Below, piece after piece: positions 1-64,000 of a stretch of 64,000 nucleotides of DNA. Position 1 is the first letter of the stretch. Each line of letters begins with the position of its first letter. The notes beneath the pieces were generated by a model. That model worked only from the letters and a program-made list of their open reading frames with translations. It was not told the origin of the DNA and ran no database searches. The stretch covers positions 96,001 to 160,000 of the forward strand of contig JBFWWG010000008.1 of NCBI GenBank assembly GCA_050246315.1, given 5' to 3'. Position numbers and translations under genes: made by a program. The DNA is from Nitrospiraceae bacterium (GTDB taxonomy: Bacteria > Nitrospirota > Nitrospiria > Nitrospirales > Nitrospiraceae).

Positions 1-604
1 CTTGGAGTTGCTGGGAGCCCTGTTCGGCCTTTCGCCTGAGCTCTTCGATTTGTTTCTGCATCGACGCGATGGTCTGCTCCTTCTCCATCACTTTCAGCTT
101 CAACGCCTCCTCCGCCTCCTTCTTCGCCTGCTCTCGCGTGGCAACCAGTCCGTCCTGCACGCGCTTTTCGACCGTGAGATCCAACTCACGCTTGGCGTCG
201 TCCAACTCCCGCTGCTTCCGAATCACCTCGACTTGTGCTTGCTGTGCTTCCGCGAGCTTGGCATCTCGTTGTTGAAGCAATGCTTGAATGTCTGAAAGTT
301 CTCGGGTTTTCTGGTCAAGGTCCGCCTGCAATGCCTGCCTGGCCTTCTTGGCTTCCTCGACGGCAATCCGGTTCCGTTCGAGTCGCATCTTTTCTGCGAC
401 TTGATCGTCGATCGTCTGCTGCGCCTTGGAGAGAGCCTCCTCTCGCTCTCTCAAGGTCGCTTCGCGTTTCGCCGCATCCGCGTCCTTTTTGGCCAGTCGT
501 TGCTCGTATTCGCGTTTGGTGGATTCGATCAGCGGAGCCGCAAGTGATTCCGTGAGCTTGATTTCCGTCTTGCAGGTCGGACAGATGATGGTCGGTTCGC
601 TCAT
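1..604 (-). CDS. DUF2130-family coiled-coil protein, 5' part (runs off the window edge)
   Basis: Absent from the ORF track. Manual translation from ATG at 604: MSEPTIICPTCKTEIKLTESLAAPLIE...IEELRRKAEQGSQQLQ, open to position 1. N-terminal CPxC and the KAEQGSQQLQ motif are typical of DUF2130. Confidence 0.85.
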   Translation of the reverse strand, partial: MSEPTIICPTCKTEIKLTESLAAPLIESTKREYEQRLAKKDADAAKREATLREREEALSKAQQTIDDQVAEKMRLERNRIAVEEAKKARQALQADLDQKTRELSDIQALLQQRDAKLAEAQQAQVEVIRKQRELDDAKRELDLTVEKRVQDGLVATREQAKKEAEEALKLKVMEKEQTIASMQKQIEELRRKAEQGSQQLQ

Positions 605-773
605 AGAGGTCTCCGTCGGTTTCTCCCCGGAAGGCCGAACGATTCGCTGGCCGGCTGCGCCCCGGAGACCGGCAGCATATCAACTCCTGCCGGGGCCGTG
701 CCAGCGTTACACTTGAGCCCATCGATTGTGTAGACTGTCGTGACGGCACACAGCAGCCCGCGTCTCATTCTCC

Positions 774-1784
774 GTGCCGGATGAGGACCACGTGAACCAG
801 ATTTCTCCCGTGCCCTTCTACATGCTGACCGGCCCGTTGGGGACAGGCAAGACGACGATGCTGCTGCGCCTGTTGGAATATTGGAAGAAGCAGGGCCGCA
901 ATGTCGGGGTGGTCATGAACGAATCCGGCCAGATCAGCATCGACGGGCCGCGCGCCGGCGCCATCGCCGGCCAGGTGGTGAATCTCGCCGGCGGCTGCGT
1001 CTGTTGCGATACGAAGGACGACCTGGCCTGGGGTATCGGTCAGTTGATCACCGAGGACCAGTGCAACCTCATCGTGCTGGAATGTTCCGGCATGGCCAAT
1101 CCGACGGAAGTCATCGATGCCGTCACCGACGCCTTTGTCTCACGGTTCGTGACGTTGCGCCAGGTCATCGCGCTGCTTCAGCCGGCGGCCGACCCCGAAC
1201 AGGCCTACAACGATCCGGTGATCGCCCACTCGCTCCGCTGCGCCGACGACATCATCTTGAACAAACGCGATCTGTTTCTCAGCACCTTGTGGAAAGCGTC
1301 CTCCAGAGCCATTGTCGCCCGCAATCCCGACGCGCGTCTTTGGGAAGCCAGCCAGGCCCGTGTCGATCTGGACGAGCTGCTCCGACCACGCGAGCGGCCG
1401 CGATCGAATCAGCCTACACCAAACGTAACCTTCGACGCTGATCCGCCCTCGACTCACTCTACAGCGCGCGCCGCCTATCATCCCCTGGTCGTCACGGCAC
1501 GACTGCCCGGTCCGGTGGATCGGCGCAAGTTCATGGAGTGGATGACGGGGCTCCCGGCGGGACTCGAACGAGCTAAGGGATTCCTGCGGTTTAGCGACGA
1601 TCCGTCGCTCCAGGAGTTTCAATTTGCGCCGCCCGGCGTCAATCGGGTGGAGCCGCTTCATCTGCTGGATGAACCCCCGCATGCCATCGTGCTCATCGGT
1701 CGGGGCTATGACCAAGAGGCCTGTCGGTCTGCGTTGCTGGCCTGTATCCATGCCGGAGCAGACCATCACCGGCAGCGCGAGTGA
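774..1784 (+). CDS. COG0523/CobW-family G3E P-loop GTPase (metallochaperone)
   Basis: Walker A GPLGTGKTT, VVMNE, metal motif GGCVCC, LECSG, LNKRD, C-terminal ERAKGF (CobW_C-like). The start may be GTG 792. Confidence 0.9.
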   Translation: MPDEDHVNQISPVPFYMLTGPLGTGKTTMLLRLLEYWKKQGRNVGVVMNESGQISIDGPRAGAIAGQVVNLAGGCVCCDTKDDLAWGIGQLITEDQCNLIVLECSGMANPTEVIDAVTDAFVSRFVTLRQVIALLQPAADPEQAYNDPVIAHSLRCADDIILNKRDLFLSTLWKASSRAIVARNPDARLWEASQARVDLDELLRPRERPRSNQPTPNVTFDADPPSTHSTARAAYHPLVVTARLPGPVDRRKFMEWMTGLPAGLERAKGFLRFSDDPSLQEFQFAPPGVNRVEPLHLLDEPPHAIVLIGRGYDQEACRSALLACIHAGADHHRQRE

Positions 1785-1809
1785 GTTGATCGGGAACACT
1801 CCAACGTCC

Positions 1810-2595
1810 ATGCGTCCATTCGAAGGACTGGCAACCGGGATCTGGAGCCTGGTGCTCTGCATCAGCACGGTCGGACCGGCGCTCGTGGTTGGGGCCGGTT
1901 TCGACGAGGCGTCGAACCCTAGGAATCCGCTCGCAGCGGCGGTCACACCGGCGACTTTCGGCCTGATCCGCATCATGCCGCTGGGGGACTCGATCACGGA
2001 ATCGTCCAGCGGGTTCGGCAGCTACCGATACTACTTATGGCAAGACCTGGCGCGAGAGGGATTCACCGTGGACTTCGTCGGATCGATGACCGGCACCGGG
2101 GGAGAGGCAGCCGATTCGCCGGAGTTCGATTCAGACCACGAAGGCCATCCCGGGTGGAGGGCTGATGAAGTCGCAGATCACCTCGATGGCTGGGCCGGCT
2201 CGGCACGGCCGGACGTTGTGCTCATTCATCTCGGCACCAACGACCTGGCGCAAGGTCAGCCGCCCACCGACGTGATCCGGGATTTGACGAGGATCATCGA
2301 CCGGCTCCGCGTCGTCAACCCGCACGTCCATATTCTGGTCGCCCAGATCATCCCGATGGGAGCGGAGGGGCCGGCGCACGTGCTGGAACTCAATGCCGCG
2401 ATCGCGACCCTGGCGGACAGAGTCGGTACTGCCGATTCACCTGTGGAGGCCGTGGATCAGTTCACCGGCTTCGACCATGCCGGGATGACATGGGACGGCA
2501 TTCATCCGAATCGGAAAGGAAACAAGACAATGGCCACGGTCTGGATGCAGGCCCTGCTTCCACACTTGCGGATGATTCACTCGACTGTCCGATAG
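1810..2595 (+). CDS. SGNH/GDSL hydrolase family protein, probably exported
   Basis: RIMPLGDSIT, HEGHPGW, HLGTND, DGIHPN motifs and a hydrophobic N-terminus. Start moved from 1624 to ATG 1810 to avoid overlapping the CobW gene. Confidence 0.85.
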   Translation: MRPFEGLATGIWSLVLCISTVGPALVVGAGFDEASNPRNPLAAAVTPATFGLIRIMPLGDSITESSSGFGSYRYYLWQDLAREGFTVDFVGSMTGTGGEAADSPEFDSDHEGHPGWRADEVADHLDGWAGSARPDVVLIHLGTNDLAQGQPPTDVIRDLTRIIDRLRVVNPHVHILVAQIIPMGAEGPAHVLELNAAIATLADRVGTADSPVEAVDQFTGFDHAGMTWDGIHPNRKGNKTMATVWMQALLPHLRMIHSTVR

Positions 2596-2604
2596 TCTCG
2601 CCGA

Positions 2605-3219
2605 TCAGTGACCGAGACCGATGAACGGTGTGTCCCCTTCCGCGCCGGGACGCGAGTGATCGGATGTGGGGATTGTCTTCACAGCCGCCGCAGGTCGAAA
2701 CCGATGCCAGCGAAGCAGCAAGAACGCGGCGCCGGCTCCCATGATCCCGCCCACCAGCCATCCTCCCAGCACATCGCCCGGATAGTGGACGCCGGTGTAA
2801 ACTCGGGCCACTCCCACCAGGAAGACAATCGGCCAACTGATCCATCCGGTCTTCGGATAGAGGGCGTGGAGAAAGGCCGCCATGGCGGCGGTATTGATCG
2901 CATGGTTGGATGGAAAGCCGAAGAGCCGCCCGCAATCGCCGAGAAGATGCACGTCGGGCAGGCTGACACAGGGTCGCAATCGTTCGACCAGGTGTTTGAG
3001 TTGCGCACCCATCGCATCGGCAATCCCCACGGCCGATGCGACGGTTGGAACGGCGAACAAGGACTCCCACCATGACCACCATGCCCACAGGACGACTGCG
3101 ACGCTCAGACCGAGCAGGCCCGGACTGGGGTGCGCACAGAATCGCATGGCGACATCAAGCCACTCGAATCGGCCGGCCAGGCCGTTGATCGCATAGAACA
3201 GCGCGGCGTCCCAGGTCAT
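2605..3219 (-). CDS. PAP2-family membrane phosphatase
   Basis: KxxxxRxRP (KHLVERLRP), FPSNH, and ARVYTGVHYPGDV motifs. Confidence 0.9.
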   Translation of the reverse strand: MTWDAALFYAINGLAGRFEWLDVAMRFCAHPSPGLLGLSVAVVLWAWWSWWESLFAVPTVASAVGIADAMGAQLKHLVERLRPCVSLPDVHLLGDCGRLFGFPSNHAINTAAMAAFLHALYPKTGWISWPIVFLVGVARVYTGVHYPGDVLGGWLVGGIMGAGAAFLLLRWHRFRPAAAVKTIPTSDHSRPGAEGDTPFIGLGH

Positions 3220-3220
3220 C

Positions 3221-3356
3221 CGTCAGTCGCCAATCGTCAACCGACATTCGCCAAGCGTTAAGCGACAGGAGCAATTCATTGCGAAGCTTGTCTCCCCTTG
3301 TTGGATAAACCTGCAAGAGTGGACGATTGACGCGTGACCACTGACGAATGACGTTT
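3221..3356. repeat. Two oppositely oriented degenerate heptamer tracts
   Basis: 3221-3269: cgtcagt cgccaat cgtcaac cgacatt cgccaag cgttaag cgacagg. 3322-3356: gacgatt gacgcgt gaccact gacgaat gacgttt. Confidence 0.6.
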
Positions 3357-3363
3357 GTCTGAT

Positions 3364-3834
3364 TCACTGCGTCCGGAAATGGATGCGCACCGTAATCTCG
3401 CCATCCACCGGCTCATCGCCCTTCATCTGCGGCTCGAAAGTCCATCGGTTCAGAGCCTGAAGGCTCGCCTGCGTCAGCTCGCGATGCTTGCAAGGCTCCA
3501 GCACCACCACGGTCGCGGTGGCGTTCTTGCTGACCAGAAATCGCGCCTTCATCCAGTCGTCGATCACCTTGCCGTCGAGCTGCGGCGGAATCTTCGGCCA
3601 GGGTGTGAGTTTCGGAACCGGTCCGAGCTGCTGATCCTTGTTCAGCGGCAAACCATGGACGTGCACTTCCTGAAGGTCGAGAACCTCAAGGTCCTCGGCA
3701 TGATCAGCCTCGTGCGTGGCACCGTCGCCGCTTGCCGCGTTCGCGGCGACCGGCCAGAAGCAGAGACAAAACGCAGAGCCCAGCACGATCTTCCGAATCT
3801 TTGCCGTCACCCAGGTGGAGACCGCTTCTCTCAT
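3364..3834 (-). CDS. Short TonB C-terminal-domain (energy transducer TonB family) protein
   Basis: C-terminal ...ARFLVSKNATATV...QALNRWTFEPQMKGDEPVDGEITVRIHF. Signal-like N-terminus. GGGAGG SD before ATG 3834. Lies directly downstream of a TBDR. Confidence 0.75.
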   Translation of the reverse strand: MREAVSTWVTAKIRKIVLGSAFCLCFWPVAANAASGDGATHEADHAEDLEVLDLQEVHVHGLPLNKDQQLGPVPKLTPWPKIPPQLDGKVIDDWMKARFLVSKNATATVVVLEPCKHRELTQASLQALNRWTFEPQMKGDEPVDGEITVRIHFRTQ

Positions 3835-3921
3835 GACCTCCCACGCTCCATGATCGGATGAGCACATCGGCCTCCGACCTCTCGCTCGAACCGGATGTTC
3901 CCGCAATCCTCCCGCACGTTG

Positions 3922-6339
3922 TTAGAAGAACCACTGTGCGCGGAGGAAGAATGATCGCGGCATTCCGGCATGAGCCACGCCCAAGCCGATGCTGCCTCCT
4001 CCGGAATTGTAGAAGTATCGTTCATTGAATAGGTTGATGAGATCGATTCCGAGCAACATCTTCTGGTTGTGCCAAGGTAGCGGAATCACATGAGTGATCG
4101 ATGCATTATAGACCGTGTAAGAGGGCTCGTGTGTAGAATTTGTTTTGGCTCCCTCTTCCGCCGTTCTGAGACCGTAGCCGTATAACATCTGGCCAGAAAT
4201 ATTGGTCCGCGGAAAGATTTGGTAATTCACCACCGCCGAACTGGTCACGAACTGAGAGTGATCGCAGAACACACCGCCCTTCGAATTGATGTCGTCAATT
4301 TCTCTTTGGCCAAGCAAGTATTGTCCGGACTGTAGCCCGTAGCCCTTGCACTGGCCCCAACCTGCGACCCCACGGCCCGTCAGCTTGTCGAAGTTGAACG
4401 TCACTCCCCCGTCGATACCACGGGTCCACCCGTTTTCGAATGCGAAGAAATTCAGCATCGGCGTGGTGCCGAACTGCCCCGCATCCGACAAATAGTGCGC
4501 GAGCTTGTAATATCCCGTTACCTGTAGCGTCGCATACCGGGTGATGGCATGATAGCTTCCCACCTCGAAATAGTGCGCGCGCTCCGCACGGGGACGGAAG
4601 CCGGTCGGGTCGTCGGGGGCGGCCGTGGTGTTCTGGGTATTCAGATTAGCAAATGCGATCTGCTCGACGTTGGGCGGAGTAAATTGCCTGCCGTAATAGG
4701 CGTGGAAAACGTTTGACTGGTTGAGCTTGTAGGTCAGGCCGAGTCTCGGACTGACCTGCCCCTCGTTGTAGAACCCCTGGATGGCATCGCCTCTGACGCC
4801 CAGATTGAGAGTCCACTGGTCGTTCAATGTCCACTGGTCCTGCACCCAAACTTCCTGTCGCGTCTGATTGTTCAGGTTGGATGATTGCAAGCCGATGACC
4901 GGACCCAGCGGCACGCCGCCACCGGTGTCGAAAGCGAAAATCTGCGCCTCGTTGTTCGCGCGGGTATAGTCGAATTGAAAACCCGACCTGATCAGGTGCT
5001 TGCTGTTGGGCACCCAGGCGTAGTCCAAGCGGAACCCGCCGGAATAGGCCGTCCGTTTCTGATTCGCGGTCTGAGCGGAGTCCACATCGTCGACGTAGGC
5101 CAGCGAGTTCAAGGGATCGGTCTGGAAATTTGCCACGCCCCGCCGAAAATAGAACCCGAGATTGAAGAAGCTACTCGCGTTCACGTCATGTCGCCAGACC
5201 AATTGGGTGTATTGATTGTTCTCCTTCTGAAACTGATTCACGTATTGCGAGTTGCTGGGCTCGAACCCGGACGGCAACAAGGCAAGGACTTGGCCGTTCG
5301 GCTCAAGGTTTGGAATCGTCGGGATCTGGTACTTCGCCACCGAGCCAAGGAAGATCCAGGCGAAGTTGTTCCGATTGTCTCGCTGGTAGTCACCCCGCAG
5401 ATACGTGTTATTCTTCTCGCTCTGGTTGTGGTAGCTCGGATTGCCCAGTGTGGGAGGATCAAGCCCGCGATTCGTGGTGACATAGCTGTTCATGAGGTAG
5501 AACCGAAACTTTTCGCCGATCGTCCCGCCGTATTCCAATGAAGGATTCACCGTCTCATTCGATCCGCCGAAAGTCTGAATCGAGCCGAAGCCGGGTTTCG
5601 TGCCGCTCTTACTCGTGATATCTACAAGGACGGCCGTTTTGTTTCCGTATTGCGCCTCCATGCCGCCCAGGATCATGTCCGACCGCTCCCACGCACGAGG
5701 CGGAACGATATCGGCAAAGGCGCCGGTAACCGTGTCGGGAATCGGAATGCCGTCGATCCGATACTGCTGGTTGGCATGGTCCTGACGAATGTGGGTTTGA
5801 TTGAGCGCTCCATAGGCCACGCTCGGAAGGGTCAGCAATACACTTGCGACATCGTTATTGTTGCCCCGGGGGAGAATCTCCACATCTTTCCGGCTCAACT
5901 GATAGATCGAGCTTGAGGCGTTGTGTTGAATCGCGGGCAGCGGGGAGACGATCTCCAACGCAATTTCCTGGGTGACCGCCAACGTCAGGGTCACCGGCGC
6001 CGGTGGCTCGATTCCGATCTTCAGCACGACAAATTCGCTCTTGTAGGTGTCCTGAATCGCGCTGATGGAATAGGTGCCTTCGCCTGGCACCGTCACCGTA
6101 AATTCCCCGGCCTGGTTCGTGACTCCCTCCGTCACCACCGTGCCTTCTTGATCACGAACCTGCACGATCGCCTGATCAACTCGACGAAGATCCTGGTTCT
6201 GGACGACGCCGCTGATCCGATTCATCTGCGGCCCGGGTTCCCCTTCTTGGGCCTGTACAGGCGACAGCGGGATGATGACCCCGGCCAGCAGGCAGCAGGC
6301 CAAAATCGTCCCAAACTCACGTTTGGCAGCACGATGCAC
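3922..6339 (-). CDS. TonB-dependent outer-membrane receptor with N-terminal carboxypeptidase-regulatory-like domain
   Basis: Signal peptide, ISGVVQNQ..GEFTVTVP domain, plug (HIRQDHANQQYRIDGIPI, GGMEAQYGNK), QDQWTLN/LNLGVRGD/SPRLGLTY, C-terminal aromatic residue (PRSFFLRAQWFF). GAGGAGGAGG SD precedes GTG 6339. Confidence 0.93.
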   Translation of the reverse strand: MHRAAKREFGTILACCLLAGVIIPLSPVQAQEGEPGPQMNRISGVVQNQDLRRVDQAIVQVRDQEGTVVTEGVTNQAGEFTVTVPGEGTYSISAIQDTYKSEFVVLKIGIEPPAPVTLTLAVTQEIALEIVSPLPAIQHNASSSIYQLSRKDVEILPRGNNNDVASVLLTLPSVAYGALNQTHIRQDHANQQYRIDGIPIPDTVTGAFADIVPPRAWERSDMILGGMEAQYGNKTAVLVDITSKSGTKPGFGSIQTFGGSNETVNPSLEYGGTIGEKFRFYLMNSYVTTNRGLDPPTLGNPSYHNQSEKNNTYLRGDYQRDNRNNFAWIFLGSVAKYQIPTIPNLEPNGQVLALLPSGFEPSNSQYVNQFQKENNQYTQLVWRHDVNASSFFNLGFYFRRGVANFQTDPLNSLAYVDDVDSAQTANQKRTAYSGGFRLDYAWVPNSKHLIRSGFQFDYTRANNEAQIFAFDTGGGVPLGPVIGLQSSNLNNQTRQEVWVQDQWTLNDQWTLNLGVRGDAIQGFYNEGQVSPRLGLTYKLNQSNVFHAYYGRQFTPPNVEQIAFANLNTQNTTAAPDDPTGFRPRAERAHYFEVGSYHAITRYATLQVTGYYKLAHYLSDAGQFGTTPMLNFFAFENGWTRGIDGGVTFNFDKLTGRGVAGWGQCKGYGLQSGQYLLGQREIDDINSKGGVFCDHSQFVTSSAVVNYQIFPRTNISGQMLYGYGLRTAEEGAKTNSTHEPSYTVYNASITHVIPLPWHNQKMLLGIDLINLFNERYFYNSGGGSIGLGVAHAGMPRSFFLRAQWFF

Positions 6340-6444
6340 GATGTCCTCCTCCTCACCGAGCACAACGGACGACTGCACGCCAGGCTCGATCGCAACGCGA
6401 TCGGTCTGCGTTCGGCAGCCGTGACAGGGTTGTGTTGACGGGAA

Positions 6445-6783
6445 TCAGAGAACCGGAGGAGCCCTTGGGGAGGCGGTCACGATCAGCGCCGACGCGACAG
6501 GGGCGACGACGGATGAAACAACGGCTTCGCACGGAACCAGAAAGCGTTGGACGGTAGAGAGAACGGCCAGGACAGACTGTCCGGTGTGGTGTTGAACCCA
6601 CTGGCAAAGGTCCGAGTCGGAATGTTCATGCCCGTCGTGATCCGCCGCAGCCAGCTCATGGTGCACACCCAGGGCGGCGGCAAAGGGCATGAGCGTCAGC
6701 AGCAGCAGAATGAGGGCCTGGACGCTCAAGGCTGTGGCCAGACGACCAAGCCGGTGCGAGCGAAACATGATCATGGGAATCAT
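6445..6783 (-). CDS. DUF2946-like His-rich leader protein ending in RAPP (candidate arrest peptide)
   Basis: Hydrophobic signal/TM segment, GVHHELAAADHDGHEHSDSDLCQWVQHH, C-terminal SPRAPPVL*. Sits 105 nt upstream of the TBDR on the same strand. Start is one of ATG 6783/6774/6768. Confidence 0.75.
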   Translation of the reverse strand: MIPMIMFRSHRLGRLATALSVQALILLLLTLMPFAAALGVHHELAAADHDGHEHSDSDLCQWVQHHTGQSVLAVLSTVQRFLVPCEAVVSSVVAPVASALIVTASPRAPPVL

Positions 6784-6794
6784 AGAGGGGCCGG

Positions 6795-6824
6795 ACGGTA
6801 ACCTAGACGCGGTGAGACTGTCAA
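6795..6824 (-). promoter_or_regulatory. Putative sigma70 promoter for the leader-TBDR operon
   Basis: Minus strand TTGACA-N18-TACCGT, ending 11 nt before ATG 6783. Confidence 0.45.
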
Positions 6825-6911
6825 TAACCGTGATATCCACATCCAGCGACACCGAGTCCGCCGCCGAAGATATTCTTGATCCTATCCCGCATATCCCTCT
6901 CGCATAATTCA

Positions 6912-7030
6912 CGTCCAGCATGATTCACAAGAATTCGGGACGAAACCGCGAAGATGCCGCGCGTTGGCCCCATTGCTCTGAAGCAGAGCACTGAGTAAAC
7001 CCTTCGCCTCGTCACGAACGGCAATGTCGA
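6912..7030. repeat. Degenerate copy of the CTAG-ended palindromic element family (two short arms)
   Basis: atgattcacaagaattcgggacgaaaccgcgaagatgccgcgcgttggccccattgc aligns to the reverse complement of the right arm of the 12232-12479 copy. Central hairpin tgctctg-aag-cagagca; ends in tcgtcacgaac. Confidence 0.6.
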
Positions 7031-7127
7031 ACAGACTCCGCGCGCGAGAAGCGATCGCCCCACCGAACGTGGCCGAACCGGCCTACTTCGGTGAACGTGG
7101 CGGGGTGGGTAGACGGTCCCCTGTCCG

Positions 7128-7295
7128 CTAGAGATTGCTGCCCGTGGCGAATGAGCGAAGTCTGTGCACGAGCGGCGCGCTGCAATCGGGGCAGGCCTGG
7201 TTGACGGCCTCGTTGACCCCTTGCAGAAATGGCCTCTGCTTGGTGCAGGTGGCGGCCCCTCAACATTGTCTGCCAGATACTCATAGAGTCGGAAT
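7128..7295 (-). pseudogene. Possible decayed FmdB-type zinc-ribbon gene
   Basis: LYEYLADN in one frame and CTKQRPFLQGVNEAVNQACPDCSAPLVHRLRSFATG in another. No intact start codon. Confidence 0.4.
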
Positions 7296-7350
7296 GCCCG
7301 AGGTTCGAGAGCATGCAGCTCGGATCTGAAAGAGCTTTTCGTAGCGGTGT

Positions 7351-7379
7351 TGGACTTCTTTGGAAAAACTCGATATGCT
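7351..7379 (+). promoter_or_regulatory. Putative sigma70 promoter of the DAHP synthase gene
   Basis: TGGACT-N17-TATGCT. Confidence 0.35.
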
Positions 7380-7509
7380 AACGCCCTTTGGGCTGAATCC
7401 GTCTCGACAGCCTGAACTCCGACTGTCGGGAATTCGATCTCGGTGTCCAGCGGCAAATCGATCGCAGGGGGCGACGTTGCGCGCCTCGCAGGAGAAAGGA
7501 CCGTCAGCC

Positions 7510-8568
7510 ATGTACAGGCCGGTTGATAACCAGCACGTCATCGAAATTAAACCCCTTCCGTCTCCAAGGCAAGTCAAAACCAAACTGCCCTTGACCGAGC
7601 CGGCCTCGTCAGTGGTGTATGAAACCCGCCAAGCCATTCGAAACATCCTGCACGGGATCGATCGGGACCGACTGCTCGTCATCGTCGGCCCCTGCTCCAT
7701 CCATGACCCGGACGCGGCCTACGAGTACGCTGATCGGTTGAAAACCGTCGCCGATACGCTGCGCGAACGCGTGCTGATCGTGATGCGCACCTACTTCGAG
7801 AAACCCCGCACCACGGTCGGATGGAAGGGCCTCATCAATGATCCGCACCTCGACGGGACTTGCGATATCACCTTGGGTATCGAGTTGGCGCGAACGATTC
7901 TGCTGAATATCAACCATCGCGGCCTTCCTTGCGCCAGCGAACTACTCGACCCGGTCATGCCGCAGTATATTGCCGACCTCGTGAGTTGGGCCGCCATCGG
8001 AGCCAGAACTACGGAAAGCCAGACTCATCGCGAGATGGCGAGCGGCCTGTCCATGCCCATCGGCTTCAAGAATGGTACAGAAGGCAGCTTTCAGGTCGCG
8101 ATCAACGCGATGGTGGCGGCCCGCACGCCGCATCATTTCGTCGGCATCAACGCCGACGGGATCACCTCCATCATCAAGACCACGGGGAACCCCGACCGCC
8201 ATCTCGTCCTGCGCGGCGGAGGCGGCCGGACGAACTATGGCGCCGAGGATATCGCGCGCGCGGAAGCGGCCGTCTCCGAGGAAGGACTCGTCCGACCGAT
8301 CATGGTCGATTGCTCACACGACAATTCCGGGAAGAATCACCAACGCCAGGTTGAAGTGGCGCGTGAGGTCGTCGCGCAATTCGAGCAGGGCCGGCGCTCC
8401 ATCATGGGCCTCATGCTGGAAAGCCATCTCAACCCGGGCCGCCAAACTTGGGAACCCAACAGGCCGCTGGCCTACGGGGTGTCGATCACCGACCCCTGCC
8501 TCTCCTGGAGCGATACCGAAGCGTTGCTGCATAATTTGGCGACCAGCCCGGCCGCTCGACCCGCGTAG
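7510..8568 (+). CDS. 3-deoxy-7-phosphoheptulonate (DAHP) synthase, class I-alpha (AroF/G/H family)
   Basis: GPCSIHD, MRTYFEKPRTTVGWKGLINDP, IGARTTESQTHREMASGLS, DCSHDNS. SD GGAGAAAGGA before ATG 7510. Confidence 0.95.
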   Translation: MYRPVDNQHVIEIKPLPSPRQVKTKLPLTEPASSVVYETRQAIRNILHGIDRDRLLVIVGPCSIHDPDAAYEYADRLKTVADTLRERVLIVMRTYFEKPRTTVGWKGLINDPHLDGTCDITLGIELARTILLNINHRGLPCASELLDPVMPQYIADLVSWAAIGARTTESQTHREMASGLSMPIGFKNGTEGSFQVAINAMVAARTPHHFVGINADGITSIIKTTGNPDRHLVLRGGGGRTNYGAEDIARAEAAVSEEGLVRPIMVDCSHDNSGKNHQRQVEVAREVVAQFEQGRRSIMGLMLESHLNPGRQTWEPNRPLAYGVSITDPCLSWSDTEALLHNLATSPAARPA

Positions 8569-8639
8569 CGTTCGATCCAGAGACCGTGCCTGCGCAACGG
8601 TACCGGCGCGTCTCCGACGCGCCGGCAAGACCTGCCTCC

Positions 8640-9419
8640 ATGCTGATCGACACACACACCCATCTCGATGATCCTCGGTATGACTCCGACCGAGAGGCCA
8701 TGATCCGGCGCGCGAAGGAGGCCGGCATCGAGGCCATGATCACCATCGGCTGCGACCTGGTGACGAGTCGGGCCGCGGTGGGGCTGACCGACCGTTATGA
8801 GTTCGTCTATGCGTCCATCGGCGTGCATCCGCATGAGGTCAGGCACATCGAAGAGGACTGGTACGACGAGTTTCGGAAGCTGGCCGGCAATCAGAAGATT
8901 GTGGCCTACGGAGAAATCGGACTCGACTACCACTACAATAACTCTCCGCCGGAGGAACAGCGTCGGCGGTTCCGCGAGCAGGTACGCCTGGCCAAGGAAC
9001 TCCGCCTTCCGCTGGTGATCCACACAAGGGAAGCGCAGGAAGACACCATTCAGATTTTGAGGGAAGAACAGGCCTCAGCCGTCGGAGGGGTCCTGCACTG
9101 TTTTTCGGGAGACGCCTGGCTGGCGAAGGATGCCTTGGACCTAGGCTTCTACCTCTCGTTTTCCGGCATCCTGACCTTTCAGAACGCGACGATGCTGCGC
9201 GATATCGCCAGGACCGTCCCGGCCGATCGCCTGCTCATCGAGACCGATTGCCCCTACCTCACTCCCGTTCCCCACCGAGGCCGGCGCAATGAACCGGCTT
9301 TTGTGAAATATGTCGCCGACCAATTAGCGTCTCTCATGCCCGGTGATCCTACGGGCTCGGTCGAGGCCATGGCCCGACTGACGTCCGACAACGCCCGACG
9401 CCTGTTCAAAATCCCCTGA
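8640..9419 (+). CDS. tatD: TatD-family hydrolase
   Basis: MLIDTHTHL, GVHPH, GEIGLDY, VIHTREA, HCFSG, ETDCPYL. Confidence 0.93.
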   Translation: MLIDTHTHLDDPRYDSDREAMIRRAKEAGIEAMITIGCDLVTSRAAVGLTDRYEFVYASIGVHPHEVRHIEEDWYDEFRKLAGNQKIVAYGEIGLDYHYNNSPPEEQRRRFREQVRLAKELRLPLVIHTREAQEDTIQILREEQASAVGGVLHCFSGDAWLAKDALDLGFYLSFSGILTFQNATMLRDIARTVPADRLLIETDCPYLTPVPHRGRRNEPAFVKYVADQLASLMPGDPTGSVEAMARLTSDNARRLFKIP

Positions 9420-9945
9420 GCTTTCTCTGCCTGGCCCGAACCGCCTTGGGCAACTTTCGAGGGTTCCCTCTCTTCTCAGTGCGGCCCCGAGGCCGGTCAG
9501 CCTCCATCGCTCTGTCGCGTCCTGCTAGCCAGGCAGGAAACGCCTCCCCAGACCTCGCGATCCGAAGCCTCGCGGCAAACTCGGCCGCGCCCATGACAAA
9601 GGCTCCGGCCCGCCTCGCGCTGTCCGCCACCTCCCGATCGGAGGAGACCACGGCACAGTCGTGCCCCAGTTGCATCGCCAACCGCTGAATAACCTGGTCG
9701 GCCCGCTCGCCTCGGCGAGAGTAGACCACTTCCACGCCGCTCCGAAATTCCCGTCGCTCAACCGGCATCCCCTCCTTCCATCCATCGAACACCACCGTGA
9801 GCGGATGCCCTTTCTGGGCATGATACGCGCTCAAGTCCCTCAACAATCCCTCACGAGCTGCCTCACCGGCGTATGACAACCCCGCTGCTCCCGCGTACAG
9901 AAACCCGAGTAGATTGTACCCGTCTATGATCACCTGTTGCGCCAT
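9406..9945 (-). CDS. NYN domain (YacP/Rae1-like) ribonuclease
   Basis: IIDGYNL, VVFDG, ERADQVI, VVSSDREV. Confidence 0.88.
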   Translation of the reverse strand: MAQQVIIDGYNLLGFLYAGAAGLSYAGEAAREGLLRDLSAYHAQKGHPLTVVFDGWKEGMPVERREFRSGVEVVYSRRGERADQVIQRLAMQLGHDCAVVSSDREVADSARRAGAFVMGAAEFAARLRIARSGEAFPAWLAGRDRAMEADRPRGRTEKRGNPRKLPKAVRARQRKLRGF

Positions 9946-9954
9946 GATGGGACG

Positions 9955-9983
9955 AGCCTATCGAACGGACACAGGCGAGTCAA
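9955..9983 (-). promoter_or_regulatory. Putative sigma70 promoter of the NYN gene
   Basis: Minus strand TTGACT-N17-TAGGCT, 9 nt before ATG 9945. Confidence 0.55.
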
Positions 9984-10096
9984 ACCGACGACAACAGGCC
10001 CCGCTCCGAGCCACTTTCCCTTGACAAGCCTCATTTTCTGAGACTAAATGACGAACAGTTACCCATCCCTTTTGTCGGATCGTCAACGGGCACCGC

Positions 10097-11413
10097 ATGC
10101 AACGCCTTATGGTTCAGGTCTTAGCCTGGCTGACCATCGGACTCCTCGCGGTCGGAACCTCTCCCGGCCTCGGTGCTGCGGAATCGGACTCGCCCTCTCG
10201 CCAAACCCGCCCCGCCTCTCACAGTACGAGTCCGGTTAAGCGTCTGCCGACCTACGCCTCGACTTCCGCCCTGGTCCAGGATTTGCGGGTCAGCCAGGAG
10301 AAGGAGTCGTTCCGGTTGGTCCTCCATTTGGACCGCAAGATTCGGGTGACGCAAAGTCGCGAGAAGGATTCGGGGAAACTTATCCTCGATTTCCTGAACA
10401 CCAAACTGACCAAGACTGCGGCTGAGAAGCTCGTCCAGGCGACGATGCTTCCTCAGGCCGTGCGGATCACGCTGCAACAGCAGCCATCCTTCCTCCGCTT
10501 GTCACTGAATCGTAAGGCGGTCAGCCGTTTCAATTACTTTATCCTCGGCACACCGAATCGTTTCGTCCTGGACTTCACTCCGGTTCAGGCGCCCCCCCAG
10601 GTATCTCACGAGGCGACTTCCTCCGCTTCGGCGGACGCTGGCACAGCACCGGCTGCCTCAACGGAGGCCGTCCAGCCGAAGGCCGCAGCACCTCCGGCCG
10701 CTCCAGCCGCTGCCCGGCGGACGGCCGAGCAGATTCGAACGATCGTGATCGATCCGGGCCATGGCGGAAAAGATGCGGGTACGGTCAGCCGGCGCGGGTT
10801 GGAAGAGAAGGCCATCACCCTAAGAGTCAGCCTGCGGCTGCGCGACCTCATCAAAACCAGGCTCGGCAAACGGGTCTTGATGACGCGGGACCGAGATGAT
10901 TTCATCGAACTCGGCGAACGGGCCAAATTCGCGAACGCGAACGAGGCCGACCTCTTCATCTCCGTCCATGTCAACTCGCATCCGCAGCCATCGGTCAAGG
11001 GTCTCGAAATTTATCATTTTGGAGAGGCCAAGGATCAGCGCGCTCTTGAAGTGGCGGCTCGAGAAAACGGCACGCCGATCAACGGCAACAATGTGGGATG
11101 GGAATACCTCGTGGCCGATCTCCTCACGGCAAAACGGATCGAGGAGTCGCTTGAGTTGGCCTGGCAAACCAAAGAGGCGATGGTTAAACACCTCAATGAG
11201 CCATACCAAACGGTGGATCACGGTGTGAAGACCGCTCCGTTTTACGTACTGCGCTATACCGCCATGCCGAGCATCCTCGCGGAGATCGCATTCATGTCCA
11301 ATGCGTCTGAGGAACAGTTGATGCGCCAAAGTTCCTTCATCGACGACGTGGCAGAAGCCCTCTTCCAGGGCATCAAGTCCTATATTGATCCCGTCCCGCC
11401 GACCTCCCGATAG
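10097..11413 (+). CDS. N-acetylmuramoyl-L-alanine amidase (AMIN + Amidase_3, AmiC-like)
   Basis: Signal peptide, PNRFVLD, IVIDPGHGGKD, FISVHVN, APFYVL, SILAEIAFMSN. Confidence 0.92.
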   Translation: MQRLMVQVLAWLTIGLLAVGTSPGLGAAESDSPSRQTRPASHSTSPVKRLPTYASTSALVQDLRVSQEKESFRLVLHLDRKIRVTQSREKDSGKLILDFLNTKLTKTAAEKLVQATMLPQAVRITLQQQPSFLRLSLNRKAVSRFNYFILGTPNRFVLDFTPVQAPPQVSHEATSSASADAGTAPAASTEAVQPKAAAPPAAPAAARRTAEQIRTIVIDPGHGGKDAGTVSRRGLEEKAITLRVSLRLRDLIKTRLGKRVLMTRDRDDFIELGERAKFANANEADLFISVHVNSHPQPSVKGLEIYHFGEAKDQRALEVAARENGTPINGNNVGWEYLVADLLTAKRIEESLELAWQTKEAMVKHLNEPYQTVDHGVKTAPFYVLRYTAMPSILAEIAFMSNASEEQLMRQSSFIDDVAEALFQGIKSYIDPVPPTSR

Positions 11414-11500
11414 CAGCGCGGCTCAGATCGATGGTCGTCCGCCATTCGTTCGACGTCAACCTGTCGCCAGACGCCGTCATGCGCGCGTGGGAGCCGCTCT

Positions 11501-12235
11501 ATGCAGACGATCAAGCTGACGCTGGAATATGACGGCACGAATTACGCCGGCTGGCAGCGGCAAGCCGATCAACCGACCGTCCAAGCCGTTTTGGAGCAGG
11601 TCATCGGGCAAGTGACTCAGGCTACCCTCGCCGTCGTCGGGGCCGGACGCACCGATTCAGGCGTCCACGCGCTGGGGCAGGTGGCAAGCTTTCGAACCGA
11701 GCGGCGTCTGACGCCTGCCGAATGGATGCGGGCGTTGAACGGGCTCCTTCCCGACGACATCTGCGTCCGCTCCGTGGAATTCGTGCCGGACGACTTCCAT
11801 GCCCGGTACTCCGCCATGGGCAAACTCTACGAATACCGAATCCTCAACCGACCCGATCGCTCCGCGCTGGATCGCGACCGCGCCTGGCACCTCAGAACAG
11901 CGCTGGATCAACATGCGATGGGAGAAGCGGCTGAGTGCCTGATCGGTCGGCAAGACTTTTCGTCCTTTCAAGGCTCTCCAACCGACACCCGGACCCCCGT
12001 CTGCCATATGCGTCAGCTCTCAATCCGAACGAAGTCGGATCTGATCCGGATCGAAGTCTATGCCGACCGGTTTCTCAAGCAAATGGTGCGGGCGATCGTC
12101 GGGACCCTGGTGGAGGTCGGACTTGGGAAACGGACGCCGGCAAGTCTTCGAGATATCCTGGCAGCTCGCGATCGGTCTGTGGCGGGCAAGACCGCCCCGG
12201 CACACGGGCTCTATCTGGTCCGGGTGGACTACTAG
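11501..12235 (+). CDS. truA: tRNA pseudouridine(38-40) synthase
   Basis: YDGTNYAGWQRQ, AGRTDSGVHALGQV, FHARYSA, FLKQMVR. Confidence 0.97.
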   Translation: MQTIKLTLEYDGTNYAGWQRQADQPTVQAVLEQVIGQVTQATLAVVGAGRTDSGVHALGQVASFRTERRLTPAEWMRALNGLLPDDICVRSVEFVPDDFHARYSAMGKLYEYRILNRPDRSALDRDRAWHLRTALDQHAMGEAAECLIGRQDFSSFQGSPTDTRTPVCHMRQLSIRTKSDLIRIEVYADRFLKQMVRAIVGTLVEVGLGKRTPASLRDILAARDRSVAGKTAPAHGLYLVRVDY

Positions 12236-12479
12236 CCCACATTATTCATGAACGCTTCTACTGCAACCGCCGATACGCCGCTGCGACGAGCCAGCATGCG
12301 GCTTGGAATGCATGGTGACGGGCAGGCTCGCCCCTCATGGTCTCAACATACTGTTTCAAGTATGCTTCGCCCCCTCGGGGCTCCGCGTGGGGGTACCCAT
12401 TGCGCTTCTCCATGCAATGGGTCCGACGCGTGGCGTCTTGTCGGTTTCGTCACGAACCGTCATGAACAATGTGGGCTAG
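12232..12479. mobile_element. MITE-like palindromic element with CTAG ends (one long arm + one short arm)
   Basis: Terminal inverted repeats ctagcccacattattcatga / tcatgaacaatgtgggctag (19/20 match). Internal hairpin cccattgc...gcaatggg. Strong similarity to 27357-27738. Confidence 0.8.
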
Positions 12480-12495
12480 ATGGTATGCGGCTGGA

Positions 12496-13143
12496 TCAGG
12501 ATCGAGTGTTGTTCGGGTTTTCCAGCTTCTTGCGGAGTTCGATCAGCTCCCGCTCAAGCGCCTCGAAGCGGTCGATGATGGGATCGCGGATGTTCGTGTG
12601 ATCCATGGTGGCTTCGGGCACCCGTTCGCCCTCCATCTTGATGATGCGGGCGGGCACGCCGATGACCGTGGAATGGGGCGGCACGGACTTCAAAACGACA
12701 GAGTTGGCCCCGATCTTCACGTTGTCACCGATCCGGATGGCGCCCAGGATCTTGGCGCCGGCCCCGACCACGACGTGGTTGCCGATCGTGGGATGGCGCT
12801 TGCCGCGCTCTTTGCCGGTCCCCCCGAGCGTGACCCCTTGAAACAGGGTGACGAAATCCCCTATCTCGGCCGTTTCCCCGATCACCACTGCCATTCCATG
12901 GTCGATGAAGAAACCCTGGCCGATCTTCGCCCCGGGATGAATTTCAATGCCGGTGAGCCAACGGGCGAGCTGGGAAATCAGCCGTGGCAAGAACGGAACC
13001 CCCTTGCTGCGAAGCCAGTGAGCGAGGCGATAGGCCAGCAACGCATGGAAGCCCGCATAGGTAAAAAGGACTTCCAACCGACTGATGGCAGCCGGATCGC
13101 GATCGAATACCGCCTGAATATCTTGTCGGATCGTCCTGAACAT
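12496..13143 (-). CDS. cysE: Serine O-acetyltransferase
   Basis: [38 protein letters not shown]. Confidence 0.96.
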
Positions 13144-13179
13144 CCACCCTCCGCCTTGCTGCGGCCAAGTCTCGTTATT

Positions 13180-13707
13180 CTACTTGCCCGGCCGGCCCTC
13201 TATCAAACAGGCTGCCTGCGCGGCAATTCCCTGCTCCTGACCGATGGCATCCAGCCCCTCGCCGCTCTTGACCTTGACGTTAATGCAGCTTGGATCGACA
13301 TCCAGGATATCGGCCATCGTCTTCGCCATGCCCGCAAGATAGGGCGCGAGGCGAGGGGCCTGCGCGATAATGGTGCTGTCGATATTGACCAGGCGGTATC
13401 GCCGCCGTTCCAGCAGGTCCGCGACTTCCTTGAGAAGTTTCAGGCTCGAAATGTTCTTGTAGGTTGGATCCGAGCTCGGAAAATGTCGGCCGAGGTCGCC
13501 CTCGCCCATCGCACCCAAGAGAGCATCGCACACCGCATGCACCAGTGCGTCGGCATCCGAGTGTCCCAAGAGGCCCTTGTCATGGGGAATCGCCACCCCT
13601 CCGAGTATCAGCTTTCGACCCGCTCCCAACGGATGGATGTCATAGCCCATGCCGATGCGAACATTCGTTGACGCGACGTTTGCCTTCTGACTAGTGCCTT
13701 GACGCAA
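13180..13707 (-). CDS. ispF: 2-C-methyl-D-erythritol 2,4-cyclodiphosphate synthase
   Basis: RIGMGYDIH, GHSDADALVHAVCDALLGA, GDLGRHFP. Likely TTG start at 13707 after GGGAGG (start uncertain). Confidence 0.95.
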   Translation of the reverse strand: MRQGTSQKANVASTNVRIGMGYDIHPLGAGRKLILGGVAIPHDKGLLGHSDADALVHAVCDALLGAMGEGDLGRHFPSSDPTYKNISSLKLLKEVADLLERRRYRLVNIDSTIIAQAPRLAPYLAGMAKTMADILDVDPSCINVKVKSGEGLDAIGQEQGIAAQAACLIEGRPGK

Positions 13708-14389
13708 GGATGGCCTCCCCAATGATGAGATCTTCCGGTCTGGTGATTTTAATGTTGTCCCCGCTCCCCTCGACGACCACGACGGGCGCACCGATCCGCT
13801 CGACCAGATCCGCCTCGTCCGTCCCCGTGTATCCGTCGATCACGGCATGGTCGTGCGCTTTCTGAAGCACGGCGCGTCGAAAGGCCTGCGGGGTTTGGGC
13901 TTGCCAGAGGGTGGTGCGATCGATGGTGCGCTCGATAACGTAATCGGCGCCTACTTGCTTGAGCGTGTCCCGTGCGGGAATGGCGATGATGGCGCCCCCG
14001 TGCCGATCGGCGGCATCCGTCACCCGAACGATCATGTCTTCAGTGAGGAACGGCCGGACCGCATCGTGGACCAGCACAAGGTCGGTGTCCGACGTCACCT
14101 CGGTCAGCGCGTGCCGGACCGAATCCTGCCGTTGCTTGCCTCCTGCGACGATCCGTCGCACCTTCGAGAACCGATGGCGGGCGACGATCTCGTCCCGACA
14201 ATATTCCCGGTCCTCGGCCGGCACAGCCAGGATGACTTCCGTGACGACCTCAGATGCCTCGAACGCCCGCAAGGAATGCACCAGAAGCGGCACGCCGCCG
14301 AGCCCGAGGAATTGCTTGGGCGTCTTGGTGCCCATGCGCAAGCCGCGTCCGGCGGCTGGAACCAACGCGACGACCTTTCGTCTATCCAC
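13691..14389 (-). CDS. ispD: 2-C-methyl-D-erythritol 4-phosphate cytidylyltransferase
   Basis: [37 protein letters not shown]. Confidence 0.96.
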
Positions 14390-15398
14390 GCGCGACTTGC
14401 AGCTCCTCCCGCTCGTTCTCGTCTTTCAACCGGGTGAAAATCATACGCCCCGCCGTGGTTTGCAGCACGCTGGTCACGATCACGTCCACGTTCCGTCCGA
14501 TCCAACGCCGAGCATTATCGACCACGATCATCGTACCGTCGTCAAGATACGCCACCCCTTGGCCCGGCTCCTTCCCTTCCTTGAGCACAAACACCCGCAT
14601 CGTCTCGCCGGGCAACACGACCGGCCGCAGGGCATTGCAGAGTTCGTTGATATTCAACACACGGACACCTTGGAGTTCAGCCACCTTGTTCAGGTTGAGG
14701 TCATTGGTCACGACCTTGGCGTGGACCTTCTTGGCCAAGGCCACGATCTTGGCGTCCACCTCGCGAATATGAGGGAAGTCGTCTTCGACGATCCGCACTT
14801 CCAAATCCGGCATTTTTTGAATCTTGTTGAGGATATCCAGTCCGCGCCGCCCTCGCGCCCGCTTCAACGTGTCGGACGAATCGGCGATATGCTGAAGTTC
14901 CTGCAGGATAAAATGCGGCACGATGAAGGGACCTTCGAGGAAGCCGGTTTCGCACAAATCAGAGACTCGTCCGTCGATGATCACGCTGGTATCCAAGATC
15001 TTGGATCCGGTCGAGTTCGATGTATGGCCGCCCGGCCGAATCACGAAGCGTTCTTTTCCAAACTGCGCTCCCAGTACCATGCCGAGGTACGGAAATCCCA
15101 GAAGAAAGAGCAGCCCACCAACATGAAACAGGACGGTCTGCACATCGAAGACCACGCTCCCCACCCATTCGGTGAGACCGGTCAACAGCAACCCCGCACC
15201 CAATCCCGCCGTTCCGCCCAGGATGATTCCAAACGATAATTTCTGTAATACGTACTCGCTCAGCAGAATCACCAATCCCGTCACTGCGCCGATGGCAAAC
15301 CCACCCAGTAAGCTCGCCGGTTGATACTCGCCCCCTCTGGTAAACAGGGCTACTCCGGCTACCCCGCTGAGAAGGACGAAGATGGTTCTTGTCACCAT
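14382..15398 (-). CDS. PIN/TRAM domain membrane protein (YacL-like)
   Basis: N-terminal TM helices, [56 protein letters not shown] before ATG 15398. Confidence 0.92.
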
Positions 15399-15487
15399 GC
15401 GTTCACCTCCTCTCGATTCGTCGCACCCACGCCGCTTCCAAATCGATGCAGCCGAGACACCCGCCCATTCCGCCTTCTCGATTGAAT

Positions 15488-15623
15488 GGCCCCGTTCCCG
15501 CCGGTACTCCACGGACACAGCAAAGGTCGATACCGCCCCACACCATGCACCTGTGGCGCGGCCACGACGCATCGTCCTGGATAGCAACATGTCCGGAGGA
15601 TTGGGAACCGGCGGGATATGGCC
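15488..15623 (-). other. Long rod-like imperfect hairpin (candidate structured RNA)
   Basis: Nested stems ggcc/ggcc, tcccgccggt/accggcggga, ctcc/ggag, ggacatg/tgtgtcc, gatgc/gtatc, cgcgcca/tggtgtg. G-U pairs favour the minus strand. Confidence 0.45.
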
Positions 15624-15710
15624 GAGCACAGACGCAAGCCCTTCAGGCTCCGTCGTAGAACCCATTCTCGGAACGCCGTGGTCGCCCCTGTACCATGCGT
15701 GACAAGGGGG

Positions 15711-16634
15711 CTACGGGATCTCTCCCGCGTAAATACCCATGACCGTGCCAAGAAACTTGAGCGCTTCGGGCTTTGGTCGCTGGAACGAATTCCGACCGAT
15801 GATCGAACCAAACCCACCTCCATCACGGATGGCGCGAACTTCTTCAAAGACATTCTTGTCTTCGCTCTTGGCCCCACCCGAGAAAATGACGATGCGCCGA
15901 CCGCTGAACGAACTCTGCACGACGTGCTTCACCCGTTCGGACAGGGTCTTGATTGGAATCTGCTCGCTTTCATACACCTTCTTGGCGGCGGCTTGCTCCA
16001 AATGGGCAGTCGGAAGCTTGACCTTCACGATATGCGCGCCAAGTTGGCAGGCAATCTGTGCCGCATAGGCGACCACGTCCATCGCCGTTTCTCCCTCCTT
16101 ACTGAGGGCCGAGCCACGCGGGTACGACCAGACCACCACAGCGAGACCGCTGGATTTGGCCTCTTCCCCCAACGCCCGAAGCTGCTCGTACATGTGCGTG
16201 CAATGGGAGGAGCCGGGATAGATGGTGAAGCCGATGGCGGAACAGCCCAATCGAAGGGCGTCCTTGACGCTGCCGGTCACCGCAGGAAGCGGGTCCTTCT
16301 CTTCGTGCAAGACATCATGATTATTCAATTTCAGAATCAAGGGAATCCGACCGGCGTACTGTCCGGCTCCGGCTTCCAGAAACCCGAGCGGCGCCGCATA
16401 GGCGTTGCACCCCGCCTCGATCGCCAGTTCAAAGTGATAATGCGGATTGTAGCCTGGGGAGTTCGGCGCAAAACTTCTGGCCGGTCCATGCTCAAACCCC
16501 TGATCCACCGGAAGAATGACGAGCTTCCCCGTTCCTGCCAGCCGTCCATGATTCAGCATCCTGGCCAGATTGGTTTTGGTGCCGGGTGAATCGCTTTCGT
16601 AGCAACTCAGTATTTCTGCCACACGATTTGTCAT
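15711..16634 (-). CDS. fbaB: Class I (DhnA-type) fructose-bisphosphate aldolase
   Basis: ILPVDQGFEHGP, WSYPRG, AHIVKVK, GSIIGRNSFQ. Start at ATG 16634 (GGAGG SD) or 16649. Confidence 0.93.
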   Translation of the reverse strand: MTNRVAEILSCYESDSPGTKTNLARMLNHGRLAGTGKLVILPVDQGFEHGPARSFAPNSPGYNPHYHFELAIEAGCNAYAAPLGFLEAGAGQYAGRIPLILKLNNHDVLHEEKDPLPAVTGSVKDALRLGCSAIGFTIYPGSSHCTHMYEQLRALGEEAKSSGLAVVVWSYPRGSALSKEGETAMDVVAYAAQIACQLGAHIVKVKLPTAHLEQAAAKKVYESEQIPIKTLSERVKHVVQSSFSGRRIVIFSGGAKSEDKNVFEEVRAIRDGGGFGSIIGRNSFQRPKPEALKFLGTVMGIYAGEIP

Positions 16635-16679
16635 GGGTTCAACCTCCACAGAAGCACGATGTCACGATTGAACAGATAC

Positions 16680-17684
16680 CTACGCCGTTCCCTTTACGGC
16701 CGCCTCGGCCTCCAGGACGTCCTCTCGACTTCCGATCAACAGCGGCACCCGCTGGTGCAGCTTCGAGGGTTCGATGTCCAGGATCCGGTGGATTCCGGTG
16801 CTGGCGAATCCTCCCGCCTGCTCCACCACCATCGCTAATGGATTGGCTTCATACAACAGGCGCAGTTTGCCATCCGGCTTTTCAACTTCGGCCGGATACA
16901 GGAAGATACCGCCCGCAAGGAGCACTCGGTGCACATCCCCGACCAGGCAACCGGAGTACCGCCCGGTGTAGGGCCGCCCCTTCGCCTTGTCCTTGACCTT
17001 CAGTTGATCAATGTACCGCTGCATGCCGGCCGGCCACTTGCGATAGTTACCCTCGTTGACCGAGTAGATTGATCCTCGGGACGGCATTTTGATCGACTCA
17101 TGTGAGAGCACATATTCGCCGATTTGAGGGTCCAAGGTAAACCCATGGACCCCCTGTCCTGTGGTAAAGACCAGCATCGTGCTGGATCCATAGAGCAGGT
17201 ACCCGGCAGCCACCTGTTCACGTCCGCACCGGATCAGATCGGCCTCTTTGGGCGGCTGGCGGGGATCGTGGTGGCGGAGGATCGAGAAGATCGTGCCGAG
17301 CGGCATGTTCACATCGGTGTTGGACGAGCCGTCCAGGGGATCGAACAACAGCATATACTTCGCCTGCGTCCAAGCCTCCGGGATCATCAAGGCCTTCTCT
17401 TCCTCTTCGGAAGCCAAGGCCGAGACAAGGCCGTTGGTCTCAAAGACCTTGATAAAGGTCTCGTTCGCGAGAGAGTCGAGCTTCTTAACCGCCTCACCCT
17501 GCACATTCGTCTCGCCGCTCAGACCAAGAATATTGATCAGGCCGGCGCGCCGCAAGGTATTCGTGATCAGCTTGCCGACCAGACCGATCTGAGCCATCAG
17601 CAGGGAGAACTCTCCCTTGGCCCCAGGGTGAGCGGCTTGTTGCTCCAGAATATGCCGGGTGAGGGTGAGCGGAAACCGAATCAT
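16680..17684 (-). CDS. fbp: Fructose-1,6-bisphosphatase class 1
   Basis: NVQGE.VKKLD, FDPLDGSSN, RYSGCLVGDVHR, GKLRLLYEANP. Confidence 0.96.
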   Translation of the reverse strand: MIRFPLTLTRHILEQQAAHPGAKGEFSLLMAQIGLVGKLITNTLRRAGLINILGLSGETNVQGEAVKKLDSLANETFIKVFETNGLVSALASEEEEKALMIPEAWTQAKYMLLFDPLDGSSNTDVNMPLGTIFSILRHHDPRQPPKEADLIRCGREQVAAGYLLYGSSTMLVFTTGQGVHGFTLDPQIGEYVLSHESIKMPSRGSIYSVNEGNYRKWPAGMQRYIDQLKVKDKAKGRPYTGRYSGCLVGDVHRVLLAGGIFLYPAEVEKPDGKLRLLYEANPLAMVVEQAGGFASTGIHRILDIEPSKLHQRVPLLIGSREDVLEAEAAVKGTA

Positions 17685-17713
17685 AGGTGAACAAAGTCCA
17701 TCATAAGTTGTTC

Positions 17714-17742
17714 ATTATAGCGACTTCGGATTGGGCGAGCAA
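17714..17742 (-). promoter_or_regulatory. Putative sigma70 promoter of fbp-fbaB
   Basis: Minus strand TTGCTC-N17-TATAAT (perfect -10), 29 nt upstream of the fbp ATG. Confidence 0.65.
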
Positions 17743-17772
17743 TGAAAGAGAGGGGGTGCCGAACGGTCCAAA

Positions 17773-18606
17773 TTACGTGGCGCCTGACGACAGGCCAGCG
17801 GGCCCAAAGCCCTCAACCAGGTCGGCAACCACCGATCCTATGATCACCTTGGCTTTCATCATCAAGGGGATCCGTCGATCATCGTTGGAGAACCAGACGC
17901 GCACATTGCCTTCATTGAGAAAAATGCCCTGAAACGGCATGACGGCCAGGACCCTGACCGCCTCTTGCTTGCCCCAAGGCCCTTCCAGATGATCGATTCC
18001 CTCGACAAGGAGTTCGAGTTTATAAGTCTTCTTATCATGATGCACATTAAGGACAACCGCCTGGCCCGGGATCAGCGGCACAAAGGCCCTCGCAAAATAC
18101 AGGCACGAGAGCGCGTCTTGGGTACCGGCGGGAATCTCCAGTTCAGCCGGCTGTCCATCCTTCACAACCGAGACCTTCCCCTGCTCGTGATGGAACCTAT
18201 ACTCGAAGTCGTTCTTCCGCTTGCCTTCCCGTCGGTGGAACGTCATCCGCTGCGGCACAAGAGATTCCGCGTCCACCCATGACTCGACCCGGTTATCGAC
18301 CGGATAGAAGCGAGTGATCCAGGGGCTCGATCGCGCAGTCGTCACCAGCTTGATGATGGGTCGTTCCTGAATCGACTCCGCGCCTTCCACCCCCAGGGCA
18401 GCGGTACCGGCCGTCACTCCCAGCCAGGACAACCGATAGGTCAGGCGTTCGCCCACCGTGAAGGGGTGAAGGGCCCGACTGGGGGCTGCTAGAGAATCAG
18501 ATCGAACCGCGGAGTGAAGGACCCCTAACAATGAGACCGATACCAGCCAAACGCCCACGCCCTGGAGATTCCGAGACCAGCACCGAAACCGGAGACTAGC
18601 CATCAC
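17773..18606 (-). CDS. DUF3108 domain protein
   Basis: GERLTYRLSWLGVTAG, QDALSCLYFAR, VWFSNDDRRIPL...IGSV. Confidence 0.8.
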   Translation of the reverse strand: MMASLRFRCWSRNLQGVGVWLVSVSLLGVLHSAVRSDSLAAPSRALHPFTVGERLTYRLSWLGVTAGTAALGVEGAESIQERPIIKLVTTARSSPWITRFYPVDNRVESWVDAESLVPQRMTFHRREGKRKNDFEYRFHHEQGKVSVVKDGQPAELEIPAGTQDALSCLYFARAFVPLIPGQAVVLNVHHDKKTYKLELLVEGIDHLEGPWGKQEAVRVLAVMPFQGIFLNEGNVRVWFSNDDRRIPLMMKAKVIIGSVVADLVEGFGPAGLSSGAT

Positions 18607-20017
18607 CGTCTCTCCGTGACAGATTCAGGGCCTGGCGCGCCTGATCCAACTCTCCTTCGATGGCGGCGCGGATGGCCTGAAGTTTGGCATCCGTATTGGC
18701 TTCAAACCGCAGGACCAGAGCCGGTTGCGTGTTCGACGCGCGAATCAACCCCCATCCGTCGTCAAAGACCGCTCGGATCCCGTCGATCGTGACCACGTCG
18801 CGAATCGTTAAACTCGTGTGGTCCAAAGGCTGTCGGGATTGCGCCGTGGCCATAAGCCTGGATTGCACCTGCTGCACCAGTTGAAACTTGACCGCATCCG
18901 GACAATCGACCCTGATCTCCGGCGTCACGAAGGAGGGAGGGAGGTCGGCCACCAGCGAAGAAAGCGGCTTCCTTCCCTTGGCCAGGATTTCGATCAGCCG
19001 GCAGGAGGCATAGACGGCATCGTCGTACCCGAAATACCGATCAGCGAAAAACATATGCCCGGACATCTCCCCGGCCAGCGCGGCCTTCTCTTCCCTCATC
19101 TTGGCCTTGATCAGCGAATGGCCGGTCTTCCACATGATCGGCTTGCCACCCCGCTTGGCCACATCGTCATAGAGGCTCTGCGAGGATTTGACTTCGGAGA
19201 TGATCGTGCTGCCCGGCTGCGCGGCCAGGATGTCCCGAGCATAGATCACCAGCAGCCGGTCTCCCCACAGGATGTTTCCCTTTTCATCGACCGCCCCGAT
19301 CCGGTCCGCATCCCCGTCATACCCGATGCCCACATGAGCCCCCGTCTCCCGGACCTTTCGGATCAAATCTTTGAGATTGTCGACCACGGTTGGATCCGGG
19401 TGATGATTCGGGAACCGTCCGTCCAGATCGCAGTACAGTTCGGTGACCTGACAGCCCAATTGCGCGATGGCTTCCCCCGCCACCAACGAGGCGGCCCCGT
19501 TGCCTGCGTCGATCACAACCCGCAGGTGGCCGGCTTGCACATGCGAAAAACTTTCCTTCAGGTAGGCCAGGTAGTCCGGGATGATCGGCCGATTGGTGAC
19601 GGTTCCGGATCCTGAGGCAAACTGGCCCCGCTCCACGATCCGCCGCAACTCCTGAATGCCGTCTCCATGGAGCGCCTCCTTGCCGAGACAGAGCTTGAAT
19701 CCGTTATAGTCGGCCGCGTTGTGGCTCCCGGTGATCATGATGCCGCCGTCCACCGGCAGGTGAAAGAGCGAAAAATACACCAGTGGGGTCGGACAGGTCC
19801 CGAGATCGACCACATCCAGCCCTCCCTCCGTCAGCCCCTTGACCAACCTTCCGTGGAGCGCCGGCGAACTGAGCCGGCCGTCGCGCCCGACGGTGACCGT
19901 TTTGAACTCCCTCCCGCGAGCCAACGTGGCGTAGGCTCGGCCGATCTGTTCGGCATGATCGATCGTCAGTTCGCTCCCGACAATGCCCCGAATGTCATAT
20001 TCGCGAAACAGTCCCAT
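18596..20017 (-). CDS. Phosphomannomutase/phosphoglucomutase (AlgC/ManB-like)
   Basis: FREYDIRG, ITGSHN, DGDADR, GEMSGH, RASNTQP. Confidence 0.95.
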   Translation of the reverse strand: MGLFREYDIRGIVGSELTIDHAEQIGRAYATLARGREFKTVTVGRDGRLSSPALHGRLVKGLTEGGLDVVDLGTCPTPLVYFSLFHLPVDGGIMITGSHNAADYNGFKLCLGKEALHGDGIQELRRIVERGQFASGSGTVTNRPIIPDYLAYLKESFSHVQAGHLRVVIDAGNGAASLVAGEAIAQLGCQVTELYCDLDGRFPNHHPDPTVVDNLKDLIRKVRETGAHVGIGYDGDADRIGAVDEKGNILWGDRLLVIYARDILAAQPGSTIISEVKSSQSLYDDVAKRGGKPIMWKTGHSLIKAKMREEKAALAGEMSGHMFFADRYFGYDDAVYASCRLIEILAKGRKPLSSLVADLPPSFVTPEIRVDCPDAVKFQLVQQVQSRLMATAQSRQPLDHTSLTIRDVVTIDGIRAVFDDGWGLIRASNTQPALVLRFEANTDAKLQAIRAAIEGELDQARQALNLSRRDGDG

Positions 20018-20114
20018 GATGCCTCTCTTGTTCACTCACCTCGGGCAGGATGTTGAATGTGTCCCCCGGCTTTGTGGAAAGGTACGTCTCAGCGCCTGGA
20101 ACAGCCGGACCAGA

Positions 20115-21566
20115 TCAACAACTTCTCGTGCGCCCATAGTCGTCCTGGAATCGGACGATATCGTCTTCGCCCAGATAGGGTCCGTTTTGGACTTCAATGA
20201 TATGGAGGATCTCGCGCCCCGGATTTTCCAACCGGTGGCGGGTCCCGACGGGAATGGCCGTGCTCTGCCCCACCGTGAGATCGAAGATTTCCTCGCCCCT
20301 TGTCACCCGAGCGGTCCCCGCGATGACGACCCAATGTTCGCTGCGTTGATGGTGCATCTGAAGAGACAGACGTCCCCCCGGATTGACCGTCACCCGCTTG
20401 ACCTTGTACCCGGCTCCCTCCTCCAGGATCGTGTAGGACCCCCAAGGCCGGTAAACCGTGAGATGTTCGAGCTGCTCTGGCGCCTTTTGCTTGCGCAGGA
20501 TCTCAACAACCTTTTTCACGTCCTGAGATCGCGCTTTCGGGCAGACCAGCGTGGCATCGGGTGTGTCGACCACCACCATGTCGGAGAGGCCGATGGTCGC
20601 GACCAGCCGCCGATCGGCATAGATGATTGAGTGATGGCTGTCCAGATCGACCACCTTTCCGTTAATGACGTTGCCGGCCTTGTCTTGTGAGGCCACTTCC
20701 TCGATGCTGCTCCAATTGCCCACGTCCGACCAGTGAAAATCGACCGGAATCATCGCAGCATGATCCGATCGTTCCATGACACCCGTATCGATCGAGACCG
20801 ACGGCAACTCACGATAGAGCCCGTCGATGTCGCCCCGCGACGCCCCGGCCGCCAGTAATTGCCGGATCCGGTCCAACCCACGCCCCAAGGTTGGCTGATG
20901 CTTGTCGATCTCCTCAAGAATCGTCGCGGCCTTCCACACGAACATTCCGCTGTTCCAATAATAAGTGCCGGCCTTCAGATACCGGGCGGCGGTCTTCGCA
21001 TCCGGCTTTTCGACGAACCGGGCCACGGGATAGCCGGCGAGCGTGCCGTCCTTGCCGAGCCGCGGCGCACGCTTCGGCTGGATATAGCCGTAGCCGGTCT
21101 CCGGTCGGATCGGCTTGATGCCGAACGTGACCAACTGGCCGGCCTCGGCCAGTTGGGCGCCGAGCCGCACCGCCGCCCGAAACCTCGTCTCCCCCTTGAT
21201 CACATGATCCGCCGGAAGAACCACCATGATCCCGTTCGGGTTCCGGCTCACGACCTCGAGCGCAGCCAACCCAATGGCCGGCGCCGTGTTCCGGCCTTCC
21301 GGCTCGATGACGAAATTTCTCTCTAACCGATCCTTCCATTCGCTCAGTTGCACACGGATCGAATCGGCCTGAGCCGGGTTCGTGGAAATCAACACGCGCT
21401 CGGGCTCCACACAACCGAGCACGCGCCGCATCGTCTGCTGGATCAAGGTGGCGTCACCCATAATGCGCAGGAGTTGTTTGGGATAGAGGTGGCGGCTGAG
21501 CGGCCAGAAGCGCGTCCCGCTTCCACCGGCGAGGATGACGGCGTAGACCGGATGATCAGCGGACAT
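20115..21566 (-). CDS. manC: Mannose-1-phosphate guanylyltransferase/mannose-6-phosphate isomerase
   Basis: ILAGGSGTRFWPLSR, EPEGRNTAPA, ETGYGYI, FVEKP, C-terminal cupin RPWG..SLQMHHQRSEHW. Confidence 0.95.
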   Translation of the reverse strand: MSADHPVYAVILAGGSGTRFWPLSRHLYPKQLLRIMGDATLIQQTMRRVLGCVEPERVLISTNPAQADSIRVQLSEWKDRLERNFVIEPEGRNTAPAIGLAALEVVSRNPNGIMVVLPADHVIKGETRFRAAVRLGAQLAEAGQLVTFGIKPIRPETGYGYIQPKRAPRLGKDGTLAGYPVARFVEKPDAKTAARYLKAGTYYWNSGMFVWKAATILEEIDKHQPTLGRGLDRIRQLLAAGASRGDIDGLYRELPSVSIDTGVMERSDHAAMIPVDFHWSDVGNWSSIEEVASQDKAGNVINGKVVDLDSHHSIIYADRRLVATIGLSDMVVVDTPDATLVCPKARSQDVKKVVEILRKQKAPEQLEHLTVYRPWGSYTILEEGAGYKVKRVTVNPGGRLSLQMHHQRSEHWVVIAGTARVTRGEEIFDLTVGQSTAIPVGTRHRLENPGREILHIIEVQNGPYLGEDDIVRFQDDYGRTRSC

Positions 21567-21602
21567 CGGTGCCTCCCTCCATGCGACGCATGGGATTGTC
21601 AT

Positions 21603-22127
21603 TCATCGCACGTGACCCTGGGCGGCAAGAATAAGATCCGCAATTTCCCTCAGGGCTCCCTCCCCGCCCTTCTGACGGCAGACGTACCGCACGGCTTTGC
21701 GGATGGCCGGCATTGCATCGGCCGGAGCCGCCGACAAGCCCACCGCGCGCAGCGCCTCCAGGTCGTTGACGTCATCGCCGATATACGCGACCTCTTTCAG
21801 CGTCAATCCGTACTTCAGAGCCATCTCGCGGAGACAAGATAGTTTGTCCATCACCCCCTGGTGCAGCTCCGGGATCGTCAACTTGTCCGCCCGTCGTGCC
21901 ACCAGCTTGGTGCGTTCCTGCGTCACGATCGCAGTGATCAGCCCCGCCTTCTGGAGGAGCTTGATCCCCATCCCGTCCCGCGTGTTGAACTTCTTCAGCT
22001 CATCGCCGGATTCCGTGTAATACATACCCGCATCCGTCAAGACGCCGTCGACATCGGTGGCGACGAGACGAATGGACTTGAGGAGGGTTCGGCTGGGCAC
22101 CCCTGTTCGTAAACGGGCGCTGGGCAT
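21603..22127 (-). CDS. kdsC: KDO 8-phosphate phosphatase (HAD, YrbI family)
   Basis: DVDGVLTD, FNTRDGMGI, YIGDDVND, GGEGALRE. Start uncertain. Confidence 0.88.
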   Translation of the reverse strand: MPSARLRTGVPSRTLLKSIRLVATDVDGVLTDAGMYYTESGDELKKFNTRDGMGIKLLQKAGLITAIVTQERTKLVARRADKLTIPELHQGVMDKLSCLREMALKYGLTLKEVAYIGDDVNDLEALRAVGLSAAPADAMPAIRKAVRYVCRQKGGEGALREIADLILAAQGHVR

Positions 22128-22280
22128 GAGAATCGCGCGTATCGGATGATTGATGACGATCGTTCGCGATGTGATCTTAGCAATGCGTGCCGCCCAAGAC
22201 AATAAAAAGGACAGGAGCCTGCAGCAGAGATGGGCCGATGACGAAAATCCATACCGGAGGGCCGACCCGAACGGACGGTA

Positions 22281-23717
22281 TCAACTGGCTCCACGCCCGG
22301 AGATGACCGCCGGGATCGTCTTCACGAGAATCTGCATGTCCAGCGCCAAGGACCAATTATCGATATACTCCAGATCCATCTCCATCCAACGCTCGAACGG
22401 AATCAACGTCCGCCCGCGAATCGCCCAGAGGCAGGTGAGGCCCGGCTTCATACTGAGTCGACGCCGCTGCCAGCGCTCGTACTTGTCCACCTCCACGGCC
22501 AACGGCGGACGCGGGCCGACAACGGACATGTCGCCCTTGATGACATTGAGCATTTGCGGTATTTCATCCAGGCTGCACTTCCGCAAGATGCGGCCCACCC
22601 GCGTCACACGAGGATCGTTCCTGGCTTTGAACACGGGGCCCGAGAGCTCATTCAATTTGGCCACTTCCAGAAGTCTCGCTTCCGCATCCACGACCATCGA
22701 CCGGAATTTATACATCATAAACCGCCGCCCGTTCAGACCGCAGCGCTCTTGGCAGAAGAACATCGGGCCCGTCGAATCTACTTTGATGCTTACGGCGATC
22801 AACGCCCACACCGGCATCCCGACTAGGACCGTCGTCCAGGCGATCGCCAAATCCATTACTCGCTTGACGCCCAAAGCGAACCAGTTGGTCGGCTTCGTGG
22901 TGAACGTGAGCAATGGAATGTGGACGAACTCGTCCAACGACGCCCGCGCAATCAGATGCGGGAACATGCCCACGGCGATTCGCGCATTCACCCCGAGTTC
23001 CTCACACATGAGAAAGACGTCTTCGAGCTCGCTGACGATTTTCCCCGGCACGACAAACATCACCTCATCGACGACACGCTGGTTGCAGATTCGTTCCAGG
23101 TCATCGAGGGTCCCGATCACGTCGTAGCCCTCCACCCGTTGCTCATAGGGCCCCACGCGGTTCTCGGAGACCAGACCGAGGAGACGAAAACCCCACTTTT
23201 GATTGTTCTCGACCAGGCGCGCAAACTCGAGGGCCTTCTCATTCACGCCGACGACAATGACGTTGCACCACTGAAGCTCCTCGCGACCCGAGCGGCGCAG
23301 CCAAGCCCGGACCCCAAGCCGGCCCGACATCAAAATCACCGCTGTCAGCGCGGCAAACAGGATAAGGAAGGCCCGGCTGATATCCGGCACCTTGAGCACA
23401 TACGTCACCCCCATGAGCAGGAGAAGCCCGGTCCCGCTCACCTTGATCAGATCCACAGGCATTCGCCTGAACGTGTTCAGCCTTGCAGGTTGATACAGGC
23501 CGACCGAATGCAGGAGTCCCAACCAAATCGGAAAAACAAATCCGTACATCCAATCGTATTTCATCGCGGACATAAGAGGGGCGGGAAACCACTGGTCGAA
23601 GACCGAGGAGAGGATGTTGCTCCGAATCCAATAGGCCGCTTCGAACGACACCACGAGGCCGACGATATCGACCGCAATGCATCGCCAGATCAACAGTCGC
23701 GAGTGTTCTCTCAGCAT
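22281..23717 (-). CDS. Undecaprenyl-phosphate sugar-1-phosphate transferase (WcaJ/WbaP-like)
   Basis: N-terminal TMs, KRVMD, KFRSM, DPRVTRVG, SLDEIPQ, GDMSVVGPRP, KPGLT. Confidence 0.93.
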   Translation of the reverse strand: MLREHSRLLIWRCIAVDIVGLVVSFEAAYWIRSNILSSVFDQWFPAPLMSAMKYDWMYGFVFPIWLGLLHSVGLYQPARLNTFRRMPVDLIKVSGTGLLLLMGVTYVLKVPDISRAFLILFAALTAVILMSGRLGVRAWLRRSGREELQWCNVIVVGVNEKALEFARLVENNQKWGFRLLGLVSENRVGPYEQRVEGYDVIGTLDDLERICNQRVVDEVMFVVPGKIVSELEDVFLMCEELGVNARIAVGMFPHLIARASLDEFVHIPLLTFTTKPTNWFALGVKRVMDLAIAWTTVLVGMPVWALIAVSIKVDSTGPMFFCQERCGLNGRRFMMYKFRSMVVDAEARLLEVAKLNELSGPVFKARNDPRVTRVGRILRKCSLDEIPQMLNVIKGDMSVVGPRPPLAVEVDKYERWQRRRLSMKPGLTCLWAIRGRTLIPFERWMEMDLEYIDNWSLALDMQILVKTIPAVISGRGAS

Positions 23718-23721
23718 GGAA

Positions 23722-24546
23722 TCACGCCCGATCGTACCGGACGATACTGCGATCTCCTCGATCGGCCCACCGGCCGGCCACTCGGTGCTTCCACTCGAAC
23801 TTGAGCCACGACCTGAGATGCTCGACTTTCGCCCGACTGATCAGCCCACCGGCGCTGGCGCGTTGATGCGCGTGCACCATGACCGAATCCGGATTGTACA
23901 CCACTCGCCACCCGGCCCGCCGCAACCGGAGACAGAGATCGACATCCTCAAAGTACAGGAAGAACCGCTCATCCATGACCTGACTCGTCTGAAACGCGCT
24001 GCGCCGGAGCATCAAGGCCGCTCCCAAGACCCAATCCACGTCCCTGGAGGTGGCATGATCCCAGGCCGTCATCAGGTGCTCCCTGATGATTCGGTGCCTG
24101 GGGCACCATCGGCCTAGGGGAGTCCGCCGGAGCAGATAGACGCCGAGGCTGTAATCGGTCCGGCAGGAGTACTGCACGGTGCCGTCTTCATTGAGCAGCC
24201 TGGGCGCGCAGAGAGCAACATCCGGATGGGATTCCATGTAGCCATACAACCGCTCGATTGATCCTGGGCTCACATGGATATCAGGATTCAGCAGGAGACA
24301 ATATCGTGCTTGAGAGGCAGCAAATGCGCGGTTTACGGCCGCTGCATAACCAAGGTTTGTAGAGACTTGTAGAATTCTAACTTTCTGGAAATGTTGTCGA
24401 ACAAACTCGGCGGTACCATCCCTGGAGGCGTTATCAATCACGATCGTCTCCGTTGACATTGGAGGCAACGCATCCCCAATGGATCGAAGGCAGGACCCGA
24501 TCCAATCCTTACTTTGATACGTAACAATAACAATGGTTAGATCCAT
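23722..24546 (-). CDS. Glycosyltransferase family 2 (WbbL-like rhamnosyltransferase)
   Basis: IVIVTY, IDNASRDGT, NLGYAAAVN, LLNPD, DERFFLYFEDVDLC. Confidence 0.88.
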   Translation of the reverse strand: MDLTIVIVTYQSKDWIGSCLRSIGDALPPMSTETIVIDNASRDGTAEFVRQHFQKVRILQVSTNLGYAAAVNRAFAASQARYCLLLNPDIHVSPGSIERLYGYMESHPDVALCAPRLLNEDGTVQYSCRTDYSLGVYLLRRTPLGRWCPRHRIIREHLMTAWDHATSRDVDWVLGAALMLRRSAFQTSQVMDERFFLYFEDVDLCLRLRRAGWRVVYNPDSVMVHAHQRASAGGLISRAKVEHLRSWLKFEWKHRVAGRWADRGDRSIVRYDRA

Positions 24547-24689
24547 TGTTGCGTGACTCATTTGCGTACTGTCATCTATGTGCTCTATGACCTTCCGATA
24601 CACCTATGGACCGCACAATCTCGATAAGGGATTGTCCTCTATATGGCTTTCGTCCATCTCAACATGACGACATCGATCATGCAGCAGCC

Positions 24690-25693
24690 ACGTATCATGA
24701 CATGATCATACTCCAACTGGAGGGCAACCAATGCCACACCTCGCAACCGGAGAGGCAAAGGTCCTGCAGCCGGCCATTCGCCAGGGAAATCAACCGGAGT
24801 GAAGAGTCGCGCTACCACCATCGGCTGCACGTCTTGTTGCTGGTCGCCGGTGGCCGATCCTGCACGGAGGTGGGGCGGTTGTTCGGACATGAGGCGACGA
24901 CAGTCCCTCGCTGGGTCGAGCAGGACGGGTTTATCGGGTTGCGCGAAGGTGACCGTCCAGGCTGGCCCATGTCGCTGGACAAGCGGCAGTGGACCCGGCT
25001 GGCCCGTGACCTGCACCGCGACCCGCGTCGCTTGCGGCACGCGCAGCATCTGTGAGACGGGCCACTGCTGGGGGAGCATTTGAGAAGCCACTAGGAGGTG
25101 TCCCTCGGGTGCGGCAGTGTCAGCGGGTCTTCACGCGCTGGTCTTCCGGCTGCGCAAGTCGAGACCGCGCGCCGCTCTGTCGGACTCGGTGGCAGGGGCG
25201 GCGTTTAAGGCGACTGAGCTGGCTGCCCCGAACCCCATTTCCGGCAACAGTGCACACGAACCCACATGTGGGCGCCCATCAAGATCAACAACTCGGTGCT
25301 GCGCCACGCGCCAACCCACAAATCGATGGCCTGCTTCGGGTCCGTGAGCGTGCAGACAGGCAAGTTGGTTCACTCTCTCTGTTCGAAGTTCGATGCCGGG
25401 ATGTTTGCGGCGCCCCTCAAGAAGTTGTTGTGCCATCGCTCACATCGCATGTGCATGGCAGCGATGCGGGACAATGCTTGGTACCATCACGCCGTTGTTC
25501 TTGCCACCCTACTCGCCGCACCGTGTCCCGATCCAACAGGCGTGGGATTCCGCCAGGCACATGACCGCCCATAACCGATATTTCGCCACGCTGGCCGAAC
25601 TGCTCACCACATTCACCTCGGGCTTCAACGGATGGACCAGACCGCATTTGGTGCTACGGCGACTAGGCGGCACAAGCTACGACGCTATATGTA
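24690..25693 (+). mobile_element. IS630-family transposase remnant (multiple stops and frameshifts)
   Basis: HTH part SRYHHRLHVLLLV..GLREGDRPG, HL*DG, VRQCQR, FRLRK, then DNAWYHHA and LFLPPYSP...HNRYFATL, spread over three frames. Confidence 0.85.
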
Positions 25694-25694
25694 A

Positions 25695-25936
25695 CTTTTC
25701 CTTCTCCATCCTCTGTTGCCAGATCTTCCGGTGGAGGGTCTTGAGATTCGGCGTCTCCGGCCTCGCTGTTGTCCTGCCAAATATGATCGCGACTCACGCC
25801 AGCATTTACTGCTTCCAGTCGATGATCTCGGTGGGATAGCTCCTGAGTGGCTCGACGACCGCGTTCTTGCCCCTGAGAGCGGCAACAGTCACTTGGCCTT
25901 CAAGGCAGCCCTAAGATTCCGTCTCATTCACTTCAT
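25695..25936 (-). mobile_element. IS3-family OrfA remnant
   Basis: Manual translation: MK*MRRNLRAALKAK/TVAALRG...YPTEIIDWKQ*MLA*VAIIFG...PNLKTLHRKIWQQRMEKE. Confidence 0.7.
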
Positions 25937-26017
25937 CGTCTGGCCTCTCACGTTCGCCGCCCCTCGGTGGTTTCGGTCAAGCCAGTCTGACACTGATCAC
26001 ACCATCCGAATCCCCCT

Positions 26018-27022
26018 TCAATATCCATCTGCCCTTAACAGAAGAAGCCTCATGTAGAAAATCAGCTTTCTCATGATGCCTTGTCTGTTAACTCCACTCC
26101 CCATCATGTCTAAGACCCGTCTCATCCTGTTACGCTGCACGCAATTCGCATATTGAAAAATAAGGTCCTTCCAAGGAGAAGGATGCGGATGCTCGACAGC
26201 ACGAGTATAGAGGGCTCTCGCCTGCTGAAAGGTCTTTGCAAATACGAGAGAATGAGTTCGCCAGCGACGCCGCGTCGTCGGGGAGAGCACATTGAAAAGA
26301 TTCCACCACCCTGGAGCTCCAATCTGATTGTTTGAATGTTGTCGATAGAACAGCAAGGGTTCTGATGTGTACCCTACCACTCCGAATGCGCCCGCACACA
26401 GGGCTAACCACCAGTCATGCATGACGGCGACTTCCGGTACGGGAATGGCGACGGTCAACAGTGAACGGTTGATAGCGGTTGCACAGCCAGTGACCAAATT
26501 CTGACTCAAGAGGGTTCGGAGAGGTGCGACTGGCTCATGAATAAGGTTTTGTAACCGCATGAACGAAGGATGGATCACTTGAAGGTTCTCATCGACCACA
26601 CTTAGGTCGGAGTAGACGAGGATTGGAATCTCAGAAGAGTGAGCTTGTTCGAGGTTTCGGATCATCTCGATCTGAGTTGTCAATTTGTGCGGCATCCAGA
26701 CATCGTCCTGATCGGCAAAGAAAACGACATCAGGACATCGCTCCTTCGCCGCTTCCATCAGAAGCCCGTAATTCCGAACAACTCCAACTCGGCCGAGATT
26801 GTCTTGGAGGAGCTCTATTCTGGGATCACCTTGCCGGAACTGATCGAGCAGCTTCGGGGTGTCGTCGGTCGATCCGTCATCTCTGATCAGCAGAACCCAT
26901 TGGTCGAACGTCTGCTGAAAGATACTCTCAACTTGCTCTTCGAGAAAATTCCTACCATTAAACGTCCCCAGAAGCACGACTACCTTCTTCGGTCCCACCA
27001 TCATTGTCGTGTATCGCGGCAT
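26018..27022 (-). CDS. Glycosyltransferase family 2 (rhamnosyltransferase-like)
   Basis: LGTFNG, IRDDGSTD, FADQDDVW, NLVTGCA, MHDWWLAL, YRQHSNN. Confidence 0.9.
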   Translation of the reverse strand: MPRYTTMMVGPKKVVVLLGTFNGRNFLEEQVESIFQQTFDQWVLLIRDDGSTDDTPKLLDQFRQGDPRIELLQDNLGRVGVVRNYGLLMEAAKERCPDVVFFADQDDVWMPHKLTTQIEMIRNLEQAHSSEIPILVYSDLSVVDENLQVIHPSFMRLQNLIHEPVAPLRTLLSQNLVTGCATAINRSLLTVAIPVPEVAVMHDWWLALCAGAFGVVGYTSEPLLFYRQHSNNQIGAPGWWNLFNVLSPTTRRRWRTHSLVFAKTFQQARALYTRAVEHPHPSPWKDLIFQYANCVQRNRMRRVLDMMGSGVNRQGIMRKLIFYMRLLLLRADGY

Positions 27023-27356
27023 TGCCCGTCCGGCAAACCATTATCCCGGAAGGGACGAAGAAGTAGCACGGAACGTTTTGCACCCGGCGATCGGCTCTCT
27101 GCCGCTGTTGTCGAGCCTCGGCTTGCCGAATCCGCCGTCGATGCTCATCTTCCAGGAATCTGTACGTCGTTTTGATCGAAACCTCGAAGTCCTCCAGGTG
27201 TGGTCATTCCTACGTATTTTCAAGCGGACTCGACCTTCCCTTTACGGCACGTCGCCGAGACGACATCGTGCTGCCATACAATATCATGAGTGTCCTTCCC
27301 TCGTTTATGGCAACACGGGTGAGGAAGTGAGCTCTTTGTAGCGGCCTCTCCGAATA

Positions 27357-27738
27357 CTCGTCCGCATGATTCACGATAACTTCTCCTGCAACTGCCGTGC
27401 GACCCGTTGCCGCCGAAAAGCAACGGGAGCCTCGGCCGCAACGAGGTTGGCTGTGCCTAAAGGGAAGCCACTCGGAAAGGCTCGCCGCTCACCCCCTCGA
27501 CATACTGTGGCAAGGATGCCTCGGGGTCTCGCAGCTCCGCACGGGGCCACCCATTGCCCTGCTCGATGCAATGGGTACCCCCACGCGGAGCCCCGATGGG
27601 GCGAAGCATACTTGAAACAGTATATTGAGCCCGCGAGGGACGAGCCTATCCGCTTGGGAGCCGAAAACTCGCTCCCAAGCTTGTCGCAGCGGCGTATCGG
27701 CGGTTGCAGCAGAAGTCATCGTGAATCATGCGGGCTAG
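27357..27738. mobile_element. MITE-like palindromic element (two long arms)
   Basis: Ends ctcgtccgcatgattcacga / tcgtgaatcatgcgggctag (18/20). Central cccattgc...gcaatggg. The right arm is the reverse complement of the left arm of 12232-12479. Confidence 0.8.
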
Positions 27739-27755
27739 GCAGGTGTCAGGGTCGC

Positions 27756-28243
27756 TCAGAAGCCATCAAGGCTCTCTTGCTTGCAGCCCTCGGTCAGATA
27801 GAGCACGCGATTGCGCTCCAGAACCGTGACGACCGTCAGGTAGCGGTGCCCCTTGGCGCAGGCGGTGAACTGGCTGCCCGGTTCGGTCCAAGGGATTATG
27901 ACCTGATCGACCCCAGGGAGGACGACCCACCCCTGACACGTCCGCGTGAATGCAGGTCGTGAGCCGACAGGTATCCAGATGCCCCCACCACCGGTGCTTC
28001 CGATCGTAGCCCGGGACATGTTCCTGGTCATTCCAGCAATCGATAGGACCCCAGACTGGCACCGACAATGACGGTCCCTGCTGCCCATTCACATCCACCT
28101 CCTCATTGGCCACGGTCCAGGAATGTCTGCAACCCCGATACCGCTTGTTAGAGGTCGACGTCTCGCATCGCTCGGCACCTCAATTCGAGACCCTAAGCCT
28201 GACGCAAGAGGAGTCACCTACCCGCGCGAGAGCCTGAAGAGCC
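27756..28243 (-). mobile_element. ISL3-family transposase remnant with left end
   Basis: GGCTCTTC end at 28243; MRDVDL*QAV, WWGHLDTCRLTTCIHADV, VIIPWTEPGSQFT, KGHRYLTVV..VLYL..QESLDGF; internally deleted and frameshifted. Confidence 0.8.
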
Positions 28244-30775
28244 CTATTTTGTCGCAATAAGTTGTATCTCACCAGGAGAAAACTCTCGTCCGAATTGCCG
28301 GAGCTGAACATCCGTAAATCCTGCTCGGAGAAACACGCTTCGGAGGTCCTCCGGATCCATGCAGAGCATGTGGAAATTACTGGGGTAATCTTGACCGCTG
28401 AACAACTTCATGTTTGCCCAGAGGCCTGGCGTTATTTGCCCATAGAGCTCCACCACGGCCTTCTCATCATCTGGATGCTCCGGTGTTGTCTCGCCGCTTC
28501 CATAGCGCTCCATGATGAAACGGAGATTCGGGGTGCGAATGTATGCTCTGCCGCCGAGGATCAGGACTCTATAAATCTCGCTTGCCAGCCAAGGCAAAGA
28601 TCGCCAGGTGATGTGCTCAATCACATGGTTGGCCAGAATCTCACCGACGGTGTTCTCGTGAAATGGTAGTGGGTCTAATATGTCGTGTTGGATATCCAAG
28701 CTTGGAGCAGAGGTCATCACATCCAGGTGAATGTATCCTGGTTGTGGATGCATTCCCGAGCCTATCTCGCATCGAAACGGGAACCGGCCGACTTGCCGAC
28801 TCTCGGGCTTATCATATTTTGAGACAATCGAAGGGGGCACATCATGTAGCCAAGGCCATGTAGCTCCTTCATTGGATTCGATCTCCGCAAGGAGGCAATA
28901 GTCGGCAATGTCTGGTGTCAGATACTTCGCCCATCTTTGGCTGAGGATTTCTCTGTTGTAGAGATCGTCAGGATTTTCCTGCCCTCGGCGTCCACGACTG
29001 AAGCCTTCATGGTGATAGACAATGCTTTCTGGACAATAGGCAAGTAGTTTTCCCGCGTCGAGTAGCTTAAAGCAGAGATCGGTGTCCTCACCGCCCATGC
29101 GGAAGCTCCTGTCAAACCCTCCCAGACCTAGAAAAGACTGCTTCCGAACCAAGAGACATGCACCGGTGAGGATACGAAAGAAGCGGAAACGGTTGGCAGC
29201 TGAGAACTGTTTCGGTAGAAAGCGATACAGGTGTTCAGCGATGCCCTGCTCATTCACGACAGTGCCACAGTGCTGAATGAGTTCGGATCCGGGATACACC
29301 AGCTTCGGACCGACCGCCCCAATACGGCTATCCGATTCCATCACGGTCATAAGCTGGCCAAGCCAATCCGGAGTCACAGTCGTATCGTTGTTCAGGAACA
29401 CAATGTACTCGCCCTTTGCCATCTCTACTCCGGCATTACACGCACCTGAAAATCCTGTATTGCGGGCGTTGTGCACGATCCGCACCCGAGGCTCCCATTC
29501 ACGCAGCCGTTCCAGACTATCATCTGTTGATCCATCCACGACAACGATGACCTCAAAAACCACCCCTGCGCCACACCTGAAAATCGACGAAAGGCACTGA
29601 GCGAGGAGTGGAAAGTCATTGTAGTGCGGGATAACAATTGAGACCTTCGGATTCGCTGTTTGCTCCAGCAGGTTGCGAACCGAGGACAGCACCAATTCTG
29701 GAGTGAGACCTTCCATACAACGGACTGTCTCCCATGGGCATGGTGGTGCAAAGATAGCTGGAACCGGTCGTTGCCGGTGGTGGCACCCGCGGCAGAAGAT
29801 ATCGGAATACAAGACTGACGGTAGCGCCCAATCAGCCACTCGCTTCTCTGGATTCGTACAACCGAAAAGCGCCACCGTGGGCCTACGCATCGCGTAGGCA
29901 ATGTGCATCAATGACGAATCTACGGTGAGAATGATGCTTGCCTTGAAAATGATGGCCGCGGCCTCGCGAATTGTCGTCCTACCGCGGAGATCGAAACCGA
30001 ACTTAATGTCGCAATCTTTCTCACTGCCGAGAACGACCACTTGTACGCCGTCGCTACTCAGTTGTTCTGCGACAATGTCAAAATAATTCATCGGCCAATC
30101 CCGAACCGACCATCCAGACCTTACCTGAATGCCGCAGATCGGCTTACAGATATCCACACCGTACTCGGCCAGGATCTCGGCGGCCCTGGCGAGTTCGCTC
30201 TGCTGCAGATAGACTTCAGGTGTCTTGTCATGAACCGTCACGTCGCCGATTCGCGCGTAAGCATCGACAATGTGCTCGTCCGGTGTGTACTCGTAGTCCA
30301 TCTCGAGCGTAACATCGTACCCGTCGAGTGGCACCTCGGCTTTGACAATGGCATTTACGTGAGGATTACCCTTGAGGATATCCGGATAGAGCGTGGCAAC
30401 GACAATCTTAGCCTCAGGATATCTCTGACGTAACGCTCGCAAAACCGGCGTGAGCAAAAGGACATCCCCCAGCGCCCCGCGGCGAAAAATTTGAATTCGC
30501 TCCGGACAAGGGGTTGGCCGACCCGGATCCGCGCAGGAGGTGGTGGCCCTTGTGTTACCACCTAGACGCAGATGCCGACGCCCATCGAGTTGGGGCATGC
30601 CAATTTGCCTGAAACCCTGCTCGGCAGACAGCGCATAACCGATGATTCGGGAGAGGCCAAGCATAAGGCGGCGATAAGATCCGCTATGCCGAAAAAGGCG
30701 AACTTGAATGCGGGACACATTATCGGCAAGACGCCAAAGTAGCAATTTCAGAGGTCGCATCCTCATGGCGACCAC
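28244..30775 (-). CDS. Multidomain GT9 + GT2 + SAM methyltransferase-like protein
   Basis: GT9: GALGDVLLLTPVLRAL, TVDSSLMHIA, VALFG. GT2: VSIVIPHYN, VFLNNDT, EDTDLC. MT: EIGSG..GYIHLD, ANHVIEH, IRTPN. Confidence 0.88.
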   Translation of the reverse strand: MVAMRMRPLKLLLWRLADNVSRIQVRLFRHSGSYRRLMLGLSRIIGYALSAEQGFRQIGMPQLDGRRHLRLGGNTRATTSCADPGRPTPCPERIQIFRRGALGDVLLLTPVLRALRQRYPEAKIVVATLYPDILKGNPHVNAIVKAEVPLDGYDVTLEMDYEYTPDEHIVDAYARIGDVTVHDKTPEVYLQQSELARAAEILAEYGVDICKPICGIQVRSGWSVRDWPMNYFDIVAEQLSSDGVQVVVLGSEKDCDIKFGFDLRGRTTIREAAAIIFKASIILTVDSSLMHIAYAMRRPTVALFGCTNPEKRVADWALPSVLYSDIFCRGCHHRQRPVPAIFAPPCPWETVRCMEGLTPELVLSSVRNLLEQTANPKVSIVIPHYNDFPLLAQCLSSIFRCGAGVVFEVIVVVDGSTDDSLERLREWEPRVRIVHNARNTGFSGACNAGVEMAKGEYIVFLNNDTTVTPDWLGQLMTVMESDSRIGAVGPKLVYPGSELIQHCGTVVNEQGIAEHLYRFLPKQFSAANRFRFFRILTGACLLVRKQSFLGLGGFDRSFRMGGEDTDLCFKLLDAGKLLAYCPESIVYHHEGFSRGRRGQENPDDLYNREILSQRWAKYLTPDIADYCLLAEIESNEGATWPWLHDVPPSIVSKYDKPESRQVGRFPFRCEIGSGMHPQPGYIHLDVMTSAPSLDIQHDILDPLPFHENTVGEILANHVIEHITWRSLPWLASEIYRVLILGGRAYIRTPNLRFIMERYGSGETTPEHPDDEKAVVELYGQITPGLWANMKLFSGQDYPSNFHMLCMDPEDLRSVFLRAGFTDVQLRQFGREFSPGEIQLIATK

Positions 30776-33687
30776 CGGTACGGCGAATCCGCGACTCCCT
30801 CAACCCAAGGCCGACACACTCGCGGAGGAAAGGCGAGATTGAAATCATGATCATCCAGGCTCAGATTTGGACTGTAGAATGGGTCCTTCGTCAACACATC
30901 CCCCCATCGTGCTTTCATATACGCGACTTCTCGCGCAAAGGATGAACGTCGTTTCCGCGAATCATCAGGCATCCTTGTCGCACTTTCAAGATGATAGAGT
31001 TCCGCATATGGCGTCCACAATATCCGGTAGCCTCGTTCCCTGAGGCGAATGCATAAATCGACATCGTTGAATGCTATCGGCAACTCGACCTCGTTTAATC
31101 CCCCCAGTTCCAAGTACACTGATCTCCGCATGACAAGACATGCCGCTGTCACTGCGGAGACATCCTGAGCAACCTGCATGCGGCCATGATATCCCGGTGC
31201 CTCCCGCGGCTGACGGCGGAAGGCATGCCCCGCCACACCCTGTATTCCCAAGACAACTCCGGCATGCTGAATCGAACCATCAGGAAAATACAGCTTCGCG
31301 CCGACCGCACCGATTTCCGGGCGCAACGCATGGCCGACCATTTCTCGCAACCAGTCTGGCGCAATCACCTCGATGTCGTTATTGATCAGTCCGACGACAA
31401 CCCCGCTGGCTTCGTGAACAGCCATGTTATTGATAGCCGAGAAATTGTATGCGCCGTCATATCTCAGAATGCGAACCCGAGGAGCCTGCTGAAGCTCCGC
31501 AAAGTAGTCGAGCGTTTCCGTCTCTTCACTCTGATTGTCAACGATAATCACTTCGATCTTGTCATAATTCGTTCTGTTTAGGATTCCATCTACACAGCTA
31601 CGCAGCAATTCAACCTTATCCTTGGTGGGGATGATCAGGCTGACAAGGGGAGCATCACTGGGCACAGAATAGACGACACGATGAGAGGATGAACAAGACT
31701 CCTTAATGTCATTGACGCTAAGTTTCTTCCTCTCGAAATGCGAAAGGAGGGCCAGACGGGCGGCTCCATTTGTGCCGTCTTCCCTATCCAGACTCCCAAG
31801 GATCGTCCTTCGATGATACAGGACGAACGGTATGTGGGAAATACGTTCAGGTACCGTCTCCTCGATGATCCGCAAGTTGAGGTCGTAGTCTTCGCCACCG
31901 CCATAGCCCGGTCGGCAACCTCCTATTCTCTCTAGCAGGGAGGCACGATAGACTCCTAGATGAGAAATGTAATTTTGACCCAGAAAAAGATCGGGATTCC
32001 AATCTGGTTTGAAATAATGATGCTGACGCCGTCCAGTCTCATCAATCCTATCTTCATCAGTGTAGATGACATCTGCATCTGGATGCCGAATCAGCTCCTC
32101 GGCTACCATATACAACGCATGTTCTGCCAGCTCATCGCCGGGGTGCAGCAGGCCGACATATTCGCCTTCCCTCAACCCGAGCGCGCGGTTCACAAGCTCC
32201 CCATAGTCACGACTGATCACGCTGACTATTTTGATAGATGGCTCTTGGTCAGCGTGTTTCCTTAGGAGGTCTAGAACATCCGGGTTTTCTGAAACGTCGT
32301 GAGCAATGCACAGCTCCCATTCAGGGTACAGCTGCTTGCGAACCGACCAAATCGTTTCGCTCAAGAATTGCAGTGACCGACCATGGATTGGCATCACAAG
32401 GGACATTTTCGGGCGCCGCGCCATAACCTTTACCCTCGATACGACAGCCTGCCGACCGGCATCATCCATCGTCTCGTAGAGGCGCACCCATTCAGCATAG
32501 TCATTTTGAACGTTGTCGCGGGAGGTCGGCCTTGCAGAACCATACCTGAATCCTGGAGCTATTCTGAAACGACGCTGGATACCCGTGACACTCTCGCGCT
32601 GGTAGACGCCTCCGCCTGTGTGAGACATGTTTTCCATTCCACCGCGCCGCTCAATGGCGGACCTATCGAGTTTCACCAAATGTCGAAGTCGTCTGACCTG
32701 CTGGGTCAGAACACGCAATGGTCGCGTAAATCGCCAACTCTTGGAGCTATAGAGTTCCATGAGTTGCCGGTCGCGTGCGGTCAGAGCTTCGGTAAGGCTT
32801 GCAATCTGCCGGTCGCGTTCGCCGATGGTTTGATGGAGGTCATGGATCTCATGAATTCGGAGCGGTAGTTCCTCTTCAACATTCAAGTCTCTATTTGACC
32901 ATTGGTTTGTCATCTGACTTGGCGGAGGGGCACAACGGCCGTGGAGTGAGAGATAGCCAGGGACGACGCTTTCTATCCCTCCGCCGATGACGCGAGGACC
33001 AAGAGTATTGGAACCAGGCTCTGCTTTTCGGATCACACAAAGGGAGTTAAGGAACTCAACCGAGTGAAGATGGGCGAGCACATCCTCATCCAAGCTTGCA
33101 CCATGTGTGCTGGCAAGATTACGGATAACGTCCCGACGCGATTTTTCGACGCCCCAATGCTCATAGTTCAATAGATCAACCAGGCGTTTGAAAAAAGCGA
33201 TAGAGGAATAGGGGTGAAACAATCCCCCTTCCAACTCTTGCCAGTAACTGCAGTGAAGATCTTCTGTAATATAGAGACCGCCGGGCTTGAGGCACTTGAA
33301 GTAGCGTGCGAATGAACGAACAATGTCACGGGATTGGTGAGAACCGTCATCAATAATCAGGTCGTATGAGAGAGAGGACGTGAGTATTCTTTGCTCCGTC
33401 TCGTCCGTATTGGCATCACCCACCACGACCACGATCTTTGGGTTTTCAAACTGCAACCGGCGGCAGTCTGGGTTCACATCACAACCAACGAACATTTCGC
33501 CATGGTGGAAGTACTGGCTCCAGATTTCCAGCGAGCCCCCGTTCTGGACACCGATTTCCAGTAGCCGAATCGCCTGGTCACGATAGGGTAACAATAGCCT
33601 CTCGTATTCTGAGAGGTAAGAAGACCATTTGTCAGAGACCTTCCCCTGATGCTCGTCGTACAGTTGATAAAGAGTCTTATTCGTCAT
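30763..33687 (-). CDS. Methyltransferase + coiled coil + two GT2 domains (WsaE-like polymerase/terminator architecture)
   Basis: DKWSSY, LLEIGVQNGGS, IIDDGSH, EDLHCSYW; heptad region ending SSKSWRFTRPLR; FKPDWNPD; VSLIIPTKD, FNDVDLC. Confidence 0.88.
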   Translation of the reverse strand: MTNKTLYQLYDEHQGKVSDKWSSYLSEYERLLLPYRDQAIRLLEIGVQNGGSLEIWSQYFHHGEMFVGCDVNPDCRRLQFENPKIVVVVGDANTDETEQRILTSSLSYDLIIDDGSHQSRDIVRSFARYFKCLKPGGLYITEDLHCSYWQELEGGLFHPYSSIAFFKRLVDLLNYEHWGVEKSRRDVIRNLASTHGASLDEDVLAHLHSVEFLNSLCVIRKAEPGSNTLGPRVIGGGIESVVPGYLSLHGRCAPPPSQMTNQWSNRDLNVEEELPLRIHEIHDLHQTIGERDRQIASLTEALTARDRQLMELYSSKSWRFTRPLRVLTQQVRRLRHLVKLDRSAIERRGGMENMSHTGGGVYQRESVTGIQRRFRIAPGFRYGSARPTSRDNVQNDYAEWVRLYETMDDAGRQAVVSRVKVMARRPKMSLVMPIHGRSLQFLSETIWSVRKQLYPEWELCIAHDVSENPDVLDLLRKHADQEPSIKIVSVISRDYGELVNRALGLREGEYVGLLHPGDELAEHALYMVAEELIRHPDADVIYTDEDRIDETGRRQHHYFKPDWNPDLFLGQNYISHLGVYRASLLERIGGCRPGYGGGEDYDLNLRIIEETVPERISHIPFVLYHRRTILGSLDREDGTNGAARLALLSHFERKKLSVNDIKESCSSSHRVVYSVPSDAPLVSLIIPTKDKVELLRSCVDGILNRTNYDKIEVIIVDNQSEETETLDYFAELQQAPRVRILRYDGAYNFSAINNMAVHEASGVVVGLINNDIEVIAPDWLREMVGHALRPEIGAVGAKLYFPDGSIQHAGVVLGIQGVAGHAFRRQPREAPGYHGRMQVAQDVSAVTAACLVMRRSVYLELGGLNEVELPIAFNDVDLCIRLRERGYRILWTPYAELYHLESATRMPDDSRKRRSSFAREVAYMKARWGDVLTKDPFYSPNLSLDDHDFNLAFPPRVCRPWVEGVADSPYRWSP

Positions 33688-35224
33688 GGGCGCATCGTCT
33701 CAGCGTCACTTGTTCGAACTGAACCCCCACGAGCCCCCAGCGGACTTTGCTAGATGTCACATTGATGATGACCGCATCGTGCAAATAATGATGTTGCACA
33801 TTCTTATGCAGGTCGCCGTCGGCGACACTGGCCATCACCGCGTAATCTCCATTGGGTAACATGGGTAACCGGAAAACAAACTCCCCTTCAAACTCCTGCC
33901 CCTTGCGCACCAGGCACGCAGCCCCGGCCGTAAAGGGCAAGGTATTTTCACCAAATAAGTCCTGGCCTAAGCGGTCTCTGACTAAGAATCCAAGAATGGG
34001 ATTCGCCATATCGACGTTGGCACGAGCTTGGATGACCACACGTACTCTTTCACCACCCTCAAAGACGGCTGCAGCCTCCCCGTTGAATTTATTCAAGCGA
34101 ACCAAAACAATCTCTGCATCACCTGTTTTCCAGCCCGCGGAGCGATCGAGGTTATCACTGGCCAGATAGCGGGCGCCGTAGTCAATCGTAAGCGGTCCTG
34201 AGCTATCTTTCGCTTCCGGAGAGTGATCGTCCTTCGGCCGCACCGGGGAGGTCGGCTGCAGTCTTGCCGTTTCCCCGTAGATTTCTTGAACCGTATAGTG
34301 CAAGTAGGCGTGCGATACATCTTTTGAGTTACCAAGTTGCTTCACCTTGCCCAGATTCAGCCAGATTGCTGATTTGCATAAAAGTTGCACAGCACCGATG
34401 TCATGGCTAACAAACAACAACGTACCTCGATCTTGAAACGCGCGGATGAACCGCATGCACTTTTGGGTGAATACGGCATCGCCCACAGATAGTGCCTCAT
34501 CAACAACCAATATATCTGCATCGACATGCGCCATGATTGCAAAAGCTAACCGCACATACATTCCGCTCGAATAGGTTTTCACCGGTTGTTCAATGAACTG
34601 ACCGATATCCGCAAATGCTGCAATGGCACTGAACCGGGCGTCGATTTCGCCCTTGCTCAGGCCCAATAGCGCAGCATTCATGTAAACGTTTTCCCGGCCC
34701 GTAAATTCCGGGTTGAAGCCAGCGCCCAGCTCCAGCAGCGCAGCGACCCGACCATTGGTTTCTATCGTGCCGCTTGTCGGAGTCAGAGTGCCGCAGATGA
34801 TTTGCAGCAGGGTAGACTTGCCTGAGCCGTTGCGCCCGATGATACCGACCGTTTCGCCTTTCTTCACCTCAAAGGACACATCGCTCAGCGCCCAGAATTC
34901 GCGGGCGTAGTTCCTCGGGATCCTGCCGAGCAGCCGCTGTACCCGTGGCACGAGAATCTGTTTGAGGCGATCTTGAGGTCGGTCGTAAAGGTGATAGCAT
35001 TTGCTCAGGTTTCGCACGCAGATGGCGATGTCGCCGGCCGTACCGTTCCGCCTCGAAACACCTCGATCGTCGCTTCCCCGCTCACCTCGCCCCTCTCCGG
35101 CCGGAAAAGCGGCGGATTGGACCTCCCTACCCCAACCCTCTCCTCCAGAAGGCGGGAGAGGATCTCCGCTGCCTTCTTCTCGCGAGGGTACGGGGGCTGC
35201 GCTCAACAGGTTGTCAAAGGACAT
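33677..35224 (-). CDS. wzt: Polysaccharide ABC transporter ATP-binding subunit with C-terminal carbohydrate-binding domain
   Basis: GRNGSGKSTLL, YSSGMYVRLAF, VDEALSVGD, VSHD, Wzt_C-like C-terminus. The start overlaps the wzm stop (GATGTCCTTTGA). Confidence 0.93.
   Translation of the reverse strand: MSFDNLLSAAPVPSREEGSGDPLPPSGGEGWGREVQSAAFPAGEGRGERGSDDRGVSRRNGTAGDIAICVRNLSKCYHLYDRPQDRLKQILVPRVQRLLGRIPRNYAREFWALSDVSFEVKKGETVGIIGRNGSGKSTLLQIICGTLTPTSGTIETNGRVAALLELGAGFNPEFTGRENVYMNAALLGLSKGEIDARFSAIAAFADIGQFIEQPVKTYSSGMYVRLAFAIMAHVDADILVVDEALSVGDAVFTQKCMRFIRAFQDRGTLLFVSHDIGAVQLLCKSAIWLNLGKVKQLGNSKDVSHAYLHYTVQEIYGETARLQPTSPVRPKDDHSPEAKDSSGPLTIDYGARYLASDNLDRSAGWKTGDAEIVLVRLNKFNGEAAAVFEGGERVRVVIQARANVDMANPILGFLVRDRLGQDLFGENTLPFTAGAACLVRKGQEFEGEFVFRLPMLPNGDYAVMASVADGDLHKNVQHHYLHDAVIINVTSSKVRWGLVGVQFEQVTLRRCAHDE
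35070..35200. repeat. REP-like palindromic units inside the wzt 5' coding region
   Basis: ccctaccccaaccctctcctccagaaggcgggagagg plus a decayed second unit ccccgctcacctcgcccctctccggccggaaaag. Translated as PLPPSGGEGWGRE and FPAGEGRGERG. Confidence 0.65.
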
Positions 35225-36008
35225 CCGCAAATCCCTTGCGTGTTTTTTGAAACCACATGAACCCTGCCCAGGCTACGACCAGGCTGCACAATAAATACGC
35301 TACGAGGCCTGTCCAATTGGGCATCCCCCCCCAAATCAGCACCGATCGAACCTGCTCGATGACGAAGGTGAGCGGATTGAGCAGCATGAGAGAACGGAAG
35401 TGCGCTGGCAGCGCCGAGACCGGATAAAAGACAGGACTCAGAAACAACATGATCGTCGTGACAATGCCGATCGATTGTCCGACATCCCTGACAAACACGC
35501 CGATGGATGCCAGGAACCACGCCACACCCATGGTGAGCAGTGCCAACGGCAGGATGAGGACAGGAAGAAATATGGCCGTCCAGTGCAGCGCGGCATGGAT
35601 GACCGCATAAAACAGCAACAGAACGGCGAAACTGACGCCCGCGTGAAACAACGCCGAGCCGAGCGTGACCCAAGGTAGAATCTCGAGCGGAAACACAACT
35701 TTCTTCACATAGTTCACATTGTTCAATATCAAGCCCGGTGCCCGGTTGGCGCACTCGGCAAACAACCCATGGATGATCATGCCGGCGAACAGGACGACGG
35801 CAAACTCGCTCTGACTGTCCGATTCCCCACCCCAGCGAGCTCGGAACACGACGGTGAATACAAAGGTGTAGACGGCCAGCATGAGCACCGGATTCAAAAA
35901 CGACCACATCAACCCCATCACCGATCCGCGATAGCGCCCGATGACTTCGCGTTTCGTCAGTTGCCAGATCAAGAATCTGTGGCGCCAAAGACTCGAAACA
36001 AGATTCAT
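35214..36008 (-). CDS. wzm: Polysaccharide ABC transporter permease
   Basis: RYRGSVMGLMWSFLNP, NYVKKVVFPLE, FLSPVFYP, LNPL. Confidence 0.94.
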   Translation of the reverse strand: MNLVSSLWRHRFLIWQLTKREVIGRYRGSVMGLMWSFLNPVLMLAVYTFVFTVVFRARWGGESDSQSEFAVVLFAGMIIHGLFAECANRAPGLILNNVNYVKKVVFPLEILPWVTLGSALFHAGVSFAVLLLFYAVIHAALHWTAIFLPVLILPLALLTMGVAWFLASIGVFVRDVGQSIGIVTTIMLFLSPVFYPVSALPAHFRSLMLLNPLTFVIEQVRSVLIWGGMPNWTGLVAYLLCSLVVAWAGFMWFQKTRKGFADVL

Positions 36009-36161
36009 GGTTGAAGCGAGCTCTGAGGCTGTGGCGGCCTAACAACCGCGTGTTTGCTTCAAGGGCGCTCCGCCGGCTCGTGCCGGTGGAGGCGTCATCG
36101 CTACCCTGCCGCACATTCGTCCCTGAAGGACTGATCGGCCCTTCCAACGCCTCGCCGGTGT

Positions 36162-37301
36162 CTATTCCCGGTAGAACCGGCGGACGGCCTGGACGACGGC
36201 CTCTTGCTGGTCGGCCGTCAAGCCCTGGTAAATCGGCAAGGCAAGCGTCTCTTTCGCAGCCCGTTCAGATTCAGGAAAATCGCCTTCCTTGTACCCTAGG
36301 AATCGGAAGCATTCTTGCAGGTGGAAGGGCACGGGATAGTAGATCTCGCTGCCGATCCCCTGCTGGGTCAGATGGGCCATCAATTGGTCCCGCCGCGGCG
36401 CACGAATCACGAACTGGTTGTAGATGTGGTGATGCTTATGACCGGCTCGCTGGTATCGCGCTTCGGGAAGCCCGATGCCCGGCTGGTCCGTGAGTCCCGC
36501 GTCACGGAAGAGCGCACGGTAACGTGCCGCGTTCTCTTGGCGTTTCCTGGTCCATTCATCTAGGTAGTTTAACTTGACATTCAGGACAGCCGCCTGGATG
36601 CTGTCGAGCCGGAAATTACCACCGATCCACTTGTGATAGTACTTCGGCTTACTCCCATGGACGCGGAATACGCGAATCCGTTCGGCCAGATCGAGGTCAT
36701 TCGTCACGACCATACCGCCGTCGCCCATGGCGCCGAGGTTCTTGCTGGGGAAAAACGAGAAGCACCCGACGGTCCCGATGCTCCCGGCTCGCCGACCGTC
36801 CACATAGTCCGATCCGATCGCCTGCGCCGCGTCCTCGATGACATGCAGCCCCCGCGGCCTCGCGCATGACAAGATGGGAGCCATCTCCGCGCATTGGCCG
36901 TACAGGTGGACCGGCATGATCGCCTTCGTCTTCGGCGAGATGGCCCGTTCGATCCTTGACGGATCGATGTTGTAGGTCCCCGGATCGATATCGACAAAGA
37001 CCGGACGTGCCCCCACTCGGACGATGGCGCCGGCCGTGGCGAAAAACGAATAGGGACTGGTGATCACCTCATCTCCGGGTCCGATGTCGAGCGCCATCAA
37101 CGCCACCAACAGCGCATCCGTCCCCGAGGATACGCCGATACTCGCAGAGGCTTGCGAATAGGCGGCGATCCGTTCTTCCAGCTTCGTGACATCCGGTCCA
37201 AGAATGAATGCTTGACTGGACAGCACTCGTTCGATGGCCTCCAGCAATTCCTTGTGAATCGGCTGATGTTGAACGTTAAGATCGAGCAAGGGAATGGTCA
37301 T
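36162..37301 (-). CDS. DegT/DnrJ/EryC1/StrS nucleotide-sugar aminotransferase
   Basis: [48 protein letters not shown]. Confidence 0.93.
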
Positions 37302-37494
37302 CAAGGCTCTCCGTTCTTCACGTGGACTCACGCGACGAGATGGTCCTGCAGCGTGGCCGATTCGGCCCCACCCCTCCTCATTGACAGCGACTGATGAATG
37401 AACGCCGTCCATGACGCTCGAGCGCCGCGAGCGCCGGCACTGACGGGTGGTGGTCGCGAGGATCTGATTTCACTCAAACTGGAGGAATCACTCA

Positions 37495-37661
37495 CAGGAT
37501 ACCGAAGAAGTCCGCCAGCCGGGTACCCGCCTGGCGGGTGATCGCATCGCTCAGAGGTTCACTGTTTTGAACCCGTTGGATGAGGAAGAACAACAGGTAC
37601 CCCGAGCCTGCCTCACCTCTTCGCTCACTGCGGCCTTGCTGAACGGCCTTCTTGATATCCG
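37495..37661. repeat. Degenerate intergenic element with imperfect inverted ends
   Basis: Ends caggataccgaagaagtccgccagc / gctgaacggccttcttgatatccg. The internal cagcaaggccgcagtgagcgaagagg (minus strand) resembles an interspersed repeat I recall from Nitrospira genomes (unverified). Confidence 0.55.
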
Positions 37662-37833
37662 ATCGATGTCCGTGACGATATCGGGGGTCGAAAAGAGCGC
37701 TTTCGCAGCCGGCTACGTTCGCACTCGGGGCACCGGCATCGACCCGTTTTTCTATTGTGACGAAGTATTGATCGCGTTGTCCAGTCGCATCTGCGGGGCC
37801 GGATTGAGGTTGAAGCCTGTCACCCCAGCCGGC

Positions 37834-39108
37834 TCATCCACGCCCTGGAATGGGAGAGTCCTGAGGACTCGCAAGGAGCCGCTCATCCCGAGCCTGAGCC
37901 TCCACACAGAACAATGCGGTCGCGATCAGAATCCAAAACAGATTGGCGAGGCTCCCGATGAACATGTAGTCGAACAGATTCCTCACGGTGAATCCGACCA
38001 CCATCAGGGCGGCCCCGAAAGGGACCAGCCGGGAATCCGCATCGGAGAGCGACCGGTGCTCCTTGATCGATCGAGTCAGGATCAGGAAAATCCGGAGTAA
38101 CAGCCACCCGAAGAGCAGGAGGGCCGGCAGGCCGCTGCCCAGCCCCATCACGACGAAGGTGCTATGGGGCCCATAGGCTTTCTCCAGTTCAGGCTGGCCG
38201 GCATAGCGCTTCACAAAATTGTAATTGCCGTAGCCGACTCCCACAAGCGGGTGGTGCCAGAGATCCGCCGCCGCCAGCTTCCATACGGCCACTCTGACCT
38301 CTAAAGTCCAGAGGTCCGCCGTGCTTCGCTGAAATCCCAGGTCCGAGGCGACGACGAAGCCGAATCCGATCGCCGTGAAGGCCAGGATCAATCCAACCAA
38401 CAGCCAGCGCCGCCCGGAAAGCCACGCGCCCGCCAGGCCTTCAGCGGCCAGGCCAAGCCATCCGGCTCTCGTGTAGGCGGCGAATTCCGCGAGCAAGGCC
38501 AGGACGGCAACTCCTAACGAGAGGCCTTTCATCCATCGACTCCGCAGCGTAGCAGCCGCCGCCAGCACGAGCGGAATCGCCATGATCATGTACGTGCTCA
38601 GCCAATTGTAATCCGAGCCAAACGCACCGGCTCGAATAAATCGGTCTCGCCAGGTCCCTCCCTGGAGCATAAATTCCACGACGGCATAGCCGGCGCTCAC
38701 CAACGTGCCGAGCAACACCGCGTGCATCACATGCCTCACCGGACGGGTGTCCGGGCGCGCCCGGAAGACGGCCGTCGCCCAATAGAACACCAGCGCCTGG
38801 GCGACCAGCTTACGCCATTCCCGAAAGCTGTAGTCCGGATCGATCGAGAACGGGACGGTGAGTAGAATCCATCCGAGAAGCAGCAACAGCGGCAGGTCGA
38901 GCGGCGTCCGAATCCAAACCGGCGCGCCCTCCTTCCAACGCATCGCCACCGCGATCAGCAGGAGAGAAAAAAACAAATACCGCGCGGGACCATGCGCCGG
39001 CGGAAAGAAATTCAAGAAGGTGAGGACGGCAAGACCGACGCCCTGGACCGCCCACAGCCATTGCCGCCACGGCAGTTCCGCGTGCGTCACGACCGAGCTG
39101 GAAGTCAT
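37834..39108 (-). CDS. waaL: O-antigen ligase family membrane protein
   Basis: Polytopic membrane protein; YTRAGWLG, RVAVW, HPLVGVGYGNY, PHSTF. Confidence 0.85.
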   Translation of the reverse strand: MTSSSVVTHAELPWRQWLWAVQGVGLAVLTFLNFFPPAHGPARYLFFSLLLIAVAMRWKEGAPVWIRTPLDLPLLLLLGWILLTVPFSIDPDYSFREWRKLVAQALVFYWATAVFRARPDTRPVRHVMHAVLLGTLVSAGYAVVEFMLQGGTWRDRFIRAGAFGSDYNWLSTYMIMAIPLVLAAAATLRSRWMKGLSLGVAVLALLAEFAAYTRAGWLGLAAEGLAGAWLSGRRWLLVGLILAFTAIGFGFVVASDLGFQRSTADLWTLEVRVAVWKLAAADLWHHPLVGVGYGNYNFVKRYAGQPELEKAYGPHSTFVVMGLGSGLPALLLFGWLLLRIFLILTRSIKEHRSLSDADSRLVPFGAALMVVGFTVRNLFDYMFIGSLANLFWILIATALFCVEAQARDERLLASPQDSPIPGRG

Positions 39109-39234
39109 TTCAAAACCCTCCGTTCACCCTTCGACCGGCTCAGGGCGAACGGATCTGTTCATGAAAACAGGATATTCCTCCGTTCGTGCTGAGCTTGTCA
39201 AAGCACGGTCATGGGGCTTGGAAATGACTCCTAG
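39098..39234. mobile_element. 137-bp MITE-like element with CTAG-type ends and a REP-like core
   Basis: Ends ctggaagtcatttcaaaaccc / gggcttggaaatgactcctag. Core ccgttcacccttcgaccggctcagggcgaacgg and ccgttcgtgctgagcttgtcaaagcac. Confidence 0.75.
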
Positions 39235-39239
39235 GCATT

Positions 39240-40097
39240 TCATGTGATCATCTGACTCCTGACAGTCGATTCGTGCAACAGCACGTACTCGTCCACCATC
39301 TCCCTCCACCCGCGCATCGAGATGCCTTGCGCCGAGAGACGCTCGCTTGCCAGAGCGGTATTGGACGGCCGCATGGCGGGCCGATGCAAATCGGCGAACG
39401 TGATCGGTTCCAGTGGATGCAGACACCCTGCCGACTTCAGAATCTGCTCCGCATACTCAAGCCAATTGCAGGAGCCGGTCCCCGCCGCGTGATAGATCCC
39501 CGTGGCCTTCCGCTCGGCCAATCGAAGGATGGCGCCCACCAGGTCCTTGGCTGAGGTTGGACTGCCATATTTGTCGATCACGGCCCGTATCGGCTCCCCT
39601 TGCCGCACCCGATTCACCACCATCGAGATGAAGTGATTCTTTCCGAGGCCGAATACCCAGGCCGTCCGCACCACACAGACTCGGTCCGTTTCTCTTAGAG
39701 CGGCCTGTTCACCGGCCAGCTTGGAATGGCCGTAGACATTGATCGGATTTGGCTGATCAGACTCAACGTACGGGGCGCCCTTGGTCCCGTCGAACACATA
39801 GTCGGTGGAGATGGCCACAAGCGCGGCTCCGGCCTGTGCCGCCCCCCTCGCAACCAGTCGGGTTCCTTCCTCATTCACGCGATAGGCGGCGTCAGGCTCT
39901 CGCTCGCACGCATCGACGTCGGTCATTGCGGCGGCATGGATGACGAGATCGGGCCGTTCACGGACGATGGTCTCGACGATCCGCTTGTCCGAGACGTCGT
40001 CGGTCGCATGGGTCGCCAGGTACAGCGGTTCGCGATTCAAGACCCGCGCGACCTCTCTCCCCACCTGTCCGTTGGCGCCCGTCACAAACACGCGCAT
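39240..40097 (-). CDS. rfbD: dTDP-4-dehydrorhamnose reductase
   Basis: TGANGQVG, AAMTDVD, STDYVFDG, YGHSKLAGE, GSPT. Confidence 0.92.
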   Translation of the reverse strand: MRVFVTGANGQVGREVARVLNREPLYLATHATDDVSDKRIVETIVRERPDLVIHAAAMTDVDACEREPDAAYRVNEEGTRLVARGAAQAGAALVAISTDYVFDGTKGAPYVESDQPNPINVYGHSKLAGEQAALRETDRVCVVRTAWVFGLGKNHFISMVVNRVRQGEPIRAVIDKYGSPTSAKDLVGAILRLAERKATGIYHAAGTGSCNWLEYAEQILKSAGCLHPLEPITFADLHRPAMRPSNTALASERLSAQGISMRGWREMVDEYVLLHESTVRSQMIT

Positions 40098-40150
40098 CGC
40101 GCCGGCCTTCGTTCATTTCTCACTGCGCCTTCCTGATCTCGCATACCTTA

Positions 40151-41137
40151 CTATTTCCCATTCCCGCCCGCAAAATGCTTGAGGTCCGCCTCGACCATTT
40201 CCGCCACCAGATCCGTGAAGGAGATCTTGGGCGTCCACCCGAGCTCCCGTCTGGCTTTGGTCGCATCCCCCAACAACGTTTCGACCTCAGCCGGCCGCAG
40301 CAGTTGCGGATCGACCGTGACATGGTCTCGATACTCCAGTCCCAGGCACGAGAACGCCACCTCCGCAAACTCCCGGACCGTATGCTGTTCGCCGGTTGCA
40401 ATGACATAGTCCTCCGCCTGCGGCTGCTGCAACATCATCCACATGGCCCGCACATATTCGCGCGCGTGGCCCCAGTCGCGCCTGGATTCCAGATTTCCGA
40501 GCTTCAATTCCTTGATCAACCCCAGCTTGATCCTCGCCGCGTGGGAGGTGATCTTTCTCGTGACAAACTCAAAGCCGCGGCGAGGCGATTCGTGATTATA
40601 CAGAATGCCGCAGGAGGCTCGAATCCCATAGGCCTCACGGTAATTTCTGGTCAAGTCGAACCCGGCGACTTTGGAGATCCCGTAGGCCGAACGGGGATGG
40701 AATCGGGTCGTTTCCCTCTGCGGCACCTCGGCCACCTTGCCGAACATCTCGCTGGAGGCGGCGAAATAAAGCCGACAGGAAGGCGCACAGTCCTTGAGCG
40801 CCGCCAGCACGTAGTGAGTGCCATTGATGTTGGCATTCAACGTCGAAAATTCGTCCTCGAACGAATAGGACACAAAGCTCTGCGCGGCCAGGTGGTAGCA
40901 CTCATCCGGCTTCACCGCCTGAAACACCCGATAGATGCTCGGCAAGCTTTCCAGAGAGGCCGCGTGGAGATGCAGGCGGTCCTTGATCGCCAGGATGCGC
41001 CACAATCGGTGGGCCGGATCTTCGATAGCGATCCGCCTCACAATCCCATGCACTTCGTAGCCCTGCTCGAGTAGGAACTCGGCCAGATACGAACCATCCT
41101 GTCCGGTGATGCCTGTGATGAGCGCGCGTTTTGTCAT
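40151..41137 (-). CDS. gmd: GDP-mannose 4,6-dehydratase
   Basis: ALITGITGQDGSYLAE, LAAQSFV, NHESPRRG.EFVTRKI, RDWGHA. Confidence 0.96.
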   Translation of the reverse strand: MTKRALITGITGQDGSYLAEFLLEQGYEVHGIVRRIAIEDPAHRLWRILAIKDRLHLHAASLESLPSIYRVFQAVKPDECYHLAAQSFVSYSFEDEFSTLNANINGTHYVLAALKDCAPSCRLYFAASSEMFGKVAEVPQRETTRFHPRSAYGISKVAGFDLTRNYREAYGIRASCGILYNHESPRRGFEFVTRKITSHAARIKLGLIKELKLGNLESRRDWGHAREYVRAMWMMLQQPQAEDYVIATGEQHTVREFAEVAFSCLGLEYRDHVTVDPQLLRPAEVETLLGDATKARRELGWTPKISFTDLVAEMVEADLKHFAGGNGK

Positions 41138-41158
41138 GATATCCTCATCAACCTTTTG

Positions 41159-41998
41159 TCATCCTCGAAATCCCTTTTGCATCACCGTCCGATAAAATAG
41201 CGGACTGAGCCAACGATTGCGGAAGGGGCGAAGTCGGCGGGCGGCCTGAATGCGTGGCGCCATCACCTTCGGATGGCTCCCGGAAAAGTTCTTCAACATG
41301 CCGTAGTCCGGAAACTCCGCATCCATGGCGGCCCAGGCGTCGATCCGCTCCTCGGTCAGCCGGTCGCCCTCGTGGCGACGGATCTGGTATCGCCGCTTCT
41401 CACGCAATGCGTCAGGATTTCTGGCATAGCCGTAGTGAAAGATGCGGGCTTTGATCAGTTTGCCGAGCGCGCCGTTCTTGATCACGCCCGGCACCCCCGG
41501 CACTTCGAAGTCGAATCCATCGATCGCCGACTTCACGCGCCCGTCCGTGCGGACGATTCGGGTGGCTCGGTGGTACATCCAGGGGTCAAGCGACCAATAA
41601 TCACCTTTGAAGTGCAGGACCCGAAACACCAGGGCCAAGACCTCCTGTTGCGGCAGGTACTGTTCCATCGCTCGCCAAATCACCGGCAGTTCGTCCTCAT
41701 GCACGACCTCATCCCCTTGGAGCAAGAACGCCCAATCGCCGGTGCAATGGGACAGTGCGATATCCTGTTGAACCCCGAAGAGCTTGCCGTCCGTGCGCAA
41801 GCTGTCGTCCCAGACGGTTTCGACGATCTTGATCTTCGGCGAGTTGATCGATCGAATGAGATTCAGCGTGTCATCCTCCGATCGTCCGACATTCACGACA
41901 TATTCATCTACCATGGGCAGGATGGACGCAATCGACTCCAAGACGGGGAAGTCGAATTGAACGGCGTTCCGGATCAGCGTGAACCCGCTGACTTTCAT
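41159..41998 (-). CDS. Glycosyltransferase family 2-like
   Basis: MKVSGFTLIRNAV, LQGDEVVHE, IFHYGY. Paralog of 54061-54906. Confidence 0.82.
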   Translation of the reverse strand: MKVSGFTLIRNAVQFDFPVLESIASILPMVDEYVVNVGRSEDDTLNLIRSINSPKIKIVETVWDDSLRTDGKLFGVQQDIALSHCTGDWAFLLQGDEVVHEDELPVIWRAMEQYLPQQEVLALVFRVLHFKGDYWSLDPWMYHRATRIVRTDGRVKSAIDGFDFEVPGVPGVIKNGALGKLIKARIFHYGYARNPDALREKRRYQIRRHEGDRLTEERIDAWAAMDAEFPDYGMLKNFSGSHPKVMAPRIQAARRLRPFRNRWLSPLFYRTVMQKGFRG

Positions 41999-43041
41999 CG
42001 CGATGCCCCATGCTCGGGCTGTAACCCGGTGCCCTGCTGAAGCCGCCGTTCATACATTTGCCGGTAGTAGGCCGCGAATTCCCCCGACTTGATCTTCCGC
42101 CACCACGATTCGTTCGTCCGATACCAGCGCACCGTCTCCCGGAGACCCTCCTCGAAGGAGACCGACGGCTTCCAACCCAAGTCCTCCACCCGGCGGCAGG
42201 AGACGGCATAGCGCCGGTCGTGCCCCGGACGGTCCTGCACCAGGCGAATCAATGAGTGCGGCTTCCCAAGGTGATGCAGAATGGCGCGGGCCACATCGAG
42301 ATTTTCCCGCTCGTTGCCGCCGCCGAGGTTATAGACCAAACCCGGCTCTCCATGGAGGAATACGTGGTGGATGCCCCCGCAATGATCCTGCACCGAGAGC
42401 CAATCCCGCCGGTAGCGACCGTCTCCGTAGAGCGGTAGCGGCTGATCATCCAAGGCATTGGTGATGAACAGGGGAATGAACTTTTCGGGATATTGATTGG
42501 GCCCGTAGGTGTTGCTCCCTCGGGTCACGACCACCGGAAATCGATAGGTGGTCCAATAGCTCTGCACCAACAGGTCGGCCCCGGCCTTACTCGCGGAATA
42601 GGGACTCCGCGGGACCAGCGGGTCCGCCTCCGTAGAGTGCCCCTGCTCGACGCTGCCGTAGACCTCGTCGGTGCTGACCTGGAGAAACCGGCTGACGCCC
42701 GCTTGTTTCGCCTCTTCCAGTAACACCGCGGTTCCGATCACGTCGGTCCGGGTAAACGCCAGCGGGTCCGTGATGGAACGGTCCACATGTGTTTCCGCGG
42801 CGCAGTTGATGACGCCGTCGATACGATGCTCGCGCAGCAGACGCCGCACAAGGGCGGCGTCCGCCATATCGCCGTGAACGAAGGTATAGCGCGGATGAGA
42901 GGCGACACCGGTCAGGTTGTCGAGATTCCCCGAATACCGGAGCGCATCGAGGTTGACGACATGGTCGTCCGAGCCGTTCAGCAGCCGCCGCACGAGGTGC
43001 GAGCCGATGAATCCGGCTCCGCCAGTCAGCAAAATGCGCAT
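41995..43041 (-). CDS. rfbB: dTDP-glucose 4,6-dehydratase
   Basis: TGGAGFIGS, AAETHVDRSI, STDEVYG, SPYSASKA, DRPGHDRRY. Confidence 0.96.
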   Translation of the reverse strand: MRILLTGGAGFIGSHLVRRLLNGSDDHVVNLDALRYSGNLDNLTGVASHPRYTFVHGDMADAALVRRLLREHRIDGVINCAAETHVDRSITDPLAFTRTDVIGTAVLLEEAKQAGVSRFLQVSTDEVYGSVEQGHSTEADPLVPRSPYSASKAGADLLVQSYWTTYRFPVVVTRGSNTYGPNQYPEKFIPLFITNALDDQPLPLYGDGRYRRDWLSVQDHCGGIHHVFLHGEPGLVYNLGGGNERENLDVARAILHHLGKPHSLIRLVQDRPGHDRRYAVSCRRVEDLGWKPSVSFEEGLRETVRWYRTNESWWRKIKSGEFAAYYRQMYERRLQQGTGLQPEHGASR

Positions 43042-43062
43042 GATCGAAGTCTCCTCTCCCGA

Positions 43063-43839
43063 CTACCCATAGGCCTCGCCCGCGGCACCAACTCCTTCAG
43101 GAATCAACCGATGAACGGCTCCGATCTTGACGGCCTGCACGATGAGGATGTCTCCGAACAACAGCTTTTCATCCAACAACAGGGCGCGGACCTGAGCCGC
43201 CTTGGGATTGTGCTTCACCCAGCTCCTGCCCCGCGACCGGATCAGGGGCTTGAGACATTGGTGCAGGAAGGAGCCGGTCTTCGACAAGCCGTTCGTCTCG
43301 ACCGCCTGAACCACAAAGCCGTTGGTCTCCAAAATATGCCGAAGTTCGATGTAACTGACCGGGTTGATATGCCAGGCGGGTCCGGTCATATAATCGAACA
43401 GGTGCGGCGCGCCGTACAGCAGATATTGGAGCCGCGAACGAATCGATGCCACATTCGGCGTCGTGACGACCAAGCTGCCACCGGTCCGCAGGACCCGATT
43501 GGCTTCCCGCACCAGCAGATAGGGATTCTCGAGATGCTCGATCCCTTCGATGCAGGTATACACATCAAAGCACCGGTCCGGATAGGGCAAGGTCCGATTG
43601 AGGTCCACCTTGGCGCACGCCACGTCCGGGAGTTTGAACTGCTCGGGGTTCAGATCGCCGCAGGAGAGTTCCAGCCCAAGATCCAGCCGGAGCAGCGTCT
43701 GGGCAAAGGCCCCTTCGCCGGCGGGCGCGTCCAGAAACCGCTTTCCGTCCAGCGAGCTTTGGGCAGACAGGATTTCGATCACCTTCTCGAAGATTCCCGG
43801 CGCGCTGATCTGTCGTATATCGCCCTGATCCCGCTCCAT
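43063..43839 (-). CDS. Class I SAM-dependent methyltransferase
   Basis: LDAPAGEG, DLNRTLPYPD, EGIEHLENP, VTTPN. Start moved to ATG 43839. Confidence 0.88.
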   Translation of the reverse strand: MERDQGDIRQISAPGIFEKVIEILSAQSSLDGKRFLDAPAGEGAFAQTLLRLDLGLELSCGDLNPEQFKLPDVACAKVDLNRTLPYPDRCFDVYTCIEGIEHLENPYLLVREANRVLRTGGSLVVTTPNVASIRSRLQYLLYGAPHLFDYMTGPAWHINPVSYIELRHILETNGFVVQAVETNGLSKTGSFLHQCLKPLIRSRGRSWVKHNPKAAQVRALLLDEKLLFGDILIVQAVKIGAVHRLIPEGVGAAGEAYG

Positions 43840-43850
43840 GTTCCGAATAC

Positions 43851-43907
43851 CTAGCGCGCCGTATTCATGACGGTTCGTGACGAAATTGTGGAGTCGCTGC
43901 GCGCTAG
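43851..43907. repeat. 57-bp minimal copy of the CTAG-ended element family
   Basis: ctagcgcgc...gcgcgctag ends; shares ttcatgacggttcgtgacgaaa (22 nt exact) with the reverse complement of the 12232-12479 right end. Confidence 0.7.
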
Positions 43908-43928
43908 CCTGCGCCGTGCCGCGACCGG

Positions 43929-44660
43929 TTATCCCAACTTGTTCGCGCCGGTTTGAGCCACAAACTGGTTCGCCAGGAACAGCGATTCGATCGTCCCGGC
44001 GTCGGTCCACCATCCTTCCAGTTTGTCCCAGGTCAACTCGTTCCGCTGGATATAGGCGTTGTTCACATCCGTGATCTCCAGCTCTCCCCGCCCCGACGGT
44101 TTGAGCGTCTTGATGATCTCGAACACCTGCCCATCGTAAAAATAGATCCCGGTCACGGCGTAGGGAGAAGCCGGCTGTCTCGGCTTCTCATCGATTCGGA
44201 GCACCTTGCCGCCGTCCAGCGCCGGTACGCCGAATCGCTGGGGATCTTTGACCTCTTTGAGCAGGATCTTGGCGCCGGTGCGTTGGGCGCGGAAGCCGTC
44301 CGCTGCCTTCAGAATGTTTCGCTCGATGATATTGTCTCCCAGGACAACGCAGACCGGGTCCTGATCGGCAAAGTGTTCGGCCAGGCGCAAGGCATCGGCA
44401 ATGCCGCCTTCGCCTTCCTGATAGGTGTAGTCCAGATGACGGAGGCCGAACTGCTTTCCGTTTCCCAACAGCCGCAGAAAGTCTCCCGCGTTGTTCCCGC
44501 CCGTCACCAGTATGATCTCGTTGATGCCGGCGTTCACGAGGGTTTGGATCGGATAATAGATCATCGGCCGGTCATAGACCGGAAGCAGATGCTTATTGGT
44601 GACCTTGGTCAACGGCAGCAGCCTGGTTCCCAATCCTCCGGCAAGGACAACGCCTTTCAT
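43929..44660 (-). CDS. rfbA: Glucose-1-phosphate thymidylyltransferase (short form)
   Basis: LAGGLGTRLLPLT..NKHLLPVYDRPMIYYP, LGDN, PSGRGELEITD, WTDAGT. Confidence 0.92.
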   Translation of the reverse strand: MKGVVLAGGLGTRLLPLTKVTNKHLLPVYDRPMIYYPIQTLVNAGINEIILVTGGNNAGDFLRLLGNGKQFGLRHLDYTYQEGEGGIADALRLAEHFADQDPVCVVLGDNIIERNILKAADGFRAQRTGAKILLKEVKDPQRFGVPALDGGKVLRIDEKPRQPASPYAVTGIYFYDGQVFEIIKTLKPSGRGELEITDVNNAYIQRNELTWDKLEGWWTDAGTIESLFLANQFVAQTGANKLG

Positions 44661-44739
44661 CTTCTCACTCCTCGAGGTCCATGCTGAGCCTCGGATAATA
44701 GAACCATGTCACGATTCGCACGGAGCCCGCACCCATGGC

Positions 44740-45834
44740 TTACGCCTGAGCCGCTACTTTCCGATATACGTCGACCATCCGGCGGGCCGTCTCGTCCCAC
44801 GAAAATTGCCTCGCCCTGACAAGGCCGCGATTCCGGAGTTCCTGCCACCGGTCTTCATCGCTCAGCAAGCCAAGTATTTCCCGACTCAGGCCGTCCACGT
44901 CGTCGGGCTCCACCAAAACTCCCGCATCACCCACCACCTCCGGCAAGGAAGAGGCATTGGATGAGATCACGGGACAGCCGCAGGCCATGGCTTCCAATAC
45001 AGGCAAGCCAAACCCTTCGTAGCGCGAGGGAAACACGAACAGCCGTGCCTGCTGATACAGTCGCACCAGCCGTTCTTCCGACACAGGTCCGGGAAAAACG
45101 ACGCGATCGGCCAAACCCATCCGGTTGACGCGGTCTACCAGACCGGCTTGCTTTCGCACGTCTCCCGCAAGCAGGAGGTCGTACCGCTCGCGGACCGTTC
45201 CCGGCAGGCGGCGGTACGCCTCGATGAGCATCTCGACGTTTTTCGCCGGATCGTTCCCCGCCACGCACAGCACATACGGCTTCGCGCATTCGCCGTCCTC
45301 TCGCCCCGAGGCCGGAGCAAACCGTTGTGTCTCCACGCCCGGATAGACGACCGTCACACGGTCCTCCGTGAGCGGAAGCAGGCGAAGGATGTCGCGCTGC
45401 GAGCAGAGAGAATCGGTCACCACATGGTCGAGACGGCTCCATCGATCCCCGACCACCGCAGAGAGCACCCGCTCGTTGAGACGCATCCGTGGACGATGGT
45501 GATTCAGAACCAGCGGCTTCACGTCGTGGATCGTCGCAACGAACTTTCCACGCTTCCATGCGATACAGGAATCATAGGGAAAATGCAACACGTCATAGCC
45601 ACCCGCCGACAGAGGCGCGACCTGTTCCCACACGCGCCGCCGGAAGTACGGAATACGGACCGTGCGGTGGACGATATTGGGACGCGGAGAGAAGGTACAG
45701 GCTGCAGGCGGCGTCAACACCAGATAGTCATGCTCCCGATCGACGCGGCCGATGGCTTCGATCAGCTCCCGCGCGTAGCGGCCCAACCCGACGTTGAAGT
45801 CCCTCACATGCCATGCGGCGATGACGATCTTCAT
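44740..45834 (-). CDS. Glycosyltransferase family 4 (MtfB-like)
   Basis: [31 protein letters not shown]. Confidence 0.92.
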   Translation of the reverse strand: MKIVIAAWHVRDFNVGLGRYARELIEAIGRVDREHDYLVLTPPAACTFSPRPNIVHRTVRIPYFRRRVWEQVAPLSAGGYDVLHFPYDSCIAWKRGKFVATIHDVKPLVLNHHRPRMRLNERVLSAVVGDRWSRLDHVVTDSLCSQRDILRLLPLTEDRVTVVYPGVETQRFAPASGREDGECAKPYVLCVAGNDPAKNVEMLIEAYRRLPGTVRERYDLLLAGDVRKQAGLVDRVNRMGLADRVVFPGPVSEERLVRLYQQARLFVFPSRYEGFGLPVLEAMACGCPVISSNASSLPEVVGDAGVLVEPDDVDGLSREILGLLSDEDRWQELRNRGLVRARQFSWDETARRMVDVYRKVAAQA

Positions 45835-45862
45835 AACGGAGAATCATCCGCGGCAAGACCGG

Positions 45863-46741
45863 CTACGGAACCGGCTTGATCTCTGAGGCCGGTACGTTCG
45901 CAAGCTCCGGCTTTTCGATCAAGGTATATCCGTATCTCCGCCGTTCATACCAGGTGGTGACGGCACTGCGCAGGCCGGTCCAGCGGCGCTCCAGCCAATT
46001 GCCGCGCACGGTCCGCTTCCATTTGGCCGTGAAATGCGCCAGGTTGGCGGTCGGATACCCCGATCCCTGTTTCTTCTTGATCGCATCCTGCGTCACCATG
46101 CTGAAGTGGTGGATCAAGACCGAACCGGTCAGGGCGGCCTGCCATCCGGCCTCACGGGCGCGCCAGAGAAAATCCACATCCTCGCAACCGCCGTAGGTGA
46201 AGGCTTCGTCAAACAGACCGATCCGCTCGAAAACCCGGCGGTCGATCACCATGCAGGCTCCGTAGAGTTCTCGTCGGATGGCCTCGGCGCAACAACGGGT
46301 AAATTCCGCGGCGTACCGATCCAAATCATAATCAAGCAGCCCCTCCCGAGCAGATGGGGACACGATGCCGTAGCCGCCGCGTTGCATGAACGCCAGCAAA
46401 CCCTTCAACCAGCCCGGCGTTACCACGATATCGTTGTTGAGAATGCCGATGACTCGGCCGGCGGCGGCTTTGACTCCCTGGTTCCAGGCTTTGGCGCAGC
46501 CCAGATTGCGTTCGTTGCTGATGACCCGCACCGAGACCGTCTTCAGATAGTCGCGCGTCCCGTCCGTCGAGGCATTGTCCACGACGATCACCTCGAAGGG
46601 GACGTCGGTCCATTGCATGATCGAATCCAGACACCGGCGTGTGTAGTCGAGTTGATTGTAGACCGGTATCACCAGACTGGTCAGGAAAGCGGCGCCCTCG
46701 TCAGGAGCCGGCCGATCCGCGGTCTGCGGGACGAGGGTCAC
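45863..46741 (-). CDS. Glycosyltransferase family 2
   Basis: VIPVYNQ, VDNASTDGT, LNNDI, EDVDF. Confidence 0.9.
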   Translation of the reverse strand: MTLVPQTADRPAPDEGAAFLTSLVIPVYNQLDYTRRCLDSIMQWTDVPFEVIVVDNASTDGTRDYLKTVSVRVISNERNLGCAKAWNQGVKAAAGRVIGILNNDIVVTPGWLKGLLAFMQRGGYGIVSPSAREGLLDYDLDRYAAEFTRCCAEAIRRELYGACMVIDRRVFERIGLFDEAFTYGGCEDVDFLWRAREAGWQAALTGSVLIHHFSMVTQDAIKKKQGSGYPTANLAHFTAKWKRTVRGNWLERRWTGLRSAVTTWYERRRYGYTLIEKPELANVPASEIKPVP

Positions 46742-47883
46742 AGCGGCGCTCCGATGGAAGACGGCGCCACCGGTCCTCGGACCAGCCCGGCATAGACCGC
46801 CGACAGGCGGTTCATCATCGCTTCCACGGTAAATTGCCGCATCACCCGCTGCCTGCCCTTCCGTCCCATCTCCTTGCGACCGTCAGGGTCTTTGAGCAGG
46901 GCCGTGACCGCCCGCGCCAGTTCGCCGATATCCCCCGGCGGCACCAACCATCCGGTCTCCCCGTTCACCACGATGTCGGGCAAGCCTCCGGTCCGGGACG
47001 CCACCACCGCCTTTTCCCTGGCCATGGCTTCCAGCACCGCAATGCCGAATCCCTCCATGAGGGAGGGCTGCACGTACAGATTCATGGCATCGAGCAGGGT
47101 ACGAACCTGTCGCTCGAATCCAAGGAAATGGACGCGGGCGGTCAGGCCCAGTTCGCGACACAAGCGCCGGAGGCTTTGCTCGTGCGCTCCATCACCTTGT
47201 CCAAGGACCAGGTAATGGACATTCGGCACTGCGGTCAGGATCTCTGGCAGCGCGCGCAGCATGATGTCATAGCCTTTCCGCGGAAAGATGTTGCCCACGG
47301 TGCCGATCACCACGGCATGGTCGGCAATCCCCAGCCGACGCCGCACGTCGGATCGGGCTCCCTCCCCTTCAGCGTCCGTCCAACAGCCGTCGAGTCCGCT
47401 GTGCAACACGTGGATACGCTCCCGTGGTACACCACCCGCCTCCAACGTGCCGGCCACCTGGTTGGACACCGCCAACACACAATTCAGTCGAGCCAGTTCA
47501 TACTGGGCGACCTTCGACACATCCAGGTCTTGTCTCAAATGCGCCGCCACCGGAACTCGGGGGGTGCCGAGGGCGCGCAACGTTTGCGGAACCCACCAAA
47601 GGTCATTGACATGGACCAGAGCCGGCTTGAGGTCGCCGATGAGAAGTCGCAACAGGCGAACCGCCGGCTTGCGGCGAGGAAGGCTCCACAGCTTTCTCCA
47701 TGGTGGAAAATCGACGCCATGAACCGGGATGCCGCGCTGCTTCAGCTCGGTCGCGAGGGGGCTCGGTTCCGGGCAGGCGACGACCGGCGCATGGCCGAAT
47801 GCTCCCAGGTGATCGACATAGGCGAGCAGCTCCCGCTCTGCCCCGCCAATCTCGCCGATGCCGTGGACGAACAGGATCTTCAT
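46738..47883 (-). CDS. Glycosyltransferase family 4
   Basis: GGAE, RKGYD, PSLMEGFGIAVLEAMA, GGLPDIV. Confidence 0.92.
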   Translation of the reverse strand: MKILFVHGIGEIGGAERELLAYVDHLGAFGHAPVVACPEPSPLATELKQRGIPVHGVDFPPWRKLWSLPRRKPAVRLLRLLIGDLKPALVHVNDLWWVPQTLRALGTPRVPVAAHLRQDLDVSKVAQYELARLNCVLAVSNQVAGTLEAGGVPRERIHVLHSGLDGCWTDAEGEGARSDVRRRLGIADHAVVIGTVGNIFPRKGYDIMLRALPEILTAVPNVHYLVLGQGDGAHEQSLRRLCRELGLTARVHFLGFERQVRTLLDAMNLYVQPSLMEGFGIAVLEAMAREKAVVASRTGGLPDIVVNGETGWLVPPGDIGELARAVTALLKDPDGRKEMGRKGRQRVMRQFTVEAMMNRLSAVYAGLVRGPVAPSSIGAPL

Positions 47884-47926
47884 CGTCTTTCAACTCCGAA
47901 CGGCGGGGAAAAGCAGACGGGAGATT

Positions 47927-48541
47927 TCACGGTTGAGGAGCTCCATAGCGCCGGATAAAAGTGGCCAGGTCGGACGACATCAGCAGCGGCAGCGCCTCCT
48001 CAATTTTCGCTAGGGGCCAATCCCACCAGGCAATCGCCAACAGCGCATTGATCGTATCCTGATCAAATCGATACTTCACGATGCGAGCCGGTGAACCGAC
48101 CACAATCGCATAGGGGGGCACATCCTTGGTCACGACACTTCTGGCCGCGACCACCGCACCGTTTCCGACCGTCACTCCGGACAAAATCAGCGCATCGACT
48201 CCCACCCAGACATCATGACCAATCTCAACATCGCCTTTGGATCGAGAAGGAAACGGCAACCCACGATCCGGACCAAAGATGCTTTGAAAGGGGTAGGTCG
48301 AAATCCAATCCGTTCGATGGTTGCACCCGGTGAGGATGGTGACTCCGGAGGCGAATGCACAGAACCGTCCGACCTTCAGGGTCGTTCCATCGTCACCACG
48401 CGGCACGCGAGGGTGGCCGTAAGTCCACTCCCCGATCGAGAATCCCTTGTAATCGGGATGATTGATCATGAACGTTTGGGACGGGCGCGCCGTTCTCAAG
48501 CCGACCTTTTCCAACCAATGCTTCAGCTTTCCCATGACCAC
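47927..48541 (-). CDS. CatB/Vat-like hexapeptide O-acetyltransferase (probably acting on a sugar)
   Basis: ISTYPF, KGDVEIGHDVWVG, VTKDVPPYAIVVGSPA, WWDW. Confidence 0.85.
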   Translation of the reverse strand: MVMGKLKHWLEKVGLRTARPSQTFMINHPDYKGFSIGEWTYGHPRVPRGDDGTTLKVGRFCAFASGVTILTGCNHRTDWISTYPFQSIFGPDRGLPFPSRSKGDVEIGHDVWVGVDALILSGVTVGNGAVVAARSVVTKDVPPYAIVVGSPARIVKYRFDQDTINALLAIAWWDWPLAKIEEALPLLMSSDLATFIRRYGAPQP

Positions 48542-48596
48542 TCACTCGTGCTCACGCACCAGCCGAGCAGCCCGGCTCATCAGAAGATGGAGCGGG

Positions 48597-49682
48597 CTAC
48601 ACATGTTGACGGCATAGAGCGAGAAAGTACTCCGCCCGTCGCTCACAGGTATGAAACCGCAGGAGATGTCGATGTCCTTGGAGCGCCAGTGCTTCCCGTG
48701 CGGCGTCATCCTGCAGGTATGTCCGCACGAGATCGACCAAATCGCTCAGGTCCGGCCGACAAAACAGCGCGTGCTTGCCGTGTTCGAAATTATTCGGGAT
48801 ACAGATGTCCGGTTGCTCGGACACCAGCACCGCCTTCGACGCCGGAATCTCCCAATACCGGAGCGTATCGAACCCGCCGCCGCGGATCGACAAGGCCATT
48901 TTAGACCGTCCGAGCAGGCGATGATACTCTCGGAATGTCAACCGGGTCCCGCGTTGCGACATCGTCACCCGAGGATCTCCCCTCAACTTGACCAGGAGAC
49001 GAGAAAACCCAGTCGTGAGTTTCGACTGACGGTCTGTCGGTTCCGCATACAGGCCGCCTTCGCATCGTAGGCCGTCGGCCGCTTTCAACAGATTCCATGC
49101 ACGAAGGCGTTTCGCGTGAGACGCTCGCGCGGCATACGAAACATCGACGTCGCGGGGGCCCTCCTCCGGCGCCGGCGCCGCATCGGGAATCACCGAGAAG
49201 GGCAGCGGGAAGGTGCGATGAAACAGGTCCTGACCGGCTCTAAACGCCTGCCACTGTTCGAGGCGCTTCCTGAGTCCAACGCCCGCCTGCCATCGGAACT
49301 CCCGCTTAAAGTATGCGCGACAACCGAATCGCTTCACGAGATCGTGGCGGATGCCGGCATCATCCTCGCCGTCGATCAGCACACAGGGCGGCAGCCGTAT
49401 GTGGCGATCGATTCGGTCGAGCATCGATCCGGCGGCGGCGCGAGGAGACGACAGGACGAGGAGGTCCACATTTCCGTCGCGAAGCAGGGTGACGATCTCG
49501 TCTTCGCCGTAGGCTCGCCCGGGTATTTGAGGCAGATACTCCAATCGGTGGTCTGGATCGTGATACACGCGCTTCCATGGGTAGTCAATCACCTGCTCCC
49601 CTCCCAATACCCGGCAGAGTCCCAGATACATCTGGTCGGCAAGATAATCGGGAGCGGGATCGGAGAGGTACAGAATGTTCAT
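48597..49682 (-). CDS. GT-B fold glycosyltransferase (CgeB/Glyco_trans_1_2-like)
   Basis: YFKRE, SKMALSIRGGGFDTLRYWEIPA, C-terminal FHTCERRA. Confidence 0.75.
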   Translation of the reverse strand: MNILYLSDPAPDYLADQMYLGLCRVLGGEQVIDYPWKRVYHDPDHRLEYLPQIPGRAYGEDEIVTLLRDGNVDLLVLSSPRAAAGSMLDRIDRHIRLPPCVLIDGEDDAGIRHDLVKRFGCRAYFKREFRWQAGVGLRKRLEQWQAFRAGQDLFHRTFPLPFSVIPDAAPAPEEGPRDVDVSYAARASHAKRLRAWNLLKAADGLRCEGGLYAEPTDRQSKLTTGFSRLLVKLRGDPRVTMSQRGTRLTFREYHRLLGRSKMALSIRGGGFDTLRYWEIPASKAVLVSEQPDICIPNNFEHGKHALFCRPDLSDLVDLVRTYLQDDAAREALALQGHRHLLRFHTCERRAEYFLALCRQHV

Positions 49683-49731
49683 GCCGCGAGCGCCATCCTC
49701 GCACGGGACCACGTACTGCGCCCGGGAAGAG

Positions 49732-50226
49732 TCAGCGGGCTCCGGCCTTGTTCACACGAAGCGTGACGTTCATGTTATCGACCACATTCCACAGGTAGCG
49801 GCGGCATCGCTTCTGGAGATAGGCTGGCAGCCAGCGAAACGGTTTGCGTACATCATAAGAAATCCGCTCGATTCGGAAATCGGTCCGAATCCCGTAGTCA
49901 GTCGGCGGCTCGAAATATTGAAACGTGTCCTCCGTGATGAACCGGACATGGGTGGGATCGCGAAAGGCTCCCCGGGACGTATAGTAGGGCACGACGATTT
50001 CCACCGTACCGCCGGGCCGGCAAATGCGAGACACCTCCTCCATCAGCCCGATCAGATCGCGCACATGCTCGATCACATGGCGAAGCCACACCACATCGAC
50101 CGAATCGGCCTTGAAAGGGAGCTGGCGCTCAATATCCGCAACGACATGGATGCCCGATTCCTTCCGGACATCGATACCCCAGGCCCCCTCGACCTTGTTC
50201 TTTCCGCACCCGAGATCCAATATCAC
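49732..50226 (-). CDS. Small SAM-dependent methyltransferase-domain protein
   Basis: ILDLGCG..K, HVIEH, VPYY, DPTHVR. GTG start 50226 (or 50259). Confidence 0.82.
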   Translation of the reverse strand: MILDLGCGKNKVEGAWGIDVRKESGIHVVADIERQLPFKADSVDVVWLRHVIEHVRDLIGLMEEVSRICRPGGTVEIVVPYYTSRGAFRDPTHVRFITEDTFQYFEPPTDYGIRTDFRIERISYDVRKPFRWLPAYLQKRCRRYLWNVVDNMNVTLRVNKAGAR

Positions 50227-50275
50227 CGCCCTTGTCGCCCCCTCCCTCGCTCCCGCCACTCGCCGGCGGGCTGTC

Positions 50276-50983
50276 TTATCGGTGGCCGGTCGTCGCGTAC
50301 CGTCCAAACACCTGAATGCCGTTGTGCCACCCGACATCTCGTCTGGGGGAGAGCAGGTCGAACAGCAATGTCCAATCAGGATGCTCGAGGAGCCATTTTT
50401 CATTGGCGCTCCTCGCCTCGCTACCGTTGACTCCTTCCTCGAAGGGATTGGTATCATCCACCACAATCAGGCTCTCCGCCGCCATGTGGGCCAGCCCCAA
50501 CTCTAATCCCTCATACTGATCCTGAAAGGAATGCCCACCATCATAAAAATAGACTCCGACAGTCTTGGAGAAGTTCGGCAAAATGGTCCGGAAATCCCCC
50601 TCGAGAAAACTGACGCGATGCGTCCTCGATGCATTGCGGAGCACCCGGTTCAGAGAACGGCGAGGCTCCGGCTCGGAGAAAGGCCGATACCATTTGGGCC
50701 GTTTGGTGAACTGGGAGAAATTGTCCACGGCAAAGAATTCCTTATCCGCGTTGCCCTCCATGGCGTAACTCAGGGTACGCCCCTTCCACGTGCCGACTTC
50801 CAGATAGCATTCCCGCTCCTCCATCAGCGACACGGCATAGTTCAGGAGAAACCCGGTGTTCTCGGTGGCCATGCCCACTTGGCTGTCGGTGATGGGCTTC
50901 AACTTCCGATTCTTGGGAAACGTCGGCTCTTCGAAGTTCTCCCAGTGTTCTCGGATGGTTTCTATGAAACGTCGGACATTCAT
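50276..50983 (-). CDS. Class I SAM-dependent methyltransferase (Methyltransf_24-like)
   Basis: YLEVGTWKG, VDNFS, FYDGGHS, VVDD, WHNGI. Confidence 0.85.
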   Translation of the reverse strand: MNVRRFIETIREHWENFEEPTFPKNRKLKPITDSQVGMATENTGFLLNYAVSLMEERECYLEVGTWKGRTLSYAMEGNADKEFFAVDNFSQFTKRPKWYRPFSEPEPRRSLNRVLRNASRTHRVSFLEGDFRTILPNFSKTVGVYFYDGGHSFQDQYEGLELGLAHMAAESLIVVDDTNPFEEGVNGSEARSANEKWLLEHPDWTLLFDLLSPRRDVGWHNGIQVFGRYATTGHR

Positions 50984-53289
50984 GCCCAGTTCTCCTGCTC
51001 ACGAACCATGATGGATTGCACCTGAGATGTTTGGACAGGCAACAACCGTCGAGCCGCCTCGAACACTTCGTCCACCGTGATTTGTCTCATGCAACTTTGC
51101 TCGCCGCGTGTGCAGGTGGGGTGGTAGCAGAGCCGGCAATCCAACCCCTTGTAAAGGGTCGCCACCTCTGCCGTCCCGTACGGAGCCCATTCCGCCGGAG
51201 AAGACGGCCCGAAGAGCCCGAGGACCGGCGTCCCGACCGCTGCGGCCAGATGCATCGAGCCGTTGTCGTTGCCGATATAGAGGGCACATCGCTTGACGAT
51301 GGCGGCAAACTGCCTCAAATTGACCAGCCCCGTCAAATTGATGGGACGGCGGTGCGATCGGTCTTGGATCTCAGCCGCCGCGGCCTTTTCGCTTGGGCCG
51401 CCGCCGATCAAGACTCGACAACCGGCTTCAGAAGCGAGCCGGTCGGCCAACTGGGCAAACCGCTCAGCCGGCCAGGCCTTGAACCAGTATCGAGCCCCAG
51501 GATGGAACATGATCAGGGGCCGGCCATCCCGCAGAATTCCGAATTCTTGGAGCGTTCGCCTTCCCTGCTCCTCTTCCTCCGCTGTCAGCCACACCATCGG
51601 AGGTTCGGGCTTGGACGTAATCCCAAGCGGCGCCAGCAGCGCCATGTCCCGGCTGATCCGATGGGTCCCTTCCGGAAGCGAGGCAACCTCGTGCGTATAG
51701 GCCAGCCAGCCTCGCCAACGGCGTGGTTCCCGAAACCCGATGCGGATCGGAATGCGGCTCAATAGGCAGGTAAACTCGGCCCGATCATTGCCGGTGAGAT
51801 CGATCACGCAGTCGAAACCGCGCTTCCGTACTTCGTGATAAAAGTACGCCTGAGAACCGAATCGGCTCCGATCGACCAAGAGCACCTCCGCCACATCCGG
51901 GTTGTGTCGCAACACATCTTCCGTTCCGGGATACACCGCGACGGTCAGCTGGCTGTCGGGGAACGCTTGGCGCAGAGCGCGCACAATCGGTGTCGCGAGC
52001 AACACATCGCCGATGTATCGCAGCTTCAGGAGCAGGATGTTCCGGACTGAGATCGGACGCGGGATCAGAACTGGCCCGACGGCACGATCCGGTTCAAGCA
52101 AGGGTTGCGACGGAGGGGCCTCGGCCAACTGGCCACTGTGGGTCGCGGTCCCTCCGGAGGAACAGAACCCGGACGCACGGCTCTGAGAACAGAGTTCCTG
52201 GTAGACACGCATGACCTGTCGGGCCGCATCCTCCCAACTGAAGAGAGTGGTCCGCTCAAATCCTTTCGCGATGAGCGTGTCCCGCAAGGCACGATCCTCC
52301 AGCACCTGCACCATGGCTTGCCCCAATTGAGCGGGATCTTCCGGATTCACCAACAGGGCGGCGTCCCCCGCCACTTCAGGTAAGGACGAGCGGTCGGAAG
52401 TCACCACCGGCGCCCCGCAGGCCATCGCCTCCAACACCGGCATGCCGAATCCTTCATACAGCGACGGAAAAACGAACAGATCCGCATGGGAGTAGAGCAG
52501 GCGAAGCTCGGCACCTGAGACCCTTCCTGGACAGATGACGCGGTCCGCCAGCCCGACAGCTCTCGCACTCTCCAGATAATTCCCGAACCGATGGACGGGA
52601 TCTCCAACCAGGACCAGCTTGCGCCGTCCCAGGCGCGCTACCTGTTCCCCCGCCGCCTGAAGAAACATACGGTGATTTTTCCGCGGGTCCGCCCCTCCAA
52701 CAAACAGCACGAAGCCCTCATCGGGCGAGAGTTTCAGTTTCTCGCGCAGACTCGCCACCGCCGCTGGATCGCGTAGTGGACGGAACTCCTCCGAAATGCC
52801 GCAATAGACCACCTCGATCCGCTCAGGCGGCAGACCGTAGAGTTCGGTGATTTCCCTCGCCGAGAACTTCGAGATCGTTAGGACCCTACGCGCGCGCCAG
52901 ACCGCTCGCCTCGTCCGTGAGGCCGCGCTGCGCTGACCAAATACGCGCGTCGAATACTCCGGATGACGATCCAGCCATCCATCATAGATCGTAACCAGCC
53001 CCCCATGCCGTCCGACTGTTTGGAGGCGAAAATTTGTTCCGTGATAGAGATCGAGCCGGTCCCGTTGCGCCAAGTACTTGATGGCCCACCGGGGAGTCTC
53101 GCACCAACGTACCCGTGGATCGACAGCCCAGGCATCGAGCTTATCGGGATGGAACGAACCGCGATCAACGTAACAGACCAACTCGAAGTCGTCGGTCAAG
53201 CGCACGAGCCCCCGGAGCAAGTAATAGACATACCAGCCGACCCCTCCCCGGTCCCGCACCGCCGGCGTGGCATAGATTCCGATCCTCAC
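50980..53289 (-). CDS. Fusion of GT4 and GT9 (heptosyltransferase III-like) domains
   Basis: N-half: [25 protein letters not shown]-half: [42 protein letters not shown] 53289 overlaps the upstream stop. Confidence 0.88.
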
Positions 53290-54086
53290 CGCTCCCCTCC
53301 GTCGCCGGCCGCGATCGATTCCCACGCCTTGGCATATTTCAGGAAGGTGAACATGCCGGCAAACATCGCCACGACAACCCCAGGTACCCCTTCCCGCCAG
53401 CCGCCGCGCAGGAGGTACGTCTTGGCGATCGTGCCGAGGTGATGGCCGGCAATCTGCATCGCCGTCACGCGCGAGCGGCGTTTGAGTTTCTCTGCGGCGC
53501 CGAGTGTGGAATAGGCGACGATCTTTCGCGCGTGGTGGCCGACCGTCGGCATCGTGTGGTGGTCCATCGGATTCGCAAGCCGGAGGACGCGCCCCTGGCA
53601 GAGAAGTCGCTCATGCAGTTTCGTATCGTCGTACCGGCAGGCGGAGCGCCGGATGAGGCGAATTTGATAGTCGGGGTACATGCCTCCGCCCTGCATCCAG
53701 CGGCCATAGAAGAAATTGCGTCTGGGGACCTCGAAGGCCGCTACGTCCGATGGGACATCCGCAGCAAGCGCCGCCTTGATTTCGTGCGCGAGCGCATCCG
53801 GCACCCGTTCGTCGGCATCGACGATCATGATCCACTCGTGGCTCGCCTGTTCGATCCCGAAATTTTTCTGCGGCCCGTACCCGGGCCACGAGCGAACGAA
53901 CACCCGGGCGCCGGCCTGCACCGCGAGTTCCACGGTCCGGTCCGCACTCTGGGCATCCACCACGATCCGCTCGTCCGCCCATTGAACGGACTCCAAGCAG
54001 TCCACAATATTGTGTCCTTCGTTCTTGGCGATGATTAGAGCGGTGATCGCCCCAGCCGGTTTACCCTCGAAACCCACGGTGTGCAA
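53286..54086 (-). CDS. GT2 beta-1,4-glucosyltransferase-like (WaaE/KdtX family)
   Basis: IAKNE, WPGYGPQKN, VDADE, YPDYQIRL, LHE. Confidence 0.88.
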   Translation of the reverse strand: MHTVGFEGKPAGAITALIIAKNEGHNIVDCLESVQWADERIVVDAQSADRTVELAVQAGARVFVRSWPGYGPQKNFGIEQASHEWIMIVDADERVPDALAHEIKAALAADVPSDVAAFEVPRRNFFYGRWMQGGGMYPDYQIRLIRRSACRYDDTKLHERLLCQGRVLRLANPMDHHTMPTVGHHARKIVAYSTLGAAEKLKRRSRVTAMQIAGHHLGTIAKTYLLRGGWREGVPGVVVAMFAGMFTFLKYAKAWESIAAGDGGER

Positions 54087-54906
54087 TCTCCCGGTAAAAA
54101 CGCCAGTTGAGCCACCGATTGACGCGCGGCTTCAGGCGGCGCGCCGCGGTCACTCGATCCCGCATCACCGCCGGATGGCGACCGCGGAAGTCCTTGAGGA
54201 TGTCATAGTTCTCGAACTCCGCAGCCTCCGACGTGAACCAGCGAGTCTCCGATGGCGGAGGCGCATCCCCGTGATAGACGGATGTCTGCTCGCGTTTCTT
54301 CGCCGTCATCGTCATGGGGGACTTGACCCAGCCGTAATGGAAAACCAGCGCCCCCGACGAGGCGAGCCATTCTGGAGGCCCGCTTTGCAAATAGCGTTGC
54401 GTCGACTTCTCGTGAAAGCCGACCGCATCGCCGCAGGATTCGACCTCGCCGTTATTGCGGATGACCCGGACCGCCTTATGGTAGTACCAGGGATTCAGCG
54501 ACCAGTAGTCGCCGACGAAATGCAGGTACCGAAAGAGAAGCCCCTTCACCGCAGGGTTGTTCACGTGCCGGGCCATGGAACGGGCGATGACCGGCAGATC
54601 GTCTTCATGAATTACCTCGTCAGCCTGGAGATAGAACGCCCAGTCTCCCCGGCAATGAGATAAGGCGATATTCGTCTGCTGAGAATAGATGAGCCCGCCT
54701 TGCCGCAATGTCTCGTCCCATACCGAGTCGATGATCCGAATCTTTGGATCCTTGATGGAGGCGATCAACTCACGGGTGCCGTCGTCGCACCGGCCGATGT
54801 TGACGATGAATTCATCGACGATCGGCAGGATGGACCGGATGGACTCCGTCACCGGATAGTCATATTTGACCGCATTCCGGCAGAATGTAAACCCGCTGAC
54901 TTTCAT
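54061..54906 (-). CDS. Glycosyltransferase family 2-like
   Basis: MKVSGFTFCRNAVKYDYP, LQADEVIHE, FHYGWVK. Confidence 0.82.
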   Translation of the reverse strand: MKVSGFTFCRNAVKYDYPVTESIRSILPIVDEFIVNIGRCDDGTRELIASIKDPKIRIIDSVWDETLRQGGLIYSQQTNIALSHCRGDWAFYLQADEVIHEDDLPVIARSMARHVNNPAVKGLLFRYLHFVGDYWSLNPWYYHKAVRVIRNNGEVESCGDAVGFHEKSTQRYLQSGPPEWLASSGALVFHYGWVKSPMTMTAKKREQTSVYHGDAPPPSETRWFTSEAAEFENYDILKDFRGRHPAVMRDRVTAARRLKPRVNRWLNWRFYREIAHRGFRG

Positions 54907-55001
54907 CGTTGCTGCCCCACGAAACCGAGGCCGAAGTTGCGGGAAAGATCAAAGATCGCCAGGATCGCCACGGACATGCCCCTCTGACCACAACTTAAAC
55001 T

Positions 55002-55775
55002 TTAACGTGAGATTTTCCCTTGAAGTTCCCAAAACTTGGCATATTTCATAAATGTGTAATAGCCGTACAAGCCGGAGAGGATGAGCCCCGGCATCCCATC
55101 CCGCCAGCCACTTCGTCCGACGTACATTTTCAGAAAGGTAAAGAGCGGATGACTGACCAGTTGGTGCGGATGGAACCGACGTCCCTGTTCAACCATTCGT
55201 TTGGCCATCAAATCTGAATACCGATCCATCTTGGCCAGGTAGTGATCAATATTGCGGAATGGATATTGGAGGATCGCATGGGCGAAATATCCCGCCGTCC
55301 CCATGATGTCGAACCCTTCGTGCACGACGTCGCTCTCGCGGTACCGGACGCTGCCCTTGCGGAACAGTTGCGGCTGTCGATAGTCGGGATAGAAGCCGCA
55401 GTGCCGGATCCACCGGCCCAGAAAATAATTCTTGCGCGGAATGAAATAGGCATCGGCCCGACCAAAGACGACCGTGTGGCGCACCTCCTCACACACCTCC
55501 GGCGTGGCGCGCTCGTCCGTATCCAGGCTGAAGATCCAGTCGTGCGAGGCGTGCGCGGTGGCCTCATTCCTGAGTCGCCCGAACCCTCGAAACTCGTGCT
55601 GAAAGATCCGGTCGGTGAACTCCTTGGCGATCACCGCGGTCCGGTCCGTGCTGAAGGAATCCACCACCACGATCTCGTCCGCCCAGGTCACCGATTCCAG
55701 ACACGCGCGCATGTTCGGCTCGTCGTTATAAGCCATGATGACGGCCGACACCTTCGGCGGCACGACGTCCATCAT
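55002..55775 (-). CDS. GT2 beta-1,4-glucosyltransferase-like (WaaE/KdtX family)
   Basis: VVDSFSTDRT, SLDTDE, FYPDYRQPQLF, VHE. Confidence 0.88.
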   Translation of the reverse strand: MMDVVPPKVSAVIMAYNDEPNMRACLESVTWADEIVVVDSFSTDRTAVIAKEFTDRIFQHEFRGFGRLRNEATAHASHDWIFSLDTDERATPEVCEEVRHTVVFGRADAYFIPRKNYFLGRWIRHCGFYPDYRQPQLFRKGSVRYRESDVVHEGFDIMGTAGYFAHAILQYPFRNIDHYLAKMDRYSDLMAKRMVEQGRRFHPHQLVSHPLFTFLKMYVGRSGWRDGMPGLILSGLYGYYTFMKYAKFWELQGKISR

Positions 55776-56890
55776 ACCCTGCCAGCGGCACGCTCGGCCG
55801 CGCGGCGGTACACCCGCTCGAGCTCATCCAGCATCCGATCCAGCGAATAGTGTCGCTCGACCAGGGAGCGTCCCGCCGCACCCATCCTGGCCCGCAGGTC
55901 GCCGTCGTTCAACAAGAGACGGATCCGTTCGGCCAATGCCGCGGCGTCGCGGGGCCGCACGACGAATCCGGTTTCCCCGTTTCTCACGACGTCCGGGATG
56001 GAGCCCACCGTCGTCGAGACGACCGGCAGACCGACCGCCATAGCCTGCATGAGCACCTGGGGAATCGTGTCCCCCTCCACGGATGGAATGACGAAGACAT
56101 CGAGCGAGTGAAACACGTTCAACAGGTCGTCCCGATAGCCCAACATGCGCACCGAATCGCCGACCCCTTGCTCTTGGATGCGCGCCCGGAGTCTCGCCTC
56201 TTCCGGCCCCTGCCCAACCACCACGAAGGTCACATCCCGATCGCGGGCCGCGACACGGGCGGCCGCGTCGATGAAATACTCGTGTCCTTTATAGGAGCGC
56301 AGATAAGAAATCAACCCGACCAGCAGGTGCGTCCGTGGGAGCCCCAACTCCTCCCGGAGATTCTTCGTGGCCGTTCCAGGCTTGAAGACCCCGATGTCGA
56401 TGCCGATCGGGAACGCCACGACCCTGTCCGACGCAAGCCCATCCCGCTCAATCAATGCGCGGCGGGTCAATTCTCCACCGGTGACGATGACGAGGTCGAC
56501 CAACCGCTGATAGAGCAGCCTCGTAGTCAGATTGCGGTTCAGCGGGGTTGAAATGTGTCTGGTCCTGATGACCGGCGGGCGAGGCGTCACCATCCGGGCG
56601 GCCAGCGATCCGATCCAACTGTCCCGCGAGCTGTTGACGTGCACGATGACCGGCCGTTCTTGCGCCACCAACCGGCGGAGCGTCAGGATTGCCGAGGGAT
56701 AGCACCACCGCCTCATGCAGAGGCCCACAACCGGAATGCCCTCCCGCTTGGCCATGTCCATGATCGGACTGCCGGGCTCCAGGATCATCGTGACCTGATG
56801 TCCGCGCTTTCGCAATCCGTCCGCATGGAGGACGACGGCCAGTTCCTGCCCGCCGACCGTCGTGCTCGATTCGAGGATAAACAGTTTCAT
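55772..56890 (-). CDS. Glycosyltransferase family 4 (LPS core)
   Basis: GGQE, RTRHIS, LRSYKGH, IPQVLMQAMA. ATG 56890 overlaps the upstream TGA. Confidence 0.88.
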   Translation of the reverse strand: MKLFILESSTTVGGQELAVVLHADGLRKRGHQVTMILEPGSPIMDMAKREGIPVVGLCMRRWCYPSAILTLRRLVAQERPVIVHVNSSRDSWIGSLAARMVTPRPPVIRTRHISTPLNRNLTTRLLYQRLVDLVIVTGGELTRRALIERDGLASDRVVAFPIGIDIGVFKPGTATKNLREELGLPRTHLLVGLISYLRSYKGHEYFIDAAARVAARDRDVTFVVVGQGPEEARLRARIQEQGVGDSVRMLGYRDDLLNVFHSLDVFVIPSVEGDTIPQVLMQAMAVGLPVVSTTVGSIPDVVRNGETGFVVRPRDAAALAERIRLLLNDGDLRARMGAAGRSLVERHYSLDRMLDELERVYRRAAERAAGRV

Positions 56891-57954
56891 GAGATGAGCG
56901 AGACCTTCGAGCCGCTCGTCACGCGATGCACTTGTCGCACGACTTCCGCGGGCGTGATGCGGGTCAAACATTCGAGGTGGACCCTCTGCCGGCAGGTCCG
57001 ACTGAAACAAGGACGGCAGGGAAGGGTGACCGAACAGACGTCATGGCCCAAGCCATAGGGACCGGTGCGGACCTCGCTCGTCGGACCGAACAGCGCCACG
57101 ACCGGCGTCCCGACCGCCGCCGCCACGTGCATGGGACCGGAATCGTTCGTGATCAAACATCCGGCCGCCCGCAAAAGTGCCGGCAGCACGCGTAACGGGA
57201 TCTGGCCGGCAAGATTGACGGCGCGTCCCTTCACCGCCTGAATCACCGATTCCGTCTCGACCCGATCCTCCGCCCCACCGATCACGATGATCCCGTCCCA
57301 CCCCTCCGCCAGCAGCCGGTTCGCAACCTCGACAAACGACTCGCGCGGCCACCGTTTCGTCGGCCAGCGGGCCGAGACATTTAAGGCCGCCCATCGGCTC
57401 TGAGGTCCAACACCGTGCTTCGAGAGCGTGTCCCGTACGGTTGCTTCGTGCTCTTGCGTGAAGACGAAGGGAAACCGCACCCGATCTGGAATCGAGCATC
57501 CGAGATACCGTGCCACCGTCAGGTACCGATCCACCGCATGGATATCCGGATTGGGAACCGATACGCAATGGGTGTAGAACCAAGGGCTCCCTTCTCGCGC
57601 ATTTTCAAAACCGACTCGGATTGAACACCCGGTCCTCCAGGCCAGGACGCCGCTGCGTAGCAGCCCCTGCAGGTCGATCACCAGATCAAATCGATGGGAT
57701 CGGAGCCGCCGCATCGTGTCAATCCAGTCGTCCAACCGATCCTTGACCTTCCAGATGCGATCGATCCCTTCCACTCGCTCAAGAATATCGGCCCATTGCT
57801 CCTTGACCAACCAGGACACCTCCGCCTGGGGAAATCGCGCGCGCAGCACCGGAATGATCGGCAGGGCATGGACGATATCGCCGAGCGAACTGGGTTTGAC
57901 CAGCAGAAGACGCCGGACATCTGGGATCGAAATCTTTTCAATGGACTCAGGCAC
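56887..57954 (-). CDS. ADP-heptose:LPS heptosyltransferase (GT9; WaaC/WaaF-like)
   Basis: VKPSSLGDIVHALP, IDLQGLLRSG, TNDSGPMHVAAAVG, LFGPT. GTG 57954 after GGGAGG. Confidence 0.9.
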   Translation of the reverse strand: MPESIEKISIPDVRRLLLVKPSSLGDIVHALPIIPVLRARFPQAEVSWLVKEQWADILERVEGIDRIWKVKDRLDDWIDTMRRLRSHRFDLVIDLQGLLRSGVLAWRTGCSIRVGFENAREGSPWFYTHCVSVPNPDIHAVDRYLTVARYLGCSIPDRVRFPFVFTQEHEATVRDTLSKHGVGPQSRWAALNVSARWPTKRWPRESFVEVANRLLAEGWDGIIVIGGAEDRVETESVIQAVKGRAVNLAGQIPLRVLPALLRAAGCLITNDSGPMHVAAAVGTPVVALFGPTSEVRTGPYGLGHDVCSVTLPCRPCFSRTCRQRVHLECLTRITPAEVVRQVHRVTSGSKVSLIS

Positions 57955-59653
57955 CGAAATGCCTCCCTTTGGCCTCACCCTGAACCGCCAGATCCCGGCG
58001 GCTGGTCCGGTCCTGCAGAATCCAGTCCGCACCCTCGGCCATGCTGCCGGCAACGCAGTCCGGAGGCTTGCCCGCTTCGCGTAGCTGCGCCAGTTCCTCT
58101 CGGCTCGCTTGGCCGGACAACAGTAAGACCGTTCTGGCGCCGGCCCTCCGTCCCGACACAATGTCGCGCGCCCGATCGCCGACGACATAGAGCCTTGTTC
58201 GATCGAGCTTGTGGTCGAGACAGGCTTGATCGATCAGTCCCGTCTCGGGCTTCCGGCAACGACACCCATCGTCCGGATGATGCGGACAGACATAGAGACC
58301 CGTCAAGACCACGCCCTGCCTCGCCAACAAGGTGCCGAGACGATCGTGGATGGCAGTGAGCTGCTGTCCTGTGATCAGGCCCCGCGCCACGCCCGACTGG
58401 TTGGTGATGACGATCAACTGAGCGCCGGCCGATCTCAGACGTGCGAGCGCCTCCGCGACCCCGGGCAACAGGTCAAGCGCCTCGGCGTCATTTAGATAGC
58501 CGGTGTCCCGATTCAACGTGCCGTCGCGGTCAAGGAATACGGTCACGCCCGCCAACGGTTCTGCGCTGGGTGCTGAGGGCAGAGGGACGGAGTCTGCGGT
58601 CTGGAGGCGGGAGGATATCGCCTGCCGGGCCAAACCCACCACCTGTTCCACCGTCACGCCGGTCATGCACCGGTGATCGATCGGGCATTCGCGCAAGAGA
58701 CAAGGGGCGCAATCTACCGGCGTCCGCACCACCGCTCGCCCCTCCCCGAAGGGGGCGGTCGTACGCCAATCCGTCGGACCGAACACGGCCACCACCGGGA
58801 CCCCGAAGGCCGCTGCAACATGCATCGGTCCCGTATCGTTGGTCAAATAGACGCAGCACCGTTTCGTAATCGCCATCAGCTCTCGAATCGAGGTCCGTCC
58901 GGACAGGACGACCGTCGGGGCGTCGATCCGTCGCGCGATGGCCTCACCCAATTCCTCTTCGCCCGGAGCCCCCACGATCACGACATGCGCCGGCCGCCCG
59001 GTACGCTCCCGACAGATCGCGGCCACCTTGGTAGCCGATTCCCCGAAACGGTCCGGCAACCACCGTTTGGCTGTCCCATAGGTTGAACCGGGATTGAGCC
59101 CGACGAGCGTCTCTCCCGGCTGCACACCGAATTCGGCCATCCGCGCCACCGCGGCCGCCTCCTCCTCCGACTTGAGATACAGTCTCGGCGAGCTGGGTTC
59201 GGTTTCACACCCGAGTAGCCGCAGCAGGTCGAGATAATAGGACACCTGATGAGGCACATGAGGAACCTTCGGAACGGCGGTGGTCAATAAGCAGCTACGC
59301 CCGTCGGTCGCATAGCCGTAGCGTCGAGGAATCCCGGCCAACGCCGTGATGAATGCGGCTTCGAACGCGTTCTGGAACAACACCGCCAGGTCGAAGCGCC
59401 GACCGCGCAATTCTTGGACAAGGGCCCATTTACCACCGAGCCCCTGATGCCGGCCCCGGTGGTCGTAGACCATTGCCGCCGCCACATCCGGATGGCCCTC
59501 CAACAGTTCGACGATAGAAGACCGGCCGAGCACCGTGATGCAAGCCTCCGGATACACCCGGTGGAGCGCCCGAATCGCCGGCTCGCACATAACCGCATCC
59601 CCGATCCAGTTGGGGACTCGCAGCAAAATCCGGGCGACGTCGCGATACATCAT
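57947..59653 (-). CDS. waaF: Heptosyltransferase II fused to a GmhB-type HAD phosphatase
   Basis: PNWIGDAVM, NPGSTYGTAKRW, TNDTGPMH; then FLDRDGTLN, TNQSGVARG, CPHHPDDGCRCRKP, VGDR. Confidence 0.92.
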   Translation of the reverse strand: MMYRDVARILLRVPNWIGDAVMCEPAIRALHRVYPEACITVLGRSSIVELLEGHPDVAAAMVYDHRGRHQGLGGKWALVQELRGRRFDLAVLFQNAFEAAFITALAGIPRRYGYATDGRSCLLTTAVPKVPHVPHQVSYYLDLLRLLGCETEPSSPRLYLKSEEEAAAVARMAEFGVQPGETLVGLNPGSTYGTAKRWLPDRFGESATKVAAICRERTGRPAHVVIVGAPGEEELGEAIARRIDAPTVVLSGRTSIRELMAITKRCCVYLTNDTGPMHVAAAFGVPVVAVFGPTDWRTTAPFGEGRAVVRTPVDCAPCLLRECPIDHRCMTGVTVEQVVGLARQAISSRLQTADSVPLPSAPSAEPLAGVTVFLDRDGTLNRDTGYLNDAEALDLLPGVAEALARLRSAGAQLIVITNQSGVARGLITGQQLTAIHDRLGTLLARQGVVLTGLYVCPHHPDDGCRCRKPETGLIDQACLDHKLDRTRLYVVGDRARDIVSGRRAGARTVLLLSGQASREELAQLREAGKPPDCVAGSMAEGADWILQDRTSRRDLAVQGEAKGRHFGA

Positions 59654-60711
59654 GACGGGGATGGACCTGGCTGGAATCGATCGTTCAACATCGCCAGGAG
59701 ATCACCTTCACCTGATCTGAATCGAGGTTGCAACCGCACCGCCCACCACCCGGGGTCGGCACCGACCAGATCCACCAGCTTGCAGGCATCTTTCTCGGTC
59801 GTCACAATGAGGTCGGCTCGGCAGGCCTCCGCTCGTCTCTGCACCGATTCGACATCGCCTGGGCAATAGGTGTGATGGTCACGGAACGTGACATGGTGGC
59901 GGACTTCCAGTTCCATACCCCGAAGCAGGCGCGTGAATGAAGCCGGGTTGCCGATCGCGCTGACGGCAACGGCCGTTTTGCCCTTGATGGACGTCTCGTC
60001 CATCTCGGCCCCCTGCGGAATATTGATCAACCGGTCCGGCACGAAATCGACTTCAACGGGGACGATCCGAAACCCGAGGACCCTCTCCAACAACCTGACC
60101 ACCGGCTGTTCTCGGCTCCCCTCACTGGCCCGGGTCACGATCAAGTGCGAGCCACGCGCCGCAGCGGTCAACGGCTCTCGCAGACGCCCAAACGGAAAAT
60201 ACCCCTTCAGCCCATCCACGTCGGTCGCATCCATGACCAGCAGATTGAGGTCCCGCCACAGCGACAGGTGTTGAAATCCGTCGTCCAACACCACGTCATC
60301 GACCGGAACGCGATCCAAGAGCCAACGGCCGAGTTCATAACGATCGGCGCCGACGGCCACGATCGCCTTTGGACACCGCCGCGCGATCAGAGAGGGTTCG
60401 TCGCCGGCCTCAAGCGGACTGGCCAGCAGGTGATGCCCGTCGGACACGATCAGGTAAGGATCCGGGCTCTTCCGGCCATAGCCGCGGCTGAGCACCGCCA
60501 CCCTCCGGCCTTGATCCACCAACTGTTGGGCCGTCCAGATCACCATCGGCGTTTTGCCCGTTCCGCCGACGGTGAGGTTGCCGATGCTGACCACCCTCAC
60601 AGGCAATCGCTTGGTGGGCAACAGTCCCCATCGATAGGCAGCGGCGCGGCCGCGAGCCGCGAGGTCAAAGGGCCACGAGAGCATCCGCATGAGAGATCGC
60701 AGTGGTCCCAC
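59650..60711 (-). CDS. lpxK: Tetraacyldisaccharide 4'-kinase
   Basis: SIGNLTVGGTGKTP, LSRGYG, GDEP, LDDGFQH, TTEKD. Confidence 0.95.
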   Translation of the reverse strand: MGPLRSLMRMLSWPFDLAARGRAAAYRWGLLPTKRLPVRVVSIGNLTVGGTGKTPMVIWTAQQLVDQGRRVAVLSRGYGRKSPDPYLIVSDGHHLLASPLEAGDEPSLIARRCPKAIVAVGADRYELGRWLLDRVPVDDVVLDDGFQHLSLWRDLNLLVMDATDVDGLKGYFPFGRLREPLTAAARGSHLIVTRASEGSREQPVVRLLERVLGFRIVPVEVDFVPDRLINIPQGAEMDETSIKGKTAVAVSAIGNPASFTRLLRGMELEVRHHVTFRDHHTYCPGDVESVQRRAEACRADLIVTTEKDACKLVDLVGADPGWWAVRLQPRFRSGEGDLLAMLNDRFQPGPSPS

Positions 60712-60717
60712 TGGGCC

Positions 60718-62088
60718 CTACCTCGAACCGCTTCCAGTACGGTCCGAACAGGTTGCCGGCGCCATTCTGTCGATCTGCGATGATCCGTCCTCAAGGAACC
60801 CCGCCATTGCGTCGAGGCTTCGATCCAACGCTCCCTGGTTCTCATAGAAAGCGGATCTGGCCAGTTCCCCCACTCGATTCAAATCCACCGGGTCGTCTAG
60901 GAGACGACGGCAGACTTCGACAATCTGATCGACGGTCCATACCCTGATCCCGCCACCGGCAGATTCCAGTACCTGTGCGATCTCCTCGCAATGGTCTGTG
61001 TGGGGTCCGAAGAGCACCGGCTTTCCCCATGCGGCAGGCTCGAGCAGATTATGGCCACCAACCGGGGCCAGGGTCCCACCCACGAATGCGATGGCAGCCT
61101 CATGGTAGACCGCCCCGAGTTCGCCTCTCGTATCCAACAACAAGACCCACGGTTCCGAAGCGCCTGCGGGACCGGCGGCTTCCTTCGCCAGTCGAGACCG
61201 GCGAAGGTAGGAGAGACCCCGCTGCGCCAACATCCGCTCGACCTCCTCCGTTCGTTCGATATGGCGCGGCGCCAAGATCAGCACCAGCGGCCTGTCCTTA
61301 CGGAGTTCTTCACAGGCCGAGATCAAAATCTCCTCTTCGCCCGGGTGTGTGCTGCCCGCCACCAACACCGGCGGAGACGACTGTCGCGAGATCCATCCGG
61401 TCAGCGTGGCCAGCCGATCTTGCTGCAGATCGACGGGTGGCTGATCGAACTTGATATTGCCCGTACGCAGAACCTTGCGTGAGTCCGCACCCAAGGCGAC
61501 GATCCGTTGCGCATCCCGATCGGACTGCATTAAGCACAGCGACAGCCGGCGCAGGATGAACCGGTACACATGCCGCACGATCGGCCACTGTTGGCGGGCG
61601 AAGGAGCGGCTCGAAATACGCCCGTTCAGCATCACAGTCGGTACGCCACACGCCGCGAGCGCGGTCAAGAGGTTCGGCCAGAGCTCGGTCTCGACGAACA
61701 GGTACAGACCCGGTCGCAGTCGCTCGATGAGTCTCGCCACCGCCCAGGGATAGTCCAGCGGCGCGTAACAGTGGACGGCGATGTCGGTCAACCGCTGTTC
61801 CACCGCTTCGCGCCCGGTTTCGGTAACGGTAGAGACAACCAACGGGCGACTGGGATAGCGGGCGTGCAGCAATTTGACGAGCGGCGTCACGGCCACGACC
61901 TCTCCCAAAGACACGGCGTGGATCCAGATCACGGAGTCGGCAGCCGGCCCCCCTGCCGACGGCCATGCCGGCAGCTTCACACCAAGCCGGTACAACAATC
62001 CGCGACGACAGCGTCGTTTGGCCAAGAGGACCAGGAGGATGATCGGCGAGGCCAGTACCAGAAGCACATTGTACAACCCGAGCAGCAT
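60718..62088 (-). CDS. waaA: 3-deoxy-D-manno-octulosonic acid transferase
   Basis: WIHAVSLGE, ETELWPN, GNIKFD, AGSTHPGEE, APRH, GGHNLLEPA. Confidence 0.95.
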   Translation of the reverse strand: MLLGLYNVLLVLASPIILLVLLAKRRCRRGLLYRLGVKLPAWPSAGGPAADSVIWIHAVSLGEVVAVTPLVKLLHARYPSRPLVVSTVTETGREAVEQRLTDIAVHCYAPLDYPWAVARLIERLRPGLYLFVETELWPNLLTALAACGVPTVMLNGRISSRSFARQQWPIVRHVYRFILRRLSLCLMQSDRDAQRIVALGADSRKVLRTGNIKFDQPPVDLQQDRLATLTGWISRQSSPPVLVAGSTHPGEEEILISACEELRKDRPLVLILAPRHIERTEEVERMLAQRGLSYLRRSRLAKEAAGPAGASEPWVLLLDTRGELGAVYHEAAIAFVGGTLAPVGGHNLLEPAAWGKPVLFGPHTDHCEEIAQVLESAGGGIRVWTVDQIVEVCRRLLDDPVDLNRVGELARSAFYENQGALDRSLDAMAGFLEDGSSQIDRMAPATCSDRTGSGSR

Positions 62089-62141
62089 GGTCGTTGTTCG
62101 GCCGATTCGATGGATGCCGTCTGCCCGCACAGACCTTCCGT

Positions 62142-62803
62142 TCAAGTGTGCGGACGACCGGAAACCAGAGCATCGGCGCGGGCCGTCAACTCGTTCAACG
62201 ACATTTCCAGTTCTCGCCGTTTCGCTTCCACCTCAGAGTCGGAGGCATCAGAAGAAACCAGGATCGGCCGTCCCCACAGAAAGAGCCCTCGAGAAAAGGG
62301 GAGGGGAATCAGAAAGCGATCCCAGCTTGCGCACAGTTTTTTTTTGAGCAGCCGAAGGTGACCGGCACGATCGGCAATCCCGTCGCCTTGGCCAGATGGA
62401 CGACGCCGGGTTTGGCGACCTGGGCCGGACCTTTGGGACCGTCGGGGGTCACGCAGAGATCGCCCCCCTCCTCTCCGGCTCGGATCAAATTGCGGAGCGC
62501 CGCCATGCCTCCCCGGGTGGTCGAGCCGCGGGCGCTGAAAAAGCCGAATCGACCGATCAAGCGGGCGATGATCTCGCCGTCCCGGTGACGGCTGATCAAC
62601 ACATGGATCCGGCGTCCGCGATAGGCCAACGGCATCATCAACTGCCGGCTGTGCCAAAACGCAAAGATCATCCCCCTCCCCTTGCCATAACATTCGTGCA
62701 TCACTTCATCGCCGATCCGGTCAAACCGGATGAGCGACCCGAGCAGCCGGATGATGAAGGCGCCGACCGGAGGCACGAGCGAGAGTTTGATCCAGTTCAT
62801 CAT
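62142..62803 (-). CDS. DUF374 lysophospholipid acyltransferase family (LpxJ-like), split by a frameshift at the A9 tract 62337-62345
   Basis: Frame 1: FAFWH, ISRHRDGE, RGSTTRGG, TPDGPKGP, ...FGCSKK. The -1 frame continues KKKLCASWDRFLIPLPFSRG, the expected family C-terminus. Confidence 0.85.
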
Positions 62804-62828
62804 GGAAGAATCCCTGCGTCAGCCCTCG

Positions 62829-64000
62829 TTACTCGGCTCCGAGAGGGGTATCTTGGAATTGCATATTGTGCAATCGCCGATAGGTGCCGTGATGGGCCAG
62901 GAGTTGATCGTGCGTGCCCGATTCCACAATGCGGCCTCGGCTCATGACCACGATCCGATCGGCCTTCTGAATTGTCGAGAGTCGATGGGCGATCACGAGC
63001 GTTGTACGATTTTTCATCAGGTTAGAGAGCGCGAGTTGAACGACTCGTTCAGATTCAGAATCCAGAGCGGAGGTGGCCTCATCCAGAATCAAAATCGGAG
63101 AGTCCTTGAGAATCGCTCGCGCGATCGCCAGACGCTGGCGTTCCCCGCCCGAGAGTTTGAGACCGCGTTCCCCTACCACCGTGTCGTATCCTTGCGGGAG
63201 CTTTGAAATGAATTCGTGAGCATGGGCGGCGGAGGCGGCGCGCATCACCTCCGCTTCGGACGCGCCGTCCCGACTGTAGGCGATGTTGTTGCGGATCGTG
63301 TCGTCAAACAGCACCACCTCCTGCGAGACGATTCCGATCTGGCTCCTCAATGATCGCAGCGTGTACGAGGCGATGTCATGCCCGTTGATCAGGACCGTGC
63401 CGGATGTCGGGGCGTAAAAGCGGGGCACCAGACTAATCAAGGTGGTTTTTCCACTGCCGCTGCTCCCGACCAAGGCCACAACTTCCCCGGCCGCCACCTG
63501 GAGGTCGATTTCTTCCAAGGCGGCGATGGCATGCCCCGGATATTGGAACGTGACACGGCGGAATCCGATCGACTGAGAGCCCGGTTCAAGCGTCAGCGTC
63601 CCCCGGTCCGTCTTGTGCTCATCGTCGAGGTCCAAGACCATGAACACCCGTTCCGCTGCCGCGACCGCCTGCTGGATCGTGTTGTTGGCTCCGGACAACC
63701 GGCGGATCGGGGTATAGGCCATGAACATGGCGGTCAAGAACGAGAAAAATGCTCCCGGCGTCATCTCTCCCCGAATGACCAGAAACCCCCCGTACCAGAT
63801 GATCCCGGCAATGCCGATCACGCCGATGACCTCCATATGCGAGGAACCCAGCGATGATACCTGGATCGACTTCATCAAGTTCTCCAGCACGGCGCGGTTG
63901 TGGATCCGAAATCGCTCTCGCTCCACCTGTTCACGGTTGAAGGCCTTCACGACGCGGATGGCTCCCAAGGTTTCCTGAATCGTGGAGGACATGTCCCCGA
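62829..64000 (-). CDS. msbA: Lipid A flippase-type ABC transporter, 3' part (5' end outside the window)
   Basis: GSSGSGKTT, VSQEVVLFDD, LSGGERQRLAIARA, LDEATSALD, IAHRLST. Adjacent to waaA and lpxK. Confidence 0.88.
   Translation of the reverse strand, partial: GDMSSTIQETLGAIRVVKAFNREQVERERFRIHNRAVLENLMKSIQVSSLGSSHMEVIGVIGIAGIIWYGGFLVIRGEMTPGAFFSFLTAMFMAYTPIRRLSGANNTIQQAVAAAERVFMVLDLDDEHKTDRGTLTLEPGSQSIGFRRVTFQYPGHAIAALEEIDLQVAAGEVVALVGSSGSGKTTLISLVPRFYAPTSGTVLINGHDIASYTLRSLRSQIGIVSQEVVLFDDTIRNNIAYSRDGASEAEVMRAASAAHAHEFISKLPQGYDTVVGERGLKLSGGERQRLAIARAILKDSPILILDEATSALDSESERVVQLALSNLMKNRTTLVIAHRLSTIQKADRIVVMSRGRIVESGTHDQLLAHHGTYRRLHNMQFQDTPLGAE

Follow-up and report, generated by a model that had tools for sequence, protein, structure and literature searches.

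A leader gene ahead of a TonB-dependent receptor operon

The window analysed here, i.e. the whole stretch of 64,000 nt, is from a Nitrospiraceae bacterium (GCA_050246315.1, contig JBFWWG010000008.1, forward-strand positions 96,001-160,000). On its minus strand a small gene, referred to as the leader, precedes genes for a TonB-dependent receptor (TBDR), a TonB_C-domain protein and a PAP2-family phosphatase. The features are listed below in window coordinates.

774..1784 (+): COG0523 (CobW/ZigA-type) GTPase, a context gene convergent to the operon
2605..3219 (-): PAP2-family phosphatase (PAP2 5.4e-19), final gene on this strand, found in 38/51 loci
3364..3906 (-): TonB_C-domain protein (Pfam TonB_C E 5.8e-8, 33.5 bits, cut-off 24.6)
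3922..6339 (-): TBDR, 805 aa (PF00593 8.2e-16), with an N-terminal CarboxypepD_reg-like domain
6337-6339 (-): GTG, probable receptor start, 3' of the Shine-Dalgarno sequence and opening a signal peptide
6344-6354 (-): receptor Shine-Dalgarno (SD) sequence GAGGAGGAGGA
6387-6403: perfect 7-bp hairpin in the spacer
6340..6444 (-): spacer of 105 nt between leader and receptor, C-rich in its first part, G-rich in its last
6439..6453 (-): final two codons of the leader, stop codon and 6 nt, GUUCUCUGAUUCCCG, predicted to pair with the receptor SD region
6445-6447 (-): leader stop codon, with RAPP two codons before
6454..6465 (-): RAPP codons AGG GCT CCT CCG, predicted arrest site (P site, Pro109; A site, Pro110)
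6466..6585 (-): linker, residues 67-106, free in sequence, fixed in length
6586..6663 (-): predicted metal motif H41-H66, HHELAAADHDGHEHSDSDLCQWVQHH, with seven His and one Cys
6670..6744 (-): residues ~14-38, basic, then hydrophobic to PFAAAL (direct sequence reading)
6445..6783 (-): leader ORF, 112 aa, N-terminus MIPMIMFRSHRLGRLATALSVQALILLLLTLMPFAAALGVHHELAAADHDGHEHSDSDLCQWVQHH, C-terminus SPRAPPVL

The initial annotation had described at 6445-6783 an ORF with a hydrophobic N-terminus, a patch of seven His and the ending SPRAPPVL, all of which are present on the minus strand. ATG 6783 is its probable start, the same frame being open as far as ATG 6921, and the ORF is single-copy in its genome. 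Residues ~14-38 read as a Sec-type signal peptide or N-in anchor. By eye, the succession from basic to hydrophobic residues to A-x-A was seen in all aligned members of the leader family, and L28, P33, F34 and A37 are invariant (n=25 aligned sequences).

The arrangement given in that annotation, a leader 105 nt upstream of a TBDR and then a TonB-C gene, was borne out with GTG 6339 as receptor start and the TonB_C match at 5.8e-8. The receptor frame is open already from GTG 6378. A 98%-identical strain, found in RNA-library contigs, has a 1-nt deletion at 6359 that is at odds with a start at 6378. These contigs are evidence for the presence of the region only. Against PF13620 the receptor scored 28.1 bits, under the cut-off of 32.3; its orthologues are 50-82% identical, and a sequence search found no solved structural relative. 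The TonB_C gene, found in 49/51 loci, probably starts at ATG 3834, from which the N-terminus reads like a signal peptide; homology with its orthologues starts near residues 36-60.

The order of these genes is conserved. An orthologous TBDR lies downstream of the leader in 30/30 loci from other genomes of the same family and in 75/77 loci from named Nitrospira genomes with enough DNA downstream, the other two carrying a porin-ZnuABC operon. The leader is the first gene at every locus, and the spacer behind it measures about 100 nt (range 83-112 nt over 30 loci; median 101 over 96 distinct spacers).

Conservation and distribution of the leader family

The leader family is compact and was seen here in Nitrospirales only. 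A protein search returned 981 relatives at E<=0.01. In a library of 1.84 billion proteins the family comprises 92 clusters at 50% identity, and its profile reached no wider family there at E<=0.001. Among 301 genomes of the phylum the leader was found in 62. These include 50/50 of its own family and, for two sister families, 10/24 and 1/1 genomes; the remaining families sampled had none. Named genomes, among them Ca. Nitrospira defluvii, account for 273 relatives; the 80 of these that were listed are all Nitrospira, Nitrospiraceae or Nitrospirota, with the exception of two 'uncultured bacterium' entries and one labelled Nitrosospira.

Across 43 diverse members H42, H54, C60, R107, P109 and P110 are invariant, and D58 and W62 are almost invariant across the family. 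The single Cys within D-L-C-Q-W is the only conserved one; a second Cys is never conserved, and CXXC was sought in the aligned members and found absent. The initial annotation had seen CXXC replaced by a single Cys together with His, in agreement with the one invariant Cys and the invariant H42 and H54. It had also made its case depend on RAPP and the His patch being kept upstream of orthologous TBDRs, and they are kept in the 30/30 and 75/77 loci described above.

Of 210 retrieved proteins, 177 carried both R[AGP]PP and D-x-C-x-W. The gap from C60 to R107 is 46 residues in 163 of the 177 and 47 in 13, with one outlier, and the linker is without indels in the family alignment (n=25). The arrest motif is RAPP in 151 proteins, RGPP in 23 and RPPP in 3, and is followed by exactly two residues in 148/177. 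Third codon positions of the leader vary whereas first and second positions are fixed, so selection acts on the ORF at the protein level. The choice among synonymous codons at RAPP is skewed (87 loci against background), with CCT at 54/87 vs 17%, the Ala codon GCT at 40/87 vs 13% and the Arg codon CGC at 68/87 vs 25%. The leader features exceed chance by far: the metal motif, the terminal RAPP and the adjoining receptor gene are kept family-wide.

Neighbouring genes and a possible zinc-responsive arrest

Gene neighbourhoods give an indication of the metal. At several loci (L048, L049, L050, L054, L068, L071) the leader heads genes for a BBP2-porin, ZnuA, ABC_tran and ABC-3. At L044 a Fur-family gene is followed by an RGPP paralogue of the leader, a COG0523 gene and further COG0523 and ZIP genes, and at L039 the order is Fur, RGPP paralogue, leader, TBDR and a COG0523 gene whose product clears the NCBIfam ZigA cut-off (614.9 bits vs 600); the COG0523 protein of the window itself is not assignable to ZigA. 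Within 7 kb downstream, COG0523 genes occur in 32/51 loci and CDF transporter genes in 24/51. The ABC components of the porin operons match Azt/Znu models best, while the ZnuA-like proteins score similarly against the Mn-type MntC and stay under every cut-off; for the Fur-family neighbours the top-scoring models are those of Fur/PerR. In a single genome, L045, the genes after the leader encode an unknown protein and a transporter of the CDF type; as CDF proteins are usually exporters, this arrangement fits a switch that is 'on when scarce' poorly. The copper partners PepSY_TM, PCuAC, ScoC, YcnI and CopC were not among the neighbours scanned with Pfam or matched by tblastn, a non-exhaustive set. 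Judged solely from neighbouring genes, the metal sensed is most likely zinc rather than copper, since these genes are of ZnuABC type, COG0523/ZigA, Fur-family, ZIP and CDF. The choice of Ni/Co/Zn or Cu offered by the initial annotation is thereby narrowed to zinc as the best guess.

We consider it probable that the leader is a nascent-chain metal sensor of the CruR/CutF type with a RAPP arrest, which controls the TBDR-TonB_C-PAP2 operon and for which zinc is the most likely metal. Arrest, metal binding, the sign of the regulation and the route of its transmission are what we infer. The N-terminal signal or anchor would direct the growing peptide to the Sec translocon, and translation would arrest once R107-A108-P109 is reached and Pro110-tRNA occupies the A site. 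H42, H54, D58 and C60 would then sit 43-68 residues from the peptidyl-transferase centre, a distance that would place the motif just beyond the exit tunnel, in or past the translocon. Without metal the arrest would persist and the stalled ribosome would hold downstream expression on; metal binding to the emerging motif would free the arrest, translation would terminate two codons on and receptor expression would fall. Two routes might transmit the state of the ribosome. In a CutF-like route it would cover the end of the leader, from RAPP through to the stop codon, and the receptor SD would be freed from pairing. In a CruR-like route, stalled and queued ribosomes over a C-rich, G-poor stretch would keep Rho off the transcript. 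Rho is encoded in the genome, and within the spacer C outnumbers G over the first 40 nt in 68/87 loci and over the final 40 nt in 1/87.

The CutF-like route was examined by RNA folding at 87 loci, which are kin to each other, so that the counts overstate independence. When the fold took in the 36 nt at the leader 3' end, the SD core had a mean unpaired probability of 0.117, its predicted pairing partners being the RAPP codons (0.449) and the following 24 nt (0.263). Removal of the stalled-ribosome footprint raised SD accessibility to 0.315 (2.7-fold), with an increase in 70/87 loci and, at L005, a change from 0.01 to 0.63; synonymous recoding of RAPP raised it in 63/87. In the window, pairing between the leader 3' end and the SD appears in both the minimum-energy and the centroid structure, with an overall fold z-score of just -0.51. 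Shuffled upstream sequence masked the SD nearly equally (0.153 vs 0.117 for native sequence, which was lower in 57/87 loci). Without the leader 3' end the native SD was not more masked than in shuffles (28/87), and tests of the duplex, whether against shuffles or across clades, gave no significant result. Fold z-scores of the spacer averaged -1.0 and were below -2 in 5/30.

More tentatively, and with some doubt on balance, the family might represent the first zinc-sensing nascent peptide, with a His2-Asp-Cys site exactly 46 residues before RAPP that senses zinc supply at the translocon and serves as a main zinc switch for outer-membrane uptake, in genomes of this sort possibly without a dedicated Zur adjoining the locus, the RGPP paralogue doing likewise for cytoplasmic COG0523 zinc chaperones.

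Other explanations have to be weighed against zinc sensing. The same arrest mechanism could sense copper as CruR does, the receptor then being a copper importer. CruR likewise heads a TBDR operon, DUF2946 is a recurrent weak Pfam match of the leader, and Nitrospira has copper enzymes. We nevertheless regard copper as unlikely: the leader has neither CXXC nor a Met-rich motif but just one invariant Cys, the cruR-operon partners are absent among the scanned neighbours, and zinc-type genes are found there instead. It is similarly improbable that the mechanism is tuned to nickel, cobalt, manganese or iron. His-only CutF-like clusters before HupE/UreJ have been proposed as Ni/Co sensors (PMC9973294), CobW falls within COG0523, and the ZnuA-family matches do not separate from MntC; however, HupE/UreJ, Nik and Cbi genes were not seen in the scanned contexts, one linked COG0523 protein scores above the ZigA cut-off, and Azt/Znu models are the best matches of the ABC components.

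Two further explanations dispense with metal-dependent arrest. The product might function as a protein in its own right, small, metal-binding and either exported or anchored in the membrane (a chaperone or receptor accessory), with no regulatory role for RAPP. Conservation of the metal motif far beyond the needs of a mere leader speaks for such a protein, and the arrest is itself a prediction, but we give this explanation little credence in view of a 40-residue linker that is variable in sequence and constant in length, the position of RxPP two residues before the stop in most members, the skewed RAPP codons, and a gene that always comes first with a spacer of ~100 nt behind it. In addition, RAPP/RGPP are described as under-represented and arrest-prone in proteomes (PMC12992588). 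A Sec/YidC monitoring substrate of the ApdA/ApdP/SecM type, reporting export capacity instead of metal, would share the class signature of RAPP with an N-terminal export-type segment. Yet the downstream genes were never Sec/YidC components in the surveyed loci and such a model gives the invariant His/Cys motif no role, and we hold it to be very improbable.

Zinc sensing by the arrested leader would have wider implications. To our knowledge metal sensing by an arrested nascent peptide has been established experimentally for copper only (CruR, CutF), and the leader family, with another ligand set and zinc-type partners, would, if the proposal is true, extend it to zinc. The 46-residue linker of free sequence would be a natural 'ruler' for signalling from a metal site outside the ribosome to the peptidyl-transferase centre. 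Nitrospira are the main nitrite oxidisers in wastewater plants and soils; control of their zinc uptake would be identified and a 'hypothetical' TBDR would gain a likely substrate. The idea is testable since cultured strains, e.g. Ca. N. defluvii, carry the locus.

Comparison with known arrest leaders

The prototype of DUF2946 (PF11162) is CruR (Bp2923) of Bordetella pertussis. Like the leader, it is small and opens an operon for a TonB-dependent transporter, and it has an export-type N-terminal segment and a Cys-containing metal motif (both predicted in the leader) as well as RAPP at a fixed distance, 45 residues from CXXC (PMC9426467) and 46 from the Cys here. In both, two to three residues separate RAPP from the stop (3 from the end in CruR) and a long spacer leads to the receptor. 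Copper relieves the CruR arrest and Rho termination follows (PMC9426467); toeprinting in vitro put the P and A sites of the arrested ribosome at the two Pro codons (PMC12992588). As with CruR, an uptake operon would be wanted on when its metal is scarce. Unlike CruR, the leader has no CXXC but one invariant Cys among the invariant H42 and H54, its spacer is ~100 nt instead of 162 nt, its neighbours are of zinc type rather than copper type, and its RAPP is written in rare codons where B. pertussis CruR uses frequent ones (PMC9426467). The host lineage, Nitrospirales, is not named in the text of the CruR paper (PMC9426467).

The likeness to CruR and CutF claimed in the initial annotation holds for the architecture, i.e. 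predicted export-type N-terminus, metal motif, 46-residue ruler, RAPP and first place in a TBDR operon. Membership of the DUF2946 family is not shown, as the window leader scored 17.0 bits (E 0.01) against a gathering threshold of 23.7. DUF2946 was nevertheless the recurrent top Pfam match, found in 13/25 family members at E<=1 with a best E of 0.0011. Leader homologues among the matches listed carried no precomputed Pfam domain, and in the ESM Atlas the first DUF2946-bearing cluster (16% of members) appeared at rank 23.

Like CutF of Rhodobacter capsulatus, the leader is predicted to have a Sec signal, a metal site of Cys and His, and a Pro-rich motif for arrest at its C-terminus. The ribosome-binding site after CutF is shielded by a stem-loop (PMC9973294; 10.1101/2025.02.05.636593), and a comparable spacer structure is predicted for the receptor, where native sequence is near shuffles. 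CutF, however, switches on a detoxifying oxidase at high copper, whereas the target here is an importer. His-rich CutF-like leaders have been proposed for non-copper metals before, and the published His-only clusters precede HupE/UreJ (Ni/Co) instead of the TBDR, ZnuABC or COG0523 genes seen here (PMC9973294). ApdA/ApdP arrest peptides share the C-terminal RAPP (RGPP in the paralogue), but that class controls Sec/YidC genes and not a TBDR or porin-ZnuABC operon. RAPP/RGPP upstream ORFs with signal sequences have been reported from many phyla, enriched ahead of TonB-dependent receptors; the partners named in the passages considered of that survey are copper-related, and the word 'zinc' is absent from its main text (PMC12992588). 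The initial annotation knew of no description of such control in this lineage. The general idea is already published (PMC9973294; PMC12992588), and what is added here is the proposed zinc-type variant and the Nitrospirales family.

A histidine-rich leader ahead of a TonB-dependent receptor

Our analysis revealed that the leader is a real gene, lineage-specific and strongly conserved. Judged by its sequence and that of its neighbours, the best reading is a putative CruR-like metal-sensing arrest peptide whose arrest would gate a TonB-dependent uptake operon and whose signal would most likely be zinc. The genes concerned are the following.

6445-6783, minus strand: leader ORF, 112 residues
3922-6339, minus strand: TonB-dependent receptor, the gene after the leader (PF00593, E 8.2e-16)
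3364-3906, minus strand: TonB_C-domain protein (33.5 bits, cut-off 24.6)
2605-3219, minus strand: PAP2 phosphatase
774-1784, convergent to the operon: COG0523 GTPase

As read from the sequence, the leader begins with a short basic part and a hydrophobic stretch finishing PFAAAL, followed by the patch HHELAAADHDGHEHSDSDLCQWVQHH with seven histidines and one cysteine, a stretch of 40 residues, and SPRAPPVL directly before the stop codon. The window's genome holds one copy only. The receptor frame is open from GTG 6378, and GTG 6339 lies 5 nt past GAGGAGGAGGA and opens the receptor signal peptide (MHRAAKREFGTILACCLLAGVIIPLSPVQA). With the start at GTG 6339 the spacer is 105 nt long, as the initial annotation had it, and the remaining parts of that observation (leader ORF, His patch, RAPP, receptor and TonB_C gene) were all seen as well. 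In a strain 98% identical to the window, assembled from two RNA libraries, a single nucleotide of the spacer is missing at 6359, so that this stretch cannot be coding. In two metatranscriptomes the same strain also has 3 nt inserted at codon 2 of the leader (window 6781).

The receptor carries a CarboxypepD_reg-like domain at its N-terminus and has no Pfam Plug match, and a consensus of 14 orthologues contains two conserved cysteines in the motifs GQCKGYG and VFCDH. A search for its substrate through solved structures gave no PDB relative, either by sequence or by profile comparison (best E 0.09).

Part of the window is contained in 17 runs recorded as RNA. Two metatranscriptomes among four runs examined gave an 11,264-nt contig of the 98%-identical strain that covers 3300-6816 and may be DNA carried in the library, and two transcriptome libraries gave short, low-depth contigs of the exact strain over receptor and leader. 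These contigs document the presence of the region in the libraries and are silent on starts, ends, strand and regulation.

Conservation, distribution and genomic neighbourhood

A search of about 5.8 billion proteins returned 981 leader relatives at E<=0.01, one of them labelled Methylomirabilaceae; the best 120 were always named 'hypothetical protein' in the source and came mostly from Nitrospira. In a second homologue search none of the best 120 matches listed bore a Pfam domain. Searched with a family profile, 1.84 billion cluster representatives yielded 92 clusters only at E<=0.001. The family is thus compact and stays separate from any larger one at this threshold; no bridge to DUF2946 appeared in profile searches at E<=0.001. 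Scanning one genome per species gave 273 relatives, of which the 80 listed were labelled Nitrospira, Nitrospiraceae or Nitrospirota with three exceptions (a Nitrosospira label and two 'uncultured bacterium' records); Ca. Nitrospira defluvii is represented among them by its complete genome. The gene was present in 62 of 301 sampled genomes of the phylum, namely in 50/50 of the window's own family and, within the same order, in 10/24 and 1/1 of two sister families; it was in none of the sampled genomes from the remaining families.

Among 25 sequences that are 42-81% identical to the window leader, LAPFAxALEVHHELAAADHDGHEHSDxDLCQWVQHHT is almost fixed, the next ~40 residues are free, and (S/P)RAPP is fixed. 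H42, H54, C60, R107, P109 and P110 are invariant in 43 highly diverse members, RGPP paralogues included, with D58 and W62 nearly so. Both motifs occur in 177 of 210 retrieved leader proteins, the other 33 being mostly truncated or frameshifted records. The distance from Cys to Arg in these 177 is 46 residues in 163 and 47 in 13, with one outlier, and 148 of them end exactly two residues past RxPP. Within the RAPP codons, positions one and two are fixed in the DNA and the third is variable, which shows selection on the peptide.

In all 30 best loci the leader ends with RAPP, two residues and a stop codon and is followed by the receptor orthologue (57-78% identity in the 29 foreign loci), with a spacer of 83-112 nt ending in a Shine-Dalgarno sequence (SD), start codon and signal peptide. 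Sufficient downstream DNA was available for 77 of 80 loci from named genomes, where the receptor follows the leader in 75 and a porin-ZnuABC operon in 2. The synteny check proposed in the initial annotation, namely whether RAPP and the His patch are kept ahead of orthologous receptors, came out in favour of its proposal. The 51 loci with at least 5.5 kb of downstream sequence encode the receptor in 49, TonB_C in 49, PAP2 in 38, a COG0523 GTPase in 32 and a CDF transporter in 24 cases, and DAHP synthase lies divergently upstream of the leader in 44. A natural variant of the ending rule was observed at L039 (4900-5280), a locus with its genome's second leader copy: the stop two codons past RAPP is lost, and after 21 more codons the ORF ends 20 nt ahead of the receptor start.

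Rfam models gave nothing above chance over window positions 6200-7600. Many Nitrospira loci share a conserved motif of ~30 nt in the interval that separates leader and DAHP synthase (7349-7382 in the window, minus-strand reading; approximate consensus AACATAGCGAATTnTnnnGGATAAAGTCCAG). It is the only conserved motif upstream of the leader, and in the window's genome it keeps its place near the divergent DAHP synthase, ~125-160 nt upstream of the probable start of that gene (about 7507) and far from the leader; it was therefore dropped as a Zur/Fur operator for the leader and probably belongs to the control region of the aro gene. The gap between leader and DAHP synthase measures ~720 nt in the window versus ~160-240 nt in other Nitrospira. 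Two short dispersed repeats lie at 6915-6980 and 7001-7046, with 24 other partial copies in the genome (77-94% identical). RNA-library contigs that match 7009-7039 only, and are unlike the window on both flanks, fit a repeated element.

Possible transmission of a predicted stall and its probable signal

With Pro109 in the P site, C60 would lie 49 residues, H65/H66 43-44 residues and H41/H42 67-68 residues from the peptidyl-transferase centre. Judged by these distances, the motif at arrest would span the tunnel exit zone into or through the translocon. This placement is based on the general lengths of tunnel and translocon, and is compatible with metal reading on either side of the membrane.

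Such a stall could be passed on to the receptor by two routes, through the SD of the receptor (6344-6354, minus strand) or through Rho, and it is possible that either operates or that both act together. An anti-SD consisting of the stop codon and the next 12-14 nt only was rejected. Its predicted duplexes with the SD did not outdo those of shuffles in energy (mean -10.4 vs -8.9 kcal/mol; window -8.8 vs -8.8), clade-specific covariation was not found (7 and 9 of 13 clades, p 0.39 and 0.15), and folding without the 3' end of the leader left the SD masked no better than shuffled sequence did, with native values under the shuffle mean in 28/87 loci. Spacer folds, with a mean z-score of -1.0, were negative as well. 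Later folding over 87 loci took in the last 36 nt of the leader, and here the SD core is predicted to be unpaired at a mean probability of 0.117, its predicted partners being the four RAPP codons (6454-6465 in the window, minus strand; 0.449) and the 24 nt after them (0.263). Predicted SD accessibility rose to 0.315 when the footprint of a ribosome stalled at Pro109 was removed (higher in 70/87 loci) and to 0.198 when RAPP was recoded synonymously with the commonest codons (63/87). Shuffling of the upstream sequence gave 0.153, with the native value lower in 57/87 loci, so that the gain in masking over chance is small. The minimum-energy and centroid structures of the window pair GUUCUCU-GA-UUCCCG (6439-6453) with GGAGGAC, GAG and CGG of the SD region, at z = -0.51 for the whole fold. 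Independently of the folding program, synonymous codon choice at RAPP is strongly skewed in the 87 distinct loci: the first Pro is CCU in 54 (background 17%), Ala is GCU in 40 (13%) and Arg is CGC in 68 (25%). Of the 87 loci, 54 contain CCUCC, which is complementary to GGAGG, and CCU is the majority codon in 9 of 13 clades in our own grouping of the first 30 loci. This bias could reflect an anti-SD role or slower decoding at the arrest site.

With regard to Rho, the final 120 nt of the leader hold more C than G (mean (C-G)/length +0.16). So do the initial 40 nt of the spacer in 68/87 loci; its last 40 nt are G-rich, with C above G in 1/87. The window's genome encodes Rho (711 bits, cut-off 509). 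The window's spacer showed no intrinsic terminator, and a consensus scan gave no sigma-70-like promoter. Hairpins followed by T-runs were seen by eye at some other loci.

If the leader is a metal sensor, we rank zinc first with moderate confidence, ahead of copper and of Ni/Co/Mn, because of the operons found at exceptional loci and beside paralogues and because no copper partners were seen. In a sister family the leader heads another operon, which encodes an OmpL-like beta-barrel (BBP2), a ZnuA-family binding protein (E 1.6e-44), an ABC ATPase and an ABC-3 permease; operons of this type stand behind the leader at loci L048, L049, L050 and L054, also at L068 and L071. The best matches of ABC components near leaders are the zinc systems Azt/Znu, below curated cut-offs, and the manganese protein MntC scores almost as high with the ZnuA-like binding proteins. 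A leader paralogue at locus L044 (15787-16188, minus strand) reads EH...HEHSDQDVCAWLDH, linker, RGPP and three residues, and stands in the order Fur-family gene, paralogue, COG0523 GTPase, WD40, second COG0523, DUF3386 and ZIP transporter, the last matching ZupT below the curated cut-off. L039 has the order Fur-family gene, RGPP paralogue (3919-4233), leader, receptor and COG0523, the latter above the NCBIfam cut-off for the zinc metallochaperone ZigA (614.9 bits vs 600). Ahead of COG0523, the RGPP paralogue would be an arrest leader preceding a cytoplasmic protein. The copper partners of cruR operons (PepSY_TM, PCuAC, ScoC, YcnI, CopC) were absent among the neighbours scanned.

Several further arrangements were observed. 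At both L039 and L044 the RGPP paralogue overlaps the end of the preceding Fur-family gene, and at L048 (4449-5405) an IS1595-family transposase gene sits between leader and porin-ZnuABC genes. At locus L045 (6875-9519, minus strand), with transposase fragments close by, the leader precedes a 318-aa protein lacking Pfam or NCBIfam matches and a His-rich CDF transporter, usually an exporter, an arrangement difficult to reconcile with a switch that is on under scarcity. The window's genome has two Fur-family genes only, each 33% identical to the Fur-family protein accompanying the paralogues elsewhere; one adjoins an ABC binding-protein and permease pair, as read from the sequence, and the other a gene that by its appearance reads like rubrerythrin.

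Comparison with known arrest leaders

Literature connecting Nitrospira with zinc and TonB-dependent receptors together with COG0523 or Zur was not found, nor was a description of the leader family or of a zinc-linked arrest leader; the family may be included in File S1 of PMC9973294, which lists its proteins, or in the source data of PMC12992588. A 2025 survey (PMC12992588) describes RAPP/RGPP small ORFs enriched ahead of TonB-dependent receptors and copper genes in Gram-negative phyla, and in vitro arrest of CruR with both the P and the A site occupied by a Pro codon; its main text does not use the word 'zinc'. CutF is described in PMC9973294 and 10.1101/2025.02.05.636593 as opposite in sign to CruR, since copper prolongs the stall and thereby melts a stem-loop over the cutO ribosome-binding site. 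The same papers report 5,334 CutF-like proteins in clusters with Cys, His or both, two His-only clusters lying upstream of HupE/UreJ with Ni/Co sensing proposed. CruR is reported to function without its signal peptide and CutF to depend on its own.

[quoted passage not shown] An export signal is present in more than 95% of them, and their genes stand first in operons with TBDT or PepSY_TM genes, with long spacers. In CruR copper relieves the arrest, leading to Rho-dependent termination in a 162-nt spacer. The taxa named there are beta-, gamma- and alphaproteobacteria and a few Planctomycetes, Firmicutes and Deinococcus; 'Nitrospir' is absent from three supplementary files of that paper. The initial annotation had placed the leader near DUF2946-type leaders, and this likeness stands for the whole architecture and for the ruler, which is 46 residues here versus 45 in CruR. 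It does not extend to the Pfam model, against which the leader scores 17 bits (cut-off 23.7) and which matches 13 of 25 family members at E<=1 (best E 0.0011), nor to CXXC, which the Nitrospira leader lacks. Because of this score and the missing CXXC we keep the leader out of DUF2946, and describe it as one that would work like CruR.
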